Assembly: GCA_950097015.1 (NCBI GenBank)
Contig: CATNEN010000039.1
Span: 12,586,001 to 12,650,000 of the forward strand
Length of the DNA: 64,000 nt
Direction: 5' to 3'
Origin: Macrostomum hystrix
Taxonomy: Eukaryota; Animalia; Platyhelminthes
The notes beneath the pieces were generated by a model. That model was given only the letters and a program-made list of their open reading frames with translations, had not been told where the DNA came from and did no database searches. The position numbers were made by a program, and so were the translations under genes. Positions 1 to 64,000 of this stretch are shown piece after piece; positions within the stretch are counted from its first letter, which is position 1, and every line of letters starts with the position of its first letter.

Positions 1-840
1 TCCATCCCGATTCCCAGGGTTCTGATGCTAATCCATCCCGATTCCTAGGGTTCTGATGCTAACCCATCCAGATTCCTAGGGTTTTGATGCTAACCCATCC
101 CGATTCCTAGGGTTCTGATGCTAATCCATCCCGATTCCCAGGGTTCTGGTGCTAACCCATCGCGATTCCCAGTGTTCTGATGCTAATCCATCCCGATTCC
201 CAGTGTTCTGATGCTAATCCATCCCGATTCCCAGTGTTCTGATGCTAATCCATCCCGATTCCCAGTGTTCTGATGCTATCCCATCCCGATTCCCAGTGTT
301 CTATTTCTAATCCATCCCGATTCGCAGGGTTATTATGCTAATCCATCCCGATTCGCAGGGTTCTAATGCTAATCCATCCCGATTCCCGGTGTTCTGATGC
401 TAATCCATCCCGATTCCCAGGGTTCTGATGCTAATCCATCCCGATTCCCAGTGTTCTGATGCTAACCCATCCAGATTCCCAGTGTTCTGATGCTAATCCA
501 TCCCGATTCGCAGGGTTCTGATGCTAATCCATCCCGATTCCCAGGGTTCTGATGCTAATCCATCCCGATTCCCTGTGTTCTGATGCTAATCCATCCCGAT
601 TCCCAGGGTTCTGATGCTAATCCATCCCGATTCCCTGTGTTCTGATGCTAACCCATCCCGATTCGCAGGGTTATAATGCCAACCCATCCACATTCCCAGT
701 GTTCTGATGCTAATCCATCCCGATTCCCAGTGTTCTAATGCTAATCCATCTTGATTTCCTGTGTTCTGATGCCAATCTCCTTAGATTTTTAAGGTTTTGA
801 GCTAATCCTCTCAGGTTTCCGAGTTTCTGATGCTAATCCC
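1..840. repeat. 30-bp intronic minisatellite (CTAATCCATCCCGATTCCCAGGGTTCTGATG-type), decaying at the right end
   Basis: About 25 visible tandem copies upstream of the ABCA acceptor at 945. Confidence 0.95.
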
Positions 841-945
841 TTTTGGTTCTTAAGTTTTTATGTGTCTATTTTTGGCAAACTTCTTTCACAAATGTCATCC
901 TAGTTTAACCATAATTTTATCCTCGGGATTTTCTAAACCGCACAG

Positions 946-3900
946 AATCCGGTGATCTACCGCCCATTGCTCCGGAATATCGGCCGATTCCGGACACTCC
1001 GTGCACTCGCACGCATTCGCATGCTTTATTTGGTGCAGTCTCGCATTTTCATTCTGTTCTACTGCTGACCGCGCTAGCCTCTTTAATGCTTCAGGTATGG
1101 CCCATTTAGAATAATTTTATATATGAGACCATTTTCAAACCTCAAAACTTTTCCGTTTCTCCACTGTACACGTAGGCTGACCTGTTCCCGCTGTGCAGTC
1201 TACGTCGTGCCGGCTTCCTTCGCCTGATGTACTTTAGCGGCCTGGAGCCCGTCATCGCCTGGCTGGCAGCCTGCATTTGGGGCCTGGCCGAGTGCTTCGC
1301 CGTGGCGTTGGCCGTAGCCGTAGCCTACAAGTGCCAGTGTCCGGGCGAGGCGCTGGAGCCGGCGAGGTTCGGTCTGGCCTTCCTAGCTGTCACCTGCTCA
1401 GCTGTGCACTACCTGGCCTGCGGACTGCTGGCTGTGTCCTGTGGTCATTTTGGCTATGTGAGTTATTGGTCATTAACCTACTCAGTGTGCTCAGTTTGGC
1501 TATGTGAGTTATTGGTCATTAACCTACTCAGTGATCACAGTTCGAGTTGGTCGTTAATGTACTCAGTGTTATCAGTTCGAGTTGGTCGTTAATGTACTCA
1601 GTGTTATCAGTTCGAGTTGGTCGTTAATGTACTCAGTGTTATCAGTTCGAGTTGGTCGTTAATGTACTCAGTGTTATCTGTTCGAGTTGGTCGTTAATGT
1701 ACTCAGTGTTATCTGTTCGAGTTGGTCGTTAATGTACTCAGTGTTATCTGTTCGAGTTGGTCGTTAATGTACTCAGTGTTATCTGTTCGAGTTGGTCGTT
1801 AATGTACTCAGTGTGCTCAGTTCGGCTTTGTTGGAGAGTTATCAGTTCTACAAGACAGAAGAAGTTGTAGCCTAGTGGTTAGGGCGTCGGACTCACTACT
1901 TAAAGGTCGAGGGTTCAATTCCCGACTCCACAGGAGCAATATATGTCTCCTTTAGCGAGACACTTAACTCTGCATTGCTTCAGTTCACCCAGCTGTTAAA
2001 TGGGTACTAGAATTAAAGATGGGTTTGGCGTCCCCCCAGTCCATGGACTGAACAGCTGTACGCAGCCTTCAGATGCGTCGCGCAATAGCTGCGGCTGTGC
2101 TGTCAGCTGCACATCTGACCCAATTCGGGCAGGTGTAATCAATTATTACTTATTAATTATTAATAAATTTATCAGTAAAGGCTAGTTTATGCATAAACGT
2201 CAATATATCATATGTTATTTAAGAATAGTTTATTTTTTACTAAAAAACTTAGTTTGGTCGGGGAGGGGCTCGAACCCTCGACCTTCGCGTTATCAGCACG
2301 ACGCTCTAACCAACTGAGCTACACGACCTCGCCAATCAACGAGTAATTTGTTCCTCTTTTTTTAAATGTAATCCGTTCAGACCTAGGCCTTTTTACTATC
2401 TATAAACCTGGCAGTCGCAGTACGTGCCAATCGCCAAAATAGCGGACAGAAGTTATTTCTATTTTTAGTCTCGTTTTCTTTATTTAGTAACGTCTACCGA
2501 ACTCCACAAATAGCTGACAGTTATCGATTAGAACTGGCACTGAAAGACCCGAATTTCGATTTCTATCATAAAAAGAATTTATAAAATTATGGCTTGTTAT
2601 TTGCGCTAGTCCTACTTCTCCTACTTCTACACATGAGGCATAGTCTATTTAGCGTTTTTTGTAGGCCTAAGATAAAAAACTGATTCTATTTTAAAAAAAA
2701 AGATTCGTGCTAAAAATGCTCATAAGGAGATTATGATCAACACAAATGATCATGGATATATTCAGACCAACGCAAGCACTCATGGAAAAATTTGAAGACA
2801 AACGTTCATAAAGATACTTTGACCAACACAAACCTTCGGAAAGAGATTGTGACCAACACAAACCTTCGTAAAGAGATTGTGACCAACACAAACGCTCATA
2901 AAGCGATTTTGACCAACACAAACCTTCGTAAAGAGATTGTGACCAACACAAACGCTCATGAAGAGATTGTGACCAACACAAACGTCCATAAAGAGATTGT
3001 GACCAACACAAACGCTCATAGAGAGATTGTGACCAACACAAACGCTCATAAAGAGATTGTGACCAACAAAAACGCTCATAGAGAGATTTTGACCAACACA
3101 AACGCTCATGAAGAGATTGTGACCAACACAAACGCTCATGAAGAGATTGTGACCAACACAAACGCTCATGAAGAGATTGTGACCAACACAAACGCTCATA
3201 AAGAGACTGTGACCAACACAAACGCTCATAAAGCGATTTTGACCAACACAAACCTTCGTAAACAGATCGTGACCAACACAAACGCTCATAAAAAGCTTGT
3301 GACCAACACAAACGCTCATAAAGCGATTTTGACCAACACAAACCTTCGTAAAGAGATTTTGACCAACACAAGCGCTCATGAAGAGATTGTGACCAACACA
3401 AACACTAATTTATACATTTTGACCAACACAAACACCAATTTATACATTTTGACAATGTATAATGTATGTTTTGACAATGTATGTTTTGACAATTTATACA
3501 AAAGCACGCGTAAATTTAGATTTCTTAGAAATCGCTGCAGAAAACAAAATCATTGCAGAAAACCAACTCTACCCCTTATACTTGGCCACAGGTCGTTCTG
3601 TCTCTCCTACTCGTCCACCTGCTCTCTCTAGCCGGCTCATTTGTCGTCGCGTTTGTCGGCTCAGAAACAACTAAAGCTGCCGTTCGTCTGTTACTATCTG
3701 TACTACTGCCCGGCTCCCAGTTGAACACATTCTTGTTTGAATCCGCTGTGCCAACTTCGAGCGGCGGCAAGCCGAATGCTCTGCGCGCTGAGAACATCGG
3801 CCTGCTCTGCGCCGGCTTCTGCGCCTCCTGCCTACTAGCCGTGGCCGCTCTATACGCTGACACATCCAGCCAGGCGGGTCCGAAGGTTCGCGGCCTTGGT

Positions 3901-6900
3901 CGCCGGTTCATTTGCTATCCGCTGCAGCGACTGTTTGCCAGCTGCAGAACTGCTGCCAATGTCCAAGTAGAACCTTTGCCGGCGGAAGATGTGAATCCTC
4001 AAAAAGTTGAGTTTGCAGATCCCAGCTGGGAGGCCATTGTTCAAGCCAGGCGACTGACTAAAGCTTACTGTACCGGCGACCAGCAACAAGGTGCTATTGG
4101 AAATAGCTCATGCTGCTGCTGCCGACAGAATCGGACTAAAAATGCGTTGGATAATTTTTCAGGTTCGTTTTTTATCGCCGAGTTTAAATGATTGTTCGTA
4201 ATTTTAATCAACACGTTGAAGCCTTGTGGTTAGAGCATCCGACTCACGAAGGTCAGGGGTTCGATTTCCGACTCCACTGGAATAATTTGTGTCCTTTAGC
4301 AAGAGACTAATTAAATCTGCATTGCTTCAGTTCACCCAGCTGTTAAATGGGTACCAGCATTAGCTGGCATAATTGAAGGTGGGTGTGGCGTAACCTCAGT
4401 CCATGGACTGAACAGCTGTACGCAGCCTTCAGATGCGCCGGACAATAGCTGCGGCTGTGCTGTCGGCGGCACATCTGGCCCAATTGGGGCAGTTTTAATA
4501 TATTATTATTATTATTATTATTATTATTAGTATTAGTTCTAACTGTGTACACTAAATGCATCTAGTCAAGGATCAATAGCAGTAAAAGGGCGAATTTCGG
4601 CGATAAACTAGCCTCCTTAAACTTTTTTCTAAGAAACGTAGCTTTCCTTCCTTTAACTCCCAGTCCCCGTTGAGTCTAGTATTGCAAATGTTTAAGATTT
4701 TCCAGTGTTCCCTTCCAGCTAATATCTACGCCGACCAGATCACCGCTCTGATTGGTCCGAATGGTTCCGGCAAGTCGACGCTGATTCGTCTGCTGGCCGG
4801 CGACGAAATGCCAACCAGCGGGATGGCCTGCGTGCTGGGCAAGAGCGTCACCGACCCCATTCAGCGGCTGCGCGTGGCTGGACGCATCGGAATCTGCTAT
4901 CAGGTGAGATCACCTCAGGTCTATTTCATGCTCTACCTCAGCTCTAGTCTTATGGGGTTTTCGCCTAGTGGTTAAAGCGTTGGACTCACGACTTAAAACT
5001 TCGCTGGAACAATTTGTATCTTTTAGCGAGACGATTAACTCTGCATTGCTGTTAAATAGATACCAGCATTAGCCTGGGTAATTACTTCAGTGTACTTCAG
5101 TGATAGCTGATTCCCGCCAATCCTCAGGAGAATGTCCTGTGCGAGAGCCTAACAGTCTGGGAGTCCGTCAGAGCCGTCCTGGTCAGCCGCGGTCGCGATA
5201 CTCCCGATCAGCGGGCCGCATCTCGCAGCCTTCTGAACAGCCTGGGCCTGTCTGGCCGGCTATTGAACCGGCCGTCAACCGGACTCAGCGGCGGTCAGCA
5301 GCGGAAGGTGTGCGCGGCCCTGGCTCTTGCCGGCGACCCGGTCATGATCCTGCTAGACGAGCCGTCTAGCGGCCTGGATCCTCTGTCCCGACGGTCGTTG
5401 TGGTCGGCCCTGTCCCACCTCAAAGCTGGTCGGTGCGTGCTGCTCAGCACCCAGTTTATGGACGAAGCCGATCTATTGGCCGACAGAAAACTGCTGCTGG
5501 GTGATGGCAAACTGATCTGCGCCGGTTCTTCTCTGTTTATCAAAGGTATATATAAATGCGGCTGCGTTGCTCACGTTGAGACTGAGCAGCCCCAGGAGCT
5601 GGCTAAACTGATTGTCAGCGACTTGAAAGACAACATCGCCAGCTCTGCGGACTCGACCGATGCTAAAAAAGAAGAAGTGACGGCTGTTGTCACTGCGGCC
5701 AAGGAGGTTGAGGTTAGAGCGCCTAGGGAGAAACTGACTCAGGTGAGTTCGGCTGTTTGGATTTCACACTAATTAATCCCAATCCTACCACTATCATCCT
5801 CTCAATTCCACTATTTTTTATCTTTAATCCTATCACTCTCAACCTCAATCCCACTACTCAAATACCAAATCCCACTACTTTAATCCTTAATCCCACTACT
5901 CTAATCCTTAATCCCACTACTCTAATCCTCAAGCCCACTATTCTAATCCTCAATACCGCTACTATAATAATAAATACCGCTACTCTAATCCTCAATTCGC
6001 TACTCTAATCCTAAATACCGCTACTCTAATCCTAAATACCGCTACTCTAATCCTAAATACCGCTACTCTAATCCTCAATTCGCTACTATAATCCTAAATA
6101 CCGCTACTCTATTCCTAAATACCGCTACTCTAATCCTAAATACCGCTACTCTAATCCTAAATACCGCTACTATAATCCTAAATACCGCTACTATAATCCT
6201 AAATACCGCTACTCTAATCCTAAATACCGCTACTATAATCCTAAATACCGCTACTATAATCCTAAATACCGCTACTCTAATCCTCAATTCGCTACTATAA
6301 TCCTAAATACCGCTACTCTATTCCTAAATACCGCTACTCTAATCCTAAATACCGCTACTCTAATCCTAAATACCGCTACTATAATCCTAAATACCGCTAC
6401 TATAATCCTAAATACCGCTACTCTAATCCTAAATACCGCTACTATAATCCTAAATACCGCTACTCTAATCCTAAATACCGCTACTCTAATCCTAAATACC
6501 GCTACTCTATTCCTAAATACCGCTACTCTAATCCTAAATACCGCTACTCTAATCCTAAATACCGCTACTCTAATCCTCAATCCCGCTACTATAATCCTAA
6601 ATACCGCTACTCTAATCCTCAATTCGCTACTATAATCCTAAATACCGCTACTCTAATCCTAAATACCGCTACTATAATCCTAAATACCGCTACTCTAATC
6701 CTAAATACCGCTACTCTAATCCTCAATCCCGCTACTATAATCCTAAATACCGCTACTCTAATCCTCAATTCGCTACTATAATCCTAAATACCGCTACTCT
6801 ATTCCTAAATACCGCTACTCTAATCCTAAATACCGCTACTCTAATCCTAAATACCGCTACTATAATCCTAAATACCGCTACTATAATCCTAAATACCGCT

Positions 6901-9900
6901 ACTCTAATCCTAAATACCGCTACTATAATCCTAAATACCGCTACTCTAATCCTCAATTCGCTACTATAATCCTAAATACCGCTACTCTATTCCTAAATAC
7001 CGCTACTCTAATCCTAAATACCGCTACTCTAATCCTAAATACCGCTACTATAATCCTAAATACCGCTACTATAATCCTAAATACCGCTACTCTAATCCTA
7101 AATACCGCTACTATAATCCTAAATACCGCTACTCTAATCCTAAATACCGCTACTCTAATCCTCAATTCGCTACTCTAATCCTCAATACCGCTACTCTAAT
7201 CCTAAATACCGCTACTATAATCCTAAATACCGCTACTCTAATCCTAAATACCGCTACTCTAATCCTCAATTCGCTACTCTAATCCTCAATACCGCTACTC
7301 TATTCCTAAATACCGCTACTCTAATCCTAAATACCGCTACTATAATCCTAAATACCGCTACTCTATTCCTAAATACCGCTACTCTAATCCTCAATTCGCT
7401 ACTATAATCCTAAATACCGCTACTCTATTCCTAAATACCGCTACTCTAATCCTAAATACCGCTACTCTAATCCTAAATACCGCTACTATAATCCTAAATA
7501 CCGCTACTATAATCCTAAATGCCGCTACTCTAATCCTAAATACCGCTACTCTAATCCTCAATCCCGCTACTATAATCCTAAATACCGCTACTCTAATCCT
7601 CAATTCGCTACTATAATCCTAAATACCGCTACTCTATTCCTAAATACCGCTACTCTAATCCTAAATACCGCTACTCTAATCCTAAATACCGCTACTATAA
7701 TCCTAAATACCGCTACTCTAATCCTAAATACCGCTACTCTAATCCTCAATTCGCTACTCTAATCCTCAATACCGCTACTATAATCCTCAATACCGCTACT
7801 ATAATAATAAATACCGCTACTATAATCCTCAATACCGCTACTATAATCCTAAATACCGCTACTCTAATCCTCAATTCGCTACTATAATCCTAAATACCGC
7901 TACTCTAATCCTCAATTCGCTACTATAATCCTAAATACCGCTACTATAATCCTAAATACCGCTACTCTAATCCTCAATTCGCTACTATAATCCTAAATAC
8001 CGCTACTCTATTCCTAAATACCGCTACTCTAATCCTCAATTCGCTACTATAATAATAAATACCGCTACTCTAATCCTCAATTCGCTACTATAATCCTCAA
8101 TACCGCTACTCTATTCCTAAATACCGCTACTCTAATCCTAAATACCGCTACTCTATTCCTAAATACCGCTACTCTATTCCTAAATACCGCTACTCTATTC
8201 CTAAATACCGCTACTCTAATCCTAAATACCGCTACTCTAATCCTAAATACCGCTACTCTTATCCTCAATACCGCTACTCTAATCCTCAATTCGCTACTAT
8301 AATCCTAAATACCGCTACTCTAATCCTAAATACCGCTACTATAATCCTAAATACCGCTACTCTATTCCTAAATACCGCTACTCTAATCCTCAATACCGCT
8401 ACTATAATCCTAAATACCGCTACTATAATCCTAAATACCGCTACTCTAATCCTCAATACCGCTACTCTAATCCCAAATCTCCCTACTCTCGTTCCAGCTG
8501 GCCAAGTGGCTGGAGAAGGAGAAGTCTGCTGAACAAGGTCGCATCTCCAACTTCGGCCTCTCGCTGACGGGCTTAGACAGCGTGTTTCAACTCACCGGCG
8601 AGGCGGACGACGCCGCCAAGGCCGCCGACACTCTGGACGCTGCTGCCTTAGAGACAGTTGCCGGGTCTGGTTCTTCTAGCCGCGAATTGAAGCAATTCTC
8701 TGTGATGTTGCAGATGAACATTCGCAGACTGCGGCGCGATGGCTGCCGCATTGCCTGCCGGCTTTTCATGCCCAGCCTCCTGTTTGCCATCTTCCTGGCT
8801 GTGCTCATCGTCACCCGGGCGTCGATGGATTCTCCGCCTGGGCCTCTAGTCGGCTTGAATTCGCGCATGCCTCTTCAATTCCGTCCGAGCGAAATCTTTA
8901 CCAGCGTGTCCGGCGTCTGCCTGGCAGACGTCGGCGCCACTCCGCCGCAGGAAACCGACTGCGACAAACTGCTCACTGGCGGCATAAAAAGCTACGTTAA
9001 AGACATTAAGGTACTGCTCAAACCGGCCGACGTGTCGCTGACGACCTTTCTTAGCTGGCCAGATGTGAGTCTTGCTAAATGGCTGCTCTTTATCAACTTC
9101 CCTACTTTTCCCCCCTTCCGCCTTTCCCGTCATTATTTACGCCCCTCCCTTCATCCTTTCAGCCCCTCCCTTCATCCTTTCAGCCCCTCCCTTCATCCTT
9201 TCAGCCCCTCCCTTCATCCTTTCAGCCCCTCCATTCATCCTTTCAGCCCCTCCCTTCATCCTTTCCGCCCCTCCCTTCATCCTTTCGCCCCTCCCTTCAT
9301 TCTTTCCGCCCCTCCCTTCACACTTTCAGCCCCTCCCTTCATTATTTCCGCCCCTCCCCTCATCCTTTCGCCCCTCCCTTCATCCTTCAGCCCCTCCCTT
9401 CATCCTTCAGCCCCTCCCTTCATCATTTCAGCCCCTCCCTTCATTCCCTCCGCCCCCTTCATTCCTTCCGCCCCCTTTATTCCCTCCGCCCCCTTCATTC
9501 CTTCCGCCCCCTTCATTCCTTCCGCCCCCTTTATTCCTTCCGCTCCCTTTATTCCTTCCGCCCCCTTCATTCCTTCCGCCCCCTTTATTCCTTCCGCTCC
9601 CTTTATTCCTTCCGCTCCCTTTATTCCTTCCGCCCCCTTCATTCCTTCCGCCCCCTTCATTCCTTCCGCCCCCTTTATTCCTTCCGCTCCCTTTATTCCT
9701 TCCGCTCCCTTTATTCCTTCCGCTCCCTTTATTCCTTCCGCTCCCTTTATTCCTTCCGCCCCCTTCATTCCTTCCGCCCCCTTCATTCCTTCCGCCCCCT
9801 TTATTCCTTCCGCTCCCTTTATTCCTTCCGCTCCCTTTATTCCTTCCGCTCCCTTTATTCCTTCCGCTCCCTTTATTCCTTCCGCCCCCTTCATTCCTTC

Positions 9901-12900
9901 CGCCCCCTTTATTCCTTCCGCTCCCTTTATTCCTTCCGCTCCCTTTATTCCTTCCGCCCCCTTCATTCCTTCCGCCCCCTTCATTCCTTCCGCCCCCTTT
10001 ATTCCTTCCGCTCCCTTTATTCCTTCCGCCCCCTTCATTCCTTCCGCCCCCTTCATTCCTTCCGCCCCCTTCATTCTTTCCGCCTATCCCTCACTTCAAT
10101 CCGCCCTTTCCCTTTTCTTTCCGTCCCTCCTGCCCTACTTTCGGATAATTGCTGCCGCCTCTCCGCCCCTTCCCTCCTATCCGCCCCCTCCTTCACTTAT
10201 CCGCCCCTGTTTCTCCCCTCCGCCCCTTCTTCTTACCGGCCTGTCCTGTTTTCTGCCCCTTCGATAATATGCAAAATCCGGTTCTCCGCTGCCCGCCGGT
10301 CCCTCAGACTCAGGCTCAGTTCCAGAAGGCCTGCTCCTACGCGCTCCAGTGCCCGCTGGCTTACGCCAACGATTGGTCGCTTGCTGGCGGGCTGGGTGGC
10401 AATGCCAATCGCACCGTCTACTTCGGTTTCTACTTTGACGAAAAGGAGTACACAGCCATGAGCAACGTTGTCCAACTCATTAAGGGCTACAGCACTCTGG
10501 CTAAACACTTCGGATTGCAACTGCGTCAGATCCCAGACATCGATATTGATAATTTTGTTGGTAAGTTAAACAAAAATATGCTTTCTTTATTATTTTAACT
10601 ACTTATCACCTGAGATGGCTCATATGCCAGGGATAATCCCCTGACACCCCAGATTCTAATCTGGATCATCCCCAGTGATAATCCCCTGACACCCCAGATT
10701 CTAATCTGGATCATCCCCGGGGATAATCCCCTGACACCCCAGATTCTAATCTGGATCATCCCCAGTGATAATCCCTTGACACCCCAGATTCTAATCTGGA
10801 TCATCCCCAGGGATAATCCCCTGACACCCCAGATTCTAATCTGGATCATCCCCAGTGATAATCCCCTGCCACCCTAGATTCTAATCTGGATCATCCCCAG
10901 TGATAATCCCCTGACACTCCAGATTCTAATCTGGATCATCCCCAATGATAATCCCCTGACACCCCAGATTCTAATCTTTATCCCCAGGGATAATCCTCTG
11001 ACACCCCAGATTCTAATCTGGATCATCCCCAGTGATAATCCCCTGCCACCCTAGATTCTAATCTAGATAATCCCCTGACACACCAGATTATAATCTGGAT
11101 AATCCCCTGACACCCTAGATTCTAATCTAGATAATCCCCTGACACACCAGATTCTAATCTAGATAATCCCGACACACCAGATTCTAATCTAGATAATCCC
11201 CTGACACCCTAAATTCTAAACTGGATCATCCCCAGTGATAATCCCCTGCCACCCTAGATTCTAATCTGGATAATCCCCAGTGATAATCCCCTGACACCCT
11301 AGATTCTAATCTGGATAATCCCCAGTGATAATCCCCTGACACCCCAGATTCTAATCTGGATAATCCCCAGTGCTAATCTATCGCAATGGATTATCCCCAA
11401 TCTTCCATCCTGCCTCCGCCAGAGCCTGCTGACAACCTTGTTCCGTTAAAGAACGCATCAGCTTACTCAATGGGCGCCATCATTCGCAATCCGCTGGAAT
11501 CGTCATTTTACCTTGACCTGCCCATGTGGGCCCTGCTGCTGCTTATCTCAGTCATCCCTGTCAGCCTGCTGGGAGATGCAATCGAGGATCGATCTACTGG
11601 GCTACGATCGCAGCTGCGGTCAATGGGTGTCTCGGCATTGGGCTACTGGTGCAGCACATGCCTGGTGCACTGGCTGCAGTACCTCCTGCTCTGCCTGCCC
11701 GCCTGCGTTGCTATGGTAATTGTCCTGCCGCAGACCTACACCAATGCCTATTATATAATAGGTGTATTCCTTGTGCTGCTACTGATAGGCCTGCCAGTTA
11801 ACCAGCTCATTGTATACGTGGCATCCACCTGGTTGCGCCAATCAAATGCTGTTGCTACTGGCATACTGTTTGTTGTCTGTATAGCATGCGGCCTAGCGCC
11901 ACTGCTGGTGCAATTGAATAACTTCCTTGGCCTGGCCCTAATTGTCCTGTGGCCGCCCTACGCTGTCATCGGCCTGCCGTTCTATGCTAGCAAAGCCGCT
12001 GCTAATGCGGCCGAGTTCTATGGCCAAGCTGGTCCGAGCGGCGTCTATAATCTGTTCCAGATCTATGCTAGCAACCCTCTGCTTCTGCTCAGCCTGGCCA
12101 GTGTGCTTTTTCACTTCTGCCTTCTCACCGGCCTGCTGGCTGCTCGGGAGCGAGGCCTGCGCGCTCTATTGTCAGCCGCCGTTAGCCAATGCTGCAATTC
12201 TAAGGAGCGAATTCGTGCGGCATGCTTCAGGGGCCTGCTTCGACGATGGGGGCCGATCAGCAATGCGCGCGATCAGCCCGACTCCATTTTGATGACGAGG
12301 CGTGAGTCCTAGCAATGCCTGAATCCCTAGGATAAACATGCCAGCCTCCCATATCCTTAGGATCAGTCTATCAATCTCCCGGATCCTCAGAATCAATCTA
12401 TCAATATTATATCATATCCTCAGTATCAATCTAATAAACTTCCGGATCCTCAGGATCAATCTATCAATATATCATATTCTAAGTAACAATTTATTAATCT
12501 TCCGGATCCTCAGTATCAAACTGTCAACCTCACAGATCCTCAGTATCAATCTGTCAACCTCACAGATCCTCAGTATCAATCTGTCAACCTCACAGATCCT
12601 CAGTATCAATCTGTCACCCGGCCGAAAATAAATGTCCTTTAAAAGCGTCAAATGGCACATAAAAAATGAATTAGAGCGAAGCGCAAAATAACTGTCGAAA
12701 CGTCCGGAAAATGGGCTTTTTCGACAATTGGTGGCACAGCGTGGCACAAATTTTACTGTGCCAAGCTGTGCCATATGGCCTAAGTGAGACAATTAGAAAT
12801 CGATCATTTTAATTGTGCACTACTATGCCACAACTGTGTCAGTCGTCCTAGTTCGTTTTGAATACATATAATTGCGCACAACTGTGCCAGAAATGTGCCA

Positions 12901-15900
12901 TTTGGCGTAGATACACCTGACGAGTAAATGTGCTGTTTGAAGCAGTCAAACTGTGCCATTTGGTGTAGATACACCGGACGAGTAAATGTGCCGTTTGAAG
13001 CAGTCAAACTAGGGGCGCAAATGTGCCATTGATGCTGCTATAGGTGACGCGTTAAAGTGCATGAAGTAGCCAGCATGTTGTGAAAAAGTACATGCTTAAA
13101 GGAGGGAACACAAATTGTAAAAGGTTGCCAATATAAATTAAACATTGAAACAATCGCGCGAAGGCGTACTTGAAATTAAAACGATCTGCCGGATGCTGCC
13201 CATACATATATATTTTCTGGAAAATAGAAAACAAGAATAGCGACGAAAAAATACGCAAGTATCAAAGCTATTATGACAGTAACTGGTATGGTTAGCAGCT
13301 AGTAGCGCAATAAATAGTGTGGAAAGCAGATTATAAAATAAGAAAGAAAGCCAATTTAAACGAAAGAGGAAACAAAACCAATGGCAAAACCGAAAAAGCA
13401 AAAAGTTGAGGCTGCGAAGCAAGCAAAAGTAAGAGCAAAACAGGTAAGTAACAAACAATGAAAAAGTGAAAAAAACAGAAGCAGAACGTAGAACAAAACC
13501 CCTATACCGTTGTATTGCATGGCGTCATTGACGTCAGCCGACAGGTGATACCAGTGTGGCCTGACTCCTGGTGCTAGTCTAATTTACGATCCGGGAACTA
13601 ACCATAATAGTGTAGTTGGTTGATTATGTGGGAAGGAGCAGATTTTCAGGGGAAAACCCTATAGAGGCATGGGGAAACAGGCCACGATCGGTCCCATATA
13701 GGCCAAACAAAGTTTTTTATGCTGGAAGCAACGTACAGATCTGTCATTCCTCGTGAATGGCATTGGTCGCCTCCGACTGCACAGTGTCAGTGACACCGGT
13801 AGCCGCACCTTGTCGACGCTTCTTGACAGGCAAACGTCCGGACCGCTTTTCACGTCGACTGACGGTGATGCAGCAACGGACGTAGGCCCTTTCGACAGCC
13901 TTCATATTGGTAGCGATGTCGATTCCAGCCAGATAGTCGACAATGGCATTTAAGCGCCGCGTGTCCACTGGCAGGCGCGGCCGACCAGGCTCGGTAGCGC
14001 GACCACGCAACGACGTAACCAGCAGCTCGTCGTCGCTGAAACAACCGCGCACCATCTCGCGGACAAGCGCACTGAGGTTGGCCGGAGTCGCTGAAGCCTT
14101 GTAGACATTCACTCGCGCCGTGACCCTGGTCCGGGCGAGGTTCGACGTAAAGCCGACACCGACTGGCTGCAGAGGTGTGTTATATATAAGGATTGGAGAG
14201 CACATGAGTAACAATAAGATAGGGGCGCGATCATAAATGACGGACTATTCAGGGCTTACCGTTGCATCAAGCGTTTCGGTGTCGTCGGCCAGCATGTCGT
14301 CAAGTGTGACGGCTGGGTCGACAAGCTGGTTGAGGTGGACGTCGAGGTGCTGCGTTAGCTGCTGCTTCAGTTGTTCTAATATTGCGGCAATCAAACGCGG
14401 TTGCGCCATTTTAGCGCGGCGGAACAGGTCAGTTCGCAAGTTGTCAATGACAACCTGACTGTCATCCGCCGAAATCGAAGCATCGGACGTCGCAGCCTCA
14501 GTACAAGTTGCACCGGATGTATGCGCAGCGCACGGTTCCGTCACCGAAGCATGTGGTCCAGTCGCTTGCGTTAAAGCGAGAATGAGCTCCTCGTTCTGTT
14601 GTGTCAATTGACGCAGTTGATCACGGGCGCGTTCAAGCCGCAACTCAAGCTCCTCTCGCTCGTGTTCACTCTTTCGAAGTTCTTCCTCGATAGTTTTGTT
14701 GGCACCATCTCGCTTAGCCAGTGCGACAACATAAGACGCACACTGCGGACACGGTTTAGGCGTTGGTACCTTGGGTAAATGAGCACATGTGCGCTCATGT
14801 CGCTTGGCCTCGGCATACGACTGATATGGACCCTTCCGAATGTGAGCCTCATATCGCGACCCGCGCAGTTTGTCGTCCGCCGTGACAACAAGAACGCGAG
14901 CACCTAGACTCGACTCCGCTGCCAATGGCGCCGGAGCCGGATCGACAATGCAGTCGTGGTCGACAGCCTGGTGGTTGCCCTTGGACACGAACTGGACAAC
15001 CCAGAAGGTCTTTTTTGCCTTAGTGGTCTTGTCGGGTGCCATGTAAAATGCGCGTTGAATAGCTGAAATTGTTAATGTTCAGAGTCAGTAGTTGCATAAG
15101 TTGTCATCTATTCGTGATGAAACATGATCATTACTATAACTGAGTGGTAAAGCTCAGTAAAGTGACTAAAGTGACGAAAGGGTGATAGAAAACTGGTAAA
15201 GCTGTGGTACTGTGACGAAACATAAGCGATGCACTCGCTTTCGGTTTATTTACGTACAGTTAAATGGAAGACATACAACGATGTCGACACGAAGGTCGTA
15301 AATAGGTAATAGGTAATAGGTAACGAGAGACTGCATTCACGCATAGTTACTAGGGCGGCACTGGCAAGCAAACTCGTTTCGTTGCTAGTTATGGCCAAAG
15401 ACATTTGTCTTATATTTTTTATACATGAAGCGCCTACGCTTCCAACCTCGCTATAAATTAAGCACGAAGACTAGAGGCAACGCCTTGAACCCACACGCTC
15501 CGGACCGCCCATTTGCTTTGATAAATAAACACGCACGCTAACTTCACTGCAACTGCCTCCTTCAGCACAACAGTTATGAATATGAAAGTTGGGCACTCGG
15601 CAGTAGGCTGATGTGCGTGTCACTGACGACGCACGGTCCAGCAATAGAGGAGAAGCCAACAGAAGTCAACTCGCCATCAAACACATCGAATGGACGGACG
15701 GATAGACGACGAACATGTGCAGCGCGACAGCACTCGTCAGTGCCGGAGTACGCGACGAAAGGTGACTCATCGGGCTCGATGACTGGCACGATCCGACACT
15801 CAAAGGCCACACCCAGCGCTTCCGACGCGCTAATGGACTCGATTCTAGCGAACACGAATTTCTCCGGATCGTCGCATTTGAGTCCGACGAAACACGAAGA

Positions 15901-18900
15901 TGTTGACGTGCCGAGTCGCTGCTCGTCAAGTGTCCCGCACGGCTGAAGTATCATGCCACACGGCAGGATCACTCTTTTGTATTGTCCGGCACCTGCGTGA
16001 TAGAAGGGAATCACACGTAGACAGCCGACCGTCAAATGACGGTCATTGTTGGCCAATTTTGAGAGGGTTGGCATGCGCAGTTGATGTCGCATCTCTCTAC
16101 GACCAATGTCGAACTCGATCTGCATCACCAGCTCCTTGTCGGCCAGAGAGTTGCCGTGGACACGTGCGCGGGTTTTGCGATGTTCAGATTCGAACAATCC
16201 AGCAGACAACGAGGCAGTAGGACCCAATCGCAACACCGCAGCCGTCATATGACGACACACTGAGTGGGCGTTGTACGTCAGTGCTCGATTGGAATAGAGG
16301 ACTCCGAGGTCGCGATAGAAATGGTCCAACGTGACCTGAATCCGCGCCATGTAATTCCTGCTAGTGTTCTGGTAACTGAGCCAGAAAAGAGCGGAGGACA
16401 ACAACAAAAAATGGTTGTAGTAGTCCCTGTGCAGCGGACCATCAGCCAGAACCATGGGGCCAAATGCAAACAACCAGCAAGCAAACTCGTGGCCGCGCAT
16501 GAACTTCAGTTCCCGTAGTGAACGGGGGTGTCGCCGTTGCACACTGCTTGGCATTGTAACACGCCGCAACCTGCCGTCAATGACGTCAATTGCATTGTGC
16601 AGATTTGGCCTGGTCAAGCTTGGGTCCGGCTTCTCGTGTCTAATAAGAAACCACTGCGATAGTAACCAGCGTGCCAGTCCACTTAGTGCTTGGTGGAGGA
16701 AACATGGCGGGCAGTCGGCAATATAGTCGAACCCGATGACTCGACTGAATTCAGAGACGCCTTTAACACCGAACAGATGAAGGTCTCGCGGCGCCTTGAT
16801 ATTCGCCAGTGAAACCGTGTCCTCCAGATTTCGCAGTTCGACTTGACCCACATGACGGTCCAGCAATGCACGCACTGTTGTTTGGTCAATGGCGACTGGG
16901 TAATATCTAGCGTTGCCTCGAACATTTGCCTGGCGCTTTGTTGCAATGTAACACTTGTCACACCCGAATGTGCCATTGTACATTAACAGCTCCAGCGCTG
17001 CCTGACGCTGTGGTGCGTCCATGATGACACAGTGCACATGAAACCGCATGACAGAGTGCCGCCCCTCATTGACGTACGACACCCCATCAGTCCGAATTTT
17101 GTTCAATTGCAGCCGCAGTAGAGGAATGTAGGCAGCCGTCGGCATCTTCGTCTTGCTACCCCATAGGCCACACACAACGAGGAAGCGGGACTTGTGTGTA
17201 TCGGACACTTCGTTGACGCTCAGGTAGATGGGACACATCTCATAGCGGGATGTCTTGTACATGGCGAACCCATCTATGTTCAGCGTGTAAGTTAGGTCCG
17301 CCCTGTCGTTCAGCCGGGTACCGCATGCGCGCTTGAATTCGGCGTACTTCTCGCTGTTAGTAAAGTGAATGGTGTCGGGTTCGGCAGTCATGTCCACCGG
17401 GAAGGTGACGTGCCGAAGGAACGAGCGACATTCGAGTGCGGACTGCAGTTGTCGACCGATGTCAAACTGCCAGTACCGGTTCAAGTTGATGTCAGCGACC
17501 GCTATCCGACACTCTCGACAACCGTCTCGGGTCGCTTCAGCAGCTTCTGTGGCGGCCTTGCAGCTGCGACACACAACGTAACATTCTGTGTTGCATCCGG
17601 TAGTGTCAATGACATTATTCAGGTAATACACAGAGCGTGGGAAGTGGCTCCCGACGGGCAACAGCTCGTCCAGTAGACGCAATAAACGGTCTGTTCCTTT
17701 GCGCGTCAATGACTCGGTCTCGGCAAACTCTGTTAGCAATAGCGCCGTCTCGATGTATGTTCGACGCGCACCTGGATAGATTGGCATGTCATTGATATGC
17801 TGTGGCATCGGTCGCTCAGGTGTCGGTGGATCAGCAATGTGACATTGGTCTCGATGCTTTCGATGTTGCCTCTGAATAATTTTGCGCACCGCATCTGGTA
17901 CGACTTCTGTGTGGTTGACCTTTCGCACTTCATCTCGTAGCCTACGCGTAGGCGCCATGTGTTGACTGGAATGGGAACAACGAATACATTGTCATTTCCC
18001 GGAGTCCGTCCGTGTGAGATTGTTGAAATTGTTGTTTCTATTGTATAAACGTATATATAAACGTATATAAACATTCTCGTGACTCGTGGGTACAGAGGGT
18101 AGACAGGCAGAACTGCTCTGTCTGTGCCTACGGTCTAACTAACTCCGATCGCAACCGATCTTCGACATACAACGAAAACTCGAGCCTTTCATATAAACGC
18201 CCCTATTACAACAGTACCGCCGGATACAACAGCAATACAAGAGATATTCTGTCAACATGTAACAGTGTAGGTTTGCACTCGTTCTGTCTGATATTCGTTC
18301 AGAAAATGCACATGAACATATAACAGTCAACATGTAACATTGTAGGTTTGCATCTAGTAACACATGAGTCTACATCAGCGAGTAGTATTGCAACTCGATT
18401 GCTAGCACCGCTAGCACAATGCAGCGGTATGCGAGGCCCGCACGGAAACCGGTGTCAATGACGCCGGATATGCGGTTGCGGACACCGCCACCGCGCTTCT
18501 GCATTGACTTGTCTGCACGAGCGGCAGCCACAGAACTGCTTGCTTCCGCGAGCGCCTCCGCCAGCTCGGTTGGCAGGTTTGGAGGCTGCTCGTGCATAGC
18601 CAGGCGCCGCAGCTGTCCGCATGCCACCAGGTGATTGGCAGTCGAACGCACTGCGAAATCAAAGCAAGTAAAAGCGCAGTCAGCTTCGCGTTGCTGTTTT
18701 ATGATCCGTATGAGCTGACTGTAACGCTCCCGCCACACGACGTTGTCTATCACGCTTACGGCGGGCGGCATTACAAGGCACTGATATGGCTCCTGTCGCC
18801 GGATGTGGACACACATAGCGGCGTGGTATGGATTTTGGACGTCAACCGGCGACGGACCATTGGCAGTTGCTGGCACTTCGTGCATGGGAGAGTCACTGAC

Positions 18901-21900
18901 TCTCCCATGAGACACTTCTACATCAGCCGCAATAGCGCTTTCTCGACCTGCGTCGACGATTTCGGTCCCAGGGCCGCCAGTGGCGACGATGGACGTTGCT
19001 GGCACTCCATGCACGGGCACGGCAGGTAGACGGCTTGTGAGGTGTCGCATCGCTGGATCGTGGTTTGCATTATAATGCTCGTCACATAGCACCACGTACC
19101 TAGTGACGGTGCACGTGTGGCACAAAATAGTTGCCATTGTGTGGCATTTGCAGCACTGCATTGTTTTGTTGCACTGCAATAAATTGGATTAGTGTGGAGA
19201 TATTCAATACGAATCATGTACTCCCTAAATAAAATATTCGTTCTGTCTGATTGTCTGATCAGGCAACGGTGATGTAACCTTATTTAATCCCCAGCTTGGC
19301 CCAGCCAGTTGCCTATCTCCACAGTGTATTTTCATTTAACTGGCCTAAACCAGTCATTTAACGGCCTAGGCCGATTAGACGTAACGTCTTCCTTTTCTTT
19401 CTTTTTCTTAATGATTTCTTAATGATTTGTCTATGGCAGTACCATATGGGGGCTTCGCCCCCACACCCCCAGTGGGGGCTCTGCCCCCACACCCCCGACA
19501 TTTCGTCTATAGCCAACTATTCAGCAAAAGAGCAAAAATAACAAGCCAAGGCCGAGATAGCTCGTACTGGCAAACAAACAGTCAATTATATATTTCGTAC
19601 CAAAAATATAAGCTTTGTTTGCTATGCCTGGTGGGCACAAAGAGGACAGACAAAGACATTTACAACTGTGCAAAAGGGCATAGCTGTGGCACAACGGGCA
19701 CATTTGTTACAAGTGCGCCAAGTACGTGCCAATTGGTTTTCGTGGTCAATTAGCAATAACAATGTTAAATGTGCCAAGTGTGCCAAGAGGGACAGACATA
19801 GACATTTACAACTGTGCAAAAGGGCATAGCTGTGGCACAACTGGCACATTTGTTACAAGTGTGCCAAGTGTGCCAATTGGTTTCAATGGGCAATTATCGT
19901 ACAAAAGGTTATTTGTGCCACTTGTGCCAAACAGGACAGACATAGACATTTACAACTGTGCAAAAGGGCATAGCTGTGGCACAACTGGCACATTTGTTAC
20001 AAGTGTGCCAAGTGTGCCAATTGGTTTCAATGGGCAATTATCGTACTAAAGGTTATTTGTGCCACTTGTGCCAAACAGGACAGACAAAGACAGTTATAAC
20101 TGTGCCAAAGGGCATATTTGTGGCACAACTGGCACACTTACTGTTTTTGAGAGGACATTTATTTTCGGTCGGGCAATCACCCACATACTGCACTAATCTT
20201 AATGCTGCCCAACTATCTTTCAGGCGAAGCGGATCAATTAGAAATTGTAGGCGCCCAATCTGACGTGTTTGATGAGGGTGTGCGCGAGGAAACTAAACGG
20301 CTGATCAGTCAGAAATCAACTGCATCCAGTGACACCTCTGGGAAGGGCGGATCTGAGGATCCTGTTCAGGTAAATATTCATGCTGCCTTTGTTTATTTCC
20401 GCTAGTATGAGCGTCATCTACGATCCGTGACTCTCACCTGTGACCCACAGGTAATCAACCTGGTCAAACGCTACGCCGGCGGTTACAGTCCGGCCGTTAA
20501 TGGCGTCACCTTCGGCGCCCAGGCGGGCCAGATCTTCGGCCTACTGGGCCCGAACGGCGCAGGCAAATCCACCACCCTGTCAGTGCTGGTTGGAGAGCGC
20601 TCAGCTAGCGGCGGCCGCTGCCTGGTGAACGGACTGTCCGGCAGAGAAGCTGCCCGCCTCGGTCGCATTGGCTACTGTCCGCAGTACTCGCCTCTGCTCC
20701 CAAGCATCACCGTGCTGGAGCATCTGGAATTCTATGCCGCGGTGCGCGGCGTCCCTCAAAGCCTAATCAAGAGCCAAGCTGATTCATTGGCCGTCTCCAT
20801 GGGCCTTGGCAACTTCCGACACCTGCGCGCGGGCTACCTGTCCGGAGGTAATCGGCGTCGCCTATGTCTGGCCATCGCCCTGCTAGGCGATCCGACAGTC
20901 TTGGTCATCGACGAGGCTTCAACCGGAGTCGATCCGCAGAACAAGCGGGCCATCTGGCGCGCCGTCCGTGCTATGGCCCGTCAGGACCGGGCAGTTGTCC
21001 TCACCACGCACAGCATGGAGGAGGCTGAGGCTCTATGCTCGCGAGTTGGCATTCTGCATTCCGGCAAACTGCTGGCTTTGGGCACCACTCAGCAGCTGCG
21101 ATCAAGGTGAGAATTTTAACCTGCAAGTTTTGGGCTGGCTGCACTGTACCCTGTTGACGGGAGTGTACGTTGCTAGGGGAGTGTAGGTTGCTAGTAGTGT
21201 AGGTTGCTAGGGGAGGGTAGGTTGCTAGGGTAGTATAGGTTGCTAGCGGAGTGTTGCTAGAGAAGTATAGGTTGCTAGCGGAGTGTTGCTAGAGAAGTAT
21301 AGGTTGCTAGCGGAGTGTAGGTTGCTAGAGAAGTATAGGTTGCTAGCGGAGTGTAGGTTGCTAGGATGTGTAGGTTGCTATGAAAATGTGAGTTGCTAGT
21401 TAAGTGTAGGTCGCTGGTGGAAAATAAGGGTGTGTAGGCTGCTAGGGTAATTTTCCTTGCTTGAAAAGTAGAGATGGCGAAGGGAAATATTAGTTGCTAG
21501 GGGAGTGTACCTTGCTAGGGCAATATATATAGGTTGCTAGGCGTTTTTGGAAATGTACCTTGCTATTTGATTTGCAAGCGCTACTCTTCCGTGCTCCACA
21601 ATGATCCCATGCTCTGGTTTGCTGCATTTAATCAACACTTGCCACCAGGTACGGCAAGAACTACACCCTGGATGTGCAGCTGAAGCGTAATGACCAACTT
21701 GACGCCTCCTCCGAGCTGTCCAACCTGCTGAACACTGTGTTTATTGAGCATAAGAAACTGGAGGACTTTCTCGCCTGGTCTCGCTTCGAGGTGGCCCTGC
21801 AGACAACTCGGCAGGACGCCCTCAGCCACGCTCTGATGGCGCTTGAAAACTGCAACCTGGTTGAGTCTTTCGCTTTGTACCAAGCCTCGCTAGACCAGAT

Positions 21901-22060
21901 CTTTGTTGGCCTGCTTGACGGTAGGAGCGCCACTGTAGAAGTTGAGACGGCCCAGTCGGGCATTCAATACGCCGGCGGCCTGTTCCGCTGCATCGTTGGC
22001 TGCGGGGGAATCGGCTCGTGCGGTAGAAAGCGAGCTTCTGAGGAGGCTGCTAATGCTTGA
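946..22060 (+). CDS. ABC transporter subfamily A (ABCA5/ABCA8-like), 5' end outside the window
   Basis: Phase-consistent GT-AG exons: 946-1094, 1176-1457, 3592-4162, 4719-4903, 5128-5742, 8498-9064, 10308-10560, 11423-12301, 20224-20369, 20451-21106, 21649-22060 (TGA). NBD1 has GPNGSGKST, LSGGQ, ILLDEPSSGLDP and STQFMDEADLLADRK..GKLICAGSSLF. NBD2 has GPNGAGKST, LSGGN, VIDEASTGVDP and TTHSMEEAEALC. Two hydrophobic TMD regions; C-terminal SLDQIF motif. Confidence 0.93.
1535..1820. repeat. 35-bp intronic minisatellite (TTCGAGTTGGTCGTTAATGTACTCAGTGTTATCAG)
   Basis: About 8 tandem copies just after a duplicated splice-donor segment. Confidence 0.95.
1864..2165 (+). mobile_element. tRNA-derived SINE, family A (CORE-like central domain)
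   Basis: A box TAGCCTAGTGG, B box GGTTCAATTCC, central CTTTAGCGAGACACTTAACTCTGCATTGCTTCAGTTCACCCAGCTGTTAAATGGGTAC and a TTA-rich tail; 5 copies in the window. Confidence 0.85.
2255..2328 (-). tRNA. tRNA-Ile (anticodon GAU)
   Basis: Reverse complement GGTCGTGTAGCTCAGTTGGTTAGAGCGTCGTGCTGATAACGCGAAGGTCGAGGGTTCGAGCCCCTCCCCGACCA folds as a cloverleaf with anticodon loop CT-GAT-AA. T6 Pol III terminator 7 nt downstream; one acceptor-stem mismatch (T6:C67). Confidence 0.88.
2790..3450. repeat. 30-bp intronic minisatellite (GACCAACACAAACGCTCATAAAGAGATTGT)
   Basis: About 21 tandem copies. Confidence 0.95.
4220..4535 (+). mobile_element. tRNA-derived SINE, family A
   Basis: Same head and body as 1864-2165; (TTA)n tail at about 4500-4535. 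Confidence 0.85.
4962..5085 (+). mobile_element. SINE family A, internally deleted fragment
   Basis: GCCTAGTGGTTAAAGCGTTGGACTCACGAC...TTAGCGAGACGATTAACTCTGCATTGC. Confidence 0.7.
5780..8490. repeat. 21-bp intronic minisatellite (AATCCTAAATACCGCTACTCT) with occasional 19-bp variant units
   Basis: More than 120 copies filling the 2.75-kb intron. Confidence 0.97.
9140..10230. repeat. Pyrimidine-rich intronic minisatellite, 21-bp units changing to 18-bp units (CCCCTTYATTCCTTCCGC)
   Basis: Tandem copies visible; they generate the spurious FIPSAP ORF extension. Confidence 0.95.
10625..11385. repeat. 45-bp/30-bp intronic minisatellite (GATAATCCCCTGACACCCCAGATTCTAATCTGGATCATCCCCAGT)
   Basis: Tandem copies. 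Confidence 0.95.
12340..12616. repeat. 30-bp intronic minisatellite (CAGTATCAATCTGTCAACCTCACAGATCCT), interrupted by the transposon
   Basis: About 9 copies; the last unit stops at CTGTCA where the TIR begins. Confidence 0.9.
13744..15042 (-). CDS. Transposon-encoded coiled-coil plus C-terminal BEN-domain protein (~401 aa, 2 exons)
   Basis: Exon 1 15042-14260, GTAAG...CTGCAG intron 14259-14167, exon 2 14166-13744, phase 0. BEN-like ALVREMVRGCFSDDELLVTSLRG...LPVDTRRLNAIVDY; central heptad stretch IEEELRKSEHEREELELRLERARDQLRQLTQQNEEL. Confidence 0.8.
15574..17958 (-). CDS. CACTA/EnSpm (Transposase_21/Tnp2-like) DDE transposase, 794 aa
   Basis: LNIDGF..K.S...CPIYLSVNE (D1), IMDAPQR...YNGTFGCDKC (D2), CFLH..SG, YNAHSVCRH, FESEH (E); N-terminal CxxC...CxxC; uninterrupted ORF. 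Confidence 0.92.
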   Translation of the reverse strand: MAPTRRLRDEVRKVNHTEVVPDAVRKIIQRQHRKHRDQCHIADPPTPERPMPQHINDMPIYPGARRTYIETALLLTEFAETESLTRKGTDRLLRLLDELLPVGSHFPRSVYYLNNVIDTTGCNTECYVVCRSCKAATEAAEATRDGCRECRIAVADINLNRYWQFDIGRQLQSALECRSFLRHVTFPVDMTAEPDTIHFTNSEKYAEFKRACGTRLNDRADLTYTLNIDGFAMYKTSRYEMCPIYLSVNEVSDTHKSRFLVVCGLWGSKTKMPTAAYIPLLRLQLNKIRTDGVSYVNEGRHSVMRFHVHCVIMDAPQRQAALELLMYNGTFGCDKCYIATKRQANVRGNARYYPVAIDQTTVRALLDRHVGQVELRNLEDTVSLANIKAPRDLHLFGVKGVSEFSRVIGFDYIADCPPCFLHQALSGLARWLLSQWFLIRHEKPDPSLTRPNLHNAIDVIDGRLRRVTMPSSVQRRHPRSLRELKFMRGHEFACWLFAFGPMVLADGPLHRDYYNHFLLLSSALFWLSYQNTSRNYMARIQVTLDHFYRDLGVLYSNRALTYNAHSVCRHMTAAVLRLGPTASLSAGLFESEHRKTRARVHGNSLADKELVMQIEFDIGRREMRHQLRMPTLSKLANNDRHLTVGCLRVIPFYHAGAGQYKRVILPCGMILQPCGTLDEQRLGTSTSSCFVGLKCDDPEKFVFARIESISASEALGVAFECRIVPVIEPDESPFVAYSGTDECCRAAHVRRLSVRPFDVFDGELTSVGFSSIAGPCVVSDTHISLLPSAQLSYS
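18370..19161 (-). CDS. Transposon-encoded protein with an N-terminal B-box-like zinc finger (~263 aa)
   Basis: MQCCKCHTMATILCHTCTVTRYVVLCDEHYNANHDPAMRH fits B-box spacing (CxxC-x7-CxxC-x8-CxxH-x4-H-x5-H); ATG at 19161 preceded by an acceptor. Confidence 0.65.
   Translation of the reverse strand: MQCCKCHTMATILCHTCTVTRYVVLCDEHYNANHDPAMRHLTSRLPAVPVHGVPATSIVATGGPGTEIVDAGRESAIAADVEVSHGRVSDSPMHEVPATANGPSPVDVQNPYHAAMCVHIRRQEPYQCLVMPPAVSVIDNVVWRERYSQLIRIIKQQREADCAFTCFDFAVRSTANHLVACGQLRRLAMHEQPPNLPTELAEALAEASSSVAAARADKSMQKRGGGVRNRISGVIDTGFRAGLAYRCIVLAVLAIELQYYSLM
19620..20140. repeat. Subterminal ~144-bp tandem repeat (about 3.5 copies) of the CACTA element
   Basis: GACATTTACAACTGTGCAAAAGGGCATAGCTGTGGCACAAC recurs at 19655, 19801 and 19945, with a variant near 20090. 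Confidence 0.9.
21165..21560. repeat. Degenerate intronic repeat (GTGTAGGTTGCTAG core)
   Basis: Repeated GGTTGCTAG motif in the last ABCA intron. Confidence 0.85.
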
Positions 22061-22072
22061 GTGCTGTCAGAT

Positions 22073-22325
22073 GAGCCTGTCAAATGACTAATTATATTGA
22101 GGCCAGTGAGCCTGTCAAATGACTACTTATATTGAGGCCAGTGAGCCTGTCAAATGACTACTTATATTAAGGCCAGTGAGCCTGTCAAATGACTACTTAT
22201 ATTGAGGCCAGTGAGCCTGTCAAATGACTACTTATATTGAGGCCAATGAGCCTGTCAAATGACTACTTATATTGAGGCCAATGAGCCTGTCAAATGACTA
22301 CTTATATTGAGGCCAATGAGCCTGT
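22073..22325. repeat. 35-bp minisatellite just after the ABCA stop codon (GAGCCTGTCAAATGACTACTTATATTGAGGCCAGT)
   Basis: 7 copies. Confidence 0.95.
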
Positions 22326-22694
22326 AATATAACATCTCATTTAATCGATCTCATTAAATGCATGCCGCATGTGCAATATGTGTAATTAACATTGCCATGC
22401 ATGCTTTATAAACTACTTTATAGTCATTTTTTATTCGCTTCCACGATATTCCCTTTTTGAATCCTTGTATTATGCTACCCAGCTTCCTTTCGTATTCACC
22501 GGTTTATTAAACATTGTTTTTAGTTTTAAAAACTTTTTTATTAACTATACCCGACAATTTCAATTAACAAAATGTCGCGAAGTTTTTATTCTACTTATTT
22601 CTGTAATTTTTGTGAAACTTTTTCGTGCTTAATTATTGGGTTATATTCACTTTCCTATGTTTGTTCGTAAGCCACTTTAACAGAAAATTAATAA

Positions 22695-35382: not shown

Positions 35383-35690
35383 CCAGCAGAGAACTAATGT
35401 CCCCCCAGCAGCAGAGAACTAATGTCCCCCCAGCAGCAAAGAACTAATGTCCCCCCAGCAGCAGAGAACTAATGTCCCCCCAGCAGCAGAGAACTAATGT
35501 CCCCCCAGCAGCAGAGAACTAATGTCCCCCCAGCAGCAGAGAACTAATGTCCCCCCAGCAGCAGAGAACTAATGTCCCCCCAGCAGCAGAGAACTAATGT
35601 CCCCCCAGCAGCAGAGAACTAATGTCCCCCCAGCAGCAGAGAACTAATGTCCCCCCAGCAGCAGAGAACTAATTCCCCCCCAGCAGCAGA
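35383..35690. repeat. 25-bp minisatellite (AGCAGCAGAGAACTAATGTCCCCCC)
   Basis: 12 copies. Confidence 0.95.
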
Positions 35691-36051
35691 TAGTTAATTT
35701 GGGTGCTGTAGATGCTAGCTATAGAAGTCCAGTGCTTTGGTACGCAAGTAAGAAGCCTATAAAGGCAATTTAAAAGTTTATGATTCAAAGTTGCCTTTGA
35801 GTCTTTTATGTTTATACTAGCTTTTTTGCCGTTGTTTTTGGGGCAGAAATTTAAAGCAAAGCAGTAAGCAATTCACGTCTCTGTATTTACTTTATAGTGA
35901 AGGTCACCATTTATTTATTTACTGCATTAATGAAAAGTGAAGAGTTTGTTTAAGGGCGTTTTAAGTAAAAAATAAGTGAAAAGTTTGTCCAAACAGCCCC
36001 CTCTTGATTACTTCTTTAGAAACATGTCTCTTAGCCACTCCTCTATACAGT

Positions 36052-36325
36052 CAGTGGCAGATCCAGGAATTTTGTTTTGGGGCGGTCTGTCAGGGGAGCG
36101 CCATGAGAATCACAGAGGGGGTGCCAGCGGCCGAAAAAGGGCGCCAGGAGCCAAGAAAGGGCACCAGCGGCTGAAAAGCGGGAGCCAGCGGCTGAAAAAG
36201 GGGCGCCAGCGGCCGAAAAGGGGCGCCAGTGCTGCGACTGGCGCCCCTGGTGGGGGCATCTTATTCCCATGATTAAAATTTAGGGGGGGCGACTGCCCCC
36301 CCGCCCCCCCCTAAATCTGCCTCTG
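36052..36325. mobile_element. hAT-type MITE nested in the Helitron
   Basis: TIRs CAGTGGCAGAT / ATCTGCCTCTG; perfect 8-bp TSD TATACAGT (36044-51 and 36326-33). Confidence 0.88.
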
Positions 36326-36477
36326 TATACAGTATGCATGTACACGCGTATACATAAGGAAAATAGCCATGGCATAACAATAACAATGTCAAAGAAACAA
36401 AATTAAACTGTTTCAGAGTTCAGAGTTAGACAGGTCAAGGTCAATTCGTGACTACTTTTCTATTAATTGCTTGCGAG

Positions 36478-37050
36478 TCACCTCAAGGCCTGGGGATACA
36501 CCACATTCTTCGTTCTTCCCCTTGGTGCGAAAATGAATAGGCCAGCTGGAGTTCCAACACGGGAGCAGGCGACATAAAGCTGCCCATGCGAGAAGCAAGG
36601 AGTCTCCAGGTTGATGCCAGCCACCTTCAGCGACTGTCCCTGAGCCTTGTTAATAGTCATCGCAAAGCACACTCTCACAGGGAACTGCAGTCGCTTGAAC
36701 TGAAATGGCAGGTCCGTGGGGATAATTGGAATCCGGGGAACGAACACAGACTCTCCTCTGCCAGATCCAGCCATTATCGTGGCCTCAATCACGTGTGGGA
36801 AGAGCCGCCTGACTATCAGTCTGGTGCCGTTACACAGCCTTGGCGCATTCAGGTTGCGGAGGAGCATAATTGGTGCCCCAACTTTCAGCTGCAAGTTGTG
36901 CGATGGAGTTCCAGGAGGATCTAGAGAGTTCAGAAACTCAACAGGATACTCCACAGCGGTGTCATCAGTCAACGTTGTATCAATTGACTTGTAGGTGAAA
37001 ACTGCACCTGGCAACTCCTGAAGCAGTTGGTAGTTAATTTCTAGGACACA
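36478..37050 (-). pseudogene. Helitron Rep/Hel fragment: PIF1-family helicase C-terminus
   Basis: LKVGAPIMLLRNL..PRLCNGTRL, RLQFPVRVCFAMTINKAQGQSL, FSHGQLYVACSRV, TKNVVY; N-terminal part missing. Confidence 0.9.
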
Positions 37051-38684
37051 GAATTGCCCTCTCTGACAGCCAGTCAACGTCAGCATATCGAGAGAAATAG
37101 GCTGGCTGGAGAGAAATATCAACCGGAGAGCCCTGCGCACTGGGACGCCACCGCACTCACCGCACTCAGTCTCAGTGCTGCTTGGGGGCCAGTAGACAGT
37201 CTAGGGGTTCGGGCTGTGTACATTCACGGCTTGAAATACAATGTACAGTCTGGGGCTTCGGCGCCCGGGGAAGGGAGGGGGTGGCTGTAATAAAATTTGG
37301 CCCGCAGAGTGGCGGAGGGGAGTTGGGGTGGCTGTCCTCGGAAAACAAAAAGTGACTCACTTTGAGATGATGCAGCTTTGCTCTGGATTGAGTAGAGATG
37401 TTTAAAATTGACAGCATTGTTGGAAAACATGTAAAGTGTAAGTGGATCAAATTTGGAGAAAATCTGACAAAGTGGGGCGACGATATGTCGAATTGAGTGA
37501 TTTTTTGACGATTTTTGAGCAGTTTTTTGCACTTTTGAGCAGGAATGAAATGATTTTTCGGGAATTTGAGTAGCCTATTGCACTCAGCGTAGGTGGTTTT
37601 AGGTATGTGCAAAGTTTGGTGCGATTTGGTTGAGCGGTTTCGGCGTCTATAAAGACAAAAGGTTGCACACAGACAGACAGACAGACAGACAGAGTTTTCA
37701 CTTTTATATATATAGATGCTCATGAATTGCACGAATCAGCTGACATTAATTGTCAAGACTTGCAATTTTCATGCAGCAAAAATGTTTCTCGACTAGGGCA
37801 TGCTCGCAAGCTTTCAAATTATAGCAGGCTTCATATCAACTGATAGAATGCAGCAATGTGACAGAAAACAAAAAATCCAATAAGCAGCAGCTAACGAAAC
37901 GACAATGCCTCTCGATAATTGACATTAGGGTGGCTGACGGTTCGATGTTATTGACGAATTAAAAAATTTTCATAAGAAGAAAAGATAAATGACGTGTCTT
38001 GACAAACTCAAATTCAGGTCCAATTTCATAAAAAGCATCCCACTGGAGACCAGTGCGTCTAGTTTTACCTGCCCGGGTACAAGCCAAGCCTTGAGTCATT
38101 GGAAACGAAAGGCTATTGTTTTAAACTAATTCGTATTCTAGCTACTATAGGCAAGAAGCATGGTTCACTGCAGCAGTTAAGGTAACTGACAGCCTTCATT
38201 CCCCATCAAGATGAGACCCCTGGCTACACCAAAAACGCCTGATGGCGCCCCTCTCTACTTCAGTGCGTCCGTGTCCCATCTTGCCCAATCCGTTGCCAAT
38301 GCGACCCACTGTACTAGACTGGAGGTTTTAAAGATCTGTGTAAGGTTGCCAGTGAGACACTCACATTTTAATGAAGGCACTAAGCATCGGGAGACTAAAA
38401 TGCTAAATGAATGTAGCCAGAAGGAAGCCATCGCCAACCATCACTTTCAAAACTGTGGGAAGTTTCTTTCCGTCTTCACGGAAACAAAACAACCTTAATG
38501 AGTTGTCAAGAGATGAGAAATTTCCGCTCCAGCACTTCAGCTCTGCACCGCTCCCAGCCTCCCAGTGCTCGGCCAACCAACTCATGCGTGTCTGAAATTA
38601 AGGCTAATAAATATGGAGAGAATAAAATGCTACACGCACAATTAAACAAGGGAAAATACAAGTGATTCCCGCGTGTTCCACCAG

Positions 38685-39656
38685 GGGCCAATTTCATGAA
38701 ACACTGCTAACGGCTATTTAGCAGCTGCTAAAGGCGGTTTGGTTTCACGAAGCAGATCTATGTCTATGTGTCAATGTGTCAGAGCACTGAGCTTACTAGA
38801 GTACATAATGGTAGGCGAGGGATCAACAGTGAAGCCCGCCCACTTCTTCCGAGCAATATTTGTCTATGGCCAAGACCACTTGTGCGGAGTCATGGAACCA
38901 CTGGCAGGTCAGCAGTTAGCAGCTGCTAAGAAGCAACTGCTATTTAGCTGTTGCGGAAAATCGATTTCACGACGAACTGCTAAGTTGGACAGAAACCTTA
39001 GCAGCCGGTTAGTGCCATAGACAAACTTAAAAGCGGTAGAGTAAGGGAGCTCACATAAAACTAGAAAGAGACAGAACGATTTTTGCCTGCCTCTGCTTGT
39101 CTCCACCAAATTTGTTCGCCTACGCATATGGCGTCCGTGGACCAGAAGAAGTACAAAGTACCATCAACGGCTCCGCACACAGACGGCATACCAGCAATGT
39201 CGTAGAATCGTTGTGCAAGACCATGGGGGTCAGGCCACCTGACCGTCTCATGGAACAGCTCCGCGTTAATTGCATTGGCCACGCGTCTCACAACTCGACA
39301 CACTGTTGACTCCGACGGTCCGTGGGCGTCTCGGATCACGTGGTAGAAGCTGCTGGTCGCAAAAAACCGCAGGGCAGTCAAAGTCTGCTCACGCGAACTC
39401 AAGGCGCAGCTTCGGTTGGTATAGCAGACTGCTACTTTCATGAAACCGAAAAATTTTTCTGCTGCTAAATCGGGGGTTCATGCCATAGACACTTCACTGG
39501 TAACAGTGGTCTCTCCACTCTCTTCACCCTCCACAGAGCTTTGTGAAAGCCGCCTTACAGCTCAGCGTGAAATATTCTTACCACAACTGCTAAATAGCAA
39601 CTGCTAAGTTAGCAGCTGCTAACTGCTAACTTAGCAGTGTTTCATGAAATCGGCCC
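38685..39656 (-). mobile_element. Non-autonomous (deleted) PIF/Harbinger transposon
   Basis: TIRs GGGCC(A/G)ATTTCATGAAACACTGCTAA at both ends; 3-bp TSD CAG; internal TTAGCAG repeats. Confidence 0.88.
39130..39420 (-). pseudogene. Harbinger (HARBI1-like) transposase fragment
   Basis: LSSREQTLTALRFFATSSF...SESTVCRVV...WP...FYDIAGMPSVCGAVDGT, truncated after the first catalytic D. Confidence 0.85.
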
Positions 39657-39660
39657 CAGA

Positions 39661-40407
39661 ATGTCAGTTCAAGGCTTAGCCATTGTGATGCTGAGCATGC
39701 AGGTGCTGGCAGTGCGGGCTCAGTGTCCTGCTCCGTTCAAAGAGGAGGCTGGCAGGTGCGTGTTCGTGAACAGCTCCCAGAGCTTCAGCTGGTGCTCGGC
39801 CAACCGGCAGTGCGCATCGATGGGAGGCGAGCTCATCAACTCGTACAGCTCGCTGCAGCTGCTGGGCAGCATGCCGAGTCTCAACTGCGGCAGCGCATGC
39901 TACAGCTGGCTCGGAGTTTCTGACTTGGCCGATGAGAGAAACACAAACAAACAGGGCTGGCAGCTGATCAATGGAAACGGAGAACTGCCAGTCGATGCAG
40001 CGCTCTGGACCTCACTTGATCCAAGCAATTCCGGGGGCAATCAGGACTGCATTTTACACTATTCAGCAGGCAAAATGGCTGACTACCAGTGCTCGGTTCT
40101 CAGTAGCTTCGCTTGCGAGTTCGTGGCTGCCGCTGCTCCGTCGCTGCCGCTCGCCAGTGCCTCATGGCTGCGGACTCCGTTCAAGCGAACCAGCTACAAC
40201 CCCAGCTCGGAGTACTGCTACTCTGACCTGCTGCAGGTGAGGAATGCCATGCACTGCGTTGCAGCCGCGATGCGTGCAGGCAGCAGCAGCAGACACGCGC
40301 TGTACAACAGCAGGCTGAGGACCTGCCGCCTGCTGCAGTTCACTGGCGCTCAGGTCGAGGAGGCGATCGAGACCAGCCCCGACTGGGTGAAGTTCAGATT
40401 GAATTAG
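39661..40407 (+). CDS. Secreted C-type lectin with C-terminal PAN/apple-like domain, copy 1 (248 aa, intronless)
   Basis: Signal peptide, CP..F...C, SWCSANRQC..MGGEL, WLG, DPSN..GNQDC, DYQC...FACE; tail C..LLQVRNAMHC...YNSRLRTCRL. Confidence 0.88.
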   Translation: MSVQGLAIVMLSMQVLAVRAQCPAPFKEEAGRCVFVNSSQSFSWCSANRQCASMGGELINSYSSLQLLGSMPSLNCGSACYSWLGVSDLADERNTNKQGWQLINGNGELPVDAALWTSLDPSNSGGNQDCILHYSAGKMADYQCSVLSSFACEFVAAAAPSLPLASASWLRTPFKRTSYNPSSEYCYSDLLQVRNAMHCVAAAMRAGSSSRHALYNSRLRTCRLLQFTGAQVEEAIETSPDWVKFRLN

Positions 40408-41777
40408 ACAAGTTCTAGCTGGCTTGACGCACAGGTTTGATAGAAACTCAACATCTCTGTGTTTCGCATTATTTGTGATAAATCCTGCTGAACACTTTGG
40501 AATCCTGGGCTCAGTAAGCCAGTCTGCCGAAATATCATACACGAGGTCTAACTTCGAGACAACCAGCCCGAAAGTATATGAGATCGGAAATCAAGCCGAA
40601 ATGCTTTACACACATAGCGTTTATCCGCCATACCTGTAGCGTGTAGAACCGGCTTAAGATAAGTGTCCAGAACAGTGAAATACTTCATTTAGTGTCTTGT
40701 CGAACCATCCTAGACAAATTAGAAATATATATACTTTTAATCTATAATAAGTTTACGGTACACTAATCTTAAGCTTCAGATCCTTTGACCATACTATACT
40801 GCCATTAATTAGTGCGTATTTTACCGCTACAACATTGTTCATTTAGAAAATATATATTGTCGAATATATATTTTGAACTTATCCACACGCGAACTGGTTA
40901 CGTCTCCATCCTTTTGACATGACTATTACTGACTGACCCTAAAAAGAGAGGTTTGTTTAAACCGAATTAGTACTTCTCAGCTTATTGTTCGGACCAGTGA
41001 CAACTAGATAATTATATACCCACTTGCAGTATATATAACTATATAACTAAGCATATAGTTATCTAGTTGTCCCTGTTCGGACTCACCTAACTGCATTTCG
41101 ATTTTTCATTGGAGCATAGATTCGTGAGCAGGTTAACATCTCATGGTCTCTTCATCAGTGGGAAATTTTGTCAACCATGTTCTTCCAGCGCATTAATATT
41201 TTAATAAATTTGACAAAAACAGTAATTGGAAACTACTGAGCAGGCCGACAGAACGAGTTTGAATCAGCACAAAATAACAAATCACAGACATGGGCCTCAG
41301 TATATTTTTGAAGAAAAAAGTGATAGGCTGGGCCAGGAACAGGCCGACAGAGCCAATGGGAAATGAGGGCGTGAATAAACTATGGACGACACCCGCAAGT
41401 GGAGGATCGATAATAGGCGACAGAGAATGTATTTGTCTAGGCTAGGATGTGAGGGGGTTAGCGCGACGGGGCACGGGGAAAAATCGATATTACTAGCGTG
41501 GATAGCATGATCGGGGCAGGCAAACAACAAGGGGCTATATGCAGAGCGAACAGCGCACTCGCAATACAAATTATTGCTTGCTTGATAAAACCAAGAGACA
41601 GGAACATTTTGCGACACGCATGGAGCAGAGTAACAAACCTTGAGAGACACCGAAAGTAACAGAAGCATCGACAGCAAAGCAGCAGATGCGAAGTAGCAGG
41701 ATGCGATAGCTCCAGTGATGGTATTTCAGTAAGTCTTTGATCCTCGGGCCAGAACTTCAATTCCCAGCAGCGCTAGT

Positions 41778-42527
41778 CTAATTCAGTCCGAACTTCACCC
41801 AGTCGGGGCTGGTCTCGATCGCCTCCTCGACCTGAGCGCCAGTGAACTGCAGCAGGCGGCAGGTCCTCAGCCTGCTGTTGTACAGCGCGTGTCTGCTGCT
41901 GCTGCCTGCACGCATCGCGGCTGCAACGCAGTGCATGGCATTCCTCACCTGCAGCAGGTCAGAGTAGCAGTACTCCGAGCTGGGGTTGTAGCTGGTTCGC
42001 TTGAACGGAGTCCGCAGCCATGAGGCACTGGCGAGCGACAGCGATGGAGCAGCGGCAGCCACGAACTCGCAGGCGAAGCCGCAGAGAACCGAGCACTGGT
42101 AGTCAGCGATTGACGCGCTGTTATCGAACAGCCGGACAACACAGTCCTGGTTGCCGTTCTTGTTGTTTGGATCCGTACTGGCCCACAGTGCATTATTCAG
42201 TCCAGGCAGCTCTCAGTTTCCGTTAATCAACCGCCAGCCGGATCTGTTCGTGCCCCTTTCCTGAGCCAAATCGGTCACTCCGAGCCAGATGTTGCAGCTA
42301 CAGTTGAGACTCGGCATGCTGCCCAGCAGCGGCAGCGAGCTGTTCGAGTTGATGAGTTCGCCTCCCATCGATGCGCACTGCCGGTTGGCCGAGCACCAGC
42401 TGAAGCTCTGGGAGCTGTTCGCGAACACGCACCAGCCGGCCTCCTCCTTGAACGGAGCTGGACAACCGATTGTATTCACAGCTAGATGGCTGACTATAGT
42501 GAGGAATATGATCTCTAAGGGTCCCAT
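41778..42527 (-). pseudogene. C-type lectin/PAN-like copy 2 with a single in-frame TGA (42215-42213)
   Basis: 750-bp frame colinear with copy 1; the TGA replaces the GGA (Gly) of copy 1. Confidence 0.82.
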
Positions 42528-43140
42528 GGACGATTCCGTTATAAAGTTGAGATGGTTTTTTAATTTTTCAGTTCATTGTAAGCTAATTTTTTGAATACTA
42601 ATATACATGTCAATGAATCTTCACAACTACGAGCGTAGCAGGAGTGATATTATCTTCCGCTTTTGGCTAGAAAATTGAACTGTTACGCTTTCAAAAGTCG
42701 CTTCTTCAACCTGGAGCGACTCTGCTTCTGCTTTAGCTCAAAGCTCGTCAAACAGCACGTGCCTTTGAATCGGGATCTGGTCCCCTTGGGCGAACTTCCA
42801 GATTCTCTCTGTTTTCTCTGTCGTGAAAATATTCAACGCGACAATTGCTACTGATTCCGACAAGTCCATCTGTCAGCTGTCACCGAATTCCAAAGAATAG
42901 CCGAGAGCCACTTTTCAGAATCATTTGAATTATTCAACTGTGTTGAATCTCGCCCCTTGACTTTAAACGAATGCACCTAAGGGCGATCGAAATTGATACT
43001 CAAAATGTTAAGCTGCGCGTAGCCATGGCAACCACACCTTAAATCTTCCTCCGATACCGATGGGATATTGCTTGCCACCAGTAAACATCTTTCCGGTAAT
43101 ATGTAGATACAATGAACCGAAACAATTAGACGGAGTTTCA

Positions 43141-43869
43141 ATGCAATCCTTTCCGCTACTGTTTTTAGTTTTTAGTATCGAGCAGTACTCAGCGCTCAAT
43201 CTCGCATGCCCCGCGCCTTTTGGACTCGAGGCCGGCAGGTGCGTGTTCGCGAACAGCTCCCAGAGCTTCAGCTGGTGCTCGGCCAACCGGCAGTGCGCAT
43301 CGATGGGAGGCGAACTCATCAACTCGAACAGCTCGCTGCAGCTGCTGGGCAGCATGCCGAGTCTCAACTGCCGCTGTGACATCTGGCTGGGTGGATCTGA
43401 CCTGGGTGGTGAAAGGGGCACGAGCAGGTCTGGCTGGCAGCTGATTCTCGATAGGGGCATCCTGCCGTTGGACAACAACCTGTGGGAGTCCACCAACCCT
43501 GACAGCAGGAATGGAAACCAAGACTGCCTCTGCCTGCAGGACTTCTCGTACGGAAAACTCACTGACAGCACCTGGCTTCGCCTGCGAGTTCGTGGTTGCT
43601 CCGTCGCTGTCGCTCGCCACTGCCTCATGGCTGCGGACTCCGTTCAAGCGAACCAGCTACAACCCCAGCTCGGAGTACTGCTACTCTCCCTGCTGCAGGT
43701 GAGGAATGCCATGCACTGCGTTGCAGCCGCGATGCGTGCAGGCAGAAGCAGCAGACACGCGCTGTACAACAGCAGGCTGAGGACCTGCCGCCTGCTGCAG
43801 TTCACTGGCGCTCAGGTCGAGGAGGCGATCGAGACCAGCCCCGACTGGGTGAAGTTCAGCCTTCAGTAA
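43141..43869 (+). CDS. C-type lectin/PAN-like copy 3 with two compensating frameshifts
   Basis: Open ORF, but about 43574-43690 is read in an alternative frame relative to copy 1, losing DxxC/FACE. Confidence 0.65.
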   Translation: MQSFPLLFLVFSIEQYSALNLACPAPFGLEAGRCVFANSSQSFSWCSANRQCASMGGELINSNSSLQLLGSMPSLNCRCDIWLGGSDLGGERGTSRSGWQLILDRGILPLDNNLWESTNPDSRNGNQDCLCLQDFSYGKLTDSTWLRLRVRGCSVAVARHCLMAADSVQANQLQPQLGVLLLSLLQVRNAMHCVAAAMRAGRSSRHALYNSRLRTCRLLQFTGAQVEEAIETSPDWVKFSLQ

Positions 43870-44137
43870 TCTACTGTAACCTGATCAGCCAGCATGCTGC
43901 TTTAAGAAATTCAAATCACACCATGGCATTACTGCGTATTTGCATTTGCCAGGATGTTTTTACGCTCGATTATTTTTATGTTGCGTCTAATTAATTATTT
44001 TTGGTCTGCTTCCAGAATATCAATTGTTTAACACGTCCGTGGGTTTTTTATGGAATTACACTTCTAATCATTATTTCAAAGCCCACAAATCCAAGCAAAA
44101 GTAGAGCAGAATCGCAGAAACAACATTTTCATTGAAG

Positions 44138-44470
44138 TGCCATTCCCTGCATCTGTGCCATTCCTCACCCTGCATCTGTGCCATTCCTCACCCTGCATCT
44201 GTGCCATTCCTCACCCTGCATCTGTGCCATTCCTCACCCTGCATCTGTGCCATTCCTCACCCTGCATCTGTGCCATTCCTCACCCTGCATCTGTGCCATT
44301 CCTCACCCTGCATCTGTGCCATTCCTCACCCTGCATCTGTGCCATTCCTCACCCTGCATCTGTGCCATTCCTCACCCTGCATCTGTGCCATTCCTCACTC
44401 TACATGTGTGCCATTCCTCACCCTGCATCTGTGCCATTCCTCACCCTGCATCTGTGCCATTCCTCACCCG
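44138..44470. repeat. 23-bp minisatellite (CTGCATCTGTGCCATTCCTCACC)
   Basis: About 14 copies. Confidence 0.95.
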
Positions 44471-44636
44471 ATGACTTGAGATTCTGATCCATTTCCAGTG
44501 ATACTCGCAACGGTTTTCATTGAGATTCTGATCCATTTCCAGTGATACTCGCAACGGTTTTCATTGAGATTTCTCACCCTTTCTCAGTTAGATTCAGCAA
44601 AGCCGCTAGCTTTGTTGAATGCAGAAGTACACCCGT

Positions 44637-44828
44637 CTTTACTCCCAAACCAATCAGCGAACTCGCCATTCTTTACTCCCCAACCAATCAGCGAACTCGC
44701 CATTCTTTACTCCCCAACCAATCAGCGAACTCGCCATTCTTTACTCCCCAACCAATCAGCGAACTCGCCATTCTTTACTCCCCAACCAATCAGCGAACTC
44801 GCCATTCTTTACTCCCAAACCAATCAGC
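44637..44828. repeat. 34-bp CCAAT-containing minisatellite (CCAATCAGCGAACTCGCCATTCTTTACTCCCCAA)
   Basis: About 5.5 copies. Confidence 0.93.
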
Positions 44829-45221
44829 AGTCAACAGACAGATTGAAGAATAGAAAAAGCAAAGCAGTGTGACAGAGTAAATTATTGCTTTCGCTCACTT
44901 TTGAAAGCAGCAAAACGATGACATGCTAAAACTGCTTTATTTCTTTTGCAAGCAAACTCTCTTACAGTCATAAACATGTCTGAATTGAAAATAACAGCCA
45001 ACACTAATCAGACAGTGCAATGAAGAATCGTAATAGCATACGTAAGCCAAGCTGTTTTAGGCTTCACCCTTAAGGCAAACCGGCTTAACACAATTGGAAC
45101 CTAGCTTAAAAAGGACTATCAATGCGGACAGGAAACTCAATAGAGATAATGAGACACAAGCATATGGCAAAAGAGAGTGGGCGAAAGAAGGCAGATTGAA
45201 GGACAAGTAAAGGGAGAAGCA

Positions 45222-45630
45222 AGGGCGACAGAAGCGTGACGCAAGGGCGACAGAAGTGTGACGCAAGGGCGAGAGAAGGGGGGACGGAAGGGCGAGAGAA
45301 GGGAGACGGAAGGGCGAGAGAAGGGGGGATGGAAGGGCGAGAGAAGGAAGACGGAAGGGCGAGAGAAGGGGGGATGGAAGGGCGAGAGAAGGGGGGACGG
45401 AAGGGCGAGAGAAGGGGGGACGGAAGGGCGAGAGAAGGGAGACGGAAGGGCGAGAGAAGGGAGACGGAAGGGCGAGAGAAGGGGGGACGGAAGGGCGAGA
45501 GAAGAGAGACGGAAGGGCGAGAGAAGGGAGACGGAAGGGCGAGAGAAGGGGGGACGGAAGGGCGAGAGAAGGGAGACGGAAGGGCGAGAGAAGGGAGACG
45601 GAAGGGCGAGAGAAGGGGGATGCAAGGGTG
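45222..45630. repeat. 22-bp purine-rich minisatellite (GGAAGGGCGAGAGAAGGGAGAC) just 3' of the TIMMDC1 stop
   Basis: About 18 copies. Confidence 0.93.
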
Positions 45631-45650
45631 AGAAATTGAGAGATTAGGAC

Positions 45651-46774
45651 TCAAGCCTGCCTGGTGGCGTTAATCTTGGCCATGAGCCTAAAGTCCCGTT
45701 CATATCGTTCCGTCAGCCTGTAGCGCCGCAGCTCCTCGTAGGTGAGGCCGCTGTACCAGGCGAGGCCATAGACAACGGAGCCGACAGCGGCGCCGACGAA
45801 GGCGCCAAAGACGGCGCCGCCCAGCATGGGCTGCAGGCCGTGCACCGAGCGCACGCAGGCGCCAGCCAGCAGACCGGATGGCACGAAATCGAATGGCGAT
45901 GACCGGCCGCGGTACGCAGCTACGCACTGGGAGCCGCCCATGAACAGCGGGGCGAAGATGAGGGCGCCGGTCGAGCGTTTCAGACCGATTCGAAGGCCGC
46001 GCATTGTGGCGTAGTCTGTCCGACGGCGATGGGCCTGAAGGCGAGATTTAAAGAAATACGTTTACAGATGACAGCGGAACATTGGCAAGATTGGGTTGAT
46101 GAAGTATGGATATGGGATTAGTAGGGTAAGGAGATACATTAGGAAGGTGGAATTTGGGATTAGGAAGGTGGGGATATGGGATTAGGAAGGTAATGAAATA
46201 GGATTAGGAAGGTGGGGATATGGGATTAGGAAGGTAATGAAATAGGATTAGGAAGGCGGGGAGATGGGATTACAAAGAAGATGGGGAAATGGAGTTGAGT
46301 CCGTTAGTCCAGGAACCCCACCTGTTGCCGGGTGCTAAACACAGTGAGCTTGTTTCTCTCCTCAAAGCTGACGTTGGCCTCTCGCCTCTCGCGCACAGTA
46401 TAGCGAACATTCAGGTAAGTGAAGGTTGCCATGGTTACAATCATGAGCGCGGCCAGCTCGTATGACGGCTCATTGTCCTCATTAAGGCTGTACAGGTCCT
46501 TGAGCCTGGCCAGGGCGCCCTCGCTGGCGAGCAGACGGTCCACATCGGTGTCAGTCAGGAGGGTGCCGCGGGCCACCGCCTCGGCAGAGGGCGCGCCGCG
46601 GGATCTCAAATAGGCGTCCCGTTGATGCAGCTGCAGCTCCATTGTGCCCAAATCCTTAGTCAAAGCATCGGGATCGTCAACAGTGCTACTGCCGGTAGAA
46701 TCAGCAGCGTGGCACTGGTGCGTTGCTGACAAACCGAGAAGTCGGCCTTTTCTGAGCAGGTCTGTGAGCAGCAT
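45651..46774 (-). CDS. TIMMDC1: Complex I assembly factor TIMMDC1 (Tim17/22/23 family; RPII140-upstream-like)
   Basis: Exons 46774-46322 and 46034-45651 (phase 0). Motifs G..RLKDLY...E.S.EL, AHRR...RG.RIG, YRG......F..SG..AG, GL..M.GGAVFGAFVG..VG, YSGLTYEE match TIMMDC1 as I recall it. Confidence 0.82.
46100..46300. repeat. Intronic ~22-bp repeat (GGATTAGGAAGGTGGGGATATG)
   Basis: Degenerate tandem copies. Confidence 0.8.
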
Positions 46775-47469
46775 GACTCAGTCAATCCACCGCATGCCAA
46801 ATATCTGAAACTAGGATTCAGGGTGCCGATAGTGTGCGCCAAATTATCCCCAACACAAATAAAGCAAATAAATTACTCAGACAATGTCACTCAAAAATAG
46901 ACACTGTTGTTAGCTTATATTTATACTGTCTTCTTATAGAAAAAAAGAAAAAAATGCACACAGAAATTTTACTAAAAGTCGAGAGTAATTACATAACAAA
47001 CGTGGTTAGATATGAATAGAACTTTGGCACGCAACGTTTCGATTCTTGAGTTTACAGCATTTGAAAACTGGAAGCTTTGTAAATGTCGGTAGAAAAACGT
47101 ATTACTATATATTATGAATAAAAAAATTGGCTAAAAATCTAAAAAACATGCACTCACTACTCACTCCATAACAGTAGTAAACCGCAGCAGTGCAAAAATA
47201 GTCGTTTTAAAAAACTGAAAAATGGATCACAAAAAGTACATAATTGAACACAAAATCACAATTCCACACAACCAATCAGCTAATTAGGCAGCCTTTACTC
47301 GCCATCCAATCAAGGAACTTGCCGCGTTTATTCGCCAACCAATCAGCAAATTAGGCGGCCTTTAATGCCAAACTAATAAGCGAACCAGGTTGCCGACTTC
47401 GTTAACAAAATAAAGACAGTTTTCAGAAGTCCTAAACGAAATAAATTGATTTCCTGGATAAAGGCATTT

Positions 47470-50400
47470 TCAACGGCCAATGCGACTCAAAGCGTTCGCT
47501 AGCCAAACTTTGAAATGTTCTCTCAGACTGACAGCGCCGCTGTCTGATAGGCCGGCATACTTAGTGTAGAAGGCCAAGCTCTTGATAGTCTGCTTGGATG
47601 GCCTATGCTTCGCCTTGCGCTGCAGACTGAAAAATTGAAAATTTTAATAATTTGGTTGACAGACAGAAGAGATTGAAAGTGACGGACAGGGGTGAATGAG
47701 AGTGACGGAAAGGGGTGAATGAGAGTGACGGACAGGGGTGAATGAGAGTGACGGACAGGGGTGAATGAGAGTGACGGACAGGGGAGAAGGAGAGTGACGG
47801 ACAGGGGAGAAGGAGAGTGACGGACAGGTGAGAAGGAGAGCGATGGAGAGGGAGGAGAGTGACGGACAGGGGAGAAGGAGAGTGACGGACAGGGGAGAAG
47901 GAGAGTGACGGACAGGGGAGAAGGAGAGTGACGGACAGGGGGAGAAGGAGAGTGAGGAAGGAAGAAAGGCATGGCTAACCAGGCGGCGCAGAGCTGGTGA
48001 AATTCTGTGCTCAGGGTCTGAGCGGTCTCGGCTGGCATAGGAGGCACTCTGGCCTGGCGGATGTCAGTGAGCATCTGACCCAGAGAGACGCCACGGCAGC
48101 TGAACGGACGAAGGCCGCAGGCTAGCTCGTACATGGACACGCCGAGGCTCCAGACGTCGGCCAGATGGCCGTAGCGCTTGGAGTCAATTCGCTCAGGCGA
48201 CATGTACTCATAGCTGCCGCAGAAGGTGCTAGCCAAAGCCGTGGATAACTTGGAGCTGCCAGTCTCACCGTCACAGCGCATTGCGACGGCCTCCTTGGCA
48301 AGGCCCAGGTCGCAGATTTTCACCCGGCCACGCCGGCAGGCAAGAATGTTAGCCAGTTTAACGTCTCGGTGCACAATGCGGCGATCCCACAGGTAGCAGA
48401 GGCCGCTCACTGCGCACTGGAACACGTAGCCTGAGTGAGCGGGTTGGGGCGTCAAGTTTTTGGTAGCTGAGGGGTTTCGGATGGGGCCTTAAGGATTGAG
48501 GGATGGGCACTAGAGGACTGGGGATAAGATCTGAAGGAGTGGGAATGGAAACTGAAGGACTGGGGATGGGAACTGAAGGACTGGGGATGGGAACTGAAGG
48601 ACTGGGGATGGGAACTGAAGGACTGGGAATGGAAACTGAAGGACTGGGTATGGGAACTGAAGGACTGGGAATGGAAACTGAAGGACTGGGGATGGGGACT
48701 GAAGGTGGCTAGCAAAGCTGATTTTGACGGTACATAAAGTGCTCCATCGGCAGGAACTCACCCAGAACTGGCTCATCGGCTAGGCCGAGCTTGTCCAGAG
48801 AGCCACCGTCCATGACCTCGGTGCCAATGTACAGTCGGCCGTCTGAATGCTCAAAGAATGAGCACAAGTAGGTGACAATGTTCTCGTGCCGACAGTCAGC
48901 TAAGAGTTGCAGCTCTGTCATCAGGCGCTCGATTTCGGCGTCCTCCAACCGACCAGAGCTGCCGCCGAGCGAGCAGAGATCGATCGACTTCAGGGCCACC
49001 TGCCTGCCGGTCAACCTAGGCAGCGGGCAGCAAGAGAGTTTTCACAGTTACACCTGGGAGCCGATCTGAGCTGTGAGCCTGAACCCTCAGGACTGTGAGC
49101 CTGAACCCTCTGGACTGTGAGCCTGAACCCTCTGGACTGTGAGCCTGAACCCTCTGGACTGTGAGCCTGAACCCTCAGGACTGTGAGCCTGAACCCTCTG
49201 GACTGTGAGCCTGAACCCTCTGGACTGTGAGCCTGAACCCTCTGGACTGTGAGCCTGAACCCTCAGGACTGTGAGCCTGAACCCTTTGGATTGTGAGCCG
49301 GAACCCTCAGGACTGTGAGCCTGAACCCTCAGGACTGTGAGCCTGAACCCTCTGGACTGTGAGCCTGAACCCTCAGGACTGTGAGCCGGAACCCTCAGGA
49401 CTGTGAGCCTGAACCCTCAGGACTATGAGCCTGAACCCTCAGGACTGTGAGCCTAAACCCTCAGGACTATGAGCCTGAACCCTCAGGACTGTGAGCCTGA
49501 ACCCTCAGGACTATGAGCCTGAACCCTCAGGACTGTGAGCCTGAACCATCAGGACTGTGAGCCTGAACCCTCAGGACTGTGAGCCTCAACCCTCAGAACT
49601 GTGAGCCTGAACCATCAGGACTGTGAGCCTGAACCCTCAGGACTGTAAGCCTGAACCATGAGCATGGCAAACCAACAGGTATTTTTAAGTGGCAGTAGGC
49701 AGAGGCTGTGCCCACCTGCACATGGCCAGATGCACGGTGCCGAATTGACCAACACCGAGGCAGATTCTCTCCCGTCCGTAGTCGAAATCTTCAAGAGCCC
49801 ACTGCCGCGCGCCAAGAGCTTCGGCGGCCTTGTGATGACTCGATGAGGCGCAATGCAAATCTCCGCCGGCAGTGCCAGGAGAAGAGTTGCGCAACTGTAA
49901 TTGGCAGCAGCAGATGCTATTGCACAGGCTTCTGTAGTCAGCCTCGTCTCTAATGACGCGAATCGATGCGCCTCTGCAGCCTTCGACTGACTCCGGATTG
50001 GATGAAGCTGGCAGGGATCGTCTGGGGGATTTGGAAACAGGAAAGAGCGAATTAGGCCACCCGCCAAATACTGAGGCTATGAGAGCCTAATGACCCGCCA
50101 AATACTGAGGCTATGAGAGCCTAATGACCCGCCAAATACTGAGGCTATGAGAGCCTAATGACGCGCCAAATACAAAGGCTAGGAGAAGCTAATGACCCGC
50201 CAAATACTGAGGCTATGAGAGCCTAATGACCCGCCAAATACTGAGGCTAGGAGAGGTAAATGATCCAAAACGCAGCGGGTGTTAGAGGCTAAATGATGTA
50301 ATTTGTGAAGTCTGCTGACTCGCAGCCGAGTCTCACCCGAGGCAAGGCTGACAGATGTGGCACTCATTGGACTGTGAAACAAGCAGTTCAGCATGTACAG

Positions 50401-51072
50401 AATCGGAACTAGCACTAGACTGTGCGTGGCCCATCCCGGACAGAAGGGTCAGACTGGCTGACAATAGCGAATCGAATGAGAGAGTTCTAGGCGCCAACAG
50501 AGCTAGCTGGTGACTGAGCGGCTCCCGACATAGCCAGATGGTCACGTGATGCTGCAGACAACCCCATCTCTGACTAGTTGGCAATGGCTGATGCTGCTGC
50601 GTGCAGTCAATCTGGTGCAGCTGTACGCAGCTGTGCAATGAATAAAAATTCTTTGCTATATTGCTTCAGATTGTTAAGAATTTTGAATATTCGACTAGAT
50701 ATATGAGACTCAAATAACAACTTTAGGTGTGAAAGTTAAAGCATTTAGATTTATATTATAGTAGACAGTATTTAGACAGTAATGAAATTCTCACCTGTGC
50801 CAATAATAGACTTGTCTGAGATCCTCATCAGTCTTGACTGTCATTAGTCTGCCATTGCTATCCGATAGGCTCAAAATTAGCTCATGTTGCACAGCATTGC
50901 CAATTAGTTTATTCAGCAGGCAAGACAACTGTGAAAGCCCAAAACTATGCGGAACAATGGCAACAATGCATGACGATTGGGAAAATAGCCTGATTACCAA
51001 ATGACCAGCCAAGGTTAGCTCTGGGTCATTGCTTTTAGCTATTTGGCCAAATCCATTCCAAGTCATGCACAT
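47470..51072 (-). CDS. MAP2K5: Dual-specificity MAP kinase kinase, MEK5-like (PB1 plus kinase), divergent
   Basis: Phase-consistent exons 51072-50795, 50630-50337, 50021-49716, 49015-48762, 48430-47980, 47626-47470. PB1-like LVIRL...SDSNGRLMTVKTDEDL; LGVGQFGTV, VALK, TEVMDGGSLD, GLCYLW, HRDVK, YMSPERI, DVWSLGVS.YELA.G..PF. Confidence 0.82.
47675..47960. repeat. 23-bp intronic minisatellite (GAGAGTGACGGACAGGGGAGAAG)
   Basis: About 12 copies. Confidence 0.93.
48500..48708. repeat. 21-bp intronic minisatellite (ACTGAAGGACTGGGGATGGGA)
   Basis: About 9 copies. Confidence 0.93.
49070..49660. repeat. 22-bp intronic minisatellite (CTGTGAGCCTGAACCCTCAGGA)
   Basis: About 27 copies. Confidence 0.95.
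50060..50250. repeat. 34-bp intronic minisatellite (CCCGCCAAATACTGAGGCTATGAGAGCCTAATGA)
   Basis: About 5.5 copies. Confidence 0.9.
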
Positions 51073-52906
51073 AGCCTGAAATAAAAAGGTTTTCTGTATA
51101 TTCTAGATCATGTTGGACACATACTAGTTGGAACACAAACTATCAGCGGTGTAATTTTATATCTTTTAAAGGAAAAAAATTAAGAAACAATGCCTATTCA
51201 AAATCAACACAATGATAAAAATGATCATAAAAAATAAACTAGTAGCTAAAGACTATATTACAATGCTATAACTACTAGGCCTAGCTTTTTATACCACTAG
51301 CTAGCTGAAATGTAATATAAATAAAACAAAATTATATTGCAAATCAGCAAGTAGCAATCTAGAAAATTTACCTTTATAGATTAGCTACACATGTACTGTC
51401 TCTATACAATAATATAGCTTTGTACATTGCATCCATGTAGCTACAGCTACCAGTAAAGCTGAAATATTCTTTTAACTCATTGATCAATTAATAGTCTTAT
51501 TAGAATATGAAAAGTACTTACATGCTTAAACCAAAATGAGATTTAAAAAATGCAGCAACTTTTTTTCAGAATTACTAGCATGACTAATCTCTTTAGCTAT
51601 ACATTATTAGGATTTTTGCTTTAATTTGTAATACTAGACTTATAAAAAAGAAACTATCAATTATGAAAGTAACAAACTACAGTCACTATGTTTTAAAATC
51701 CTTGTGCCTAGGCCTTAATTAGACTGACTACTGACTATGGATGCACAACCAATGTCTGTGGCATGCTTAAGTTGGTTTAGCGATAGGTAAAAGTCTTTTT
51801 GGTGATTTTTTAACCGACTATAATTATAGCAATAGAGGAAAATGAACAAAACTGAATATATACCATAAAAATATATGTACAAGATTATAAACATCTGATC
51901 TGGTCTAAATGATCAATTTTTTCTCTATGTATATGTATCCTTTTCTTTTTTATATTATAAGATGAGTTATTGGCACAAATAGATGATCCATGAGATTTGT
52001 GCATTGTTTGCCTGTTAATTATGATATCAGTAAAACAAACCTACTAAAAAACATGGGATTGGTAATATAAAGCCAGATACATAAACAATAACCAATTTTG
52101 ATCAATTTGAAATGTAACATTTCAAACACACATTATATATCTGTAATAAAATTTATCTCTAGAAAAACTTGTCACAGAAAGGACTATTTATCACCTGAGT
52201 TGCCAAAATGTCGACACCAAAATGTACCTGTTTCCCAACAGATATTCAGACACATATTCAAAAAAGTCGCTCCCGATTTTTAACAAAAACACCCTATCGA
52301 GTTGTCTTTTTCCTATTATAAGTTTACACAATCGATTCGCTTAAAATAACACCAAATTTATTCGGCTTCATGCTGTGGTTCCCAATATACCATCTTCCAA
52401 AGTCTGCTTGGCAACGTCGGAATTTTTATCTATTTAACTGCTTTAACTGCTTCAATTATTAAAGGAAGATTAAACTGCTGATTCCTTTGAAATTTGTGCC
52501 AGATTTTTACGTGAGTCCTAGCGTTTCAAAGACACCTTGCATGTCTCAGAGGATGCTTTTTCCCCAAGTTATTCTCTTCTGAATCATGCTTTCCCATTTG
52601 CAATTTTGTGCTTTTGCTACGGATATTTTTGCCTGGTCATTAATCAGGAGCACAACAAAGTTTTTGCTGCTTTCTAATGCATTACTCTGCTTTAAAACGA
52701 CTGTCCGGGTGATGACCGAAGTATTATACTTCCTGAGATATTCATGCCTCAAGTTTGTTTCATAGTAGTCATTGTAGTGCAGCCCTCTTCAAATGTACAA
52801 TAAATTTAAGTGATCTCCCTGAACTCATTTACTGATGTACCTTCACGAAACTTTAGCCCGACTTTTACGCACTCACAAGCTTTGTAATGGCACCTCAAAA
52901 AAGCAA

Positions 52907-53298
52907 ACTATTTTTGCACCAAAATATGCTAAAAAACAACCTTCCATTTTAACTATACACACTTATAAAGTATTAATTAAATAATGCTATAAGTATTAAT
53001 AACAAGCTGCATCGTTCTGATTAAGTCTGGGTTTTACTTTAAATGAGTTAAATTGTTAAATTATTTAATGAGTAGTCAATAGTTTCAATAGTTATTTGTT
53101 CTTAATTAAATGTATATAATAATCATTTTTCAAGTTTTGGATTGACAAGGCGAGTGCAGGCTTTAAGCAGCTGCTGGATTGTGGAAGGCTGTTTTCTCAG
53201 CATATTTAGGTGCAAAAATAGTTGTCACCGAACTAACCAATTCTGTCACCGAAATGACTGTCACCGAAATGTCTTGTCACCGAAATGACCTGGGACCC
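52907..53298. mobile_element. Remnant of a foldback/MITE-type DNA element; right end intact, left end truncated
   Basis: Inverted pair AACTATTTTTGCACC..AATATGCT..CCTTCCA (52907-52946) and 53182-53223; four TGTCACCGAA subterminal repeats ending ...CTGGGACCC. Confidence 0.55.
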
Positions 53299-54536
53299 TC
53301 CCTATTTGAATAAATGTTGAAAATCTGTGGACGCGTGCTTTAGTAGAGTTAAGAAGGATTAAGAAAGGTGCACTTTAGCCATGCCACTTTCTGACGGTTG
53401 CTTAAGTCTTTTCAAGTAGCAGTTAAGTAGGAAAAGCATATGAGCTGTGCTTTAGAAAAATCCAAAAAGTGTGCCAGATGCTGTCAATGGATTGTCAAAT
53501 TTTCCAATGGAGTGCATGCTATTTTAATTGACCTTAATCTTTACTTACTACTTAGTATTCTAAGAAAAAAGATATGTAAAAATAATTACACGAGAAAATC
53601 TAGAAAACTGATGACTTTTTAACTTCATTTTCTTGGCCCCGAAACCAAAGCTAAACAATCAAAGTGGCCCTCTAAGCATTTTTATCACCTCAAAGTTCTA
53701 AACTAAAAGAGACACCATCTAAAGATGGATAGACGGTTTTCTGAAACATTGACCTATCAGATATAGTTCTTATATGTCCAGAACAATACAAAAGAGATAA
53801 TAGATCATAGCTAAATTCTAAAATAAGACAAATTAGCTAGGCTTATGCATGGCGATGATCCCATAGTCAATAGTTAAAATAGTGTAAATTAACGATGACA
53901 ATTGCAAGAAACGAACTGAAAAAAGTTATCAGATAGACTCTATAAGCCTTAATTCTTAAACAGAACAGCACATACGAAACAGAGAGTGAATGTAAAAACC
54001 TAAATTAAACCGCCAGTTACACTTAAATCTCTAGTTTAACAACTATTATCTTAAAACCTCAATGGAAAAGCTGAAACTGGGTTAAAATCCAAATTCGCGC
54101 TAAATCCCAGGAAATATAGCAGTATAACTTTTAATCACATTGAAGCAACAATGTAATGTATAGATTTTGATCTTACGCCAGCCGTAAAATAAAAAATGTG
54201 TCATTGAACGCTTAACTTGCATTGTAATAATATATTAGCGTGCTATCAGTTAAAAAGTACAGGCGATGATTTATTTTGGCTTTTACCAGTTGCTACAGAA
54301 AAACAGACACTGCCCTCCACTTTTGATTATAATGGACATTTAGATAATATTAAGTACTTCTATTTATTTCGTCGCAGTTTGTTTGACACGAAGGAGCTAT
54401 ATAAGGCAAAAATAGAGCATAAATTGCCTTTGTTTTTATTTGGAAAGGTTTAGTGGTCCTTAACTTGTGCAAATCAAAAGCTCCCCAATGCGAAAGGCTC
54501 TCAGCAATGCAACGATAGGACACCCTGTGTTCCATG

Positions 54537-54710
54537 CAGTGGCGTAGCGAGGGGGGTATCGGTGTATCGGCCGATACCCCCCAAAATTTGATGTCTCAAA
54601 TTTTTTCGCATTCATTTTTTCGAAAGAAATGAATTAATTGTTTTTTATTCTGGATACGCTGGATAGAACCAAAACCGACATCCCCAAGAAAAATCCTGGC
54701 TACGCCCCTG
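54537..54710. mobile_element. hAT-type MITE, 174 bp
   Basis: TIRs CAGTGGCGTAGC / GCTACGCCCCTG; perfect 8-bp TSD GTTCCATG. Confidence 0.9.
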
Positions 54711-55352
54711 GTTCCATGTGGACACTGAAGCGAAAACTAAACAATTAACATAATGTACAAACAAATAATAGCAACATATAACTTCCGTGATGTAAAATTA
54801 TATACGAAAATTATATATTTTTCAAAAACTGCTAATTAATACGAGAACGCTATATGGCTGAGACAATCGGTATTACTGCATGTACTAAGTAAGCCACTTG
54901 ACCACGCTTCGTATCGTAGGAACAAACTACATAATATTTTACGACTCCCATATAAACATTTCAGTTGAGGTCGAGATCGAGGGGCGCGAAAAGTGTAGCA
55001 ATCGATAATTTTTTTTCTAGTCGATTTAAATAGTTTACATACAGTTCGCAGTCATGAGTAGATCAGCTTGTGCTCTGACTCAGTCACGCATGCCCAGCGC
55101 TCAGCTAGAGCTATAGTATTACATATAAATATAACTGGCAGCTCTTTGCAGTCGACTGGCTAAAGCACAATACTGACCTGAGCACTCTCTGAAGCACACC
55201 CTGCTCTCTCGATCTTGATCGCTTTATAAAATCAAGAAACAGTCCCAGTGAATTACCAACTCAGATCTGGCTGGCAAACGCTAGGACACTTATTTTACTG
55301 TATACATGCAATCGAAAGATATCATTGCACACCTCATACGTTCGTAATTCGC

Positions 55353-57568
55353 ATGAGTTCTGATCAGGATCACATAACCAGGCCTGGCGCCGATTACAAC
55401 TTCGGCAAAGAAACAACAGGCGGACAAGAACTCTGCGTAACAATGGCTAGCAATGGACAGCAAGTCGACGCCCAAAAGACTTCCCGACTCCAGTCAGGTG
55501 ACATTGCTTTAAGCTCAGCGGGGAAGCAGAAAAACTTATTTTGCACTGCTGCCGACATCGGCCAGCTGAACGACGGAGTCAACAAGCACGCCGGCAGACC
55601 TGCTAGCCGGTTGCCAACCAGACTGCCTCAGCCAATGACGGTGCAGCAGTCTGCACCAGCGATACCCGCTGCTACTGCACCAGAAGATGCACTGGAAGCC
55701 CGCGATCTCCCGCCACTGTTGCCGCAAGATAAACGGGAAAATGAACCGGAGGAGCAGAAGGTGAATTCCAATGAGTCAGGTAAGAATAACTATTGCACTA
55801 TAGCCCCAACTAGAGTGGCGTACACAGTTCAATTAGTGGAATTCATGATTTAGGATGGAGTCTCCAAAACAGTAGACAATGGAAACCTAATTAACCTACA
55901 AGCTATTAGCAGAACAAAGCAAAAACTGATACTGAATTTTAGAATCTCGCGTGCAGCGACTGCGTCGCCAGCAGGACGAGTCACTGCGCATGCTGGAACA
56001 GTCGGTCATTGCGCAGGAGCAGACGGGCATCTATCTGACACCGTTGCAGCGGAAAGAGGCCGAAACTCGCTGCCTTCGTCGCCTGCTGCAGGAGGCTGTC
56101 TCGTCCTTGGCCGAGTGCGAGTCCGAGCTGGCTGGAGCCGGCAACAAAGCTGCGGATGCTCTCGCAGCCGCCGAGGCCAGGGCTTCAAGGGAGACTACGA
56201 GGCTGTTGCAAGAGCTGGCGCTGGCCAGAGAGGCGGCGGAGCAGGCGACCAGGGCGGAGACGGAGGCCCGCATGCAGGCAGCGCAGTTGCAAGCGGAGGC
56301 GGAGGCCAGGGAGGCCCAACACAGAGAGTACTATTTGCGAATGTATCGGAAGGGCCGTGATTCTGTGCAGTTCGAGCGGCAGGACGAGGTTAGTATAAGG
56401 CAGGCGCTTTTGAGCGATACGTGTAGTGACTTCTTAAAATGAACTGTCTTCGCAGTAAGAGCCTGTGTTTACGGCACTGAACGATTCGAAAAGCAAAGGT
56501 AAGGGGAAGAGGAAAGAGAGACAAACAGCTAGCCAATCAGAGACGAGGGAGAGGAAAGAGAAGTGAGGTTATAGCTGAACAGAAGTTAAGAAGTTGAACA
56601 GATAGAGGGAGAGAGGAGAAAGTGCAATAACAGGGCGTAAACAACGTAAACAGCGTAAACAAAGACAGAGAGAAGGGGGAAGTAATAACACGTTCTCTTG
56701 TGTGTGGGTGGTAGAGTGCAATGCGATCCTGATGCGGCTATTTATATCGAGAGTTCTGCAAGTGGAGTTTTGCTAAAAGAAACTTTCGTTATGAAACCGC
56801 GACCACCTTCCAGCTGGAGAAGCTGGCAGCGCTGGAACCAGACAGGGTCACGGTGGACGAGCTGCTGAAGAAGCTGCAGCTGACTCAACATGACCTGCAG
56901 CGCTGGCAGTCGGTGAAGTTGGCAGAAACATATTACGGCTCCACTGCCGAGGACGACCGGCAGGTCTCGCGAGCCACAGAGTCCGACGCAAAGCTCAGGT
57001 ACGATGAATATATAATAGGGCCGGAAAGTCTTGGCTCCTCATTTCCCCCCTCCAGGGTCCAACAACGGCACCCTCCAAATGCATATAGTGGCACCCTTCA
57101 AATAAATTGTGACACCCTCCAATTCCATTGTGATGCCTTTCAAATCCATAGTGGCACGGCCTCCAAATCCATTTTGTAGCGAAGTGTTCAGCTCCCTTAC
57201 GTACGAGCGTACAGGTCACTTAGCGCCCCCGAGGTCTTCTCAGTGAAGTCATAACCCTCAGATCAAGTACATTGTTGGCAGTCACTCGAAGTGGGACTGA
57301 TTTGCAACATACGAATACCTCGAATGATTGATGCTTACGCGACGATAGCAAGTTTGGTCGAAAGAGTTACGAGTACACGCGCTGTAATTCTCCGACAATA
57401 AATTGCAGATTTCTGCGCGATTCGATGTACCACTACCTGACCCAGAACAACCGCGAGCACGGCATGCAACACCTGGCCGCCATAATTGGCATCTTCAGCT
57501 TCACAGAAGTGCAAATGGTGGCTATCAACAAGTGTCTGGCGGACTGGAGGCGCAGGGGAAAAGTCTGA
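55353..57568 (+). CDS. qtc: Coiled-coil plus C-terminal GRIP-domain protein, quick-to-court-like
   Basis: Exons 55353-55779, 55943-56388, 56814-56998 and 57409-57568 (phases 1, 0, 2). YLRMYRKG....FER.DE...P.RVTVDELL..L..T; GRIP-like LRFLRDSMYHYLT...QHLAAI..IFSFTEVQ. Confidence 0.75.
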
Positions 57569-57654
57569 CCTGCACTAGTTCACAGTTATAACTTAACGCA
57601 TTGATGTGAAAAAACAACGGGAAGTTTGAATAATCAGCTATTTATAATATCAGA

Positions 57655-57945
57655 ATATGCCTGCCCCAATTGGGCCAGATGTGCAGCCGACAGCACAGCT
57701 GCAGCTATCGCGCTGCGCATCTGAAGGCTGCGTACGACTGTTCAGTCCATGGACTATGGGGACGCCACACCCTCACCCACCCTCTATTACCCCAGCTGAC
57801 TGCTGGCACCCATGCATTTAACAGCTGGGTGAACTGAAGCAATGCGGAGTAAAGTGTCTCGCTAATTGCTTCAGTGGAGTCAGGAATCGAACCTCCGACC
57901 TTCAAGTCGTGAGTCCGACGCTGTCTCCACTGAGCTACAGCAGGG
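57655..57945 (-). mobile_element. SINE family A
   Basis: Reverse complement of the 1864/4220 element: TGTAGCTCAGTGG...GGTTCGATTCC. Confidence 0.85.
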
Positions 57946-59053
57946 AGTTGCAGAGAGACAATCTGAAGTGCAACAAGCCATATCTTCAATATTATTTCGT
58001 GTTTACAAGTACTTTATAATATCGTAAAACTAATAAACAGCTGTACGATTTAAAACTAGATGCATGTGCCGTGCCGAGCAATTCCTATAACACAGGAAAT
58101 TGTGTCCAGACCACTTTCTAATAATAATTTGGATAGTTGACTTGCATACTGGCTTGATTACGGAGCTCGATAGGAAATAATCAACTCGAATGCGACGCAG
58201 TTATGGATTTCAGAGAAAAAACACTGAATAAAGTGCGCTAAACAACAATAGTAGTAAAGAAGATTGTATTCTACTGCAGACTAGCATGCAGTCTTGTATT
58301 TGCTGTTTTAGGCTTAATGCACTCCAGATTATCGAGCTGTGATGGGCATTGACTTTGCCGGAGATAACAAGTTTGAAATAACAAAGTAGAGAAGGGTTTA
58401 AACCATTGCTGAATATTGGAAGCTTTTTGTAAAACAAAGCAGACTTATGCGCAGTGATTAGACTGGATTGATAAGTTATCTGTACTGAAATGAAAATCAA
58501 CAAAAACTGACACAAGCGAAACCAAAGAGAAAACATAAACAGCGCCATAAGGCAGCGCAACTGAAAGAAAAAAATATGTAATATTGCACGGGCCATAAAT
58601 TGCAGAGCGAATGAAATGAGCCATGCAGACACCTGTGACGATTGATGGAAGCTGGAAAACTCAAAACTGATCGACCCTAGAAAATGTTGTGACAGCAGCT
58701 GATTATTATTCATAACGGGGGTGAGTGGCAAATTTCGCACCACTGCATAGTAACCCAAACACCACACGCATATTCTCATAAGCTCACATTGATGTTGCTA
58801 TTGTTTAGGTATCATATATGAAATTATATATTTTATTATACTACATTAACAAAACAAGAATCACATAAGCGGTATAAATCGTGGCGGACTAAGTAACTTT
58901 AGGCTAGCGAACAAAGATTAACCAGGGATGCGACAACAGCACAATAAACTGATAGCTGTAGCAGTAGCAGAGTAACAACATTGAGTTTAGATGATAAATA
59001 ACTGATAAAAACAAGGACAATGTTTTCTAGTGCTTAGACTAAGCCGACTTTAG

Positions 59054-59470
59054 TTAAGAGGCGGGCAGCCGGCGGTACACACGAGTGCACACCACATCGC
59101 CAGCCTTGATGGTGCAGACCATCTCGTTGTCGCCCTCGCCGCGCAGTTTCCTCTCGATGGTCGTCTCCGGCTCGCTGGCCTGCTTGTGCAGCAGCTCGCC
59201 AGAGTCAGTCAGCACAACGCTGCTCTGCACCTTCCTGCCATCGATGGTGGTCTCCTCAAACTGCTTATCCAACTGGAAGGTGATCTCGGAGTTCTTGAAG
59301 GTGGAGATGGTCTTCACAGTCCAGCTGCCGTCTGGGCCAGCAACGAACTGCAGGTCAGGCTTGATTGAGTTGCCAACTTTGCGCAGAACAAAACCGACGC
59401 CAATGGCCTTCATGTAGGCGTCGAAATTCTCGGAGGACTCGAGCCGCCAGGTGCCCACAAATTTCTCCAT
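59054..59470 (-). CDS. Fatty acid-binding protein (FABP/lipocalin family), intronless, 138 aa
   Basis: FVGTWRLESSENFDAYMKAIGVG, STFKNSEITF.L...FEETT.DGRKV, CTRVY; ligand residues R..R-x-Y retained. Confidence 0.95.
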   Translation of the reverse strand: MEKFVGTWRLESSENFDAYMKAIGVGFVLRKVGNSIKPDLQFVAGPDGSWTVKTISTFKNSEITFQLDKQFEETTIDGRKVQSSVVLTDSGELLHKQASEPETTIERKLRGEGDNEMVCTIKAGDVVCTRVYRRLPAS

Positions 59471-59994
59471 GGTGTGGCGGATAGGTTTTCTGACTCAGTT
59501 GTTTTGGAGTTGTAAATAGTTAGAGCTGTGACTCACGGTCAACTGCAAGCGGAATACAAGCCAGATAGCAGCGATCTGTTAAATACAGAAACTCGGCGTA
59601 CAGCGGAGCGCGTACGCTTGGCTAGGTGACTGCTAATACCCTAAAGCTCTCAACTGTTCACACATCTGGGCTGCACCGGGTTAGCTAGACAGAGAGAGCA
59701 GAATAATAACTAATACAGCTGAAATATGAAGCCATACAGCTGCATGGTGCAGGCAAGGGCTGGATGGGTACATATAATAACAAGTGTTGGCTTATTCACA
59801 CTCATATTTGACTGTACCGTTCAGCAACATAATTAAGTTACATCAGTGACTGCTAGCGACATTCCACTTTCAGCATTTAACAGTCTTCAACAGATACAAT
59901 CGAACTGTGCTAACTGTCTGTGATAACTCTGAAAGACAGGGAATAAACTAATCTAACAACTCTGCGATAGTAGAATAGAAAAAATGACACATAG

Positions 59995-62697
59995 CTTAGT
60001 GGAATCTCTCCAACACTGTGGAATCTCTGCAATACAGTGGGATCTCACCAACAATGTGGAATCTCTCCAACACAGTGGAATCTCTCCAACACTGTGGAAT
60101 CTCTCCAACACTAAGCCGACACTGTGGAATCTCTCCAACACTGTGGAGTCTCTCCAATACAGTGGAATCTCTCCAACACTATGGAATCTCTCCAGTGGGA
60201 TCTCTCCAACACTGTGGAGTCTCTCCAATACAGTGGGATCTCTCTAACACTAAGCCGACACAGTGGAATCTCTCCAACACTATGGAATCTCTCCAGTGGG
60301 ATCTCTCCAACACTAAGCCGACACTGTGGAATCTCTCCAACACTGTGGAGTCTCTCCAATACAGTGGAATCTCTCCAACACTGTGGAATCTCTCCAATAC
60401 AGTGGGATCTCTCCAACACTGTGGAATCTCTCCAATACAGTGGGATCTCTCCAACACTAAGCCGACACTGTGGAATCTCTCCAACACTGTGGAATCTCTC
60501 CAACACTGTGGAATCTCTCCAACACTGTGGAGTCTCTCCAATGCAGTGGGATCTCTCCAACACTGTGGAATCTCTCCAAAACAGTGGGATCTCTCCAACA
60601 CTGTGGAATCTCTCCAATACAGTGGGATCTCTCCAACACTAAGCCGACACTGTGGAATCTCTCCAACACTGTGGAATCTCTCCAATACAGTGGGATCTCT
60701 CCAACACTAAGCCGACACTGTGGAATCTCTCCAACACTGTGGAATCTCTCCAACACTGTGGAGTCTCTCCAATGCAGTGGGATCTCTCCAACACTGTGGA
60801 ATCTCTCCAACACTGTGGAATCTCTCTAATACAGTGGGATCTCTCCAACACTAAGCCGACACTGTGGAATCTCTCCAACACTGTGGAATCTCTCCAACAC
60901 TGTGGGATCTCTCCAATACAGTGGGATCTCTCCAACACTAAGCCGACACTGTGGAATCTCTCCAATACAGTGGGATTACTCCAACAATAAGCCGACACTG
61001 TGTAATCTCTCCAACACTGTGGAATCTCTCCAACACTGTGGAATCTCTCCAATACAGTGGGATCTCTCCAACACTAAGCCGACACTGTGGAGTCTCTCCA
61101 ATACAGTGGGATCTCTCCAACACTGTGGAATCTCTCCAACACTGTGGAATCTCTCCAACACTGTGGAATCTCTCCAATACTGTGGAATCTCTCCAATACA
61201 GTGGAATCTCTCCAACACTGTGGGATCTCTCCAATACAGTGGAATCTCTCCATCACTGTGGAATCTCACCAACACTGTAGAATCTCTTCGATATTGTGGA
61301 ATCTCTCCAACAATGTGGAATCTCTCCAATACTATGGAATCTCCAATACAGTGGAATCTCTCCAACACTGTGGAATCTCACTAACACTGTGGAATCTCTC
61401 CGATATTGTGGAATCTCTCCAACACTGTGGAATCTCTCCAACACTGTGGAATCTCTCCAACACTGTGGAATCTCTCCAATACTGTGGAATCTCTCCAATA
61501 CAGTGGAATCTCTCCAACACTGTGGAATCTCTCCAACACTGTGGAATCTCACCTACACTGTGGAATCTCTCCGATATTGTGGAATCTCTCCAACACTGTG
61601 GAATCTCTCCAATACTATGGAATCTCCAATACAGTGGAATCTCTCCAACACTGTGGAATCTCTCCAATACTATGGAATCTCCAATACAGTGGAATCTCTC
61701 CAACACTGTGGAATCTCTCCAATACTATGGAATCTCCAATACAGTGGAATCTCTCCAACACTGTGGAATCTCCCTAACACTGTGGAATCTCTCCAACACT
61801 GTGGAATCTCTCCAACACTGTGGAATCTCTCCAACACTGTGGAATCTCTCCAATACTGTGGAATCTCTCCAACACTGTGGAATCTCTCCAACACTGTGGA
61901 ATCTCTCCAACACTGTGGAATCTCTCCAATACTGTGGAATCTCTCCAATACAGTGGAATCTCTCCAACACTGTGGAATCTCTCCAACACTGTGGAATCTC
62001 ACCAACACTGTGGAATCTCTCCAACACTGTGGAATCTCTCCAACACTGTGGAATCTCTCCAACACTGTGGAATCTCTCCAACACTGTGGAATCTCTCCGA
62101 TATTGTGGAATCTCTCCAACACTGTGGAATCTCTCCAATACTATGGAATCTCCAATACAGTGGAATCTCTCCAACACTGTGGAATCTCTCCAATACTATG
62201 GAATCTCCAATACAGTGGAATCTCTCCAACACTGTGGAATCTCTCCAATACTATGGAATCTCCAATACAGTGGAATCTCTCCAACACTGTGGAATCTCTC
62301 CGATATTGTGGAATCTCTCCAACACTGTGGAATCTCTCCGATATTGTGGAATCTCTCCAACACTGTGCAATCTCACCAACACTGTGGAATCTCTCCAATA
62401 CTATGGAATCTCCAATACAGTGGAATCTCTCCAACACTGTGGAATCTCTTCAACACTGTGGAATCTCACCAACACTGTGGAATCTCTCCAACAATGTGGA
62501 ATCTCTCCAATACGTTGGGATCTCTCCAACACTGTGGAATCTCACCAACACTGTGGAATCTCCAATACAGTGGAATCTCTCCAACACTGTGGAATCTCTC
62601 CAACACTGTGGAATCTCACCAACACTGTGGAATCTCTCCGATATTGTGGAATCTCTCCAATACTGTGGAATCTCTCCAATACTGTGGAATCTCTCCA
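59995..62697. repeat. 19-bp satellite (GTGGAATCTCTCCAACACT), ~2.7 kb, with variant blocks
   Basis: About 140 units; left part carries periodic AAGCCGACAC insertions, right part has 17-bp deletion variants. Confidence 0.97.
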
Positions 62698-63429
62698 AAA
62701 AATGAACAAATAAGGAAGTAATTTTTATAACTTGAATAAAATCGGTTTTATTTTTTCTATTTTAGATTTTAGAACAAGAAATGTTAAAGAGCAGTTAAGC
62801 AGGAGTAGCTTAGTCTACTTTACACTTTTTATATCCTGCTTGGGTAAAATAATCTAGATAGTTTCTAAACTAAAAGGAAAGCAATGAAACAAAAGAAGGA
62901 AAATGGCAAATAAAATATTTTGGTCTACACAATGAGACAAGTGCTAAGCAATCATCTGCTAGAGAATCAATTAGCAACCAGCTAGGGATAACATGGGATG
63001 GCATGGATAGAAGGCAGGCATTTTGGCACAACACATTTGATTTTCACAGCTTTGGGGCTCAACAAAGGCTGCGAGTCTGGGAAATCTAATGGCTTTGAGT
63101 GTTCTAGCTAAAAGTGCAACAGAATAACAGAAACAGTCAATAGTGTGGGATGCATTCAAACCAGCCGAAATATAATCACCCATTCGCCAGCAGCGAGCAA
63201 GCCAAACACGAGTTTCAACTGGGCATAGAAGCTGACATATGCCCATGAGCTGTTGACAGATCAGCTCATAATAGAAATTTAACATTGCAGCAAACCTCAC
63301 GCAAATGTATCGTAAGTTCACACTGACCAGTAACTTCAATGGTGAGTCTATTGCTGGGGACATGAAAAAGCTTTGGGGGAAATTAAGGAAAAAAATTAAG
63401 AAAACAGAGTCATTAGGACAAACACAAAC

Positions 63430-63710
63430 TGATCATTAGAGAATCGGGCATTGGTCATTAGGGAATCGGGAATTGGTCATTAGGGAATCGGGCATTGGTC
63501 ATTAGGGAATCTGGCATTGGTCATTAGAGAATCGGGCATTGGTCATTAGGGAATCGGGCATTGGTCATTAGGGAATCGGGCATTGGTCATTAGGGAATCG
63601 GGCATTGGTCATTAGGGAATCGGGCATTGGTCATTAGAGAATCGGGCATTGGTCATTAGGGAATCGGGCATTGGTCATTAGGGAATCGGGCATTGGTCAT
63701 TAGGGAATCA
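63430..63710. repeat. 22-bp minisatellite (GGGAATCGGGCATTGGTCATTA)
   Basis: About 12 copies, 3' of the stop at 63767. Confidence 0.95.
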
Positions 63711-63766
63711 GTAGCAGAATAAAGACAAAACAAGACTAAAAGGGTCCCAGTGGGAGCAAGACGCCA

Positions 63767-64000
63767 CTAGCGCTCTTTCTTGGCGGCCGATCGCCTAGCG
63801 GCCTTGGCGCCAGTGGCGGCTGCAGCGGCTCCGGTGCCGTGCCTAGCAGCGTGCGGTCGAACCGCGTGCTGCCCAGAGCGGTTGGCCAGTCGGCGCGAGT
63901 CCAGCTTGGCGGTGATGACGGGCACCACGATGGTGACCAACAGGGGCATCAGGGCGTACTTCAAGGCCGCAAATAGGTAGGCTTGGAGGTCGGAAGCGCC
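63767..64000 (-). CDS. 3' end of a membrane protein with a C-terminal KKXX (KKER) motif; partial
   Basis: Open GC-rich frame from the window edge: GASDLQAYLFAALKYALMPLLVTIVVPVITAKLD...AAKKER*. Confidence 0.6.
   Translation of the reverse strand, partial: GASDLQAYLFAALKYALMPLLVTIVVPVITAKLDSRRLANRSGQHAVRPHAARHGTGAAAAATGAKAARRSAAKKER

What the first reader, a model, noticed from the sequence alone, without database searches (positions are those of the whole stretch)
12617..20173. Intact three-gene CACTA/EnSpm transposon: B-box protein, DDE transposase and coiled-coil/BEN protein
Seen: 22-bp CCC-TIRs with one mismatch, a CA TSD and three uninterrupted co-oriented genes. Known: plant CACTA elements pair the transposase (TnpD) with a TnpA DNA-binding protein; BEN domains are sequence-specific DNA-binding/chromatin modules; B-boxes are zinc-binding interaction modules typical of TRIM proteins. 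Inference: this lineage uses a BEN protein in the TnpA role and carries a third, B-box accessory gene that may be regulatory or anti-silencing. I do not know of a described element with this exact gene set. Intact ORFs and TIRs suggest it is young and possibly active.
Basis: partly seen in the sequence, partly recalled or inferred. Interest (0 to 1): 0.85.

Follow-up and report, generated by a model that had tools for sequence, protein, structure and literature searches.

The report
Flatworm CACTA-type transposon with BEN partner
This is an intact 7.6-kb cut-and-paste jumping gene of the CACTA/Mirage/Chapaev group in a flatworm genome. Besides its transposase it carries a second protein with a BEN DNA-binding domain, a pairing I could not find described, while the claimed third "B-box" gene is real as an open frame but poorly supported as a B-box.

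Summary
The element (12617-20173) has 22-bp CCC...GGG terminal inverted repeats with one mismatch. It has a CA target-site duplication; 2-bp duplications flank all five complete copies in the genome. Its ends carry dense TGTGCCA subterminal arrays, and it has three co-oriented intact genes on the minus strand.

- **Gene 2 (794 aa):** a CMC-superfamily DDE transposase. It has no direct Pfam hit, but transitive homology reaches Transposase_21, and the D229/D314/CxxC/Hx4H/E590 signature is invariant.
- **Gene 3 (two exons, 93-nt intron):** a conserved N-terminal domain, a CxxC, a coiled coil and a BEN domain. The BEN call rests on a profile hit to NAC1 BEN structures and an AlphaFold model whose top 11 fold matches are all BEN-DNA structures. 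In at least 10 divergent sister families of this genome a co-oriented BEN-like reading frame lies 1.5-5 kb downstream of the transposase, so it is a core accessory gene.
- **Gene 1 (263 aa):** a family-specific orphan. Its Cys/His finger is only weakly B-box-like. True B-boxes occur in two sister families, fused to the BEN protein.

The same scan has already noted the transposase-BEN pairing elsewhere in this genome. Verdict: a new variant of a known kind. Activity is plausible but unproven.

The parts
12615..12616 (.). Left target-site duplication (CA)
   Evidence: A 2-bp TSD is seen in 5/5 complete copies.
12617..12638 (+). Left terminal inverted repeat (3' end relative to the genes), CCCGGCCGAAAATAAATGTCCT
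12653..13028 (.). 3' subterminal region with 9 TGTGCCA/TGGCACA motifs, including a 58-bp x 2 repeat (12894-13010)
13744..14166 (-). Gene 3 exon 2 (140 aa plus stop). The BEN domain is roughly 13837-14085.
   Evidence: Pfam BEN sub-threshold, E 0.068. Family profile hits NAC1 BEN 7bv9/8yzs at E 7.6e-4 and 1.2e-3. AF2 pLDDT 79.5. Foldseek top 11 are BEN-DNA structures.
14167..14259 (-). Gene 3 intron, 93 nt, GT..AG, phase 0
   Evidence: Sequence read. The paralogue L049 encodes the same parts in one continuous 470-aa frame.
14260..15042 (-). Gene 3 exon 1 (261 aa): conserved N-terminal domain (~14788-15009), CxxC (14740-14751), coiled coil (~14563-14718)
   Evidence: (coiled-coil-type weak Pfam hits). 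The N-terminal domain has no PDB sequence match.
15574..17958 (-). Gene 2, CMC-type DDE transposase, 794 aa. D229 = 17272-17274, D314 = 17017-17019, C333xxC336, H565x4H570, E590 = 16189-16191. N-terminal CxxC..CxxC finger (C130-C150).
18370..19161 (-). Gene 1, 263-aa orphan protein. The N-terminal Cys/His finger (19042-19155) is weakly B-box-like. The C-terminal ~120 aa resemble the end of an ORF at C5:2762718.
19638..20136 (.). 5' subterminal array: 144-bp unit x 3.5. Across the wider span 19201-20173 there are 18 TGTGCCA/TGGCACA motifs; three CCAATTGG palindromes lie at 19729-20024.
20152..20173 (-). Right terminal inverted repeat (5' end relative to the genes)
20174..20175 (.). Right target-site duplication (CA)

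Best explanation
An autonomous, structurally intact cut-and-paste DNA transposon of the CMC (CACTA/EnSpm-Mirage-Chapaev) superfamily. It belongs to a flatworm clade whose elements carry two core genes. One is a DDE transposase that cuts at the CCC..GGG termini and makes 2-bp target duplications. The other lies downstream and encodes an N-terminal domain, a CxxC, a coiled coil and a BEN domain. I infer that the BEN protein dimerises through its coiled coil and binds the family-specific short repeats packed into both subterminal regions (here TGTGCCA, about 28 copies). This would mark and pair the ends for the transposase, the job TnpA does in plant En/Spm, although the two proteins are unrelated. 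Gene 1 is a lineage-specific extra gene with a zinc finger of B-box-like spacing. It is most likely a recent acquisition, or a split-off of the B-box that sister families carry at the N-terminus of the BEN protein. Its role is unknown. Shown: anatomy, TSDs, copies, CMC homology and motifs, BEN fold, conserved placement of a BEN-like frame after the transposase. Inferred: DNA target of BEN, end-pairing role, present-day activity.
For: - **Ends and copies:** TIRs and 2-bp TSDs in 5/5 copies. There are three long copies. Two 1.35-1.47-kb deletion derivatives keep exactly the two subterminal regions and have their own TSDs, so they were mobilised in trans.
- **Transposase:** 4517 representative homologues. 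Relatives P0011, P0013 and P0020 pass the Pfam Transposase_21 gathering score. D229, D314, C333/C336, H565/H570 and E590 are invariant, matching the C(2)C and H(3-4)H signature between the second D and last E described for CMC (PMC12730594). 2-bp TSDs are known for animal CACTA elements (PMC6004678).
- **BEN:**
- **Synteny:** 10 of 13 non-family BEN-like hits lie 1.5-5 kb downstream of, and co-oriented with, a transposase hit of 35-40% identity; in six of these a match to gene 3's exon 1 lies between the two. The same order appears in Macrostomum lignano protein models (P0007 cluster).
- **Subterminal motifs differ between families:** TCATCCGG, TCGTCCGG or TGTGCCA.
- **Selection:** synonymous changes between copies exceed the neutral expectation (transposase 14 syn: 16 nonsyn, where about 7 syn would be neutral).
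Against: - The transposase has no direct Pfam hit.
- The termini are CCC, not the usual CA(C).
- BEN is below the Pfam cut-off in every member (best 18.4 bits against 23.2), and Foldseek E-values are only 0.02-0.9, although the ranking is unanimous.
- No binding data link BEN to TGTGCCA.
- No evidence of spliced or trans-spliced transcripts. Metatranscriptome contigs at 90-100% identity cover the transposase and BEN gene, but also the intron and intergenic DNA, and leave gene 1 essentially uncovered (only two short stubs at its 3' end), so they may be DNA.
- The family is low-copy. The other two long copies are broken: C2 has stops in the transposase and in gene 3, and C37 has gene 1 disrupted.
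Confidence: 0.72

Rival explanations
1. The BEN protein is a regulator rather than a transposition cofactor. It would be a transposon-encoded repressor or insulator-like factor that binds the subterminal arrays to dampen, time or shield expression (self-limitation or anti-silencing), while the transposase recognises the ends by itself through its N-terminal zinc finger.
For: All solved BEN proteins matched (Insv, Bsg25A/Elba, BEND6, BANP, NACC1) are transcriptional or chromatin regulators. The transposase has its own invariant CxxC..CxxC finger. The 5' array overlaps the presumed promoter region.
Against: The arrays lie at both ends, including the 3' end far from any promoter. The non-autonomous derivatives keep both arrays. 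Plant TnpA does both jobs, so the two roles are not exclusive.
Confidence: 0.2
2. Gene 1 is not a functional part of the transposon. It would be a captured or chimeric host-gene fragment (transduplication, as in Pack-type elements), still open by youth, and its 'B-box' is just a generic cross-brace Cys/His finger.
For: There is no homologue among 5.8 billion clusters and none in the Atlas. No paralogue occurs in any sister family. The C-terminal 120 aa match the end of an unrelated long ORF at C5:2762718 (E 1e-7). The Pfam B-box hit is only E 0.057, and hhalign against true B-boxes of sister elements gives probability 0.4%. The C37 copy has lost gene 1 while keeping an open transposase.
Against: The 263-codon frame is open in two copies that differ by 14 substitutions, 7 of them synonymous where about 3.4 would be neutral. 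It has the same YAG acceptor just before the ATG as the two core genes. Its only Pfam and PDB leads are both the ANCHR/ZFYVE19 B-box. Sister families do carry bona fide B-boxes in their accessory protein.
Confidence: 0.4
3. The element is a dead relic: structurally intact by chance, no longer mobile.
For: There are only three long copies, 1-3% diverged. Two are broken. The left TIR of this copy carries a private substitution. No expression is shown.
Against: All catalytic and zinc-binding residues are conserved. All three frames are open. Near-identical sequence variants occur in independent environmental RNA libraries.
Confidence: 0.35

Closest known systems
Plant En/Spm (CACTA) two-protein system, TnpD transposase plus TnpA
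   Same: Same superfamily of transposase (Transposase_21 relatives, C(2)C and H(3-4)H motifs). Short TIRs plus long subterminal arrays of a short motif at both ends. A second, co-oriented gene downstream of the transposase. Short TSDs. Deletion derivatives that keep the ends.
   Different: The accessory protein is not homologous to TnpA: it is a coiled-coil/BEN protein. Termini are CCC..GGG rather than CACTA. The TSD is 2 bp rather than 3. The genes look like separate units, each preceded by a splice acceptor, rather than products shown to arise from one alternatively spliced transcript.
Animal CMC elements (Mirage, Chapaev, animal CACTA such as ENS1_Cis)
   Same: 2-bp TSD as reported for animal CACTA (PMC6004678). 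The transposase clusters with a large animal family whose members hit Transposase_21 and DUF1258.
   Different: The reported animal elements have invariant 5'-CAC..GTG-3' termini. I found no description of a BEN, or B-box-coiled-coil-BEN, second gene in the searchable literature. Repbase and Dfam could not be consulted.
BEN-domain chromatin and transcription factors (Insv, Elba/Bsg25A, BEND3/6, BANP, NACC1)
   Same: Same fold by model comparison and profile search. Several pair BEN with a coiled coil or other dimerisation module and bind short palindromic or repeated DNA motifs.
   Different: These are host genes. Here the domain is carried by a mobile element, is very divergent (below the Pfam cut-off), and no canonical BEN above the cut-off was found anywhere in this genome.
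PIF/Harbinger two-gene transposons (transposase plus Myb/SANT DNA-binding protein)
   Same: Same logic: the DNA-binding and end-recognition function is delegated to a separate accessory protein that is needed alongside a DDE transposase.
   Different: Unrelated transposase superfamily, a different DNA-binding fold, and 3-bp TWA TSDs.
TRIM/tripartite-motif B-box-coiled-coil module
   Same: Sister families (L056, L060) and the M. lignano P0007 model have B-box then coiled coil in that order, upstream of a C-terminal specificity domain.
   Different: No RING. The C-terminal domain is BEN. In the window's own family the putative B-box sits in a separate gene and is not verified.

Membership tests
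CMC (CACTA/EnSpm-Mirage-Chapaev) DNA transposons | Transposase homologous to Pfam Transposase_21 (tnp2/TnpD) | tested here: met
   There is no direct hit, but the query matches P0011 at E 5e-42, and P0011, P0013 and P0020 pass the PF02992 gathering score. Hits carry PF02992.
CMC (CACTA/EnSpm-Mirage-Chapaev) DNA transposons | [quoted passage not shown] | tested here: met
   D229, D314, C333-x2-C336, H565-x4-H570 and E590 are invariant in A1 and A5. The criterion is from PMC12730594.
CMC (CACTA/EnSpm-Mirage-Chapaev) DNA transposons | Termini 5'-CA(C)..(G)TG-3' | tested here: not met
   All eleven ends read CCCGRCCG.... The literature says 'in most cases', so this is a deviation, not an exclusion.
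CMC (CACTA/EnSpm-Mirage-Chapaev) DNA transposons | TSD of 2-3 bp (the wider clade spans 2-5) | tested here: met
   2 bp in 5/5 copies.
CMC (CACTA/EnSpm-Mirage-Chapaev) DNA transposons | Subterminal arrays of short repeats | tested here: met
BEN domain (PF10523) | Pfam gathering score | tested here: not met
   13.8 bits against 23.2. The best family member reaches 18.4.
BEN domain (PF10523) | Profile-level sequence similarity to solved BEN domains | tested here: met
   The family profile A2 has as its top two of 177,635 PDB sequences the NAC1 BEN domain, at E 7.6e-4 and 1.2e-3, over about 78 positions. Bsg25A is also listed.
BEN domain (PF10523) | All-alpha BEN fold | tested here: met
   Model pLDDT 79.5 with five helices. 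Foldseek ranks 1-11 are all BEN domains, nearly all solved in complex with DNA, with probability 0.72-1.0 and target TM 0.43-0.59.
BEN domain (PF10523) | Sequence-specific DNA binding | not testable with these tools
   Needs EMSA, PBM or DAP-seq.
B-box zinc finger (PF00643 / PF22586), gene 1 | Pfam gathering score | tested here: not met
   ANCHR-like_BBOX scores 14 bits against 27, E 0.057, and is the only hit. zf-B_box is not reported.
B-box zinc finger (PF00643 / PF22586), gene 1 | Eight Cys/His ligands in B-box spacing | tested here: inconclusive
   The pattern C3-x2-C6-x7-C14-x2-C17-x8-C26-x2-H29-x4-H34-x5-H40 is read. From memory, this fits a B-box1-type pattern except for x8 where x4 is usual. 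The ZFYVE19 B-box 2d8v aligns at E 1.2.
B-box zinc finger (PF00643 / PF22586), gene 1 | Homology to verified B-boxes of sister elements, or a B-box fold | tested here: not met
   hhalign probability is 0.4%. BLASTP is not significant. The single-sequence AF2 model is unusable at pLDDT 34.
B-box zinc finger, accessory protein of sister families (L060, L056) | Pfam gathering score | tested here: met
   zf-B_box 24.9 bits against 24.1. ANCHR-like 28.0-28.3 bits against 27 in the genome scan.

The most novel reading that the evidence does not exclude
BEN domains are, or began as, the end-binding accessory proteins of a CMC transposon lineage. If so, a B-box-coiled-coil-BEN protein is the animal counterpart of TnpA. 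Host BEN chromatin factors, and the BEN genes of large DNA viruses, would then descend from domesticated or transferred copies of such transposon genes, as happened for THAP, BED and the Harbinger Myb domain.
Probability: 0.15. Interest if true: 0.8.

Novelty: new variant of a known kind. Interest (0 to 1): 0.55.

Why it matters
Two-component DNA transposons, where a second protein reads the ends, are known for plant CACTA (TnpA) and PIF/Harbinger (Myb-like). An animal CMC clade that uses a coiled-coil/BEN protein would add a third, independent solution. It would also give the BEN domain, so far known from chromatin regulators and DNA viruses, a mobile-element context that could explain its patchy spread.

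It also offers a testable pair of protein and repeated DNA motif, in a flatworm genus used as a laboratory model. An intact copy with natural 1.4-kb non-autonomous partners is a ready substrate for a transposition assay. The repeat content of this assembly was explicitly left uncharacterised by its authors (PMC10468722).

Tried and rejected
- **Direct Pfam scans:** nothing for the transposase or gene 1, and only sub-threshold BEN.
- **PDB sequence search with the transposase:** nothing.
- **Gene 1:** no homologues in the search for homologous proteins. The ESM Atlas was blank for gene 1 and for gene 3 exon 1. Single-sequence AlphaFold gave pLDDT 34, unusable. MAFFT and hhalign against true B-boxes were not significant.
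- **N-terminal domain of gene 3:** a profile against PDB gave no match, so the domain stays unassigned.
- **RNA evidence:** only short metatranscriptome contigs, which also cover the intron and spacers. No verdict on transcription, splicing or trans-splicing.
- **Other negatives:** Rfam and tRNA scans of the element were empty. The CCC termini were not found at the ends of sister-family loci within the 1.5 kb held.
- **E491 as catalytic residue:** I first took E491 for the catalytic E and rejected it in favour of E590, which follows the H(4)H motif.
- **Joined model left out:** Each was searched by reference on its own, and the joined 401-aa model was not submitted to any tool.


Full report
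**Observation**

The stretch 12617-20173 is bounded by inverted repeats CCCGGCCGAAAATAAATGTCCT and CCCGACCGAAAATAAATGTCCT (22 bp, one mismatch, 28 bp at 89%). It is flanked by CA on both sides.

A whole-genome search found the same termini eleven times. They form five complete elements plus one solo end:
- the window copy;
- a 7.5-kb copy on C2 (97% identical);
- an 11.5-kb interrupted copy on C37;
- two deletion derivatives of 1.35 and 1.47 kb that retain only positions 1-687 and 6664-7557;
- a fragment on C5.

All five complete elements are flanked by a different 2-bp direct repeat (CA, CC, TG, GA, AT). The 2-bp target-site duplication is therefore real, and the short derivatives were moved in trans.

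Both subterminal regions are packed with TGTGCCA/TGGCACA. The window holds 53 against 10.6 expected, and 28 of them are in these two regions. This includes a 144-bp unit repeated 3.5 times at 19638-20136 and a 58-bp unit repeated twice at 12894-13010.

**Genes**

Three open genes lie on the minus strand. Each ATG is preceded within 7-21 nt by a pyrimidine-rich ...YAG acceptor (ttattgcag, cattccag, aatttcag). This agrees with the scan's separate note s1-845284.

Gene 3 is split. Exon 1 (15042-14260, 261 aa) ends in phase 0 before GTAAGC. A 93-nt intron ends in CTGCAG, and exon 2 (14166-13747, 140 aa) continues the frame. A paralogue (L049) encodes the same succession of parts in one continuous 470-aa frame, which supports the splice. 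Each was searched separately by reference.

**Transposase**

The 794-aa protein has no Pfam hit, but it has 4517 representative homologues. A close clade of 32-41% identity covers its full length. Its named members are from Macrostomum lignano.

A very large family at about 25% identity includes members that pass the gathering score of Transposase_21 and also hit DUF1258 (the hits likewise carry PF02992). In alignments A1 and A5 the following are invariant:
- an N-terminal CxxC..CxxC finger (C130-C150);
- D229 (NIDGF);
- D314 (MDAP);
- C333-x2-C336;
- H565-x4-H570;
- E590.

[quoted passage not shown] A 2-bp TSD is documented for animal CACTA elements (PMC6004678). The one deviation is the terminus, CCC..GGG instead of CA(C)..(G)TG.

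**BEN protein**

Exon 2 gives only a sub-threshold Pfam BEN hit (E 0.068). The same weak hit recurs at the same place in the M. lignano model P0007 (E 0.04) and in paralogues L056 and L060 (E 0.003-0.004).

A profile of exon 2 and eight relatives (A2) finds the NAC1 BEN domain as its two best matches in the whole PDB (E 7.6e-4 and 1.2e-3, about 78 positions). An AlphaFold model built on that alignment (pLDDT 79.5, five helices) has as its eleven best Foldseek matches only BEN domains: Bsg25A, Insv, BEND6, NACC1 and BANP, nearly all solved in complex with DNA, with probability 0.72-1.0. I take BEN as established.

Exon 1 carries three further parts:
- a conserved N-terminal domain (FWVVQF ... 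RY.A.I.KGP) shared by all sister families, with no match in PDB sequences;
- a CxxC;
- a coiled coil.

**The BEN gene as a core part of this clade**

The genome holds dozens of transposase loci at 35-40% identity. Of 13 BEN-like hits outside this family, 10 lie 1.5-5 kb downstream of such a transposase on the same strand. In six of these ten a match to gene 3's exon 1 (N-terminal domain to coiled coil) lies between the two. With roughly 40 loci in 220 Mb, chance co-location is negligible.

M. lignano gene models fuse transposase, B-box, coiled coil and BEN in that order. The regions downstream of the BEN gene carry different enriched motifs in different families: TCATCCGG, TCGTCCGG, and TGTGCCA here. 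That is what one would expect if each BEN protein reads its own element's ends, although this is not proof. A genome-wide Pfam BEN scan found nothing above the cut-off, and its only hit was one of these transposon genes.

**Gene 1 and the B-box claim**

The N-terminus reads C-x2-C-x7-C-x2-C-x8-C-x2-H-x4-H-x5-H, eight possible zinc ligands. Its only Pfam lead is the ANCHR-like B-box (14 bits against a cut-off of 27). Its second-best PDB lead is the ZFYVE19 B-box (E 1.2), behind an unrelated plant protein at E 0.51. Neither is significant.

Further tests gave no support:
- there are no homologues in 5.8 billion clusters or in the Atlas;
- no paralogue is associated with any sister family;
- comparison with genuine B-boxes failed;
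- the fold attempt was useless.

Two sister families (L056, L060) do have a B-box that passes the Pfam cut-offs, but it sits at the N-terminus of the BEN protein.

The C-terminal 120 aa of gene 1 resemble the end of an unrelated long ORF on C5 (E 1e-7). Gene 1 therefore looks like a lineage-specific chimera. It may be a relocated B-box joined to captured sequence, or simply a captured fragment.

The frame is open in two copies that differ by 7 synonymous and 7 non-synonymous changes, where about 3.4 synonymous would be neutral. That is a hint of constraint, no more.

**State of the family**

Copies differ by 1-3%.
- The C2 copy has two stops in the transposase and one in gene 3.
- The C37 copy keeps an open transposase but has gene 1 disrupted.
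- The window copy is the only one with all three genes open and all catalytic residues in place.

Four wastewater metatranscriptome runs from one study contain short contigs, 90-100% identical, over the transposase and BEN gene. They also cover the intron and the spacers, leave gene 1 essentially uncovered (only two short stubs at its 3' end), and show no splice joint. They prove presence, not transcription.

**Host**

The assembly size and contig number (220,453,370 bp, 42 contigs) are exactly those reported for Macrostomum hystrix. The authors of that assembly state that the nature of the repeats was left for later work (PMC10468722). A M. lignano protein (P0167) shares 43% identity with exon 2 overall, and most residues are identical over its last ~50 residues, so the family or a close relative also exists there.

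**Comparison and novelty**

The element works like plant En/Spm: a CMC transposase, short TIRs, subterminal arrays and a second protein. The second protein, however, has a different fold (BEN), the termini differ, and the TSD is 2 bp.

Full-text searches found no paper that links BEN to CACTA, EnSpm, Chapaev or Mirage, or to transposon-encoded proteins of this type. Repbase and Dfam could not be consulted.

The scan itself has already noted the same pairing on other DNA of this genome. Note s1-262287 was followed up with the same conclusion, and s1-337221 describes a similar three-gene element. I rate it a new variant of a known kind, of moderate interest.

The three-gene set with a separate B-box gene is specific to this small family and is the least secure part of the finding.

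Noticed in passing
window 12416-12616: The element is inserted in a 30-bp minisatellite (6.7 copies) that ends exactly at the left TSD.
   Followed up: no
window 19281-19389: About 110 bp between the 5' subterminal array and gene 1 are ~82% identical to part of a ~255-bp dispersed repeat with at least 35 genomic copies (90-98% alike among themselves). It may be a MITE/SINE-like fragment inside the element, or a shared promoter piece.
   Followed up: partly
window 19447-19496: A G-rich 26-bp palindromic unit (TGGGGGCTCCGCCCCCACACCCCCAG) x 1.9. Copies ~96% identical occur at many other loci.
   Followed up: no
window 19729-20024: CCAATTGG occurs once per 144-bp subterminal unit (3 copies). From memory, this palindrome is the core site of the Drosophila Insv BEN domain. 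It may be coincidence, since the three copies are one repeat.
   Followed up: partly
G000, e.g. C1:3462914, C1:14151699, C7:10980706: About 20 near-identical copies of a 447-aa ORF, about 12 of a 157-aa ORF and 6 of a 176-aa ORF all carry ANCHR-like B-box matches. These are other repeated, probably mobile, B-box-bearing genes in this genome.
   Followed up: no
L066 (G000:C5:2761218-2764703): A long ORF (>667 aa) with tandem ~13-aa repeats (KDSQVSLEDAAVK). Its last 120 aa resemble the C-terminus of gene 1. It is unclear whether it is the donor or the recipient.
   Followed up: partly
window 44154-44459: A 23-bp minisatellite (CTGCATCTGTGCCATTCCTCACC x 14) accounts for 14 of the window's TGTGCCA hits. 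It shows no other similarity to the element.
   Followed up: yes
window 15043-15080, 17959-17975, 19162-19185: Each of the three genes has a strong 3' splice acceptor 7-21 nt before its ATG. This is compatible with SL trans-splicing of a polycistron, or with alternative splicing from a common leader as in En/Spm. The RNA data at hand could not decide.
   Followed up: partly
runs X1-X4: Wastewater metatranscriptomes hold 90-100% identical pieces of this element, including a variant with the 33-nt in-frame insertion near codon 48 that the C2 and C37 copies carry. This suggests the host or a close relative lives in that habitat.
   Followed up: no
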